Source: Bugula neritina (Eukaryota; Animalia; Bryozoa). Taken from it: a stretch of 64,000 bases of DNA. Below the pieces are notes generated by a model. The model had not been told where the DNA came from, did no database searches, and was given only the letters and a program-made list of their open reading frames with translations. The stretch spans positions 13,625,801 to 13,689,800 of the forward strand of contig OZ037767.1 of NCBI GenBank assembly GCA_964035545.1, written 5' to 3'. The position numbers and the translations under genes are program-made. Shown here one piece after another: positions 1 to 64,000 of the stretch. Numbering within the stretch: the stretch's first letter is position 1; each line of letters starts with the position of its first letter.

Positions 1-1222
1 ATGACCAAGAGTAGATGTAGGATTGGAGATATTTAAAAACACCAGTGTGTTCTAGATATAAAATATCTCTATTCTCAATTAATAGCCAAATTCCCTCAGC
101 AACAATAATCAGTGTGGAAAACTTAGGCAGTCTTAATGTCATTTTCATCCCAAGCCCATTTTTTATCAGCCACATTTTTTTATGTCTTTAATAAAAGAGA
201 GTAAAATCTCCTCTAACAGCTACAGACAATCTTTATATTAAGTAGTAAGTCAAATTTAGACTCAATCAGAATATCATTTATTAAATCATTTACCAATCTT
301 CATGGAGAGATGATAAATGTGTACAAATTCAATAAGGAGTTATAATTGAAAAAAATATGTTTACAATGCATCAGATGTAAATATCTTATTTAAGAAAAAA
401 TATCATTGAATATAGCAAGCTGCTGGGGGAATGACAAGTAGGTGCAGATTTGTGTCCCCTTGAATGGTGTTTGTTCTTTAGACTTTTGTAGCACCAGAAG
501 TTGAATGATTATGAAATTAGCAAATTAAACTCAAACCAGAAACCTATGCCAAGAAGAAACTTTCTATCCGAACTTATAAAGAGTACAGTTTGCCTGCCAA
601 CACTGAGTAAGGAAAGACAACTACCACACAAGTATGCCGAGGGGGGCCTTTCAAGCTATAAAGTGACCTTGGCAATACCATACATTTATCTAATGCAGTT
701 TCTTTGCATGCCACATTTTCACGGCCTATATCTGTTCATAAAATTTGCTAAGTCATAGTGGAGATGACTGCTAGCTCTTCCAGTGTCTATCAAATTACTA
801 TTGACTATTGGATATTAGCATTGTCAAAATAGCCTCAGAGCAATACTTTACAGAGTAGATCTATCATTTACTCATAGAAAGTTATCAGTTATTATGGTGT
901 GCAGGTAAAAGTTGGATCTTGGGTTTATATACAAATTATCAGACGGAATCATTTACAAAAAAGTCAGTAGCTTGCTTGGAGTCAGAAAGGATATAAATTC
1001 CCAACAAATAAATCAGCAAGTGGGGATAACCCTTGATTTATGAAGCTAAACTCTTAATGATAATTGCAACATTGGTTTACACCAATTCACCTGCACTACT
1101 AATACTACAAGCTCTTGTACCACACACCATAGGGTGAGTCATGTCGAATGAGTCAAGTAGAATATTCCAGAAGGATGGTATTGGGTGAGAGTAGAGCACA
1201 TGCACGTCCAACACCCACTCAC

Positions 1223-1432
1223 CTTTCTGTCCACAAAGGAGCAGCATATCTCCCTCAGGGCTGGGAGGGTGAGCTGAAAGTCCGCAGATGGAAGTGTTAT
1301 CTGCTCCCGAACTAAGCCTATCTGCAGTTGAATCTTGAGCCCGACTTCAGCCCCATCTTCACTGATATTGTCAGCTGCAGTCCCATAGCCTGTGACAGGC
1401 TCCGTTAAGCTCATTCGCTCTCCAGCCGACAT
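1223..1432 (-). CDS. PRKD: Protein kinase D (PKD/PRKD family), first coding exon (70 codons); gene continues off the left edge
   Basis: Translation IQLQIGLVREQITL...LREICCSFVDRK matches the PKD N-terminal ubiquitin-like domain (FHLQIGLSRE...VREMACSIVDQK). Donor AAG|GTGAGT at 1222; acceptor CTTGTAG ending at 1494. Paralog number cannot be assigned. Confidence 0.85.
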
Positions 1433-3834
1433 TCTAGAGCAGGTGCTAGAAGGTGGCTACAGTGTCACATATGCAAGAGAGCTGAGTGTAGTCCTACAAG
1501 AGAGAATGAAACAATAAAATGTAATCTACTTGGCTATAGTATGTACTACTACTGCTACTACTACTACTAGCAGTGCAGCCTATATAGGATGGGGGGAGAT
1601 AAGACTAAGATAGATACAGGAAAGCTAATATTAGATATTTGAGGTAATTATACAAGTTATTAGACAAGCTGGCATTTACAGCAACCTGTCTAATAGACTA
1701 CATTGCAGTTCTGCTTTTCAGTGAATAGCCAGGATATTTTCAACCATAAAACGGCACTAAAATGTTCCTAAAAACTAGCAAAGAGTGCCATTGCTGAGAT
1801 TATGATAATTTTAGCACTCAACTTAAATAATGCTGGTGCCCCTACGACATCTAGTGAAGGCAAAATATAGTTGCTGTTAGTTCTGGATAAATCAACCAAA
1901 CAACAGTTGGAATGTAGCTATTAACATTTTACTAGCTACCTTCTAGCTATATGCTGAACTGTGTAGTAACTATTTACTATATAAAGACTTGGACATGTAG
2001 TATAAGTTGTGTGCCCTTGCAAACAGAAACCTTAAAACTATATAACATTGAGTGAGAATAAAGTGAGAAACTGGAGGTGGAGATTTCAACAGAGAAAAAG
2101 CAGAAAGGGGGAGTTGTCTTTCCAAAATGGGCATTATGTCAATATCTCAAATATTTATAAACTTTGAGAACTTTTTCAAGTTAAATCATCATAAAAACTC
2201 GACCTGCAAAGAACTAGGCTACATTTAGAGTGTAGAAGAATGCTAGAGAACTATAGAGCTATATTATATAATATTAGGTAGTAGCAACTATCAGGGGTGA
2301 TAACTTCAATAGCGCAGAAATTTTCCTACTGCCAAAAACTGAAAGCAAATGAACCAAAGTCAGCCAAGTGCAAATCTGTTAAACAAATTAAAAACATTTC
2401 AAAATAAGACATTTTCCTGTAATAGACAGCTAACTCAATTTGTCTTTAACAGACCTCTAACAGAGTGGAACAAAAGTGGAGCGATGGGGAAAATTTGCCT
2501 TCAGCCTAGAAACCAGCTTGTCCATATCCATATCAACAATCAATGAGTATAACTGGACATGTGAATAAAACATGTCATCAAAACTATGCCGTCATTACTG
2601 CACATAAAGTAACACAAAATTACCTTGCTGGAGGTAGTTAATGGAGAGATTAGTTTAGCCACTAATAATCCGCAATACACAGTAGAGATTAGCCTACCAA
2701 AACAGCCTCGCATTTCCTCATAAACACAAACTAAAAGACAACCTAAAGTGAGGGAGAGAATAAGACAAAGTTTCTAGAGAATTCTACTCTATAAGGAAGT
2801 TTCTGTTACATAATATTAACTGTAGTAAGGACTATAGTTACGGAAAGCTACAATAGAAACTAGACTTTTTATATCCACAGTTGACAACTTTGGAGGGGGG
2901 ATTGGTTAGCACTCTCAATTGTCAACAATATAGGCTCAGTAATAGCAACTGGGCATGAATACTGATCATATAATAAAGAACAAGATACGAATTACATGCA
3001 CTGATCAATGGAACAATGATACAATTGAAATGGAAATGAATAAACTGTGCAACCAGCCTGATAATATTACATGTAATAACCCTGGAATAAAAAGTTACAC
3101 ACAAACATACTTAGCTGATAATAGCAGTACAAGAATATTATAGTAGGGCGAAACTTAGAAGTGGTGATAAAGTGAACTGAGAATACATAATGAGAGAGGC
3201 ATCAGTGTGAGGTGTCTAACTCATTCCTATCTCACTTGGGTGCTGAGAAATTAAAATAGCTTAAGTTCTTATAGTTGAAAGTATTATGAAAACAAACATC
3301 TCTTTGCTACATTTCTTATCTAGAACACAGGCTTTTCTTCACTACTGCGCCTACATCTTTTCTCTGAGAGCTAAACTTGTACCTGCTCTACTGTGGCCAA
3401 CGCTATGATATCTACTCAACTCAACACCTTGTCTATTGGCAGCACTCTGCAAGATAGAATTGGGGCTCCACAAGTGATGATATGAGTCACCCCCCCCCCC
3501 TTCCCCAGGAAGAGTGGGTGGATATTACAAATCTGCTACACACCACTGCTGGGTGCCACATGTTAATACACAACACACTATTATCATTGTATCCCGAATG
3601 TAGATAGTACACACAGGGAAAGTAAATCCAATAGAAGAAATAAAGCTTAACTCTGCCGAAAACTAAGGCAGGATATTAACCAGACAAAAGTAACAGTCAG
3701 TTAAAAGATGATCCATCTTTTTTCAACACTGGCTGTGTTTTAGAATTCCCAGATCAAATAAAAATGTCAATATTACTTGTCAACTTGATGTATATTCCTA
3801 TCCTCAAACCCTGGGAGAAATAGCACTCACTATA

Positions 3835-4580
3835 AGTATATATACTATAATTATACTGAATATATCAGTAACACTATTTACTATATACTGAATATACCAG
3901 TAACACTATTTACTTTATACTGAATATACTAGTAACACTATTTACTATATACTGAATATACTAGTAACACTACTTACTATAATATACTATATACTGAATA
4001 TATCAGTAACACTATTTACTATATACTGAATATACCAGTAACACTATTTACTTTATACTGAATATACTAGTAACACTACTTACTATAATATACTATATAC
4101 TGAATATACCAGTAACACTATTTACTATATACTGCATATATCAGTAACACTACTCACTATATACTGAATATACCAGTAGCATTACTCACTATATACTGAC
4201 TATATCAGTAACACTATTTACTATATACTGAATATATCAGTAACACTATTTACTATATACTGCATATATCAGTAACACTACTTACTATATACTGAATATA
4301 CTAGTAACACTACTTACTATATACTGAATATACCAGTAACACTATTTACTATATACTGAATATACCAGTAACACTATTTACTATATACTATATACTGAAT
4401 ATATCAGTAACACTATTAACTATATACTGAATATACCAGTAACACTACTTACTATATACTGAATATATCAGTGATACTACTTACTATATACTATATACTG
4501 TATATATCAGTAACACTACTTACTATATACTATATACTGTATATATCAGTTATACTATTCACTATATTATACTGTATACT
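3835..4580. repeat. Minisatellite, ~32-bp unit (TATACTGAATATACCAGTAACACTATTTACTA)
   Basis: Directly visible tandem copies with a TACTG...CAGTA inverted core. Confidence 0.95.
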
Positions 4581-7500
4581 GAAGACTAGAACTAGTCCAC
4601 ACAACTGGCCAACTAGTAGTAGACAAGCTCAGTCATGCAGAGTGCAGTGAGCTGTGACTGAAATGAAGCTGCAACACAACCTGGCACTGGCTTGCCATGG
4701 GAGTAACCAGATTGTATGGTAAACCACACATGAGATAGTCAAGTCATTACCGGCGGTACATTGACCAACCAACAGCTTCATTCCATCCTGTTGACCAATC
4801 AACAGTCTGATTTCTTATTGCAGTATTATAAATAAATGTAAAATTTTGAGTGAAATGCACTCAATTAATTTTACAAATTATATAATTATCATTTAATAAA
4901 ATTTCTCAATTAATGAAAACAATAGATAATAGATGATAGACTATAAATAATTTACACCATATTACTAAAAGGCATAACTAATTTTATCAGCTAAGAAGCT
5001 GTGAAGTATTTCATTACATTATTGTGCAAACCAAATAAATATAGTATTTACAGGTATGTCACCTGAGTATTATGAAGTAGAAGCATCACCACAATTTACT
5101 ATACTCTATCAATACAACATAATTACAATACATTAAAACATTGATTATATAACATCTCTAAATCATATAAATTAACTTACATTATATTACAAATCAAGTA
5201 GTTTTATAGCGGAGAGAAAATATTTATATAAGTGAACTAACAATTAGAGAAGAAGAGACCTAAGTTTAAAGTACTGACGTATACAAAGCTAGTAAGTCCG
5301 AAGGCATACCTTGTACAAATGTCAACCTCTCAATGTTACGCATAAAACTCGATATATCAACTCTCAAGAGCCCAGAATAACGCTAAACATACTACTACAA
5401 CATTACCCTGAATTGCCCAGCATTGTGAGTCTACTGAAGACGTACATAGGCATACAATTATACTAACAAACAAACAGACTACTATGCTACAGCCCTGTGG
5501 GAGGGAATCATAGTTTGTGTGTATACAGTGTGCGGCAAATCACTCGTGAATCACCACTATCACGGCCAAAGGATTAAACGTAGAGCTTAAGGCAGTGTTG
5601 AAACAAGTGTTAACATAGCTTCTGATAGGATGGGGCACTTTAGTTGCAACTAATAACTGTCTAATCATTGATGAGACATGCAAAAAAGATACTAGGAAGT
5701 AACAGTGTTTTAGGGAGCTGGTGCACTTGAATATCACATGATTTATTTACTTATTTGAAATAAATACAGTCTAGTATGAGTCATGTAACGAACACCTTTA
5801 CCTGAAACAATATAATTTTGATAAATTGAAACATATTAGACTAATTCTAGCAGAGTAGACAAAGTGCAATCCCAATACGTCTGCTGATTTTACTAATTCG
5901 AAACATTAAATTTGATTGCAGACACTGTTAGGGTGCACTGAAGGATACTGTATCAATCATTAGACTTACAAAAGATTCTTTAATTTCGAAGGAAGCACAG
6001 CAGGTTGAACTGCTCTGATAATTTATTCACCAAACACCCTACTAGATTAATCACTTAGTGCTAGACTAAGTGAATTCTAGGCAGCTCAGTAAGGAGGGGG
6101 GGGACATTTCAACCCAAACAACTGGGACCGTTAAAAGACAAATGAGCACTCAAATGAAATATCACAAGTTCCTAATGTAAATCAGAATGAGAACGCACAT
6201 GATAGGGCAGTAATACCCAGTACCCTCGAAACATGATGAAAATCAATAACCAAAAGTGAGAAAAGCTGACAGCATAAGATAAAAAGTTCAGATGCCAATC
6301 AATTACCAACACTTCAACACAAATTTCTATTGTAATAAATAGTCCAGAACCTGGGGGGGGCAGCAATGTTTCAGAACCTGGGGGGGCATCAATGTTCCAG
6401 AAACCTGTATTTAATAAGTTTAAGTAACATAAAATACTATAATATTTCTGGCAATAGTTAGAATTACTCATTCTTAGCCATATGTCTCAGAAAGATGCCA
6501 ATGGTTAAAGAGCTACCACCCAATTTACTGCGTGACCTTTGATACAATAAGAAAAATTTACACATTACAGGCTGCTAATTTGCATAAATTATTACTAAAT
6601 TACAGACTGAAAGATGTAGTCTAGATAAATGTGAGCAATATTGAATAACATGGAAACCAGCCTGAAATGCACAGGTTACCTCCAGGGTGTGGTAACTGGC
6701 AGATATAGAAGCAACTACAACCCATATGCTAATCAGCAGGTGAAGTAACTGCACTAATTATACAATGACACAGGAATGGTTCTCCCTTCTGAAACTTTAG
6801 CATAGTTAAACATAAGCAACAGCTAGTTGTCTTACTGGAAAGAGATGGAAGTAGCAATCTAAGTTTAATCTTGTACGAGTATGTTTTAATAATCTTTGCT
6901 ACTAAACAAATTTACAAATGTATATTTGCTCTACAGAGCAATAAAAGCAATAATATAAATTGGAAAGCACCTGTACAAGAGACCAAATATTAGTTTAACT
7001 TTAGGTATGGTCGCCTGGTACATGCTCATATAGAGTTATTTCCTCTGAACATATAAAGAAAAGTTTCTTTATACCTTCCTTATAAAAGCAACTCTTGAAC
7101 GGACTCACACCTAATACTGAAGTAATTTGCATAAATTCACATATCTTTGATGATTGACAAATACTATAGTGACAGACAAAAAAACTACCACTGATGTATG
7201 TTTCTTATTAAACGGCCGATTCCTAATTAGAGGTTTAAGCAGATAAAAACTTTCAGCAGGGTTTCTGGTACTGCAGAGAAAGATATAGGATGGCACACCA
7301 TCTGGGGGAGTTGCAGGTCACCAGCAGCATAGTATTATAAATACACTGCTATGTCAACTGGAGGTCAGTCAAACTATGTCAACAGCAGCATCTGTTAACA
7401 GCTTACACTTTGTTGGGTTGAAACTGAAAAAATATTAGTCATCTGTCTCTCTTATGACAATAACATTAGGTCACACATTAAAAATGCATGACATTCCCAG

Positions 7501-9599
7501 AGATAATATTAATAGGTGTAGTAGGCTGGGACTGCTGGTACCAAGTATTATGATATATGGCTAACTATTTGTTGTACACCAGAATTTATTCATCTGGGAA
7601 GATAGCTGTCTGAGAGAGTATCAATAGAAAGAACATCTGGAAGGGAAGACAAATCCTGATAAAAATCATCAGTTTTACTTGGAGTCGAAAAAAAATTGAT
7701 AAATTTGCACGACAGTAGCAGGCAAGAGATGGTTATACGACTTTTTCAACCATTAAACAAATTCCCTCCACCACAAAGCAGATCTGCGGATATTTTTGTG
7801 CAGGGAGGACTTGATATTTCAATTACATCTCTCTTATCAACATTAGCTACATAGGCTGATGAAACTACTGCAACCAGTAGGCTACTAGCTGTGAGCAATA
7901 AATGATACAAATAGTAAGACACAAAGAATAAAATACATATGCTAACATCTAAAGTCTAAACTAAAGGGTATCAGAAATGCATAGCATTTTCCAAGCTAAT
8001 TTTAAGTTGCTACATTTTTAAACAAATTTGATTGTAAATATTTACACATCTAACAAAACTTTATTGATGGTGCCCTGATAGCAGATACATGAAAAATAAT
8101 CGAAAGATCCATAAAATTAATAAATCATAGTAAAATTTGCAAAATATATAATAATCAGAACTGAGGTCAGTAGACTTTTTATTCCACTGCAGTAAACAGC
8201 TTCATGAAAGATTTATAGAAAATAAAATGTGTGCTACTATTTGAATTTATTTCATAAGATACTTATACAAATAACATCCTTAGCCGATTGGTAATTATAG
8301 CGAAAAACAAGTAAGTGTAGATGTGTGGAAAGCATCTAGGTCAAAATTTGTGAGTTTAAGGATAGTGAGAAAATCATTTATTGCAAAAGTATTCAAGTCA
8401 ATAACTATTTTGATAAAGCTAGTTTCATTATTTTCAACTTTGTCTTTTAAACTTTAGTTTTGTATTTCATACAATAAAAAACAATAAAAATATAATAACA
8501 AAAATAACAGTGCATACTTAGGTTTACTTATCAATGCATTTCTATTTAACACAGTTATATAACATGCTTTATTAAAATTTCATAACTATTACTGTGTAAG
8601 TGAATTTAACTAGAACAAAAAGCATGGGCAAATACTATTACTATTAGTATTAGTAGTCTAAGTATATGTGCTGTTTACTATAAATTGAGAATTGCAGATA
8701 AAATTTCAAATGCAAGTGAAGATATCAATGACATCCTTATTAAATTAATCTTACGAATAGTAATTCTCAAGTAAGTTTATCATATTGCAAGATGTTAATG
8801 AATTACCAGCACCACAGCTATTATTAATTACAACAAGTATTGCCATAATTATTGGCATTAGTCTTGAAATTATGATAAATGTTATATTCAATCATTCGCT
8901 TAGAGTTAATCATTGAATTTGAAATTAGTTATAATAAATTTCAATATTAAAACTTAAAGTTGCTAATTATTTGTATTGCTACAGCTATTAATAATAGCAT
9001 ATTTATCAATATAAAATTTTTTTAAATAAATATATCATCATACCTAGACTCATTAGTTAAAATATAACTATGGACTTGGAGTAGAGTGAATAGTTTAACT
9101 CTATAACAGTATAAGTAAACTTATAACCAGAGTCCTACACACTTAATCATCATCTTATAGTTAATAGTGATAAACTCAATCACATTCATAATGATACTAA
9201 TTCAAACTAAAACCTATAGGTAACTGTAGTCATACCAACAATCCTAATCAGAACGAATAATGATAATCAATTACATTGAATGATAACATTACGAATAACT
9301 GAGTCTGGAGGTGATACCAAAGACAAAGTAAAAGTAAATAAGTAATCGATATTAAATTAATCATAATGACCAAAACTAAAGCATATTATAATAATAATTA
9401 TTATTAATTATTATTGTAAAATATCATTATGATTATCATTATGATTATAAGTATAACTATATAATAACGATAATGCAAATGATTATGACAAATAAAATTA
9501 ATACTTAATAAAACTTAAACTAAAACGTGAAGTTTAAGTTAAAGTCAGAGTTATGTTACTCACTCTCGGTCAATGTAGAAGGGGAACTCTGAAAGTGAA

Positions 9600-9900
9600 T
9601 AAAATATTAATAAAAATAAGAATACTCACGTTTTAAAATAAATGTCCACAATTACTTTCAGCAAAGCCAATCAACTGTTGTCTGTCACTGTTAGTGTTAC
9701 TGAAAGTAATATTCAAATAATATTGCAGCGCTAGCGGGTAGCCGAGATAGTAAGAGGAAAAACTCACTCTGGGTCTGAGAGGGACCCGGACTGGGAGACT
9801 CAGACTGGTCCCAGGAGTGAGGAGTCAGGTCAAAGTGAAAGCGTATCACTATCAGACTAGAAGTAAAAGTAATTATAATTATTGCAACACACCTGAAAAA
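9600..9900. promoter_or_regulatory. Putative promoter / non-coding first exon region between divergent PRKD and UGP2
   Basis: GC/CpG-richer patch (9720-9850) in very AT-rich DNA; minus-strand donor GTGAGTATT near 9621-9629; both genes have acceptors upstream of their ATG-containing exons. Confidence 0.35.
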
Positions 9901-10280
9901 TCATAAATTGACTTACAAAAAAAATTTCAAAGACCATTTTGTGGTCTAAACCTTAAACCACATTGTGTTTTTTTTTAACAAGTTCATATCAAGCCACTTG
10001 AAACCTTTTTATAATAATCATGATGAACATGACGATTATCCCAATAGGCTGCACCGAAAATACCGGAACCAACCGAGTCCATTATTTTGCTTATGGAAAA
10101 TTGAAGCGCCTGCTATTACAATTTCTACACTTTCGAGTTGTTCACTTTATGCAAATCAGCGGCATGGTAATAAAATAAATATATACGGGGGGGGGGGGGG
10201 GGGGGCACAACGGGCCAGATTTTGAATTTTTTGCTCTCATTCGTCTATTTTTCAAGTTACTAGTTTAATGATCTCTAGTC

Positions 10281-10700
10281 CAGTGGTTCCCAACCTTTTT
10301 CATACTATTCCCCCCTTTAATAAATGTTGACTATTAATTTCCCCCCTTTCGAAGAGCAAAAAGATTTTATGACTTACTGAATGAGAATATATGATACAAT
10401 GCAATATATTTTGTTCTATTATATTGGTATATAATATAATTATGATAATATTAGTAATATTATCGTTATTTTAATATTATAAAACACAGAACAGTTCAGT
10501 TATTAATGTTATGGCTTCATTTGATGCTTTTGTGCCAGCTTGCTTAAGCCTGGCTCTGCTTTTGACCAGGCCCATCTCAAGTCACTCTGCAGGTTAAGGC
10601 AGCTTCTCTTCTCTTTGAATTGATGAGAATCCTACCTGACACGGATAAGTGGTGGTGGATGACACCAAAAAGTCTGCTTTGTTAATTATGTGTGGGAAAA
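10281..10700 (+). mobile_element. hAT (Charlie-like) non-autonomous fragment
   Basis: Begins CAGTGGTTCCCAACCTTTT after TCTAGTC, typical of a hAT terminus and target; right end not found. Confidence 0.55.
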
Positions 10701-10730
10701 GTTTGCTTGTTGAAACCCACAACTATTTTA

Positions 10731-11215
10731 GGTAAAACTGGTGCATGTAAAAATGGCACAGGTAATAATGGAACAAATGAAAAAGTAGGTAAAAATGGCA
10801 CAGCACTGATTTTAATTTTTTCCAAACTCAAACCTCAAACCCCCAACCCTTGAACCCAAAAGCCCTACCCCTTAACTCAAATTCCCACCCCCAAACTTCA
10901 GAACCCCAAGTACAAACCCAAAATCCTCACCTCAAACCCCTCTTTCAACAATGACACAGGTAATAATGGCACAAATGGAAAATTATAAATAACAATGGCA
11001 CATTTTCATTATTAGCATTGTAGATTTGAGTTGGGGGCTAGGTGTTCAGGATGGGGGGTTTGGAGGTTTGGGAAAGTTTAACACCACTGTGCCATTTGAA
11101 AAATAATTTTGCCCCCACTGGGAATCGAACCCGTGAACTCTGGCTTGCAAGCAAGTGTACTAACCATTACACCACGGGGACCACTGGGTAAACTTATCAC
11201 TACACCATGTTTACC
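10731..11215. mobile_element. TA-flanked MITE-like element with internal AATGGCAC repeats, AACCC-rich tract and a tRNA-like cassette
   Basis: TTTTA|GGTAAAACTGGTG ... CACCATGTTTACC|TAAAA inverted termini with TA on each side. Confidence 0.6.
11110..11181 (-). pseudogene. tRNA-derived sequence (72 nt), defective anticodon arm
   Basis: A box TGGTGTAATGG, B box GGTTCGATTCC, acceptor stem GTCCCCG/TGGGGGC; anticodon loop is only 6 nt and the stem has a mismatch. Confidence 0.75.
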
Positions 11216-12831
11216 TAAAATCGGAACAGGTTCTTCTCCTGTAAAAGTTTATTGAGTGTGCGGGGAAAGACACCATGTTTTTGAGAGACGCCACCACTTT
11301 AGTGTAACTTTAAAAACATTGCCGCTGCTATGAAAAGCAATGACATGATTGCACTCCCGCATTTTCAGGTTCAGATTATATTCACTAGGTATGTAGTATA
11401 CATGTTATTGAGATTGACTTGCATGGATGCTAAAAGTTGGCCTGTTTATTTTTGCATATTTTTGACTTTCATTCAGATCAGAAATGGCTATATCTATAGA
11501 TTTTAGTAACATTTCAACCAACTTTTTGGGCAAACAAACTAACAACAGTGATCAGGGTGCAATGGTCAGGTGGCTCATTGTGCCCGTGTGGCCAAATTGA
11601 AAATAAATGTGGCTCAAGGAAAATTTGTTTTAGAATTTGCTATTATACTCGTTAAGCAATGTAGAGACAAGCAATGGCAACAACACCAGTAAAAACTAGG
11701 CTTGTTGCCTTTGAATGTAAAAAGTTATAAAGCTTTAAAAATTACAAAAAGTAGGTAAAAGCAGTTTTTGACTCGCCTCTTCAACATGTATGCTCCTCTA
11801 GTGTTGAAAACACAATGGCTGAATAATTATGTCATTTCTTTTTTATTAAAGAAAAAATCACAACTCTATGTCAAGAAATTCTCTCACAATTTGACCGGCT
11901 TTCAGTACCCCTATGACTGTTGTGCCCCCCCCCCCCCCCCGTTACCCCTACCTGTGCGGTTATAGATTTGACTCTACAATCGTGTATCTAATCCGTTTTA
12001 TTAGCTGTTACTTTGTCTACAGTGTTAGTGTTCCATCAACTGCTCAGCAAAATTGATTCAAGAGATAATAACTAACAATGTATACTAACGGATCGCATCA
12101 CAATCTAGCTTGGCTTGTTAGTGAAAAGAAGACAACTACGAATTATAAGTTTGACGTGATTGATAGCCTAGGAACCCATACAGTTTTACACTTCTTGAAA
12201 GCCATCATTATAACCGACACAACTTTAAGCGTTTCTAAGTGTTTACGTTTTAAGTTTTGGAAATTGCCATCACGGTCACAATAGATGATTGCACATTAAC
12301 ATTGGCGTTGCTCTTGCCTGATTGCTAAAATGAGTGACTTTTTTGCTCGGCCTTACAATCATAATTATCATGTTTCATTTTAATATGTATTTCATTATCT
12401 ATATGTTACATTGGTTGGAAAGCTTTTTAACTTCTGCCCAAAACTAAAAGTTAAAGTAAAGATTTATATTATTATAAATATAATTAATATTATAATTAAA
12501 TTAATTTAAATAATAATTTAAATTATCATCATTACATTTACATTATGTATTTGCAAAGATCAAAATATTCAATTTCTTATTTATGTTCATACTGATATCG
12601 AATTTGACAGTCAACTTAAATAATCAATATAAATATTAATAATTAAATTTAATGTGAAACTGAAGTTCATATTCACTAATCACTATCATGTGTATATTAA
12701 TATTATTTATTCTTATTGATGCTTATATTAATATTATAAATATAATTATTAATTACTCCTAGTATTACTATTAGTATTGGTTGTATCACAGCTTTTAGCT
12801 GGTGTAACCTTCTACCATCGGCCTAGTTCCA

Positions 12832-15800
12832 CTAGGCTGGGATGGATAGAACTTTCCTCAAGATGTGAGCTGATCCTAGTAAGGCTGTCTGCTGAATCAG
12901 TGGGTATTTGTTTTCAGCTACTCCAAGTAGTGCCATCCAGTCTACAGTCATGTGTGAAGCTCCAAGGGCTCCAATTACAATGGGGATGACTTTTGTTGAT
13001 GTTTTCCAAAGGCGGGTTAACTCTAGTGCTAAATCCTGATATTTTCCTATCTTCTCTGATTTTTTTTCTTTTACTCTGTAATCACCAGGAACTGCGATAT
13101 CGATGATTGTTGTTTCAGCATTACGCTTGTCAACTACTACTATATCAGGCCTCCTAGCTTCGATGACTCTGTCGGTGTGTATGTTGAAGTCCCACAATAT
13201 TTTTACATTGTCATTCTCCAGTACTGATTCCGCTCGGTGGTCGTACCAATTTTTGCTTCTCTGAAATCCATGAAGTTCACACAACTCCCAGTGAATTATC
13301 GATGCCACATGATCGTGTCTTTTCTTATATTCTCCTTGTGCTAACTTCTCACATTCACTCAGTATATGCATCACAGTCTCGTCCCTTGCATTACACATCC
13401 GACACTTCTTGCTACCTTGTTCTTTCATTATAGCTACTTTATAATTTCTAGTAGGGAGTGCTTGATCTTGCGCAGCTAACAGCAGCCCTTCTATTTCCTT
13501 TTTCAGCCAACCAGATTTCAACCATTTCCATGAGCACGTTTTCATGTCCTCCACCTTTCTGATGTACTGACCATGTAGAGCCTTTTCTTTCCAGCCATCA
13601 GTTCTTTCTACCGATTTATCGTTCTTGATTTCTATTGCTGTTTTGTCTTTTAGGAAGGTATTCAGAGTGGTGTCTCCAGCAGTGCATGTCCTCTTTATGT
13701 AATCTGACATGCTGCATTCTTCAATCCTTACACATTCTTCAATTGACACCATCCCTCTTCCACCTTCCCTTTTGCTAACATACAGCCTGTCTACATCTGC
13801 TCTTGGATGGAGTGCACGGTTTATTATCACCAGCTTCCTTGCCTTTTTGTCCATTTCTTTTAGCTCATAAAACAGTTCAGTCAAGTATTCTAGCTGTGTA
13901 ATGCACTGCTGTTACTGCCCAAGTGTTTATTGCTTTGATCGTATTCCCTCCATTCAGTTTTGATTCCAGAACTTTTCTTATTCGCCTATAGTACTCCTTC
14001 CTGATTTTATCTTTCATTTCATCCATTTTTATTCTATTAGTCTCAAGAACTCCTAGATACTTATATGGCTCCTCATCCAGATCTTTGATTACCTGTTCAT
14101 CAGGCATAGTGATTCCTGTGTCTTCAATTTTCTTTCCTCTTTTCATAACCAGTGTGGCACATTTTTGTAACCCAAATTTCATTTCTACATCTCTTGTGAA
14201 GATCCTGGCAGCGTTCACCAAAGCTTCCAGTTCTGGCTTCGATTTCCCATATAGCTTCAAGTCATCCATATATAGAAGATGGTTTATTTTTCTGCCCTGT
14301 CGAAATTTGTATCCTTGAGCCGCTTCTCTCATTAGAATTGATAGAGGGATAAGAGCAGTCACAAAGAGGAGTGGAGATAGAGAGTTTCCTTGGAAAATTC
14401 CTCGCTTGATGTCTATTCCTCCAATCTTTTCTCCAAGGTACTCCAGTTGTGTTTTCCAAGACTTCATGCTTTTTCTTATCAACCTTATCACATTACTAGC
14501 CATTCCAGTTAGTTGCATTGTTTCTAAGATCCATGAGTGTGGTACCATGTCATATGCCTTTTGATAGTCTATCCAACACATTGCTAGATTGGTACTTCTC
14601 TTTTTCGAGTCACACATGATTGCCTTATCAAGCATGAGATGATCTTTAGCGCCCCTTGACTTTCTAATGCAGCCCTTTTGTTTTTCTCCAATGATATTTT
14701 GCTCTGAGAGATGATCATACAGGTTGTCAGCTAATATGCCTGTCAATGTTTTCCACATGAGGGGCAAGCAGGTAATTGGTCTATAGTTTCCTGACTGCTT
14801 CCCTTTAGCTGGATCCTCCATTATCAATGCTGTCTTGCCTAATGTCATCCATTCAGGGACATCCCCATTATCCAAGCACTTCTGCAGGTGATCAGCAATC
14901 AGCATATGCAGCTTTGTCAGGTGTTTAATCCAGTATCCTTGAACTCCATCTGGCCCTGGTGATTTCCAATTGGGCATTTTGCTTATCATCTTTTTCACAT
15001 CAGCCACTGTAATGCTTAAGTTCTCTTGTTTTTCTATATGCTCCAACTTGCTGCTTACTTTATTTAGCCATTCTGCATTGGTATTATGCTTTGTTGGCTG
15101 GCCCCAGATGTTTTGCCAGAACGCTTTTGAATCTTCCTTGTCAGGTGCCTCTTTATATGTACATTCATTCCCTTGTAATTCTTGATAGAAGCGCTTTTCA
15201 TTGTTTGTAAACATCCTGTTCTGGTTATATTGTTCAACTCGTTCTGTATATCTTTTTATTTTCTGACTTACAGCCCTCAGATTTTGCTTCAGTTCTTCAA
15301 TCACTACATCATATCCTTTCCTTCAAGCCTTCTTCTCAATGAATCATTGTAAGGTCTTCTTTTGCACTCGATTACTTTACTCAAGTCTGATCTAATTTCT
15401 CTTGATTTGTTCGTACTTTCCATGCTGGTACATTGTTAGGTTTTCTTCTTTCCTTATTGTTACACACTTGTTCTGTTACTATTATTGCACAAGCCATGAT
15501 GGTGTCATTGAGCTCAGTGATATTATCAATCTCAACACAGTCTAGCACTTCGTTAATCTGTCTTACTGCCTGAAGTAATTTGACCCTCTCAATGTGCCTA
15601 AGGGCGCTTAGTCTTGGTCGATCGTTAGTTAATCTGCTACGCTCAACTATAATTTTTTCAACTAGGACTTTTTCTGCCTCTGAACTAGGTACTCTTAAAA
15701 TTCTTATCGTTGGTTCATCTGGTATCTCATGCTGAACTATAACATCCTCTTCTATGTCTCGATCTAGCTCTTCATGATCTTCTTCACCAACTGTTGTGTC

Positions 15801-16163
15801 TTGTTCTTGCAAGGTTCCTTCTTCAATCTCATGGAGTTCTTCCTCTGTGAAATGCTTGTGTTTCTTTATAGTTCTTGCTTGATCTGCTAGTCTCTGTTCG
15901 CTGATGTCAAATCCTCCTCTTTCCTTCCAGAGTTCATACATTCTTTTTCTATAACCCCTCACTCTAGGTCTACGTTTGAAGTAGCATTCCATGACAGCTT
16001 TGTTGTCTTCTCTTGAGTATCTTCTTTTAGTTGTGCCAGTAACAGGTTGACGACCGTAGGTTGCCTGGTCCTCCACATACCCACTGCCGGACGAGACATG
16101 CCTAGCTTGGCTAGTCATCCCATTCACATCGTTAGCTTTATTCTTTCTATTGTAATTCATCAT
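12832..16163 (-). pseudogene. Retrotransposon ORF (Myb-like N-term, RT, CCHC, restriction-like endonuclease) broken into three frames
   Basis: N-term MECYF...GYRKRM...SEQRLADQ; RT motifs KSPGPDG, YRPITCL, WIDYQKAYD, GIFQGNSLSP, YMDD; CRMC..ETVMHILSEC; RHD; RRPDIVVVDK..IIDIAVP..KIGKY. Frame breaks at about 15300-15400 and about 13880. Confidence 0.92.
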
Positions 16164-16256
16164 ATTGAGTTTTTAGGAACTAATTTTAGGTCCTAATCCT
16201 AATAGGACCCAGCAAGGTAATGTGCAAAGCTTGCTGAAGGCTTTTTGCCAGAAAAA

Positions 16257-16341
16257 TGCCGCAGTCGGGAATCGTACCCGGAGCATAATCGGAACTCTGG
16301 ATTTTTGGAGTAATGTGTTCTACCAACTGAGCTATTCTGAC
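16257..16341 (-). other. tRNA-like head (A box/B box) at the 5' end of the R4 element
   Basis: TAGCTCAGTTGG (16323-16334) and GGTACGATTCC (16268-16278), followed by TTTTT (16252-16256). Confidence 0.75.
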
Positions 16342-16672
16342 ACATACTATTAGTATTTTTATTGCTATTAGTATTAGTATTACTATTAGTATTAGTATTA
16401 GTGTTATTATTGCTAAGGTACTACTATTATTATTGGTATTACTAGTAGTATTAGTAGTAATAGACTTACTCTTACTCTTAGTATTACTATTACTTTTTAC
16501 TGTTGGTGTTAGTAGTACTAATAGTTATACTAATATTGTTATTTACTAAGCCTAAGAGTAATGTGACTGCCTAATAAATGTAATAAAAGTTTAAGTTTAA
16601 AACTATTAATAGCTGTTTTGTCTCTTAAGTTATATATTTTGTAGTGCTCATTGAAACCTTCTTACAGTGATC

Positions 16673-24724
<8,052 letters not shown>

Positions 24725-25347
24725 TGAACTAAAGATAACTTTACTCAATATTCATTTTGGTGGTGGACTAAAGCTCATTTTATTGCTGAGTTTTTACTTC
24801 CCGTTTGCCAGTAGAGCCTCCTGCCCAATCATATGTTAATCAGATGCCCACTTATTTTAATCAGAAGCTTTTGCAATCATTACCCAAATTATTGACTGTT
24901 TTTCTTTGTTATAAAATATTTGTTGGTTGTTGAGGTAGTTGAGGTAAAGTGGTAGTTCAGCTTAATTGTGATAAACATTGGTAGTTTGCATTTTGAAAAC
25001 TTGAAATCTATTTTATGTACCATTTAATTTATAGCTATTTAATAAATTTATAATATATGCTTCCTGAAATAGAACCTCAAATCTGTTTACTCGAGGCTGT
25101 AAAAACCAGCCAGTATGTGCTACTAGGTGGAATACAACTTATACTGGTTATACAGATGTATACACCAGTGTTGTGAAAAATAATGTTGAGAAGTTGGTGC
25201 TGAGCTCGATTTCTCCCATGAATAAAACCCAGATAAATGGCTTTAATAATTAACTATCTGGAAATCTGAATTTAAATTGATTTTAACTTACTACGATCAA
25301 ATAGTTTTGTAACTGTAAAAAATAGTTTTCAAAACAACAATTTAGAC

Positions 25348-25692
25348 CAAGGGTATTTAACCTTTTCGGAGTGAAGGGCACTGAAATGGAGTAATATATG
25401 GCAAGGGCCACTTTGTAAAATTTTGCTTGGGCTGGGGGGGGAAGCCACAGTATCAGTAATTTTAAATTACTTTATTTCAAATTCTTATAAATCATTACAC
25501 AATGAAGTGCCAATAATACTTGTAGACTGTATGTTTTGTAGCATGTATGTAAAAAAGATACCTAAAATGCAGTTTTTTCACTCTAATTCATGTCCATGTG
25601 CAAAATAATCTTATTGGTTATGCTTTTGAGGGCCACATAAATGTAGGCTAAGGGCCCCATCTGGCCCTGGGGCCAATGGTTGGACAGCCCTG
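25348..25692. mobile_element. hAT MITE between the UGP2 and BIRC6 3' ends
   Basis: CAAGGGTATTTAACC...GGTTGGACAGCCCTG termini, TCTAGA-like target, GGGCCAC subterminal repeats; a related copy lies at 49170-49490. Confidence 0.75.
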
Positions 25693-26213
25693 GTCTAGAA
25701 TCTAGATACTGCAAAAACATTATTCTAGAAGACAAGTTAGTGTTGCATTTGTAGGGCAAAGGATGAAGTGAGATAGAGGCATACTCTCTTATTTATTAGG
25801 CAGTTATACAAGGCAGAAATCCTGACCATGGAGGTAAAATGGCAGCTTAGAGAGATAATGCTTATATAAAATGCTGTAATCAAAGTGACTTCTCTTGAAG
25901 CACGAATAAGAATAATTACATATAAAAGGTTAAGTTACACATTTAAACATCTCTTCTGTACAAACAGAGCGAAAATAAAATGTATACTTTACACAATATG
26001 AACAAAATCGCACCGAGTAACTCAGCACGATGGCAGCTATCTAATATAAGACGAATATTTTTCAAATTAAATTAGCTTAACTAAATTTCATGATAAATAA
26101 TTGAATTTCCTAGTTTGTGCAGGTCTATTTAGATGTATATGTGAGCAAAGCTGAAAGCACAGCCTTAAAGTCAGACTCAAAGTTCCTGTGGGAAATACGA
26201 GGTTTGGGAGGAG

Positions 26214-29200
26214 CTATAAAAACATTCCACCAGAATCGTCTTGCTCGCCTCCATCTCCCTCAAAGGCACCGGGTTGGGGAGCAAGAAGGGGGTCCTCAAC
26301 ATCCATCATATCTGAGGAATTCGAGGAGAAACACGAGATGTCCGGGAGGGTGTGCCAGTCATCAATAGCGGCGTTGGCTGCGTATACCTTGAAAACATAA
26401 CTTGGTTTTAGCATCTTGAGCGCATTGGGAGCATAATAGAAATAATAAAGAGATGTCTGAAGTATATTAGGCATTGGCATCAAAATATAACTTCGCTCTA
26501 GTATATGGAATATAAATTGGGAGTATAATGAGAATAATATGGACATATTAGGCAATGACATCAAATAAAACACTTGAAAAGAGAAGAAATCACCGGAACT
26601 GAGGGATAATAATTTAGACCCGTACCCCCGGGGATAACTGAGGGTCCGAGATGGGTATCAGAGAATTACTGATGCCGGAACTGCTTCCTCCTCCCATGAG
26701 GTCATCAGTAGACGTCATCATGGCGTCTATCATGTTGAAGGAGTCGGGAGACTTGATCTCAGAGGATGTTGATGCAGTGGGCTCGGTTTCCATGGCAACA
26801 GCATCAGAAGTGCTGGCAGCATTGCTCGAGGACAAGCTAAAGGTGGACGCGTCATCTACACCTTCTGGTGCTTTCATTCTTTGGAACTCCGCCATCAATT
26901 GGTTGTAGTATTTCTGTGGGACAGAGATGTAACAGGTGAAAGAGAGATAACTGAGAAATGTACTTCAGTAAGAGGTATGAGAACGTTTACCGAGTTTCAA
27001 CGTAACACATGACTTCCAGTAAATGAGGAAGAGTTCAAACTTTAAACTTTACACTCGACAGGCTAGAAAGTATAATGAGATTATTTTGGTATAAATAGTT
27101 GTAACGAACCCGCAAGAGAATGGTGTTGTTGGCTATAGTTTGCTTGAACTTCATTTTGAGCAGATTTTGAGGAGATGGCTGGGCAGAAGAAGGAGTGACT
27201 GCCGGTTTCTCCTGCTCTTTCAACCACGACTCTATCTGCTTCTTTATCTCGTCACGTTTCAGCCAGAAGTGCTTCTCAATAATCTGTTTACACGGGTCAA
27301 AAATCAACATGAAACATCTGTTTTGTAAAGAAAAACTCTTCATAATTATTCAGTTAGAATTGGGTCAAGGACAGCAAACATCTGAGGCGGAAACAATTGG
27401 GTTGCTGACTAGTAAATTGATAAACATATATCCAACTGCCAACGAAAATAGAGAGGTAGAAAATATAAATACCTCCTTAAAGCACGGTGGGGGATTCTTG
27501 AGCATGTCTAGCATGGCGTATTTGACGGTGGCCTGACGTATATTGCTGTCATATTCGCAGCAGTTAGCTGTACCAGCCGGAGTGCCGCGTGACCTTTCAT
27601 ACCCGGGCTCATTGAAGTAAGGCTCATTTACTAATATCAGAGACTGTATTGATACAAGCACCTGGCAAAACATGTCATGAATGTTAGATTGCACAGATAT
27701 GACACATATTGACACATACATCACACATAATGACACACAGTGACATATATATGACACATAATTACACTTCTCCGTCATACAGAAATAAGAAATGATGTCT
27801 TGATAATCAGAAAATTGAGGCTGTTGAAACATTGGCCATCTGATAAGCTACAAACACTGCACAGGACAGGCACATCAACACTTTCTATTTTCAAGTCTTC
27901 ACAAGCACCTGCCAACACACTACAAGTACCTGCTAAGACTTGGCAGACATCTGTCAACACATACTCTCATCAATTGCTCGCACATACTACACCAACCAGG
28001 AGACACATACCTGTAGAAAGCTGGAGGTTTGAGCGTTCCATTTCTCCTCTGGTCTACCATGCCACGTGTTAAGTACACTTAAACACACTTTACCGTCGTT
28101 ATATAGATTTGGGTTAAACCGCACCTGAAGTAAAAGCCATAAAACTATAAGCTAAATATAATTCAATATATAATGATGCAGTTAGACTACCCTCAATGTA
28201 CATATATTTCTGAGTACCAAAGAATTAACAGACCATACAGAGCAGAAGATGGTTTGATACCAAAAGAGTAAATCCGGTCTATGTGACTGAGAAATGAACC
28301 GAACAATGGGCGTATGATTACCTTGTGGTTTCCTGTAGTCTGAAGATTGATTAGTGGAGGCGAAGTTGGATAGTCTATGGGGAAGAAGACGTCAAACTCG
28401 AAACAACCGTTCATATACGGGGTGTCACTCGGACCGGTTATAAGCACCTGCAGCAATATTCACAACTCATTGGCTAGCTAATCAACCAATCAACATTCAT
28501 ACTGTGACAGGAGAATGTTGTAACATCAAAACCAATAAACAGAATACACTTGGAACAGATGCTGATACTTTACCTTCATTATGTCCATACGGTCTTCGTC
28601 ACATCTCACGAATACCGAGCTACTGGCACTGAGTGGTAAACTAGTACTCAGTGTGACGGCCTCCTGGGCTAGCCTTCGATTCCTGCTGCTGCTACCGAGG
28701 GTACTAGAGCCCTGCCTCACTAGGGTCTCATAGTGGTGTGGGCACAGAAACTTGACTACAGAAGAGTTGCTGTCCAAGAACTTGTACGTATCTGAAAGGA
28801 AATACAAAATGGTGACTATTCAAAAAGAACACAACTCTATTGTGAGATTTATTACTTCTTTGGGAAATTTAGTTTCAGTTCCATGAAAATATCAATGGCT
28901 TAAAGTGGGTTGAGATAAGAACGTGACAACAAATTAAGAAACATTACTAGATCTACGTAAACAAACCCAACAATGGCAGCTTATCTTAAAGCAGCGCGTC
29001 TTACCAAACTGTAAGTCACCAAGGACACTCTCGTAGCTGGGAGGCAGATTTTCAGCCTCATCTAAACTTGTAGCCGCATTACTGGCTTTAGTAGGAGACA
29101 AGGCTATTTCCTTCTCTTTACACTTCTGTATGGATGCAGTGAGCATAGCCTGTGTTTCAGAGAGTGCTACGGCCAAATCGTTGAGAGAATTAGCTTGGTC

Positions 29201-32200
29201 CTCGTCTTCTTTAGCAGCTTTCTCCTCGGCCTTAGTTCTATCACTTCCAGCCCCCTTATCACCACCAGCAGAAGACGGGCTAAATAAAATTATACCGTAC
29301 TTTAAAATTAAAGGAATATGAAGAGCATTATCTTCAGTCCAATAATATACATTGTGAACACAACATATGAAATGTATTCAGACTGCAAAAAACCTAAAAA
29401 CTAAGCCGACAGTAAAAGTATTTTAATTATAATCAATTGTTTGGGATGAATTCTAATTTCCTAAAACCTTTGAACGCAACGGAAATTCTCAGACTGGAAA
29501 TTAGGCTTGAAAAACTAAGTCATCTTGAGAATATTAATATGGCAAGTACAAATTAACAGAAATGTCACTGCGGTAGTTGTCTTACCCTAGTCTGCTCTCG
29601 TAGGTGGCCACACATTTGGCCATACTGGAGCTAAGTTGAGCCAAGGAGCTCGAATCTGATTGGCTAACTGTCTGTGTGAGGAGAGGAACTAACTCTGAGG
29701 ATGAAGCCAGGGCTCTTAGCACCCGGTATACTGATTGGTAGAGCGGGACGTGCCGTGACATGTCCAACACTGCAAGACAACAAGAGCTCGGGCTAGGCAT
29801 GACTAACTGAACTAGTGTAGATATATTGTAGAAAACTAAATGAGAGATGGAGTGTCAGTGAAACAAAATCAAATTAAACAACCTGTTATTTATAACATAA
29901 TATATAACACAAATAGATGATTAGCCATAGTCTAGAGGTTAGAGCATTGGCTTAGTAAACACGAAGTCATGGGTTCAAATCCCAACTAAGGACATTGGTG
30001 ATGTTAGGAAGAGCATCCAGTCATAATTGCTTTTGTGCCACATAATATGGACAAGTCTTAACCCACTTTAAAAACCCTCTACATCAGGGGTTCTCACATA
30101 GTTCACAGTGACTAAACTTGCGTGAATTTTCATACAAGACAAATATATTAGAATTGAAATACACTAGTAGAATCAACTTGGGCACATTTGAGAGTTGAAA
30201 CAAACAAATGAGACAGAAAAAATAACAACCAATGTCGATGAATTCTTAACTAAGACCAGAAACTTCTGAGGAGAACATAGTCTGAGATGAGGAGAGAAAC
30301 ATACTTGGGCTATAGCATTGCTGGGCTCTCAAACAAATATCATACATTGAGTGGAACTGGGAGATAAATAATTAGCAACAATAAAATGCTGATTAAATTA
30401 TTTATTTATTTATTTTATTTGTTATTTATTTTTACACGACCCAGCCATGGTAGCTGCCCGAGTTTTCAACATAACTAAAACTTCTACATATCGAAACAAA
30501 GCATTCAGGACCATAAAAGATGTGACAACTCCAACAGACATGCGATACCTGAGTCATTCCTGAGGTAAGAGGCCACTGCGGGGAGAAGACAAGAGTCACT
30601 GATCCTGTCAAAGAGGCCCACAGGGAGACTAGCCTGGGAGTCAAACAGCACCTCCTTGGAGTCGTCTGGGTGAATCATGACGGAAATAATATCCAGCAGA
30701 CACATGACGTGTTCCCGCTCATTCTTCTGTCTCATAAGAACCTGGATGATGAATATGACGCTATGTGTCAGGATATCATACTAGAAGCAGATGACAAGGC
30801 ATTGAAAGAAAACCCTTGTTAATTGTTTATTTGAAACGTAACAAAAATCGCAAAAAAATTAATTATATACACACATACTATACACATATATACTATACAC
30901 ATACATACTATACACACACACATACATACTATACACACATACTATACACACACATACTATACACACATACTATACATACATACTATACACATACATACTA
31001 TACACACACATACTATACACATACATACTATACATATACATACTATACATGCATACAGTATTATACTAAAAAACTGATAAGTTGAAAAGCTCACCTGTTT
31101 CAGGTCCCACTGTGTGGTGGTGGACCCGGTACCAAACCCGGTTCCCTTGGCCCAGTACATCTGACCCGATTGCTCGTCACTTTTATTCGTGACAGGTGTA
31201 GAGGAAGTGGGAGGAGCTACCGATGGCTTCTTATTCTTAATGACTTGATTGGCCATCTGAAACAAAGCGGCTTTTAAACTCGGGAACTAGTCCAGTACAG
31301 CAAAAAGTGAATAAATAAACAACTATATAATAAACTGTCATGACTAAAACAACAGAATAAATTTAAAGAGTTCATTCAAACAGGAGAGGATAACTAGAGT
31401 AGCAGACGTACGAAGGTAGCCATCTGCGTGAGTTGAGAGTGAGGGCCGCCGGGCTCCGTAGACTTGCGTGGACTGTGATGGCTGAGGGCGGAGAGACAGG
31501 CTAGCACGAGATCCAACACTCCTGTATCCATACTGGTACGTCTCAGCATCAGCCCGTCATCTGTGGTGAGCGGGCTAGATTGGTATAGTCTCTGTAGGTA
31601 TATATATTAAGAGTAGTCTAACCCTAGGGCTATATTCTAGTGTTTACAGTTCATACAGAATAAGGGTTTTTGTGATTTCTATAAACAAGACATCAATGGA
31701 AGCTGGGCACCTCCCATGAAAACTATGCTGTAGCTGGCGACTCGGGAAGAAAATTGAACATAATTATAAACGAGAAAGAAATATTGAAGATTTGAAGAAA
31801 AAAATAACTAAATATAATATTTAGGAATAAGAATTGAACACTAAAGAGCACCTTGAGGTTGGTAAAGGGGAGAGTGGGCAGAGCGGAGGCTACGGGAGAA
31901 GAGAGGATAGGGGTGCCCTCTCCACCGTCCCTAACTCCGAGCACTAGACGCAGTATGAACTTGGCGTGCAGTCTCTGTTTGATGAGCATCTCGGCATAGC
32001 CAGGCAGCCGCAAGAACAAGCCAAACGCCATCAAAGAATGTGGGGGTATGGTAGTCGGCCCGGCAGCAGCCTTCTTAGGACTTTCTTTCTTGTCAGCAGC
32101 GCCAGTAGAGATGGTCTCGTACTGCTACAAACAATGACATTGCAGTGTAAACCAGCAGACGCTAAGCATACCGTGTGACTATGAAATACTAAACTAAAGT

Positions 32201-35200
32201 TGCATTTATACCTTCACAATTTTCAGTCAGAAATTTAATTTGGCCCAGTTGAAATTTTAACGAGTTGAATTGCATTGCAAAAGCCACCCGTCAAAATTGT
32301 TTCATTGTGATAGCTTAATTGGCAGAGCTCAGGATAATAATCAAAAGGAATAATAACTCCTTGTAGATATCGGTATTCAACTATGGCTTTGGAGACCAGA
32401 TGATGTACTTCAACATTAAATAAAGCTTCATATTTATAATCATATTGGCCTACGCTTTCTCAATTATCGCTTTTATGTTGCCAACTTGAGTATTCATTAC
32501 GTTTTTAAAGAGTCATATTTCATTATTGGAAAGTGAGCTTCCGCATCAATATGAATTCACCGAGTTTCAGTAAGACTATAAAGGGGAGTGAAATTAACTG
32601 AAACTCGGAACTTTTTTCAGCAGAGGTATAAACGTAACTTAAAGCATATCGTGTAACCGTGAAATACCAAACTGACTTACAGGTACTCCGCCGATGGTGA
32701 TGCCCTTGACCTGCGTGACAAACTCGTAGTCCTGATCAGAAAGGTCGCTGCCGTTCTCTGATTGTTGATTGGTTGCTGACGGCTTGTTGTGTTGAGTTAT
32801 TTCAGGGTAGAGGAGGGGCAAGTGATCTGCTAACAGGGCCAGGCCGCCGAGTCCTGGAGGGCAACAGAAGTAGAGTGAGAGGGACAAATGCAGACATGGA
32901 AAGGAAGCTGAGAGACATACTAGAGTTTACCAGCAGAGTATGACTTATTCCAGTGAATACACACAATGTCTCTCTCTACACCTACGGCTAGGCTTGAGCT
33001 ATTCCTCCACCAATTCTGCTGAATCATTACATTTTATGAAAAAAGAAGCCGTTCTCCAAACATTGGCAGGTAATCAATGTGAGTGCAGTCACATCACGGT
33101 TAGTATAGTCACATCACTGTGAGTATAGTCACACTATACTAACGAACCTGTGAATATCTTGAGAGTGGAACTGGTCTCCAGATTCAGTTGGTATCCAGGG
33201 ATGGCGCCGTCCCCAGCTGCTGCGCTACTCTCCTCCGGGCCGTTATATATCTCAAGGCTAATGAGTTCGGTACCCTGGCGGAGGTCTCTCTCTGTCAGAG
33301 CCAGTATCACCTCGGCCACCGTCACCGAGCCGTCTAGGGCTTCGTCTACGTACACGTATGTCACATTATATAACAGTATGTCACATTATATAACAACATG
33401 TCATATTATATAACAGCATGCCACATTATATAACAGCATGTTACATTATATAACAGCATGTCACAGTATATAACAGTATGTCACATTATATAACAGCATG
33501 TCACAGTATATAACAGTATGTCACATTATATAACAGCATGTCACATTATATAACAGCATGTCACATTATATAACAGTATGTCACATTATTACATAACAGT
33601 ATGTTGTACAGAGTATATTTACCAAACATAGCACATAGCAATACAGAGTGTTAGTGTGTTTGTTATACCCCACTTTAATATATTATATAGCATAAACTAT
33701 AAGATATATTGTGATATAGCAGACGAATCATAACGCAGCTGTAACGGTATAGAATGCTTTCTAACATAAGTCTTGTGTGGAGCCATGATATAGCTTCACT
33801 GGATGTTTACTAATAATACACCAAATCCTAAAGAATTGTGTAGAGCTAAAGCAGGGTATCATGCCTTTAAAAATGTATACTGAACACACAGATGATATTA
33901 CCTGATAACTTTGGCTGCATAAACTTGACCTTCTTGATTGCACCTTTCATCTTTCCCTGATCCGTTTGACTGGCATCGCTGGAGCCTGCTTTGGTCTTTC
34001 TCTTCTCTTTACTGGCCTGTGCCACCGAGGACATTGTGCACAGCATGTCGTCTGCAATATACAGCATGTGTTACCAAGTAGTATAGTGTAGTGTAGTGTA
34101 GTGTAGTGTAGTGTAGTGTAGTGTAGTACAGTGTAGTATAGTATAGTGTAGTACAGTGTAGTGTAGTGTAGTGTAGTGTAGTACAGTGTAGTGTAGTATA
34201 GTGTAGTGTAGTGTAGTATAGTGTAGTGTAGTGTAGTGTAGTGTAGTGTAGTGTAGTATAGTGTAGTGTAGTGTAGTATAGTGTAGTGTAGTGTAGTATA
34301 GTGCAGTGTAGTGTAGTATAGTGTAGTGTAGTGTAGTGTAGTGCAGTGTAGTGTAGTGTAGTGTAGTGTAGTGTAGTATAGTGTAGTATAGTATAGTGTA
34401 GTGTAGTGTAGTGTAGTGTAGTGTAGTGTAGTGTAGTGTAGTGTAGTATAGTATAGTGTAGTGTAGTGTAGTGTAGTGTAGTATAGTATAGTGTAGTGTA
34501 GTGTAGTGTAGTGTAGTGTAGTGCAGTATAGTATAATATACTATAATGTATTACACTGTATTATAGTATACTATAGAGAAGATATTAATAAAGTACTACC
34601 ACAGGCAGTACCCATTGGGTCGACAGTATCCAGATACTGGGAAGGAAAGGAACTGGAGGAGTTGGGAAGTTCTTTCTTCACCACTCGGTTGAGAGCTGAT
34701 GGATCCCTTTTCTTGTCTAAAAGTATACAATACACATTTAGCTGATGTGTTGAACATGACTCACAGACAAGCAGACGTGTAGACAAGCAGATGTATAGAT
34801 AAGCAGACGTGTAGACAAGCAGATGTATAGATAAGCAGACGTGTAGACAAGCAGACGCGTAGACAAGCAGACGCGTAGACAAGCAGATGTATAGACAAGC
34901 AGACGTGTAGACAAGCAGACGTGTAGACAAGCAGACGTGTAGACAAGCAGACGTGTAGAGCCAGCCAGTTAAGAAAATGGCAGACTAACACCAGTCTGCA
35001 CATATAAACAGCTCAAGATCTGACAAACATTTATTTTTACTGGTGGGTTTGTCTGGTGAAACAATAAATGTTGGAGAACATAACTTCTTACTGACCTTGG
35101 AGTGAGAGGACATCAGCTATCTGTGCCATAGTATCGTGTATAGACACTAGCAGAGTGCAGGTGGAGTGGCCCACCCCAACCCCCATTCCCAAGTGATTGG

Positions 35201-38200
35201 CGGTCAAAGAACGGAACTTATAGTTGACGTTCTGAGCCTTGATGGCCACGTAGACCTTCTCATCTTCCAGCATAGTCTGGAGTAGTAGATTCTTCATAAA
35301 ACTGGATAGGGAGGTGCTACCAGCCACTACAATAGAAATAGTTCGGTGAAGAGAGCCCAGTCTATACAAAATAGAACATGGAATAAATACTATCATGTTA
35401 TATATCTACACCAGAGTTGGGTATAGGAGGTGGGACATACCAGAGTTGGGTATAGAAGGTGGGACATACCAGAGTTGGGTAGAGAAGGTGGGACATACCA
35501 GAGTTGGGTATAGAAGGTGGGACATACCAGAGTTGGGTAGAAAAGGTGGGACATACCAGAGTTGGGTAGAGAAGGTGGGACATACCAGAGTTGGGTATAG
35601 AAGCCAACACTCGAAGGAGGTTGCACATGACCTCTGAAAAGGTCAGCTGATTCACAGTGTGATTCAAAATAACAGTCTTGAAGAATGCCACAACTGAAGA
35701 CTCTAAGCTGGGATCTTCCACGCACTGTTTGCTCCCTGAAACACATAACATCAAAATATAACTCATCCCTACATCACAATATAGTCCATCCCTAGATCAC
35801 AATATCACTCATCCCTACATCACAATATAACTCATCCCTGCATCACAATATCACTCATCCCTGCATCACAATATGACTCTCCAGATTAAAATATTATTTT
35901 GATATTGGTATTACTTTGCCGGCAAATGAAACTTATATTGCAATTCATGGGTAACTGAAAATCTCAGTTTTTTTCCATGCTCATATCACATAATGGCAAG
36001 TTGAAGCTGAAGGTGCAGACGTATTTACGTGTCACGGACGTCTGCCAAGTTGACAGGAAAGAGACTCACCATTGGTGCAGAGCTCAAGGAGCAGAGCCCA
36101 GAAGAGTTGGCCCTCGGGACCACCCATCCAGTCCTTGAGTATCGGGTTGGCTGAGGAGCACTTCTGGAAGAAGGCGAGGATTGTGGGTAGTGACTTCCTG
36201 GTGACAGTCACCGAGTTCACTGAAACAATTATAAGATTTATACATGATGCCGGCACCAGGAATTGAAAATTGATAAACTGAAGTGATGACCTACGACAAA
36301 CTTTAACATAATATTGTGTTTCAAGTAATAATGAAAACTATAAACTACTCAGTCTTTCCAGTTTCCGGCAACGACTAACACGGTGAGAAGAGAAACGACA
36401 CTCAGCCCCATAATCAATAAACTACATCTACTTTGTAATGACTAATTATTTTTAATACTAGACATCAAAATAATACCTTATTTGACATCTACAAAGACAG
36501 ATATTTCTGGCATTTTTCAGAGTTGAGATTGGATTGCGACAACTCTATAAGAAGTAACTGACCTATGGATATCTTACACAACATAACTGCCCGGAAACCG
36601 AATAAATGAGAACATGAAGCTGTGAAACTGTCTAGACCTACCCTGTCTCCGCGGTGGTGTGGGGGAAGCTAGGCCAGGGCGCTGAATCTCACGAAGACAG
36701 AACTCGGTGACGGCCTGACTGAGTACTCGAGGCAGACACGAGTCAATCAGCAACTGAGCGCAGAGGTCGGACTGGGTCGTCGAGGCCAACACACTCAAGT
36801 AGTGGTCATTCATCACCACATCCTGTTTGAATTTACAGTCTCCTTTCCTTTCATCTGTCAGCATCTCTGTCAGATATATATAACATACAACCAATGACAG
36901 AACTGCTCTTAGTCAGACTAAGTGAGTGGAAGATCAGCTCTTTAAGATTTTATCTGAGGAACTTTTGACAGATCTGTAGACTATTTTTAGAAGCAACCAC
37001 CATAAAATAAGTATCCGCAACAAATAAAGACTAATAACGTGTCCTTCTGTAACTCGAGCTATAAGTGCCAGTATTTGTTTTAAAAAACCAAACTAAAAAT
37101 ATTATATATTAATAGCTGGACTTCACAGGAAAGTAATCAGGTGCAAGTGTTTAAAACTGTGCAAAGGATACAGCAACAACTTCACTACGATACTTGGGAT
37201 GTCCAGACATGTTTTAATCATAACTGTTTTATTAGAATTACGTACAATAAAAAATGTTGCTAGCAAAAATTGATGTATCCAGCGAGTATTATAAATGTTG
37301 GTGATTGTATATGAGTTTAGGTTTACATATGTATTTGTATAGGTCTGTGATTAGTACATCTGTGTCAGTAATGCACTAAACACAGAATTATGAGTATAAA
37401 ACAGTATTCTCATTTTCTACTTCCAAATCGCACAAACACATTAGATAGCTTGCTCTTTCATAAATGGTAAACCCAAAGTTAGTTGATATTCCATATTTTT
37501 ACCACTAAATCAAGATTCTAGACTTCAAGTCCAGTTATCAATAATGTATGCCTTTCAAGTCTTTTAGAACTTCCCTAAGCACAATTCTGGCTAACAACCC
37601 CAAAATTAAGCCCTTCAGAGTTCTCATATAATCGGTATCACTGTAATGTTAGTATATGTCAGCATATGTTAGTGGGAGTAGACTGGCTCTACAGTCACTG
37701 CGCTGCCAGTCAGCTTACTGGTTATTTATGTAGGCAGCAGGCAGAGAAACTTCTACAGTTGATGCTATTCACAGAGTATTTTAATAAGTGAAACCATTAT
37801 TGGAACGACAACAAAAAAAAGAGAATTTTTAGAATTTCAAAAATCATATTACAGTATAAAAAAAGCCCTAAAGGAGCTGAGAAGTGCTAGACAAAGCTGT
37901 CAGTTTCAACTGTAGAGGCAGCGAGAGAGGACAAAGCTGCCAATGTATAGGCAAGGATCTGCTCACCGTGCTGAACGTCATCTTTGGTATCGTCCGTCAC
38001 ACTGGCCCGGAGAATCTCGTTCTGGTCCGGCGCCGGCACTGAGCTGGCATAGAACTCCTGCAGCACCGTCCGGTAGTACCTCAGATCCACCTGGCATATG
38101 GCGGCCATGACGTTGTGGACAGCTCTCCTCAGTGCCATGTGCTTGCTCAGTGACAGTGACCAGCTGAACAGGTGGCTGTAAGGTGCACCGAGAGACAATG

Positions 38201-41200
38201 AGCATACAAACACTTCATCCCACCAGTACAATAAAGCCATCTGGTATAACAGATAAACAGAACAAAAGAACAACGTAATAATCATGTTTTATCAGCAGTT
38301 ATGCCCACCTGAAGAGTTCAGGAGACAGAAGAGTTGAAACGTCAAGCAGTGCGAGTTGAGAGGCTTTGCTGATGACAGCTGCCACGCACTGTACGTGTAT
38401 CTTAGAGGGGCGGATCACTCCTGAATCGACAGCACTAAGGGGTGGAGAGGAGACAGCGTAAGTGGCGCAGTCATCCAGCCACTTTAGCATCTGGGATACT
38501 CTAAGATGTATACATAAGATGTAGCAGTCATGTGACTATTAGAGAGAGTCATGTGACTATTAGAGACAGTCATGTGACTATTAAAGACAGTCATGTGACT
38601 ATTAGAGATGGTCATGTGACTATTAGAGAGAGTCATGTGACTATTAGAGAGAGTCATGTGACTATTAGAGAGAGTCATGTGACTATTAGAGAGAGTCATG
38701 TGACTATTAGAGAGAGTCATGTGACTATTAGAGAGAGTCATGTGACTGTTAGAGAGAGTCATGTGACTATTAGAGATGGTCATGTGACTAATACCATGTG
38801 ACTATTAGAGAGAGTCATGTGACTAATAGAGTCAGTCATGTGACTATTACAGACAGTCATGTGACTATTACAGATGGTCATGTGACTATTAGAGACGGTC
38901 ACATGACTCTTAGAGATGGTCATGTGACTATTAGAGATGGTCATGTGACTATTAAAGAAAGTAGCAATACCTAAAAAAGTATAGCCCAAGTTCTAGCATA
39001 CATAAATCATGCAAAAAGTTGGCTGCTGGTAAAATTTAGCCTGAACTTGAAAACAAAATTAGAAACTCAAGCCAGCCATCAATCCACAATCACGTGGTTA
39101 GCAGTAACATCTGGTAAACTTATAGAAAGCAGCTCATACTACATCTGGCACCTGGTGGGTTCCAGCAAGACAATGGGTAGAATAAGTATAGCCCACATTG
39201 AAGCTACATATAAATGTTGACACATTTTATTCAACCCTTTCCCACTGGTCACAATTACTAAATTCCGCCAGGAAACTGAATGCACAACTATAGCTCAAGA
39301 ATGGGGATCAGCTTCAACTCTTGCTGACTTCAATACTTTAACATAATATGACAAACTCTGTGTCTCTTCTGAGGACCAGAGGCTAGAAGTAAAAGAAGAG
39401 AACCTGAGGACAAGACTGAGTACCTGGAAGCTGAGTGTGCATCTCTATGGAGACATATCCTGTACAGTATCTCAGACGTGGCATCAGTGGCCATAGAATC
39501 ACAGTCTATGAGTACGAGATCTCTCTTGTTCTGTCGAAGTAGAATGTCTATCACCATCTTGCTCATCTCCACAGAGCCCAGGGAGAGCTCTATGATAACC
39601 TAGAGAACAGACGTAAGTACAAGAGGTAAGTACAAGAGGTAAGTATAAGAGGTAAGTATAACAGACGTAGGTGTGAGAGGTAAGTGTGAGAGGTAAGTGT
39701 AAAAGGTAAGTGTGAGAGGTAAGTGTAAGAGGTAAGTGTAAGAGGTAAGTGTAAGAGGTAAGTATAAGAGGTAAGTACAAGAGGTAAGTATAAGAGGTAA
39801 GTATAAAACGGTTACATCATATCTGGGCATAATTGTACACGCAGTGAATCTGAGCAAATACAGCATTAATATCAGAGACACAACATTTTAAAATTTAGAA
39901 AAAAACATCTAAAATAAAATGGCTGCAGCGAGAAAACCTCATAACACACAACCAATTAAAGCAAAGAACAAATTCTCAGCAGTCATTGACAACTCAAACT
40001 ATCTTATTCACAACTCAAAACAAGAGTTTTACGATTTCACCAAAAGGCAATCGTAAACTGATGACATATCGCACAAAGTTCTGCAAACCTTCTCAAGTTG
40101 TGTGGAGACAGAGGACTTCCTGTTGGAGACGAGGAGAGAGCAGCAGGTGAGGAGAAGCTGGTTCTTGTCCGGAATGGCGTCAATGACGGCTCCGGCAATA
40201 CCGGGTACGTGACTGAGACAGTGGTACAGCACTTGCAGCCAGCTCAAACTACACAGTGTATTATATTATTATATTACTACACAGTGTATTATATTATTAT
40301 ATTACTATACAGTGTATTATATCACTATATTACTACACAGTGTATTATATTACTATTTTACTATACAGTGTATTATATTATTATATTACTACACGGTGTA
40401 TTATATTACTATATTACTATACAGTGTATTATTTATTATATTACTACACAGTGTATTATATTACTATATTATGGCAAAGCGTATTACAGCATAGTAATAA
40501 ATAGTATATTATAGAACAATATTATATTACTAGATGGTATATTACAGGGTAGCAGTAGAGTATAAAGTTAAACAATATAACACTAAAATCAGCTAACAAT
40601 TTGCAGAACTAAAATGCTGCTTAAAACATCAATAGGCCTATAGGAGGTTTTAGGCTCACGATATATAACAACTATTCACTATGCACCAGTTCTACGCAGC
40701 TTCATGACAACAAAGCTGCCAGTCACCGAATTTAGAAGAGAAACACCACCCACAGTACATTAGCTAAGACTGACCAGTGAATCAGAGTAACTATGAATAT
40801 ATCCCAACATGCACTGATTAGCGTCGTACCTGGCATCCGTGTGTTGAGTTTGAGGGCCCGACTCGCTAAGACCAGGATATCCCAGGACACATATCTGCGT
40901 GAGACCAACAGTTGCGCTGTCAGTAGGTTTGTGTATTCTCATCGTCACCATGGTTACGATCTCGGCATTCAATAGGTGTATCTGTAACAGTGGAGATTAC
41001 GTAATCCCAACCAATGAAAGCAATTGCAACAACACCAGAGTATACATGCATCCAGTAACTGAGTTCATGCAGCATACAAGTACAGCATGACACGGAAAAC
41101 AAAGTAAGTACAACAATAGTAAATACAACAATAGTAAGTATAACAATAGTAAGTACAAAACAGTAAATATGACATGGTAGGTGGGTCATTCTACTTAATT

Positions 41201-44200
41201 TAGAACACACTGTGTAATATCTAGTGTTTAGCTATTTTTCACAGTTTAGCAGTTAATGTATATAGTTTCTTGCATTAAACTGATAGAATATTAACAAATA
41301 CAACTGAATAAGCAAGGTAGTTTTCTAATTTTGTTTCATTTCTTATGTTTTATCCTAATTTTTCAGTAAATTTTGGTGTGTAGGCATGATGCTTTTTTTC
41401 ATCACGCCCATACACCCAAATTTACTAAGAAATTATAACACTGTAAGTGTAACACAGTAACTAAAACATAAACCTACTTCTGGCAAGTAAAACACTGTAA
41501 GGAAAAACACTGTAAGTAAAACATATACTTACTTCTGACAATAGACATACATACCTTGATAGAGCTGTGGCCACTGGTAACTATGGGACGTCTGCAGGGC
41601 AGTGTGGGTAATCCGTCTCGGGACAACTCCACTGAAACTAACGAAGGCATTGCCCACTGAGGAGAATTCAGATACGGGTGAATCTGCAATACAAAGGTCA
41701 AGGTTGACAAATCTCAAGATAAAAACCACTCGGCTCGTCTCCGAAATGATTATATTTCTACTCAATGACTCGGATTGTCTGGTTTACCATCCTTTCCAGG
41801 ACAACGGTTACTTTAACCAAGATGGATGCCGTCGGAACAGCTAACAATAACTACATGTTAATACATTTACGGCTCACAATTTGCTTAATTTCGCTAAAAT
41901 AGAAAACCTTATGAAATTTGAAACTTGGGTTAAAAGTAATCAAGTAAAAACTCAAAGCAACAATTATGTGCGTCAGGTAGCACTTGCCTGAAAGGTTTAC
42001 AAGTTACTATCACAGTGTTTCCATGACTTCCAATTATGCAATAAATGCTCATAGAAATGAATTTGTGGTTGAGGTTTGGATGAACTTATCTGGTTTCATT
42101 CGATGCAACTATTTTCAAACATTGAACGAAAAATTCATTCGCATAATGGGAAGTTTGGAACCAGAGTGAAGAACTGATTGAAAGTCAGCTGATAATAGAG
42201 AAAAGGAGATGCTAGCCTGTATTTCCTTGACCAGAACAGCGCAAGGTAGGAGCAGGTTGAGGTCGACCCATGGCTGACCAGGAGCAAACTTGTGACTCCA
42301 GGGGGCCGTGCGAGCTCTTCTGTGAGTCTGACTGGCTTGTATCAGCGAGTACATTGGGCTAACAGATGGAATCGTCGAGAAAATGTTACCTACAAAAAGA
42401 ACACACAAGTGTTAAATGGCATGATTTGAAGGTCCATTAAAAACATCAACAAAAATGTGTGGAAGATGCCAATAAATAACTAGAATGAAAATATTGAGTT
42501 TTGGTATAAATATTTTCATTTAGAGTTTTATTAAATTGAGCCGAAAAACTGATTGAGACAAGTTTTAATCAGATAGTAGTTGGCATCAGCACAATGTGAT
42601 CACATCGTGTGCGTTAAACATTCAAACTATAAACTTGAAACATCAAAACAGAGTAACACAACTCCTACATAAGCTATTAAATAACTGTAAAAGTCAAGCA
42701 CTTTGACATTGCAATTTACACTCTAACTACATAGGGGTGTAAAAATACTGAGTGATTGTATGAGAACAATTAAAACAGGCACTTTGTATACAATAAAAAT
42801 ATGCTAGTAATCCCAAGTTTCAATAGGCCATTGATTTCTAATTCAAATAAACCAACAGGAGCTTGTAATGTGAGCATAGTGTCCTATGTTAAGGCAGCAT
42901 TGGCTACTACAGCATATTTCTTATTACGACAGCACTAGAACCTCTTTAGTCTTTGTAAAAAAAGTATAAGTCAAAAGAGAGACCATGCAGTAGAAGTTCT
43001 GGCACTGATTAGACCCACACTTATAGGATGTGAAGATAACAATTCTATAGACTATACCCTATTCTAAGTTTACAACAGAGGAAACTAATAACAAAGGCAT
43101 CTAAAGGGAAGTTAATATACAGCTTAGTCGGCGTTTAACTTGATGACTCTCGAAACTATTGGTTGAGGTAAGTAGTACCATCTTGAGGAACATATCAAGA
43201 CACATCCCGTCACTTTCCCAAGTATTTAGTTAATTTCTTGCTAATCTTGTGACCACCTTTCATGTAAACAACTAGAGATGAACCTGGTGCCACTTCTTTT
43301 GATGAAAATTATCAACAGGAAACAGCAAAGACCATGTACCCCGCTGACCTTAAACCTCCCAACAAACGCCTGGCGAGTTTGCCCGACATCCAAGACATGG
43401 ATGACGTAATGAAGCACACCGTTACGGGTCATTGTATCAAAGCAATGATCTCCGACCCTTACGGACACCCAGTTTTTGCTGCCATTGATGTGAAGGTAGG
43501 TAAAACTTTGCTAACTTGCACAGCTTGGTGGTAGTGTGATCGAGGTAGTCAACATGGAGAATTACCTCAATCAGACTCAAATTATTTGCTGCCGAATACA
43601 ACATTACGCGCTTCAATTTTAAGGATAGTTGAGCTGTCCTAATGAAACACCTGTCCTACATAATCGCTGCATTTCCATTGCTTCATTATGTGAATGAACG
43701 AATTTGTGGTTGCGGTTTGCATAAACTAGTGGTTGGGGAGGTTCATTCAATGCAACTGTTTCTAAACATCGCATGAAAAATTCATTCCCATAATGCAAAG
43801 CATTGAAATGCAGTGAATGTCATTTCCCTGGACGCAGGTAGGAAGTGTGATGGTGTACGACGCAGAAGATCAACAGGTGCTAAGGAAGATAGGAGCTGGT
43901 TATCATGAGATGGACAGCGTAGCGTTTGATGAGCAGCATAACTTTGTAATGGCAGCCAACAGACCTGGGGCATGCTCCATCATGAAACACAACCTCAAAG
44001 GAGACCATGTGAGTCTGAAGCATTCCATTTTGAGTAGTATGAGGACAAACTAAAAGCAGTGCTTTTTTGGTGGGAAATAAATTCAGATGGTGTGAGCAGA
44101 AATGGCAACTTAAATTTTAAACTTGATTAAGGATTTATCCAAAAGTAACCTGGCACATTGAAATCACAATCACCAGTTTAGGTACCTAATATATGCATAG

Positions 44201-47200
44201 TAATATTTTCAGTTGGTCAAATACAGCCAAAGTACCTTTATCTAATCTATAAAAACTTATATTGGAACAGTCAATTAAACAGTATGACAGTTATATGGGA
44301 CGCTTCTAATAACAAGTATACAACATATTCACCAACACTATGTTATTTCATATAAACTCTTCATGGCATATGCTTCCAAATACAGATATCTACCTTCACC
44401 ATAGAAGACGCGAGTAAGATATACGCAGTAGCGTGTTTGCCGAGCGACAGACTAGCGGTTAGTCTCGCATTGAATACGCAACAGCAAGTAGTGAGGGTGT
44501 ACGATCAGACAGGAGCAACAATTCTCTTAACTATTGAGGACTCCAGCTTGACCAAAGCTCAATACTTAGTAGCAAATGGTAAGTATTGGAGCAGTGAGGG
44601 AAGGCAATAGGTCAGGCCAGTACCCAGGTTGTTTCATAACATCTCATCTCATACAACAGGTATTTACCAGCACATCACATTGCATGCCATAAGGTATTCT
44701 GTGCTATTGCATGTGATAATGCACTATATTGCATGAGATTACAAAATCTATTGCATAAGATGAGGCTTCATATCATATTTGACAAGCTATTTTGTTGCAT
44801 TTGACAAGGTGCCCTAGTGCATGTGACAAGGTGTCCTATTTCATTCACTGAGTTATATACTACATGTGACACTATATTATATTGCATGTGGCGGGTGTCA
44901 TACTGCATGTGACAATACATTATATTATATTTGCCAAGGTGACAAAATAGTGGTGGGAGATATTGGCACTAAAAGCATCAAATGTCTCTCACTAGCTGCA
45001 GATCAAGAGGGAAATCGTCTGTTATGGTCATATCCTATGGACATGCCAAGGGGCGAGTGGTGATAATATGTGCATCTTCACATTGCTAGAGTCACCAGTT
45101 GATTTTAAAAGCTGACAGCAAATATTCAGCTGCAGTTGGCGAGATTGATAATTGTAGCTCATATTCTTTCTATGTAAAATTTAACTTTTTGTAATTGCAT
45201 AACTTTCTATTATGTAATGATGATTAATATATTAAAAACTAAGCATCAATTGATCTTTTAAAAGTTGTACTGAACACCTATTGCTTACAGTAAGCATGTT
45301 ATTTATAAAATGTAATTTTTAGAGCATTACATAGAGATAATTGATGTCCCTTTTATGGTAGGTATGTGTATAGATGGAGGAGGCAATATTTGTGTGTGTG
45401 ACTTTCGAAACAACAGAATAACATTGCTGAGTGCAGAAGGAAAGCTGATTGGACACTCACTAACTGGACTTAGCAAGCCACAGTATATAGCCATGAACCA
45501 TAACCGACTATTCGTTATCGATATGGGTCGGAGTACGAGTTACAGGTATATTGATTATACGATTATTAGTAATTGCGAGTTAAAATTGGTCACAAATTGT
45601 TACATGCTCTATGATTGGTTAAGACAACCACAAATAGAGCTGTCGTTACTTTTAGGTTGTCAGTGTATAATTTATTCAAGACCCCTGCAAAAAGACGTCA
45701 TGGTAAAGCCAAACCTGAGTGGCAAGATTGAATGGACAGAGAGGAAAACCTTCTGTTTGGAAGTTTTAAAAGGAAATTTTCAAATATAAAATAATTGTCA
45801 GATATTTTCAGACAACTCATCAAAATCTTAACCTAAAACTAAAAGCCCGTCGCGTTGTGCTACGAAAGAAATGCTTCTGACTTTCAAAAACACTTCTTAA
45901 AATTTTAATCAAACCGAATGTAAATATTTCTAAATTCCTATCCGTTGATTTATAATAAACCACCAAATAGGCATTTCGGAAAGAAATAACCAATATGGAT
46001 AGAAATTAATAATAATAACTATTTATTGCAGGACTCGAATTAAAACGAATATATATTTAAAACACGGCTTGTATGAAGACATACTGTAAAGTAACTATTG
46101 TCATAGGATAAAGTAAAGTAGATGTAGCTACCAACCTAGGGGTGCAAAGTTCATTAGTGTATCATCAGTGCAGCTAGACTGCACTATCAAAGAGGAGAGA
46201 GAAAGGGCCGGAGGTGGGGCCGCCCGCACACTAAAGGTTGTTGTGAGCTGCTGCAATGCTGTAGCTACCATACCACGAGTATTGTCAGGATACGCGGAGT
46301 AGCTCTCCACCAATCTTGAGGTTATACAGCTGATGCCATCTAAATTAAGAAATATCTTCAGTCAGCATGTAAGGAGCATTAAAAACAGTGCATCTTATCA
46401 AGCCGAGAAAAAGTTTGTTCAAAGAACACTTCTAATGTAAAAAATCTTAACTTGTTTCATATCTGGAATCCAACAAACAAGAGTAAACTGCAACAAAACC
46501 TAAACATGAGTTATATTTAACAAAGTTAAAAAGAGCAAATTTTTAAATTTCAAGGATCAATAGAATTTGACAATTGTGAGGAACAATGATGACAGCAATG
46601 AAGGTGCACATTGAATGATCATGGTAGAGAATCCCAGAGGAAGGTCACAATGGCAGTGAAAGAATACAATACAAGGTTATAATTCTAATAAAGAAGCGCG
46701 CATTGAAAAGTGGACACTCACTGAGTTCTATGAACCTGGCGATGGTGTGTTCACAGTTGAGAGTGAGAGTCAGGAAGAGACGCAGTGGAGCAGACAGAGT
46801 TACGAGTCTGCCAGAGGAAAGAGTCTCTTGAAGCAGCACCAACATCTGGTAGTAGTTGGTGGAGGTCCTACAAACAGGAAATGAAGTCATATTAACATGC
46901 AATGTCTCTGTGACGCTGAATTTTCTCGAAGCAGCGTTTTTTGCAGTTATTTTAAGTCCACAGCCCAAATTCCTTTGAAAGATTTAAACTCTTTCAAAGG
47001 ATATAACATATGGAAATTTTTAATTCCTGGCCTCTAAAAGGAAAAATTAAAAAGTTATATATGAGGACAATAATAAGAATAATTAATGCGGCTGTAACTA
47101 GTAAGTTATATTACAAGCTAAAGGGAATATATTCTACGTAATAATAGAAATTTATATACTCAGACTATAGCGAACACTCGGGTGAAAAATAAAAGAAAAC

Positions 47201-50200
47201 ATTCATCTATAATTTCTGTGTTTGCAGCCTCTTATCATCGTTACCAGATGGAACGGAAAATTCCAACATTCGGACATAGAGTTTTTTTAGTAATATGAAG
47301 TTTAAATGCAAATCACCAAACCCCCATATAACTAATGCAAAAATTATAAATAAAATATAAATATATAAGATAAAAAATAAATAAAAAAATTTTTTCAATG
47401 TTTATTACTTTCATTTTTTATGTTAGCATTAAATGATAATACAATGCAAAACATCATCATATCTAACATCTGGTAATAATATAATGCTATGAAAGGTAGA
47501 GACTATTTGGTATAACATAACACATTGCTAAGTGTGTTACCAACTGAGCAACTCACTGGAATAAAATGGTGAGAAGGTGGAAGAGCCCATCTCCAATAGT
47601 AACAGAATTCTGGGAAGGCATAGCCCCCGGGTGGGCCAGGTGGCACGAGGCGAGACACTGTAGGAGGGTGGATACGAGGGGTTTGTTGCTGAGCAAAGAG
47701 TCAGCGAGGGTAGGAAGGGCATCTACTTCGAGCACGTGCATACATTTGAGCCGGGGAGTGCTGCCGAAAGGCATAGCAGCCTCTCCTTCTGCTGTTCGCT
47801 TCTGTTGGCATAACATCAGGTATGGTAACAAAGAGATCATAACCGTGGCAACAGTATAGATAAGAGAATGTAACCACGGCAACAGTATAACAACAAAGAG
47901 ATCGCAATAATATACTGTGTGACTGGCAGAGAATCATAGCAAATTTATGGTAGAAGTTTTAGAACATAGTCTAGGACTTCATTCTTTCCACCAGCATTAC
48001 AAGGTTTGTAATTCATTCTTCAACATGACATATAGATCTATGGCATTTGTGGAATAGGATGAACTGCTACAATTTCTACATCAATAATGTACTAACTGAA
48101 CAATTCTGTACTCAGACTCCCTACTTGATTAGTTCTATACAACTAGTAGAATACATAAGTAGTTGATATCAAAATCTCAATTGGTAACAAGTTATTCCAA
48201 CTCAGAATGTATCTAAAACGCAGCGAAAACATACTTGCTCATCCGTCTGCGGGCCTTGAGCTCTAACTCCGTTGTCATTAGTATCCATAGACTCTGCCGT
48301 GATACCTTCACTGTTACCAGCTCTAGACAGCTTGGAACTGTCAGTTTGGGGCTGCTGACTAGCGGGTGGGGTGCTGGGTGCCCCGTTCCGCAGCAGCTTA
48401 CACAACAGCTTGAGTAAGTTGACTATTAGCTGATTGCAGGTCGGCGCAGATGGGTAGTCTGAGTCATCACCTAAATATAGAAACCATGCTGAATACCTTG
48501 TCAGTTTACTTACCTTGTCAGTCTATTTACCTGGTCAGGTTACTATTATTAATAAATAGGGACTGCAGTTCTAATTTATAGCAATTTATTCAAGCCTGTT
48601 TAGCAATAAAAAACTAAAATAAATACTTCTAATTGAAAATCTAAGAATATCAAGTAAAACACAACTCACAAGTATTTCTAAATTAATTTAAAAGTACTTG
48701 ACAGAAGTAGACAGAAGAGAACATAGAACGAGCTTTGTCTGGTCAATATGTACACTAACAAAATGCCAAACCAACCTCTACGTAATTTTCTAGAAGACTG
48801 GAAACAAGACGTGACGTCAACTTCGGATTTATCATCCCCTGTAGGGACTACACTGTCCTGACTGTCAATAACTGACTTGATCAGGTTGATGGTGTGCTCA
48901 AAGAGAGGCAGCACACCAGAGTTGGAGTGTCTGTCAACCGGCAGCGTGCCAATAAACTCTAACAGCGCATTCTGGGCATCTAAGGCACCCACCAGGGTCC
49001 TTCGGGCACAACTAGAAACACAGACAAGAAGGGACGGTAGTTTAAAGTGAGAGAGCAGGCGTGGTCTGGTGGTTAGAGTATAGGCCAGATTTAGTTTGAG
49101 TCAAGGTCATTGATGTTGTCAGGGAGAGCATCCAATCAAAGTTTTTCCTTCATCACAGTAAAAGCCCTTTTCAGAGCGAGGGCCACTGAAAGGGAGTATT
49201 CTAGTGGGGAGAGCCACATTATAAACTTTAGTTTGAGCTGGGGGCCACAGCATCAGTATTTTTCAAATTAATTTATTCTAAATTCTTATGAATCAAAATA
49301 AAGTCCCAATAGTTAATACAGGCTGCATGTTTTGTAGCATATGTACAAATAAGACATTTAAAAGGTGGTTTTTCACTTTAATTTATAGATGTGCAAAAAA
49401 ACACTTTAGCTTTATGCTTTTCGAAGGCCACATAAATGTAGACTGGGGGCCACATCCAGCCCTGGGGCCGCCACCTGTTGGACATCCCTGCTTTAAACCA
49501 TGTCAAAAGTCGCAGTATCTGCCTACTTTAAACCCCAGGAGCTCTCACGGGAATATCTAGACTTCAGGTGAGTTCTATCAGGAGATCAGGAGACCTACCT
49601 CTCGGATATGGTCCTGGTGAGAGTGTTGATGAGCATGTCAGCGAGAGAGTGGGCGCTGTCAGTGGCTGCCTGGTGCACAATCTGCATCCTGCTGAGCATA
49701 TCTTCCAGAGCTTTCACGCAGACGGGACCCACCGAGCTGTGACTACTCAGACATCTGCAACAGAAGAACAGGAAATGGGTGAATAACCAATAACAATCAG
49801 CTTCATCTTTAGCCACGCTTCATAAAAAAATTCAGTTTACCTATGAACTTTAGTTACATTTTTAGTGCAGGAATGAAATTAAAAAAAAAGTCAAGAGGAA
49901 CTAGATGAAGAGATCAATGACCGTCTCAGAAATAATGTGTAAACTCTCTTCTTGAGTCTGAAGTACATTCCCATATCACTTTCCCATACTATTAGATCAT
50001 CATTATTACCTCATATAAACTCATACTGAAAACATTATCCAGAGAACACAACCAGTTTACCAGCAAAACCGGGGCTGACCTGCAGAGCAGCTGATGAAAT
50101 GTCTCAGAGCCGCATAGCCTCAGAGCAAATGCTCTGTCATCATCATTGAGGTTGGAGTTGAGTAGAATGGTGAGCACCCTGAGTAGCTGCGTCCAGGCTC

Positions 50201-53200
50201 TGGTGGTCATGTGGGCGCAGTTCGCTAAAAATAAATTCAATTATTGACTAGGAGATAGAGAAGTGAGTGGCAATAATATCACTTGACCTTTGAATGACCT
50301 TGTCAACTAAAGAAAACCCACCAGAAACCATCTTTTGGAAAAAGCTGCAGTTTATCATTAAGTTAAAATAGTGTACAGTTCAGTTACAAGGTGAAGAGCC
50401 AAAGCCTAAAGTCGTTTTTGTAACTCAATAAAAAATATTTAGTTTTTTCTTGAGTTTCATCAGGCATGCAAGGTAGAAGTTTACTAACCTTATTTCTTAT
50501 GGTAATTCTAATACGCTTATTCTGCGAGAGTAAAGCCCACAATCAATGACCGACTGAGTGAAATAACAGGGGGGGGGGGGGGGGGTACTCACCCACGCTG
50601 TGTACAAGAGACTCAATAGCCTGAGGAGTTAGAATGATGTAAGGCCTGCTGGACGGGTCGAACCACTCCTTCATAGCATCGTCCTTGAACTCTTCGCTCA
50701 GGTTCAGATAGAGGTCAAGCAGCGACTCCAGGTCAAGGTTTTCTCCCTCCGTGCAGATCAGCTCGCTGAGCACCTCTCCGAGGAACTCTTCGGTAGTCTG
50801 CGCTACGTTTCCATTCTGTGAGCAACAGCAGCAGCAAAATGTACCAAAGCAGTATAGTATATGTGTGTATAGTACAGTGTGTAAAGTAATACACAGTTTA
50901 GTATATGTGTGTATAGTATATGTGTGTAGAGTAATACACAGTATAGTATATGTGTATATAGTACAGTGTGTAGAGTAATACACAGTATAGTATATATGTG
51001 TATAGTACAGTGTGTAGAGTAATACACAGTATAGTATATGTGTATATAGTACAGTGTGTAAAGTAATACACAGTATAGTATATGTGTGTATAGTACAGTG
51101 TGTAGAGTAATACACAGTATAGTATAGTGTATATAGTACAGTGTGTAGAGTAATACACAGTATAGTATATGTGTGTATAGTACAGTGTGTAGAGTAATAC
51201 ACAGTATAGTATATGTGTATATAGTACAGTGTGTAGAGTAATACACAGTATAGTATATATGTATATAGTACAGTGTGTAAAGTAATACACAGTATAGTAT
51301 ATGTGTATATAGTAGAGTGTGTAGAGTAATACACAGTATAGTATATGTGTATATAGTACAGTGTGTAGAGTAATACACAGTATAGTATATGTGTATATAG
51401 TACAGTGTGTAGAGTAAAGATCTAGCACTATCAGGGGCTATATGAATACGACACACCCAGAAAGAAAGACATTAGTGCTGCTCGAATTTCACCAGCGTCA
51501 ATATTAAACCAGGAATTCATTCATAATTCCTATTCGCTACACTGAGATATGCTTCTAAAAATAGTTCACTACATCGTAGATCCAATAACGGGTAAGGGAA
51601 AGAAACTTCAAAAGTAGTGTTGACCTTTTGACCTCTACAATTCACTAAAAGGTGAAGTGAGAAAGACTGCATACAGTTCATACCTGAGTGTAGAGAGAAC
51701 TATCTATAGACGTGGTTCTACTCTGTGCAGTTGGGAAGGCGGGTGCCTCTCTGGAGAACCCGTCTGAGATAACAGAACTAGTTGGTGCTGAAGCCGACTC
51801 GTACGCCAAAGCCTTCTGTCTGTTGGAGAGCTCATGGGTCAGCCATAGTTGCAGCCTATGTCAACATATATACAACCACCTGACCAGTCTAGTCAGTGTC
51901 ACATACAGCTGTGAGTCATAAGGTACTAGAAAGACTTCACTGTGCCTGTCATACAACAACCACCTGACCAGTCTAGTCAGTGTCACATACAGCTGTGAGT
52001 CATAAGGTACTAGAAAGACTTCACTGTGCCTGTCATACAACAACCACTTGACCAGTCTAGTCAGTGTCACATACAGCTGTGAGTCATAAGGTACTAGAAA
52101 GACTTTACTGTGCCTGTCATATAGCAACCACCTGACCAGTCTAGTCAGTGTCACTTTCTAGCACCATAGTGGTTACAATGGCAGTAGAATAAATAATGAG
52201 CAACAACCATTGGAGGTGATAACCTGATGGGTTTTTGTAAAAAGTACATTTTCAGAAAAACGATGGAATACAACCGAATCTCTTAAGAGTAGAACTCTTC
52301 CACAGTAAAAAAATGTTAAATAATTTAAACAAACACCAAAAGCGGATATGATGTCATACCTGAGCTCGGCTGTGCCGTCGCAGCTGTAGTTTAGTCGATT
52401 GTCTATAGCAGAGGAAGCAGGGGAGACAACTGCATTAACCATTGGTGGAGCTGAGCTACTTTTAAGAGCTGAGACTGGGGGTCTAGGACCCAGCATTTCT
52501 TTCATGAAAGACATGTTCTCCGTGCTAAAAACATTGGTAATTATTATGCACCATCAACACAAAACATCCCAAATACATTTTGTTATACTTCAGTCGTGGA
52601 CATTCTTCAACCTAAATACCTGATACAATATATGAATTACATAAATTTCATTGCATAGATTTCCACTTCTTGTCTATCAATTAAAAATCCTTTGCGTTTC
52701 ATTCGCTTAAAGATTAACAGAATGTGGTAAGAAATGCCGGTTGTAGCAAATAATAGTAGTGAAGTTATCAAAAAACAGGAAATTTTGTTGAGCCAATAAA
52801 CTCAAAGATAGAACCAATAATACACTTTATAAAAAAGTCGTCTGTAACAACATTTGCTGAATGAATTAAGTCAGAAAATTATTTCACCATAGTAATAAAG
52901 ATATGTCCGCCAAACGACCTCGGAAGTTTCCAAGATTTAAATTAACCAGAGACTATTGCAAAGATCTGTAGCAGCTAAACTTATCAGTAGTTTTAAAAAT
53001 AGTACCAATATCTGCATCCAAAGACATAAAAAATATGTAGGGTGACACAGAGAGCAGGTGACACAGAGTGCAGGTGACACAGAGAGAAGGTGACACAGAG
53101 AGAAGGTGACACAGAGTGCAGGTGACACAGAGAGAAGGTGACACAGAGAGAAGGTGACGCAGAGAGAAGGTGACACAGAGAGAAGGTGACGCAGAGAGAA

Positions 53201-56200
53201 GGTGACACAGAGCGCAGGTGACACAGAGAGAAGGTGACACAGAGAAAAGGTGACACAGAGTGCAGGTGACACAAAGAGAAGGTGACACAGAGAGAAAAGA
53301 AGATGACACAGAGCGCAGGTGACACAGAGAGAAGGCGACACAGAGAGAAGGTGACACAGAGAGGTGACACAGAGTGCAGGTGACACAGAGTGCAGGTGAC
53401 ACAGAGATAAGGTGACACAGAGTGCAGGTGACACAGAGAGAAGCTGACACAGAGAGCAGGTGACACAGAGATAAGGTGACACAGAGAGAAGCTGACACAG
53501 AGAGAGTGATACAGAGTAATGAAAGAATCACAACTGACTAGAAGAAATCTGCTTCATAGAGAAGGTCCAAGTTCATGTCTACATCCATGAGGTCTTCTGG
53601 CATCAAATCCATTCCTCTTTGTAACGCTCCTAGCAACTCCAGTGAGTGGCTTTCAGAAGATGGTTCTGCACTTCCGGAAGCACCCATGCTGGTGGATTGA
53701 GACAGACCAGATGACTGGCTCGAAGATGGGAAACTTCCAGTTTCTGAAATTTAAATCGAAATAAAATTAAAATGCAAGTGAAAGAGGGCTAAATTCCATT
53801 AGCAATAACAGAAGTATATAAATTCTTAGTCAGTATACATACTATACATACTATAGTCAGTATACATAGTATACTATGTAGCTAGCTGAGCCAAGCAGGG
53901 CACAAAGTTAGTTAATACAAGCTGGTAGTTCCACTGCTCCTTCATTTCACATTCTCTTACAGTACGACACTAAACCAATTCTAGAAATATATTATATGTT
54001 ATTCTTCAATTAGACAGCATACCTGCTCTTGAACCAGACGACTCATCCTCAGCACCACGTGATGCCGCTGCCTCCTCGTCAGCCTCTTCTTCGGGGTCAT
54101 CTTCATTGTCATAGACCTCTAGATTTGCTCTCTCACCTAGAAGCCAACATATGGAACAGGTACAAGTCTAAGTATGGCGGTATGTGTCACAGTAGCCCCT
54201 GCATGCTGTGCAGGTGTGTGACAGGCTATTTCTCAAGTGCCCGAATTTTAAAGACGAGGCACAATGATTGTAGTCACTAGACTTATGAAAATGAGTAGAA
54301 AGCAATAAAACTTGTATACTCATACATATACAAAATTTTAAGAGAGTTTTCAAACAGTATCGTGCTGAAATTTCTTGACAAACAGTTTGAAAATTATCTT
54401 TCGCTTTCGCAAAAAAGAACACATCGTGAAATCTTGTCATTTTTAAAACAAAGGTATAACTCAGAAAAAGTTAGTGAGTAAACATGAATCCATGTAAGTG
54501 GGCCACAAAGCTCCAATGGCTCGAGTGCTTCAAGTAGCAACCCTGCCATATTGGGCGACATAATTCACATAAAGAAAGTATGTGATAAAAAAGGGGTAGA
54601 AAGTGAGAGAGCGGCTGAATTCCGTTAGATAAAAAAAAGGTTGATCTATGAAAAGTACATAAAAATATTTCTAACAATTGTATCAATTCGAAACCGGTTT
54701 TAAAGTCAAACAAGATGAGTAGCACACAGAATACCTTCAATAATCTCAGCAATCAGGCAGCCAACAGCGTGCTTTCCCCACTTGCCAGCCCAGGCCTTGG
54801 AGCGCGAGTTGTATTTACCATGCGTGATGTTATATATCAACTGTCGCAGCTGATCCCGGGTGGCCACCTCACCCAGCTTTAACGTAGGCCTTGTGCATAT
54901 AGAGAGACGGGCTAACACCTGTAGACACATCACAAGCAGAGAAATGAAAACATTCTACCCACTAAAAGTGGTTACCGGGAAAAGAAAAGTCAAATAGATG
55001 AAAACTCAGCGTAGGAGTAACAACTAAGAGTTGAGCAGAAGAAGAGATCATGGAATGCTCACCTTACAAGTTAGTATGAAGACATCAGTGTGACAGGAGA
55101 GGTTAGGTTTGAGGAGGAGGGACATGAGCCCCCTGACCACTGGGAGGACCACAGTCTTGTCCAGCACTACAGACCTTTCTATGGCACCTTTATCTGTCTC
55201 CATTGAAGGCCTGCGGTGGTCTGAAACACATAGAAACATAATAATGAGCAGTGAGTAATACTATGTGAATAGTCTTCCCATACACACATTAATACAGCTG
55301 CTTACATTCTGAACTATTGACACGGCATCTATACAGCAACTCAATTAAACAGGCATTCTATTTCAAAAGGTAAACACATTTTATCTGGTACTGCATGCAG
55401 ATTTGATAACAAAGTAAATTGGGGGCAAGAAAAACGTCGTCACAGTTTTGACGGCAAACAACTCGAGATGCTCACCCATACCGTCGAGATCTCCCATTTT
55501 AATTCCCATTAGCATCCGGCTATGTCGAGCTTCGCTTAACCACGGATCTGTTGCAGCCAACCTTCCTAGTTTCAGCAATTCTTTCTTATTCTAGAAAATT
55601 CCATAGTCCTGCTATAAAACTGACTATTTTATTCTATATTCTATACTATCCCACTCTATACACTATACTATCCCACTCTATATAATATAATATCCCACTC
55701 TATATATTCTATACTATCTCACTATATACAATATACCATCTCACTTACACGTATCTGTAAATGCTTTTTTGCTTTCTTTTCTCGGCGCGACAGTTTGTCT
55801 CCGGAACCGACTCTCTTAAACTTGACCTTAGCTTCCATCTGTGCCCTCTGCTGCCTTGCCTTATATCGAGCAGAAAGACGGTGATACTCCTGCCAAAGAC
55901 AGAGAGTAAGTAAAGGAGTGAACACTTCCGTATCTCACTAAGCTGCGGGTCTCGAAACCTCAACTCGTGACATAGTAGAATACTAGATTTAACTCACAGA
56001 CCAGTTAAATCCGGCCATGTTGTCTCTATATACACATACATAGGTCACAAAAAGGGGTCCAAGCCCTTCTCCTGACCTATGAAATCCTGTGAGAAAGGGA
56101 ACCGTGAGAAAGGGATAAGTGAGATACGGCAGAAACACTGTATTAGTTCTTGGATACTGAGTGAAGAAATTGAGTAAACACAAGAACAGAAGCGATAGTT

Positions 56201-59200
56201 TTAGCCAGTTGCATACATCTTTGCTGATGATGAGTCTAAACTCTAAACCCTACGATATAAAACCAGCATTCAGAGGAGATGCACCTTTCTCTTAGAGATG
56301 GACGACTCATTGGACAGGAAGTCCCATCTGCTGGTGACCAGAGGGTCACTCACGTCAAAGTTACAGTCACTGAGTCTGGAAAGGAACAGCAGCAGCCAGT
56401 TGACTAGGGTCATGTCCACGAACCCTGCAATCACATTGTAAGTAGTGAGCAAATGAGCGTGGTTTCAGTCCACAAAGTCATTGATATGAAACATTCTAGA
56501 GTGAAAGAAACAACCCACCATTGAAACTTGCGGTGTCAGTCAATGGAGCAAGCTGATTGGCTAGCAGCTGCAAGACATTGGCGCAGACTCTGTGAGCAGC
56601 TTTATGACTAGAGGAAAGACTTCTGTGGGCCATGGAGACTAGGAGACCAAAGACTCTGTAAGATAACACATACAATGTAGCACTCTAATACAAAGAGTAT
56701 AACTAAACACTAGAATACAAAGAATATAACTAAACACTAGAATACAAAGAATATAACTAAACACTAGAATACAAAAAGTATAAAAACATAACATGTGACC
56801 AGCATGTGTGAAGGTATCTCACCTGAGTTTAGGAAACTTGTAGCAGTTTGAAGAGCTGAACATTTCCAACAAAGATCTCTCAAAGAACTCTCCATACCAT
56901 GGCTGACGACTGCACACCTGGACTAGAAGGTTTCCTGAAACCATAAGACGTTTCGCAGTTTAGATGTCATAAAATCACTATACTGTATTGCAGCAATTGG
57001 CATAGATACGTTCGATTGACTAGTCAAAACCAAGAGACCGGAAATTCTAGTATCCCAGAATACACTCAGTAAGTAGTTGAAAGTTCAAACTTGCAATTAA
57101 TATTTGAATATATTCAAGCAAATGCGTCAATGACATTGTAGTTGTGAAGAAGTTAGGAATTACTGATCATGTATTCATTCAACTTATTTATAGGTGTGTA
57201 TATGCAACAGATAATCCACGATTGTTTCATAAGAATTTTTGGATATACAACAATGTATCTGACCTAATCATAAGACTCCCTACAACCTAGTTATAACACT
57301 TTCTGTTACCTAGCTACAAAACTCCCTGTGACCCAAATACAGCACTTCCTGTGACCTAGTCACAACACCTAATGTGACCTAATTATAGCACTTTCTGTGA
57401 CCTAGCTATAACACTTCCTGTGACCTAATTAGCGTTCCTCACCAGTGAGCAGCTGAACCTTGCGAGAGCCATGAATGCAGAGATTGAAGAAGAGCTGTTT
57501 GCAGACGTCTGCTGGTATGGACTGGTAAAGCTCGGAGGGTATTGCTGAGTCTTTGTTACTCAGCAGTAGCGCCACCAGACCTTCTATTAGACATCTCAGT
57601 TTATCTCTCGATGGAACCACCGGATGTGATTGGTTGGCATCAGTTTCACAGGCAGCCGGCAGCACGCCACGTAATCTACAAGAAACCAACCGGCAGCGCT
57701 CAAATACCAACCTTTATAACTCTTCACACTTTGAAAAGTAATGCACCGAAAATGAACAACAATAAAATAAATATAAAATAACATCTTTCATTGACTTATA
57801 GCTTTGAGGCAGCATCAAAACGTGCTTCTCAATTTGCCAAAACTCCAATAAAATACTGTAGTCTATGCGTGTCTGTCAGGTGAAGATGACTCACCGCCGT
57901 ATAGCATTGGTGGCGAGGTTGAGTTGCTGCTGTAACTTGATACACTCCTGGTAAGTCTGTTGAACTCTGTCGGCCAGTTCACGATCTTCCTCCTCTGAAT
58001 CTACTCCCTGACTCTCCGCATTCTACAGTCACACACATGATAACTATTACCTGTACTCTATAAACACGGCTGGTCAATTCTATAAGCAGCAGGCAATCAT
58101 TCAATATACACCATGACCGTTATGCAACAGTAGACCAAGAGTACTGCGTTAGACTAGCCGGCTAAACTACACTACTCTGTAAGTTTGACTTACCTGCAGA
58201 AGATCTCTCAGCCTATCACAGGCCAGTTTATAGCAGCACCTGATGTCCTCCACAGCAGAGTTGTAAACACATATCTGTCTTCTTACTTCCTCTGGAGTCC
58301 TCAAGGCCACGACATGAGCCTCCGTCTCCCAAGGGAACACATACGAGTGGCCGTAGAACACGCCCAGTGGTATGCGGTAAGTTTGGCCACTCCCACTGGT
58401 GCGAGGAGCGTACGTTATCTACAAGAACATTGTGTCATCACCAGCAGTGAAAGACTCAGCGAAATCTCACCAAGTCTAGTAGTTGGAAGAATCATATAAA
58501 ATAATTCGGAGGTGATTAAACAGAGAACAGGTCGCATGTTCACAAAGTTATGAATTCATTCTGACAAGGATTATTACATAAAGCAATTGGTAAGGCTTAC
58601 CTTGAGGTACTGGCACACGCACGCAGGTTGTATGTCAGTTAGCATGAGGCACTTGGTGCTAATATCCGTGCAAACAACCAGTCTCTGCGAGTCCACTAAT
58701 TCTCTTTCTAGCCACACGTCTATCGCAAGGGAAGTGATGTCAGCACAGGCAGGAATAACCACATCCGTTAATCTAACGGGCTGGCCAAAATCCAACACAA
58801 TATACCTTCGAGCATCTGTTGAAAAGAAATAGTACTTTCTTATGTATAATGGACCAGAGTTCGTTTTAAGTAAATGCAAGGAACGTTACTTTCCAGTTTG
58901 TTGAAAAAGAACTGCTATTGGTCGTTGATAAACGAGTAAAATGTTTAGCCCAAAAACCTGTACATAACATAGTAACTGTTTTATCTCTATTTAAATATGA
59001 GCAGGGTGTGACCTATTTATTAATCTCCATCAATGTTAATGTACATATCAGTAACTAAATTTATCAAACAGAAAAATTTTTAGGACCCATAAGTTAAGAA
59101 CAATTGCCATAGATATAAATTCACCACCAACTGCTCCTCCAAAACCATATAGATGTGCAGATGTCCCAGCTTTTGATATATGCTTATAGAAGCGCATGGC

Positions 59201-62200
59201 CTTAGGACCAACAAAGAGTGTATCTGAACAGTAAGGGTAATGCTACTTACTTCCAGAGCTCATTCTACCAGCTATAAGCGTGAACTCATTAGGTGGCTGA
59301 AGGATAGCCTGTATGCTAGGGTACGGTGCGGGGCCCAGAGCACCTCCGCCTTCTTTGCTGGTGTTGCCCGAGGTTTTGATGGGTGTGGCTGGAGTAGCAG
59401 AGAACTGAGAAGTGGAAGCTGCCGATGAACTGGCGGTACCGGCGCCCTCTAGTGGTGTAATGCCAAGCGGCAAGGAGCTCATAGGAATCACCTCGTACGG
59501 TTTGTATTTGAATAATTTAGACTGAAGCAAAGCTACAAGAAACAACAGCATCTGATGAAATATGGCTACAGATAGAACCAATCATATACACGAATTAATA
59601 CACAGTGGACTAGATACAGCAGCAACACAGTAAACTTAACAATATATGTCACAGTTATTATACATTCTAGTACACTATGCAGAACTATGCTTACTTTGAA
59701 CACCATTTACCCTCATCTGGCTATATTTACAAAATATTTCTTTATAAGGCAATGTTTCCTTATAAGGCAATGTTCCCTTGTAAAGAAATGTTTCCTTATA
59801 AGGTAATGCTTCATTAAAAGGCAATGCTTCCTTATAAGGCAGAAATTGTTCAGCTAGTAGTTCAGGCTATACTTACTAGTGTATTTATTTTCAATGGTCT
59901 TCATTGCTTCTAGTTTAGCTTTCTTAGCAGCCTACAACACAGCTTATATATTAGCTGAAAGAAACAGTAAAATGATGACGCTTACAGCTTAAAAGTTTTG
60001 AAGCAACAAACAGCCAATGGTGAAAACCTTTAGTTTGAAAATTCTAACATCTCTTTTTTAAAGCTGGATTTCCCAAACCAATAACATTTCAGATCATCTA
60101 GTATATTATATAGTATATACAGAAGACACAACATGTAAGATTACCATATATTATGTCACCCGACTGTTTGCTGCCAAACAGAGAAACATACCAGTGGATC
60201 TGAGCCAGCTGCAGCAGCTGCTGTTATCTCGTTGTTCATACTTTCCATCATGGCGCCGAGCTGAGCTTTGATACTACCAACAGTTTGAGGGACATTGATA
60301 GGAAGGCCCGCAGTGAGAGAGGCCGGGTCTGGGGCATTTGAGGAACCACTGCCATAAAACACTGGTGTCACGCCTGCAAAGTTCACAATAAAACTTATAA
60401 TAGAGGTCCTACGAGATTGAAAGAGGAGGTGGGGGACGAGCCAGCAACACTTCACATCTGCAAACTGGTATTAAACATCGGACAGGAAATATTTGTGGAA
60501 GGATAGCAGACTCGCTTGAAAATTATGCTAATATATGTCTTTAGAAACTTAGGCTAAATAGGTGTCACCTACTGGCCTAGCAGGCTACTCTTGTTCACTT
60601 AAAACTTCTTCCATCTGAATCTACTTTAAATAAAGATTTTTACTTCAGAAAAAGAAGTTCCATATTATCACAAAACTATTTGAAAACATGTTGTAAGAGG
60701 AGATGATATCTTTTCAGGTTATTTTTACTTCCTTTTACAGTATAATGTACTGCTACAGCACACAAAGCATTATTCTGGGCAAAATCAGTCAAATTCCACC
60801 TAACTACTAATACAGAAAATTCTAGAAGGCCTTTAAAAATTGAAGTGTTAACAACAGAATGGCAAAAAAACTACCGTTCACATGACTTGGCAATAACTAA
60901 TCAAACATCAAATGTATACAGCGACAGCAGAAGCGGAGAGAAGGCACTCACTTGGGCTGCTGCCGTGAGTGACGTGGATGTATTCGCTGTAGCTGTTGAT
61001 GCTGAACTGTAGCGGCTCCACCTCCAGAAGCCCGGCCACCCTCATGTCCAGCTGCTCGGCGTTTGTGAACCCTTGACACGACGACCGAGTAAGGTCAACA
61101 ATCGGCAGCTGCAGTAAACAACAGCATATCAAAGTATACAGGTTAAAAATTATTGCGTAATACAGACTTAATGAGAGGCATATTATATTTAATAAAAGGG
61201 CCTTTAATTGGTGCTAAAATTCTATTTCATACAGAGTATGCATTTTAAGAGTCAGTGTCAGGACTCAACACTTTGAAAACAAACAAAATAACAATATACA
61301 TATTACAATAATAATATGCATATTACAATAATAATATGCATATTACAATAACTATATACATATAATATATTACTGATATACATGCAACATAATAATAATA
61401 AATATAATATAATATACATATAATATAACATAATAAATATAATGAAATATGCATATAACATAATGCATGAAATGTAATATAATACATAAATAATAAATGT
61501 AACATAATAAATACACTATAGTATACAAATAATACAATATAATCAATATTATATTAATGCACATATAATACAACATGATACATATAAGGCTCTGTTATAC
61601 TCCACTGGGTGTAATCCTGAATACAGCCTACAAGTCTAAAGAGCAAGTCAAACACAGTTCTACACGAAGTCAGTAAAGAGAGCAAACAGTGTAGAAGTTG
61701 TCCTCCCACAACATCTCAACGGCTCAACTCACCACTTCGTCCTTGACATTGAGCTCTTGCCTGTCCTGCCAGGAGAAAGTAGAGGTTGGGTTGGAAGGGC
61801 GGAAGAGGTACTTGCTGACAAAGGGAGGCAGACTGGCTTCAAATACTTCGGCATCATATGGTGAGCTGGTCAGTCCGTAGCTAGACAACAAGTGGTGTGT
61901 ACTTACACATGTATATGAACAGAGTGTATACTGTAGCTACACATGTATACGAACAGAGTATATACTGTAGCTACACATGTATACGAACAGAGTGTATACT
62001 GTTGTTACACATGTATATGAACAGAGTGGATACTGTAGTAACACATGTATATGAACAGAGTGTATACTGTAGCTACACATGTATATGAGCACAGAGTGTA
62101 TACTGTAGCTACACATGTATATGAGCACAGAGTGTATACTGTAGTAACACATGTATATGAACAGAGTGTATACTGTAGCTACACATGTATACGAACAGAG

Positions 62201-64000
62201 TGTATACTGTAGCTACACATGTATACGAACAGAGTGTATACTGTTGTTACACATGTATATGAACAGAGTGTATACTGTAGCTACACATGTATACGAACAG
62301 AGTGTATACTGTAGCTACACATGTATACGAACAGAGTGTATACTGTTGTTACACATGTATATGAACAGAGTGTATACTGTAGCTACACATGTATATGAGC
62401 ACAGAGTGTATACTGTAGCTACACATGTATATGAGCACAGAGTGTATACTGTAGTAACACATGTATATGAACAGAGTGTATACTGTAGTAACACATGTAT
62501 ATGAGCACAGAGTTACGGGACTATACGAAACGCATTCATTGACCTCTAAGGTCCCGCTGTGTATAAAGAATAAGTATAATACCTTGAGAGTCTGTGCATG
62601 TCCGGCGAGTCGAAACTCTTGTGGTAGAGCTCAGAGAGGGCCTTTACCTCTTCACATAACTGTAAACACAAACAGTCATATGACCAGCTACGGCAAGACA
62701 TACATAGACTTGTATTTAGTGAGGACTTTATTCCGTGAATATCGAAATACAAACTGCTCACACAGCTACTGAAATGAAGGAGCATTAAAGATACTTCAAT
62801 ATCAAAGCACTTTATGAAACACACGAAGGATGAATTCATTGACAAGCAGACAAAAAGAGATAAAATGTTGCGCACTTTTTGACAGACGGTGCTGATGTGG
62901 AGACACTTTACGCGACTGAGGAGGAGGAAGAAATGGTGAACCGCCCCGGAGCTGGGCGACTCTCGCAGAGTGGCTAGGCTGGTCAGCAGGACCTCCAGTA
63001 AGTGATTAGAGAACCTCTGCAGCTGCTCATCTCCCAGTCTACGGCTCAGCCTGTAACACACAGCAATAATGTAGTCTGTGTAAACTATACTGACAGACAC
63101 ACAGACAGACAGATATACAGACAGCCAGAGAGACACAGTGTAGTCTATATAAACTGTGCTGAGAGATATGATAGCCAGACAAACAGACAGACATACATGC
63201 AGGTATACACAGACAGATAAACACACATGTATAGAGACACGCAGACAGACGTCTAGACAGACACACAGACAGATACAGACATACAAACAGACATACAGAG
63301 ACAGGCATGCGTAATGACAGACAGACACGCAGACAGACACGCAGACAGACAGACATGAAGAGACAGACGGACACACAGAGACACACACACACACACGGCC
63401 ATACTTACTCTGTACAGACAGTCAGTAGTCTAGTAAAAGTGTGGCTGGAGGATCGAGTGCCTCTGATGATGCAATGTTCAACTAGGGCAGGCAGCTGTTG
63501 CTCTACGGCAGCAAGCACGCTGTTCTCGTACTTCCTGCAAGTAAGATAATTGGTCGATTAACAAACAGCAGTTTCTAACACCTGAGGGGGAGGGATACGT
63601 ATCAAACCAGGTTATTTATATGGCAAAGCGAAACTTTGTAACTGAAAATACAGTAGAGAAAATACACACAAGAGAGCACACTAAAAAAACAAAAAATAAA
63701 TGTAATATTATTAATCCAGCAAGCGGCTGCAAATATCTCTCAAGACTCTACACCACTTTAGCTAATTAGTATAGAGATCAATGGCGTTTACAAAGAACTC
63801 TATTTGGTTAGTTCGTATGCGTTTAGAAAACCTGGAAGAACAAACCTGGGAGAGACCTCATTGGTCTGAAGCATAGCAATCCAGCCTAAAACCCTCATAG
63901 CTGAGATCCGGTTCTGCTCTGTAGCCAGGAGGGAGCTTTCCAGAGGCGAGTCGGGGCTGTGTGTGAGACGTCCCGTATGCGCCACTTCTGTGAGGTTAGC
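26214..64000 (-). CDS. BIRC6: BIRC6/BRUCE/Apollon, 3' portion (many exons; 5' part incl. BIR domain lies beyond the right edge). UBC exons at about 28574-28790, 28322-28448, 28012-28123, 27473-27661; last exons about 26626-26913 and 26214-26387
   Basis: UBC: [60 protein letters not shown] (catalytic Cys codon 28083-28085), [15 protein letters not shown]. Also [54 protein letters not shown]. Confidence 0.95.
29921..30120 (+). mobile_element. tRNA-headed SINE, family A
   Basis: TAGTCTAGAGGTTAGAGC...GGTTCAAATCC...CATTGGTGATGTTAGGAAGAGCATCCAGTC. Confidence 0.75.
30865..31060. repeat. CATACTATACA-type simple repeat
   Basis: Visible tandem copies of ~15 bp. Confidence 0.9.
33357..33603. repeat. 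20-bp minisatellite (TGTCACATTATATAACAGCA) next to a BIRC6 acceptor
   Basis: About 12 tandem copies. Confidence 0.93.
34080..34530. repeat. (GTGTA)n pentanucleotide microsatellite
   Basis: Directly visible, about 450 bp. Confidence 0.97.
34765..34958. repeat. 16-bp minisatellite (AGACAAGCAGACGTGT)
   Basis: About 12 copies. Confidence 0.93.
35410..35601 (-). repeat. 29-bp minisatellite containing a BIRC6 splice donor
   Basis: Unit ACCAGAGTTGGGTATAGAAGGTGGGACAT on the plus strand; reads CTCTG|GTATGT on the minus strand. Confidence 0.95.
38526..38955. repeat. 21-bp minisatellite with GTCATGTGAC core (~21 copies)
   Basis: Unit AGTCATGTGACTATTAGAGAG. Confidence 0.95.
39610..39805. repeat. 13-bp minisatellite with AGGTAAGT core
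   Basis: 13 exact AGGTAAGT copies plus two variants. Confidence 0.95.
40249..40470 (-). repeat. ~28-bp minisatellite containing a BIRC6 acceptor
   Basis: On the minus strand units end ...ATACACTGTGTAG; the last copy is the acceptor at 40249-40251. Confidence 0.88.
42018..42160. mobile_element. Short fold-back MITE-like repeat (copy 1)
   Basis: Imperfect terminal inverted repeats; internal GAATTTGTGGTTG...TTCATTC.ATGCAACT...AAAAATTCATTC.CATAATG shared with 43667-43812. Confidence 0.6.
43334..45836 (+). CDS. NHL-repeat beta-propeller protein (~280 aa), nested antisense in a BIRC6 intron. Exons: 43334-43495, 43838-44008, 44386-44578, 44939-45052, 45362-45545, 45812-45836 (last exon tentative; otherwise the frame reads through to 45789)
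   Basis: Phase-compatible exons; NHL consensus [25 protein letters not shown] and [16 protein letters not shown]; upstream UTR donor GAG|GTAAGT near 43167; AATAAA near 45954. Confidence 0.8.
43667..43812. mobile_element. Short fold-back MITE-like repeat (copy 2)
   Basis: TGCATTTC...GAAATGCA inverted ends; similar to 42018-42160. Confidence 0.6.
49051..49170 (+). mobile_element. Degenerate SINE family A copy
   Basis: GTGGTCTGGTGGTTAGAG...GTCAGGGAGAGCATCCAATC. Confidence 0.5.
49170..49490. mobile_element. hAT MITE, same family as 25348-25692, left end missing
   Basis: Colinear similarity; ends GTTGGACATCCCTG. Confidence 0.7.
50850..51417. repeat. 44-bp minisatellite (~13 copies)
   Basis: Unit GTATAGTATATGTGTATATAGTACAGTGTGTAGAGTAATACACA. 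Confidence 0.95.
51873..52154. repeat. 84-bp tandem repeat (~3.3 copies) next to a BIRC6 acceptor
   Basis: CAC(C/T)TGACC recurs at 51877, 51961, 52045 and 52129. Confidence 0.95.
53040..53516. repeat. 16-bp minisatellite (GGTGACACAGAGAGAA, ~29 copies)
   Basis: Directly visible. Confidence 0.95.
59740..59840. repeat. Short repeat with palindromic CCTTATAAGG core
   Basis: About 5 degenerate copies. Confidence 0.8.
61905..62511. repeat. 34-35-bp minisatellite (ACACATGTATATGAACAGAGTGTATACTGTAGCT, ~18 copies)
   Basis: Directly visible; fills most of a BIRC6 intron. Confidence 0.95.
63090..63395. repeat. (CAGA)n/(CA)n low-complexity intron tract
   Basis: Directly visible. Confidence 0.85.

Follow-up and report, generated by a model that had tools for sequence, protein, structure and literature searches.

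A non-LTR retrotransposon family of Bugula neritina with a decayed tRNA-gene-type unit as its 5' end

Anatomy and target of the element

The window, a stretch of 64,000 nt of Bugula neritina contig OZ037767.1, carries on its minus strand a non-LTR retrotransposon of 3,565 nt (12779-16343), the sequence of which encodes a reverse transcriptase (RT), a CCHC motif and a restriction-like endonuclease (RLE). Read on the minus strand, as are all features below, its 5' terminus is the G at 16343 (GTGTCAGAATAGCTCAG...) and its 3' terminus lies at 12779 (...GCTGTGATACAACC). The coordinates and anatomy given in an initial annotation of the locus were borne out. The first 87 nt (16257-16343) form a tRNA-gene-derived head, with a common start in six insertions that have differing flanks. 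A run of five T (T5; 16252-16256, element +88 to +92) comes right after a discriminator-like A, in the layout of the real tRNA-gene terminators of this genome, and the remaining 5' UTR (16164-16251, element +93 to +180) holds three small hairpins (folding z = -1.9).

The ORF of the window copy is split across three frames, and this copy is therefore dead, as is every family copy examined. An N-terminal part of 260 aa without a Pfam domain (15381-16163) is followed in a different frame by the RT part (13877-15304), which is of the non-LTR type, matches the Pfam domain RVT_1 (4.5e-25) and has R2 proteins as its closest solved relatives (E about 1e-21). The C-terminal part, in the third frame (12832-13884), contains C-x2-C-x8-H-x4-C and then RPDIVVVD..IIDIAV..K, which aligned to the CCHC zinc knuckle and RLE region of solved R2 proteins (E = 2e-6), with a weak match to zf-RVT; an APE endonuclease domain was not found in the element by Pfam search. 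At the 3' end (12779-12838), two small hairpins (CCTAG..CTAGG and CAGC..GCTG), which show compensatory changes in relatives from other assemblies, precede TGATACAACC.

The element is bracketed by a 13-nt direct repeat, AATACTAATAGTA, with the upstream copy (a putative target-site duplication) at 16357-16345 and the downstream copy at 12778-12766. The repeat adjoins the 3' end exactly, and one extra T (16344) separates it from element base 1; in other copies, the first G is immediately preceded by ...AAT. The upstream copy lies at the inner margin of a degenerate (TAN)n microsatellite of 150 bp (16345-16494). The same 13-mer also recurs within the flanking microsatellite, where ~9% of junction positions would yield an equally long anchored match, so that the repeat, initially read as a 13-bp target-site duplication and indeed present at both ends, is weak evidence by itself. 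The boundaries of the element are really fixed by the other genomic copies rather than by the 13-nt repeat.

In these other copies (AAT)n directly follows the element 3' end, and (AAT)n flanks both sides of four genomic copies and of relatives from five other assemblies; the degenerate (TAN)n array is a non-canonical target. A Dong-type (TAA)n target, as had been proposed, was confirmed in the present genome and in relatives from four other assemblies. These data show a young, low-copy family of RLE non-LTR retrotransposons whose insertion sites, like those of Dong, are (TAA)n/(AAT)n microsatellites; the window copy is a dead member.

Dong (Bombyx mori) and R4 (Ascaris) share with this family a domain order of RT, CCHC knuckle and PD-(D/E)XK endonuclease, an apparently single long ORF, and a structured 3' end with the target repeat after it; the likeness to Dong, which also targets (TAA)n microsatellites, is one of domain layout and target. 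The difference lies at the 5' end. Dong and R4 self-cleave exactly at their own 5' ends via an HDV-like ribozyme (PMC3774820), consistent with the role as 5'-end definer that the initial annotation had given to such ribozymes, whereas the present family starts with a tRNA-gene-derived unit. No HDV-type ribozyme was detected in the family or its relatives by Rfam at E≤10, and a descriptor search (with no positive control) was also empty; since none was detected, the family may have a different 5'-end device.

The head across copies and sub-lineages

All copies that reach the 5' end in the 216-Mb genome (5/5) start at the same G and have unrelated, (AAT)n flanks, and one further copy from an independent JGI assembly has the identical G1 start and a different flank. 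The junction between head and body (T5 then CTGGC) is constant in eight sequences from three sub-lineages, and two older sub-lineages (~70-80% identical over the UTR) retain head remnants together with the same junction. Neither solo heads nor a SINE carrying the head were found in the genome. At least 15 further copies are 5'-truncated, with 3' ends that are 93-99% identical, which is the normal LINE pattern. One internally deleted copy of 1.33 kb consists of head plus tail (L039), and the genome contains no short derivative family of the element.

These comparisons show that the head is part of the element and is reproduced with each round of retrotransposition, which places the start of the template RNA at head base 1 or no more than 1-2 nt from it. 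A precise RNA start is also supported by the window copy, which lies in a non-canonical target and in which no donor (AAT)n separates the repeat from G1. The claim that the tRNA-like module moves with the element, rather than being its target or an adjacent SINE, stands on the six insertions, the constant junction and the lack of solo heads, and insertions with different flanks do share the tRNA-like 5' start (5/5 genomic copies and the JGI copy).

We also considered a one-off artefact, in which the head would be a neighboring SINE or tRNA pseudogene, the element would have targeted a tRNA gene, or a template switch would have produced a chimera in the window copy only. Both tRNA/LINE chimeras and tRNA-gene-specific RLE elements exist (bioRxiv 10.1101/2025.02.02.635956; PMC4640811), but six independent insertions begin at the same head base, share the junction and have differing flanks with (AAT)n on either side, and solo heads are absent from the genome. 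An artefact of this kind is refuted, and we give it a negligible probability.

tRNA-gene motifs and fold of the head

By canonical tRNA numbering the tRNA-like part begins at element base 3, which matches the start 3 nt inside the repeat that was first reported. Box A (TAGCTCAGTTGG; 16323-16334, element +10 to +21) is a perfect match. A box-B-like motif (GGTACGATTCC; 16268-16278, element +66 to +76) agrees with GGTTCGATTCC at 10 of 11 positions, has A in place of the conserved T55, and lies within a 4-bp T-arm-like hairpin (stem CGGG/CCCG, 7-nt loop). With 44 nt between the boxes and T5 at +88, the head has the layout of a type-2 Pol III gene. The GG of the D loop is kept, and five of the seven acceptor-stem positions are paired, rising to six of seven in the most diverged copy, where all three substitutions keep or gain pairing.

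An 18-mer that contains box A (TAGCTCAGTTGGTAGARC) occurs 21 times in the genome, 16 times in real tRNA genes and otherwise only in the five heads, while its reversed control has 0 genomic occurrences; the tRNA origin of the head is therefore not a matter of chance. Overall, the head is ~61% identical to real tRNA genes of the same genome, and T5 matches the native tRNA-gene terminators (T4-T8) in position and length. A 10-nt insertion in the head is absent from the older sub-lineages, and the ancestral head was accordingly ~77 nt long. These features show that the family opens with 92 nt of a tRNA-gene-type unit that is decayed yet complete: a leader of 2 nt (or an extended acceptor), box A, a box-B-like T arm, a discriminator-like A and T5.

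The tRNA fold itself is gone. ARAGORN found no tRNA in the head with its default settings or at a 90% threshold, and lowering the threshold to 80% brought up only noise; the Rfam model for tRNA (RF00005) gave nothing at E≤10 on a 321-nt stretch. The folding energy of the head is no better than that of shuffles (z = 0.1), and its minimum-energy fold is not a cloverleaf. Two acceptor mismatches are adjacent, 4 rather than 2 nt precede the D stem, and the anticodon stem is absent. The head lacks a functional tRNA fold; like the heads of SINEs, it has kept motifs but lost the fold, and the term ‘tRNA-like’ is valid only at the level of gene motifs. Of the module as initially described, box A, the box-B-like motif, the CGGG/CCCG T arm and 5/7 of the acceptor pairs hold, but neither ARAGORN nor Rfam recognizes a tRNA.

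These results weaken the suggestion that the head is an RNase P mimic. Under it, the element would be co-transcribed from upstream host promoters and RNase P would cut at the base of the acceptor-like helix, giving an exact 5' end in place of the HDV-like ribozyme. The ribozyme of Dong and R4 does cut at the 5' end (PMC3774820) and none is detectable in the present family; the RNA 5' end coincides with base 1 of the 7-position helix, the T arm and D-loop GG are kept, and the 5' UTR RNA of L1Tc takes a tRNA-like shape and is cut by RNase P in vitro (PMC3383444). However, the empty tRNA searches, the structural defects listed above and the T55 to A change all count against a mimic, and 5/7 pairing has a chance expectation of about 7%. 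RNase Z, moreover, would process a good mimic 3' of the discriminator base and so sever the head from the body, yet all full-length copies retain the head. We consider RNase P release improbable.

A Pol III promoter, the other role that had been put forward, fits the motifs and the +1 position, but T5 is laid out as a native terminator and the body contains three further T4 runs. If T5 were leaky, the head might drive Pol III over the entire 3.5-kb element, a reading with which the boxes, the +1 position and the A-rich sense strand are consistent, T5 being the only sense-strand run of ≥5 T. This scarcity of T runs is, however, what base composition leads one to expect (4.0 T4 and 0.7 T5), native tRNA genes here terminate at T4-T8, and Pol III is viewed in the field as poorly processive, with badly translated transcripts (e.g., PMC10886601). 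Transcription of the whole element in this way is very improbable.

Origin and role of the head

The head diverges as fast as the remaining UTR (77 vs. 75% and 70 vs. 70%) and thus shows no sign of extra purifying selection. A sister lineage from another organism, which has 74% nucleotide identity in the ORF and agrees with the family in target and 3' end, possesses a 5' UTR that cannot be aligned with that of the present family (folding z = -0.6). The first 7 nt, GYGYCAG, are common to both, their UTRs being otherwise unrelated, a pattern more readily explained by an older 5'-terminal signal than by a foreign RNA 5' end captured whole. The second UTR hairpin carries a G-C to C-G swap between sub-lineages.

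LINE 5' UTRs are often replaced, as in L1 evolution, and the head could be an inert fossil of a single capture (by template switch, 5' transduction, or retrocopying of a SINE or tRNA into the master 5' UTR), with the start set by GYGYCAG, the downstream hairpins or an internal Pol II promoter. The shared rate of change, the decayed cloverleaf, the hairpin swap, and a sister lineage that has GYGYCAG at +1 without a recognizable tRNA module are all in keeping with such a passenger. Yet the head makes up the first 92 nt, and any internal promoter that sets +1 must include it or act across it; box A is still perfect, the spacing of +1 is as expected of a type-2 Pol III start, and the head has been retained through sub-lineages up to about 25-30% diverged. 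We regard an inert head as possible but doubtful.

The explanation that we tentatively favor, at somewhat less than an even chance, is that the head is a captured Pol III transcription unit that has become a heritable 5' end and serves as a start-site or promoter module at the DNA level. A tRNA-gene origin is supported by the box A 18-mer, otherwise confined to tRNA genes, and by T5, placed like native terminators; the unalignable UTR of the sister lineage, which has the same target and 3' end, points to lineage-specific acquisition. The captured RNA may have been a primary transcript of Pol III, either a pre-tRNA or a SINE RNA of tRNA type with an oligo-U tail, which an ancestral master took up after the split from the sister lineage of other organisms. 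In U6/L1 chimeras, the joining of a sense Pol III RNA to a LINE by a T run is a known product of template switching. The same is known for tRNA/L1 fusions (bioRxiv 10.1101/2025.02.02.635956), and non-autonomous LTR elements have recruited tRNA-derived Pol III promoters (PMC10886601).

As a start-site module, the head would presently work on DNA like a SINE head, with box A/box B recruiting TFIIIC/TFIIIB and placing transcription initiation 9 nt upstream of box A. Occasional read-through, or Pol II initiation at that site, could then supply the productive full-length transcripts; the head itself probably does not support efficient transcription of all 3.5 kb by Pol III. T5 and the three T4 sense runs should stop Pol III, which speaks against the favored view, as do the poor performance of Pol III transcripts as mRNAs, the A for T55 in the box-B-like motif, the lack of extra constraint on the head and the fact that all examined copies are dead. 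The broader proposal, that an R4/Dong-type autonomous LINE swapped the HDV-like ribozyme of its relatives for a tRNA-gene-derived module that actively defines the 5' end, whether by TFIIIC/Pol III-type start selection or by RNase P cleavage, is conceivable, although we think it rather unlikely.

Several known systems resemble the family in part. In tRNA-derived SINEs, too, the 5' end is a tRNA-derived head that has boxes A and B and a decayed cloverleaf; these SINEs start ~10 nt upstream of box A and end in a LINE 3' end, but they are short (under about 600 bp), non-coding and non-autonomous, and lack a terminator right after the head, whereas the present element is 3.56 kb long with RT and endonuclease coding sequence. 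U6/L1 and tRNA/L1 chimeras likewise place a sense Pol III RNA 5' of a LINE sequence within one insertion, the two being joined through a T run; they are, however, one-off dead insertions with variable junctions and a 5'-truncated L1, and the tRNA parts of tRNA/L1 chimeras are mostly halves and antisense (bioRxiv 10.1101/2025.02.02.635956). The present family differs from the U6/L1 type in its fixed junction, its full-length LINE, and a chimera that is itself a propagating master. TRIMp3 (Helenus, Ajax and Cassandra; LTR elements with tRNA- or 5S-derived Pol III promoters) are non-SINE retroelements that also use a small-RNA-gene promoter module as their transcription start, and their autonomous partners have been argued to need Pol II (PMC10886601); unlike the coding LINE described here, they are short and non-autonomous. 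In L1Tc of Trypanosoma cruzi, the first ~77 nt (Pr77/L1TcRz) combine an internal promoter with a 5'-end-defining RNA, but L1Tc has no tRNA-gene sequence similarity and uses an HDV-like ribozyme, while the present head resembles a tRNA gene (boxes, terminator) and has no predicted tRNA-like fold.

By the usual account, heads derived from tRNAs are a property of SINEs, to which some miniature LTR elements have recently been added, whereas the transcription of coding LINEs falls to Pol II. This division between SINEs and LINEs is made less sharp by the present family, in which a coding LINE has a complete tRNA-gene-type unit as a stably inherited 5' end. The family is a concrete, testable case of the long-postulated intermediate in SINE birth, in which a tRNA-type RNA is fused to a LINE and internal deletion follows, and it resembles a SINE precursor, with a 1.33-kb head-plus-tail deletion derivative already in the genome. 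Should the head be inert, the family would be a clean case of a template-switch chimera turned master element. Should it be functional, it would represent a third way to fix a LINE 5' end, besides internal Pol II promoters and ribozymes; and if the reading as an active module is true, the family would be without precedent among coding LINEs in having a working SINE-type head, and would represent a living intermediate on the way to tRNA-derived SINEs.

Anatomy, boundaries and genomic copies of the element

The element lies on the minus strand, running for 3,565 nt from a G at 16343 (G1) to ...GCTGTGATACAACC at 12779. Its 180-nt 5' UTR is followed, on the same strand, by an N-terminal coding part of 260 aa in which Pfam finds no domain, a reverse transcriptase (RT) part (Pfam RVT_1, 4.5e-25) and a C-terminal part that carries a C-x2-C-x8-H-x4-C knuckle together with an RPDIVVVD..IIDIAV..K motif. 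R2 proteins give the best alignment for the RT (E about 1e-21); in solved R2 proteins, the C-terminal part aligns to the region of the zinc knuckle and the restriction-like endonuclease (E = 2e-6). Since the three coding parts of the window copy occupy three different frames, and none of five long genomic copies has an intact ORF, the window copy and its siblings are dead. The only other ORFs >200 aa within the window are at 50543-51456 (-) and 62546-63394 (-).

A degenerate (TAN)n microsatellite of 150 bp (16345-16494) lies upstream of the element, and a 13-nt direct repeat, AATACTAATAGTA (16357-16345 and 12778-12766), abuts the 3' end exactly, with one extra T at the 5' end. This repeat is real, yet it is weak proof of a target-site duplication, because the same 13-mer is present again 36 nt further upstream in the microsatellite, a 19-nt match to the downstream flank also occurs there, and an anchored match of ≥13 nt would be found at about 9% of the possible junction positions in this microsatellite. 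The element boundaries are set far better by the other copies. In the window copy the target is not pure (AAT)n and no donor (AAT)n separates G1 from the repeat, which places the start of the template RNA at G1 or no more than 1-2 nt before it.

A whole-genome search with the first 411 nt of the element recovered four further 5'-complete copies, 88-95% identical (C2:24.74 Mb, C3:17.17 Mb, C5:10.09 Mb and C2:0.38 Mb), and a sixth such copy, again with a different flank, is present on a contig of an independent JGI assembly (L068). All 5'-complete copies share the first base G, in the context GTGTCAG or, in the most diverged copy, GCGTCGG; their flanks are unrelated and, outside the window, end in (AAT)n. 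Copies reaching the 3' end terminate in ...GATACAAYC followed by (AAT)n. The tRNA-gene-derived module that forms the first 87 nt (the head) is present in every copy that reaches the 5' end. Used alone as a query, it returns exactly the five genomic copies, with no solo heads and no SINE built on the head in the 216-Mb genome. These results support the head as part of the element and bear out the initial annotation's claim that the tRNA-like module moved with it: no headless full-length copy was found, and it is exceedingly improbable that the head is a one-off artefact. An adjacent SINE, a tRNA-gene target and segmental duplication are excluded, as the flanks differ beyond (AAT)n and both ends are exact in every copy.

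In two single older relatives in the same genome (L040 and L041), which show about 70-80% identity over the UTR, the 5' truncation falls inside the head; what remains of it is the 3' part with the T run, joined to the body at the same junction. Since neither carries the 10-nt insertion, the ancestral head would have been about 77 nt long. A search with the last 402 nt returned at least 15 further copies at 93-99% identity, which makes the sub-family a young one; as is typical of LINEs, 5' truncation affects most copies. One copy (L039; G000:C2:24740500-24745200, minus strand) joins the head and first 361 nt to the last 966 nt, and is an (AAT)n-flanked, SINE-like head-plus-tail deletion derivative of 1.33 kb. 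At G000:C2:15381733-15382409, two partial 3' ends in tandem (the last 115 nt; 99-100% identical) come after a complete element 3' end, forming a small array of tails.

The genome also contains an abundant sister family (L008-L030; 83-88% identical) that begins exactly at the ORF ATG after (AAT)n, with no 5' UTR, no head and about 485 bp of the RT missing {e.g., at C3:14.8-15.8 Mb, C7:12.1-14.9 Mb, C5:14.6-17.7 Mb, C6:0.5-6.5 Mb, C8:1.2-6.1 Mb and C1:32.9-34.9 Mb}. The upstream flank is identical for at least 300 bp in 22 of the 23 loci read, so this family appears to have been amplified within a larger repeat unit that clusters in a few chromosome regions; the remaining locus (L024) has a different upstream flank and the same start.

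tRNA-gene motifs and folding of the head

The head (+1 to +87) is readable as a decayed tRNA gene. A seven-position terminal helix starts at +1 (GTGTCAG with CTGCGGC, paired at 5 of 7 positions), a perfect box A (TAGCTCAGTTGG) is at +10, and a D-arm-like hairpin has one C·A mismatch. GGTACGATTCC, carried at +66 by a 4-bp T-arm-like hairpin, agrees with the box B consensus in 10 of 11 positions and has an A at the conserved T55; the two boxes are 44 nt apart. The head has no anticodon stem and ends in a discriminator-like A followed by T5 (+88 to +92). In real tRNA genes of this genome a T4-T8 run occurs within 0-3 nt after the 3' end, and the T5 of the head is therefore laid out as a native terminator.

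That the head derives from a tRNA gene or a tRNA-type SINE is, from its sequence, not in doubt, because the 18-mer TAGCTCAGTTGGTAGARC is confined to real tRNA genes and heads: its 21 occurrences in the 216-Mb genome comprise 16 real tRNA genes (Tyr with intron, Thr and Ala) and five heads, with none for the reversed control. The best identities to tRNA genes are about 61%, and no single parent can be assigned, since the best-matching Tyr, Ala and Thr genes share the D arm. The genome holds a tRNA-Tyr(GTA) array of at least seven genes with 13-nt introns, 4-18 kb apart (G000:C1:3.27-3.35 Mb; L045-L051), and further Tyr genes with longer introns are among L056-L058, L060, L061 and L064; one of these Tyr-type copies (L060) has GGA at the anticodon position.

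In the structural sense the head is no tRNA; the initial description of it as tRNA-like is borne out only for its gene motifs. For the window and nine related loci, ARAGORN gave no tRNA at the 100% or 90% thresholds; at 80% and 70% its matches were noise on both strands. Rfam cmscan (E≤10), run over 5 kb, a 321-nt stretch and the relatives, returned no tRNA, no HDV-type ribozyme and no other credible match. The minimum-energy fold of the head is not a cloverleaf and equals that of shuffles (z = 0.1), folding z-scores of the sister-lineage 5' ends (L066 and L090, from other organisms) are also near 0, and a tRNA-like or other stable fold is thus thermodynamically unsupported for either. Compensatory changes in eight UTR sequences, too few and too similar for a covariation analysis, are only anecdotal. 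Our own HDV-like ribozyme descriptor, which had no positive control, found no match in the element family or the sister lineage, and its matches in L041 and L044 were at or near shuffle background; with Rfam and this descriptor, the non-detection of an HDV-like ribozyme in these two groups is absence of evidence only.

The proposal that the head is a tRNA mimic at which RNase P releases the element RNA in place of a ribozyme is weakened, and we regard it as improbable. It has an analogy in Dong and R4 proper, in which an HDV-like ribozyme cuts co-transcripts exactly at the element 5' end (PMC3774820). The 5' end of our element does coincide with the base of the terminal helix, which in the most diverged copy has 6 of its 7 positions paired, owing to three substitutions that favour pairing. 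However, there is no detectable cloverleaf, the terminal helix has two adjacent mismatches, pairing at 5 of 7 positions is expected by chance about 7% of the time, and RNase Z would act on a good mimic as well, removing the head from the template.

Relatives in other organisms

The RT has >1,500 homologues, and the named ones are metazoan (shrimp, sea urchins and a sponge). Relatives on contigs of four other assemblies, at 60-74% nucleotide identity, share the (AAT)n target and the 3' architecture: two small hairpins with compensatory changes (CCTAG/CTAGG vs TCTAG/CTAGA; CAGC/GCTG vs CGAC/GTCG), then TGAYNNAACC and (AAT)n, common to five assemblies (window 12779-12838 (-); L066:4520-4575; L067:2930-2990; L042:2960-3030). 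This two-hairpin 3' end is probably the structure recognized by the RT.

Two of these relatives reach the 5' end, those of the sister lineage (L066 and L090); the contigs of several other ORF homologues (L042, L043 and L067) are 5'-truncated. Homology between the element UTR and the sister-lineage UTRs is rejected, as their global alignment is no better than shuffles (z = -0.6), and the latter contain no recognizable tRNA module. The clear tRNA-type head is therefore confined to the lineage of this genome. Both sister-lineage UTRs open with the same heptamer (GTGCCAG or GCGCCAG), and only these first 7 nt agree; the shared GYGYCAG (L066:958-964; L090:65-71; window 16337-16343 (-)) may be an older, conserved 5'-terminal signal. 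The sister-lineage UTRs also hold 2-3 copies of a TAAGGGAG..AACCCTGACAGAAAA motif.

The N-terminal ORF had no match in JGI metagenomes, and a scan for the head in other organisms with the 20-mer TAGCTCAGTTGGTAGAACAC recovered >120 unrelated tRNA-like repeats, none with this head. A tRNA-like repeat that shares TAGCTCAGTTGGTAGAACAC and is very abundant in other, host-associated metagenomes (L091-L210; JGI/ENA contigs, many of them Ga01263xx, OMLO/OFH/OFE) combines an intact B box and a T run with a conserved downstream body (..CAGGCTTTAATTTCACAACTGC..), and is apparently a tRNA-derived SINE family unrelated to the head.

The head could also be an inert passenger. The head and the remainder of the UTR diverge at the same pace (77 vs 75% and 70 vs 70%), the sister lineage manages without a recognizable head, and GYGYCAG is common to both lineages. 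We consider this reading possible, if rather unlikely.

Origin, role and significance of the head

A sense-oriented Pol III-type unit, which starts ~9 nt upstream of box A and ends at the T run, is joined directly to a LINE. Template switching onto a Pol III primary transcript would yield such an arrangement, as in U6/L1 chimeras; 5' transduction of an upstream tRNA-type gene could give the same product. tRNA/L1 chimeras exist, mostly as antisense halves (bioRxiv 10.1101/2025.02.02.635956), but U6/L1 and tRNA/L1 chimeras are one-off insertions, whereas the chimera described here became a master.

The head is a putative DNA-level start-site or promoter module resembling a SINE head, a reading that includes a weaker, Pol II-positioning form and to which we give somewhat less than an even chance. 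Its perfect box A, the 44-nt box spacing and a +1 at the position that a type-2 promoter would specify speak for this part of the initial proposal of a Pol III promoter. Transcription of the whole element by Pol III is very improbable, given the T5, three further T4 runs in the element and the fact that Pol III transcripts are poorly translated. As a Pol III signature, the low number of T runs is uninformative either way, because observed counts equal the expectation from the A-rich composition.

The element resembles Dong in domain order and target, and its head is formally like that of a SINE, although the element itself (3.56 kb, coding) falls outside the SINE definition. Autonomous elements are usually thought to use Pol II (PMC10886601); the closest known case in which a small-RNA-gene promoter was recruited by a non-SINE retroelement is that of the TRIMp3 elements (PMC10886601). 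Among LINEs, a tRNA-like 5' UTR has its nearest precedent in L1Tc: RNase P cuts the L1Tc 5' UTR RNA in vitro, and the tRNA resemblance is structural, without gene-level similarity (PMC3383444). Full-text literature searches turned up no description of an RLE LINE whose 5' end is tRNA-derived.

With the C2 copy (L039) already a head-plus-tail derivative, it is plausible that this family is a living intermediate of SINE genesis. For the R4 clade, it also provides a testable counterpart to 5' ends that are set by a ribozyme.
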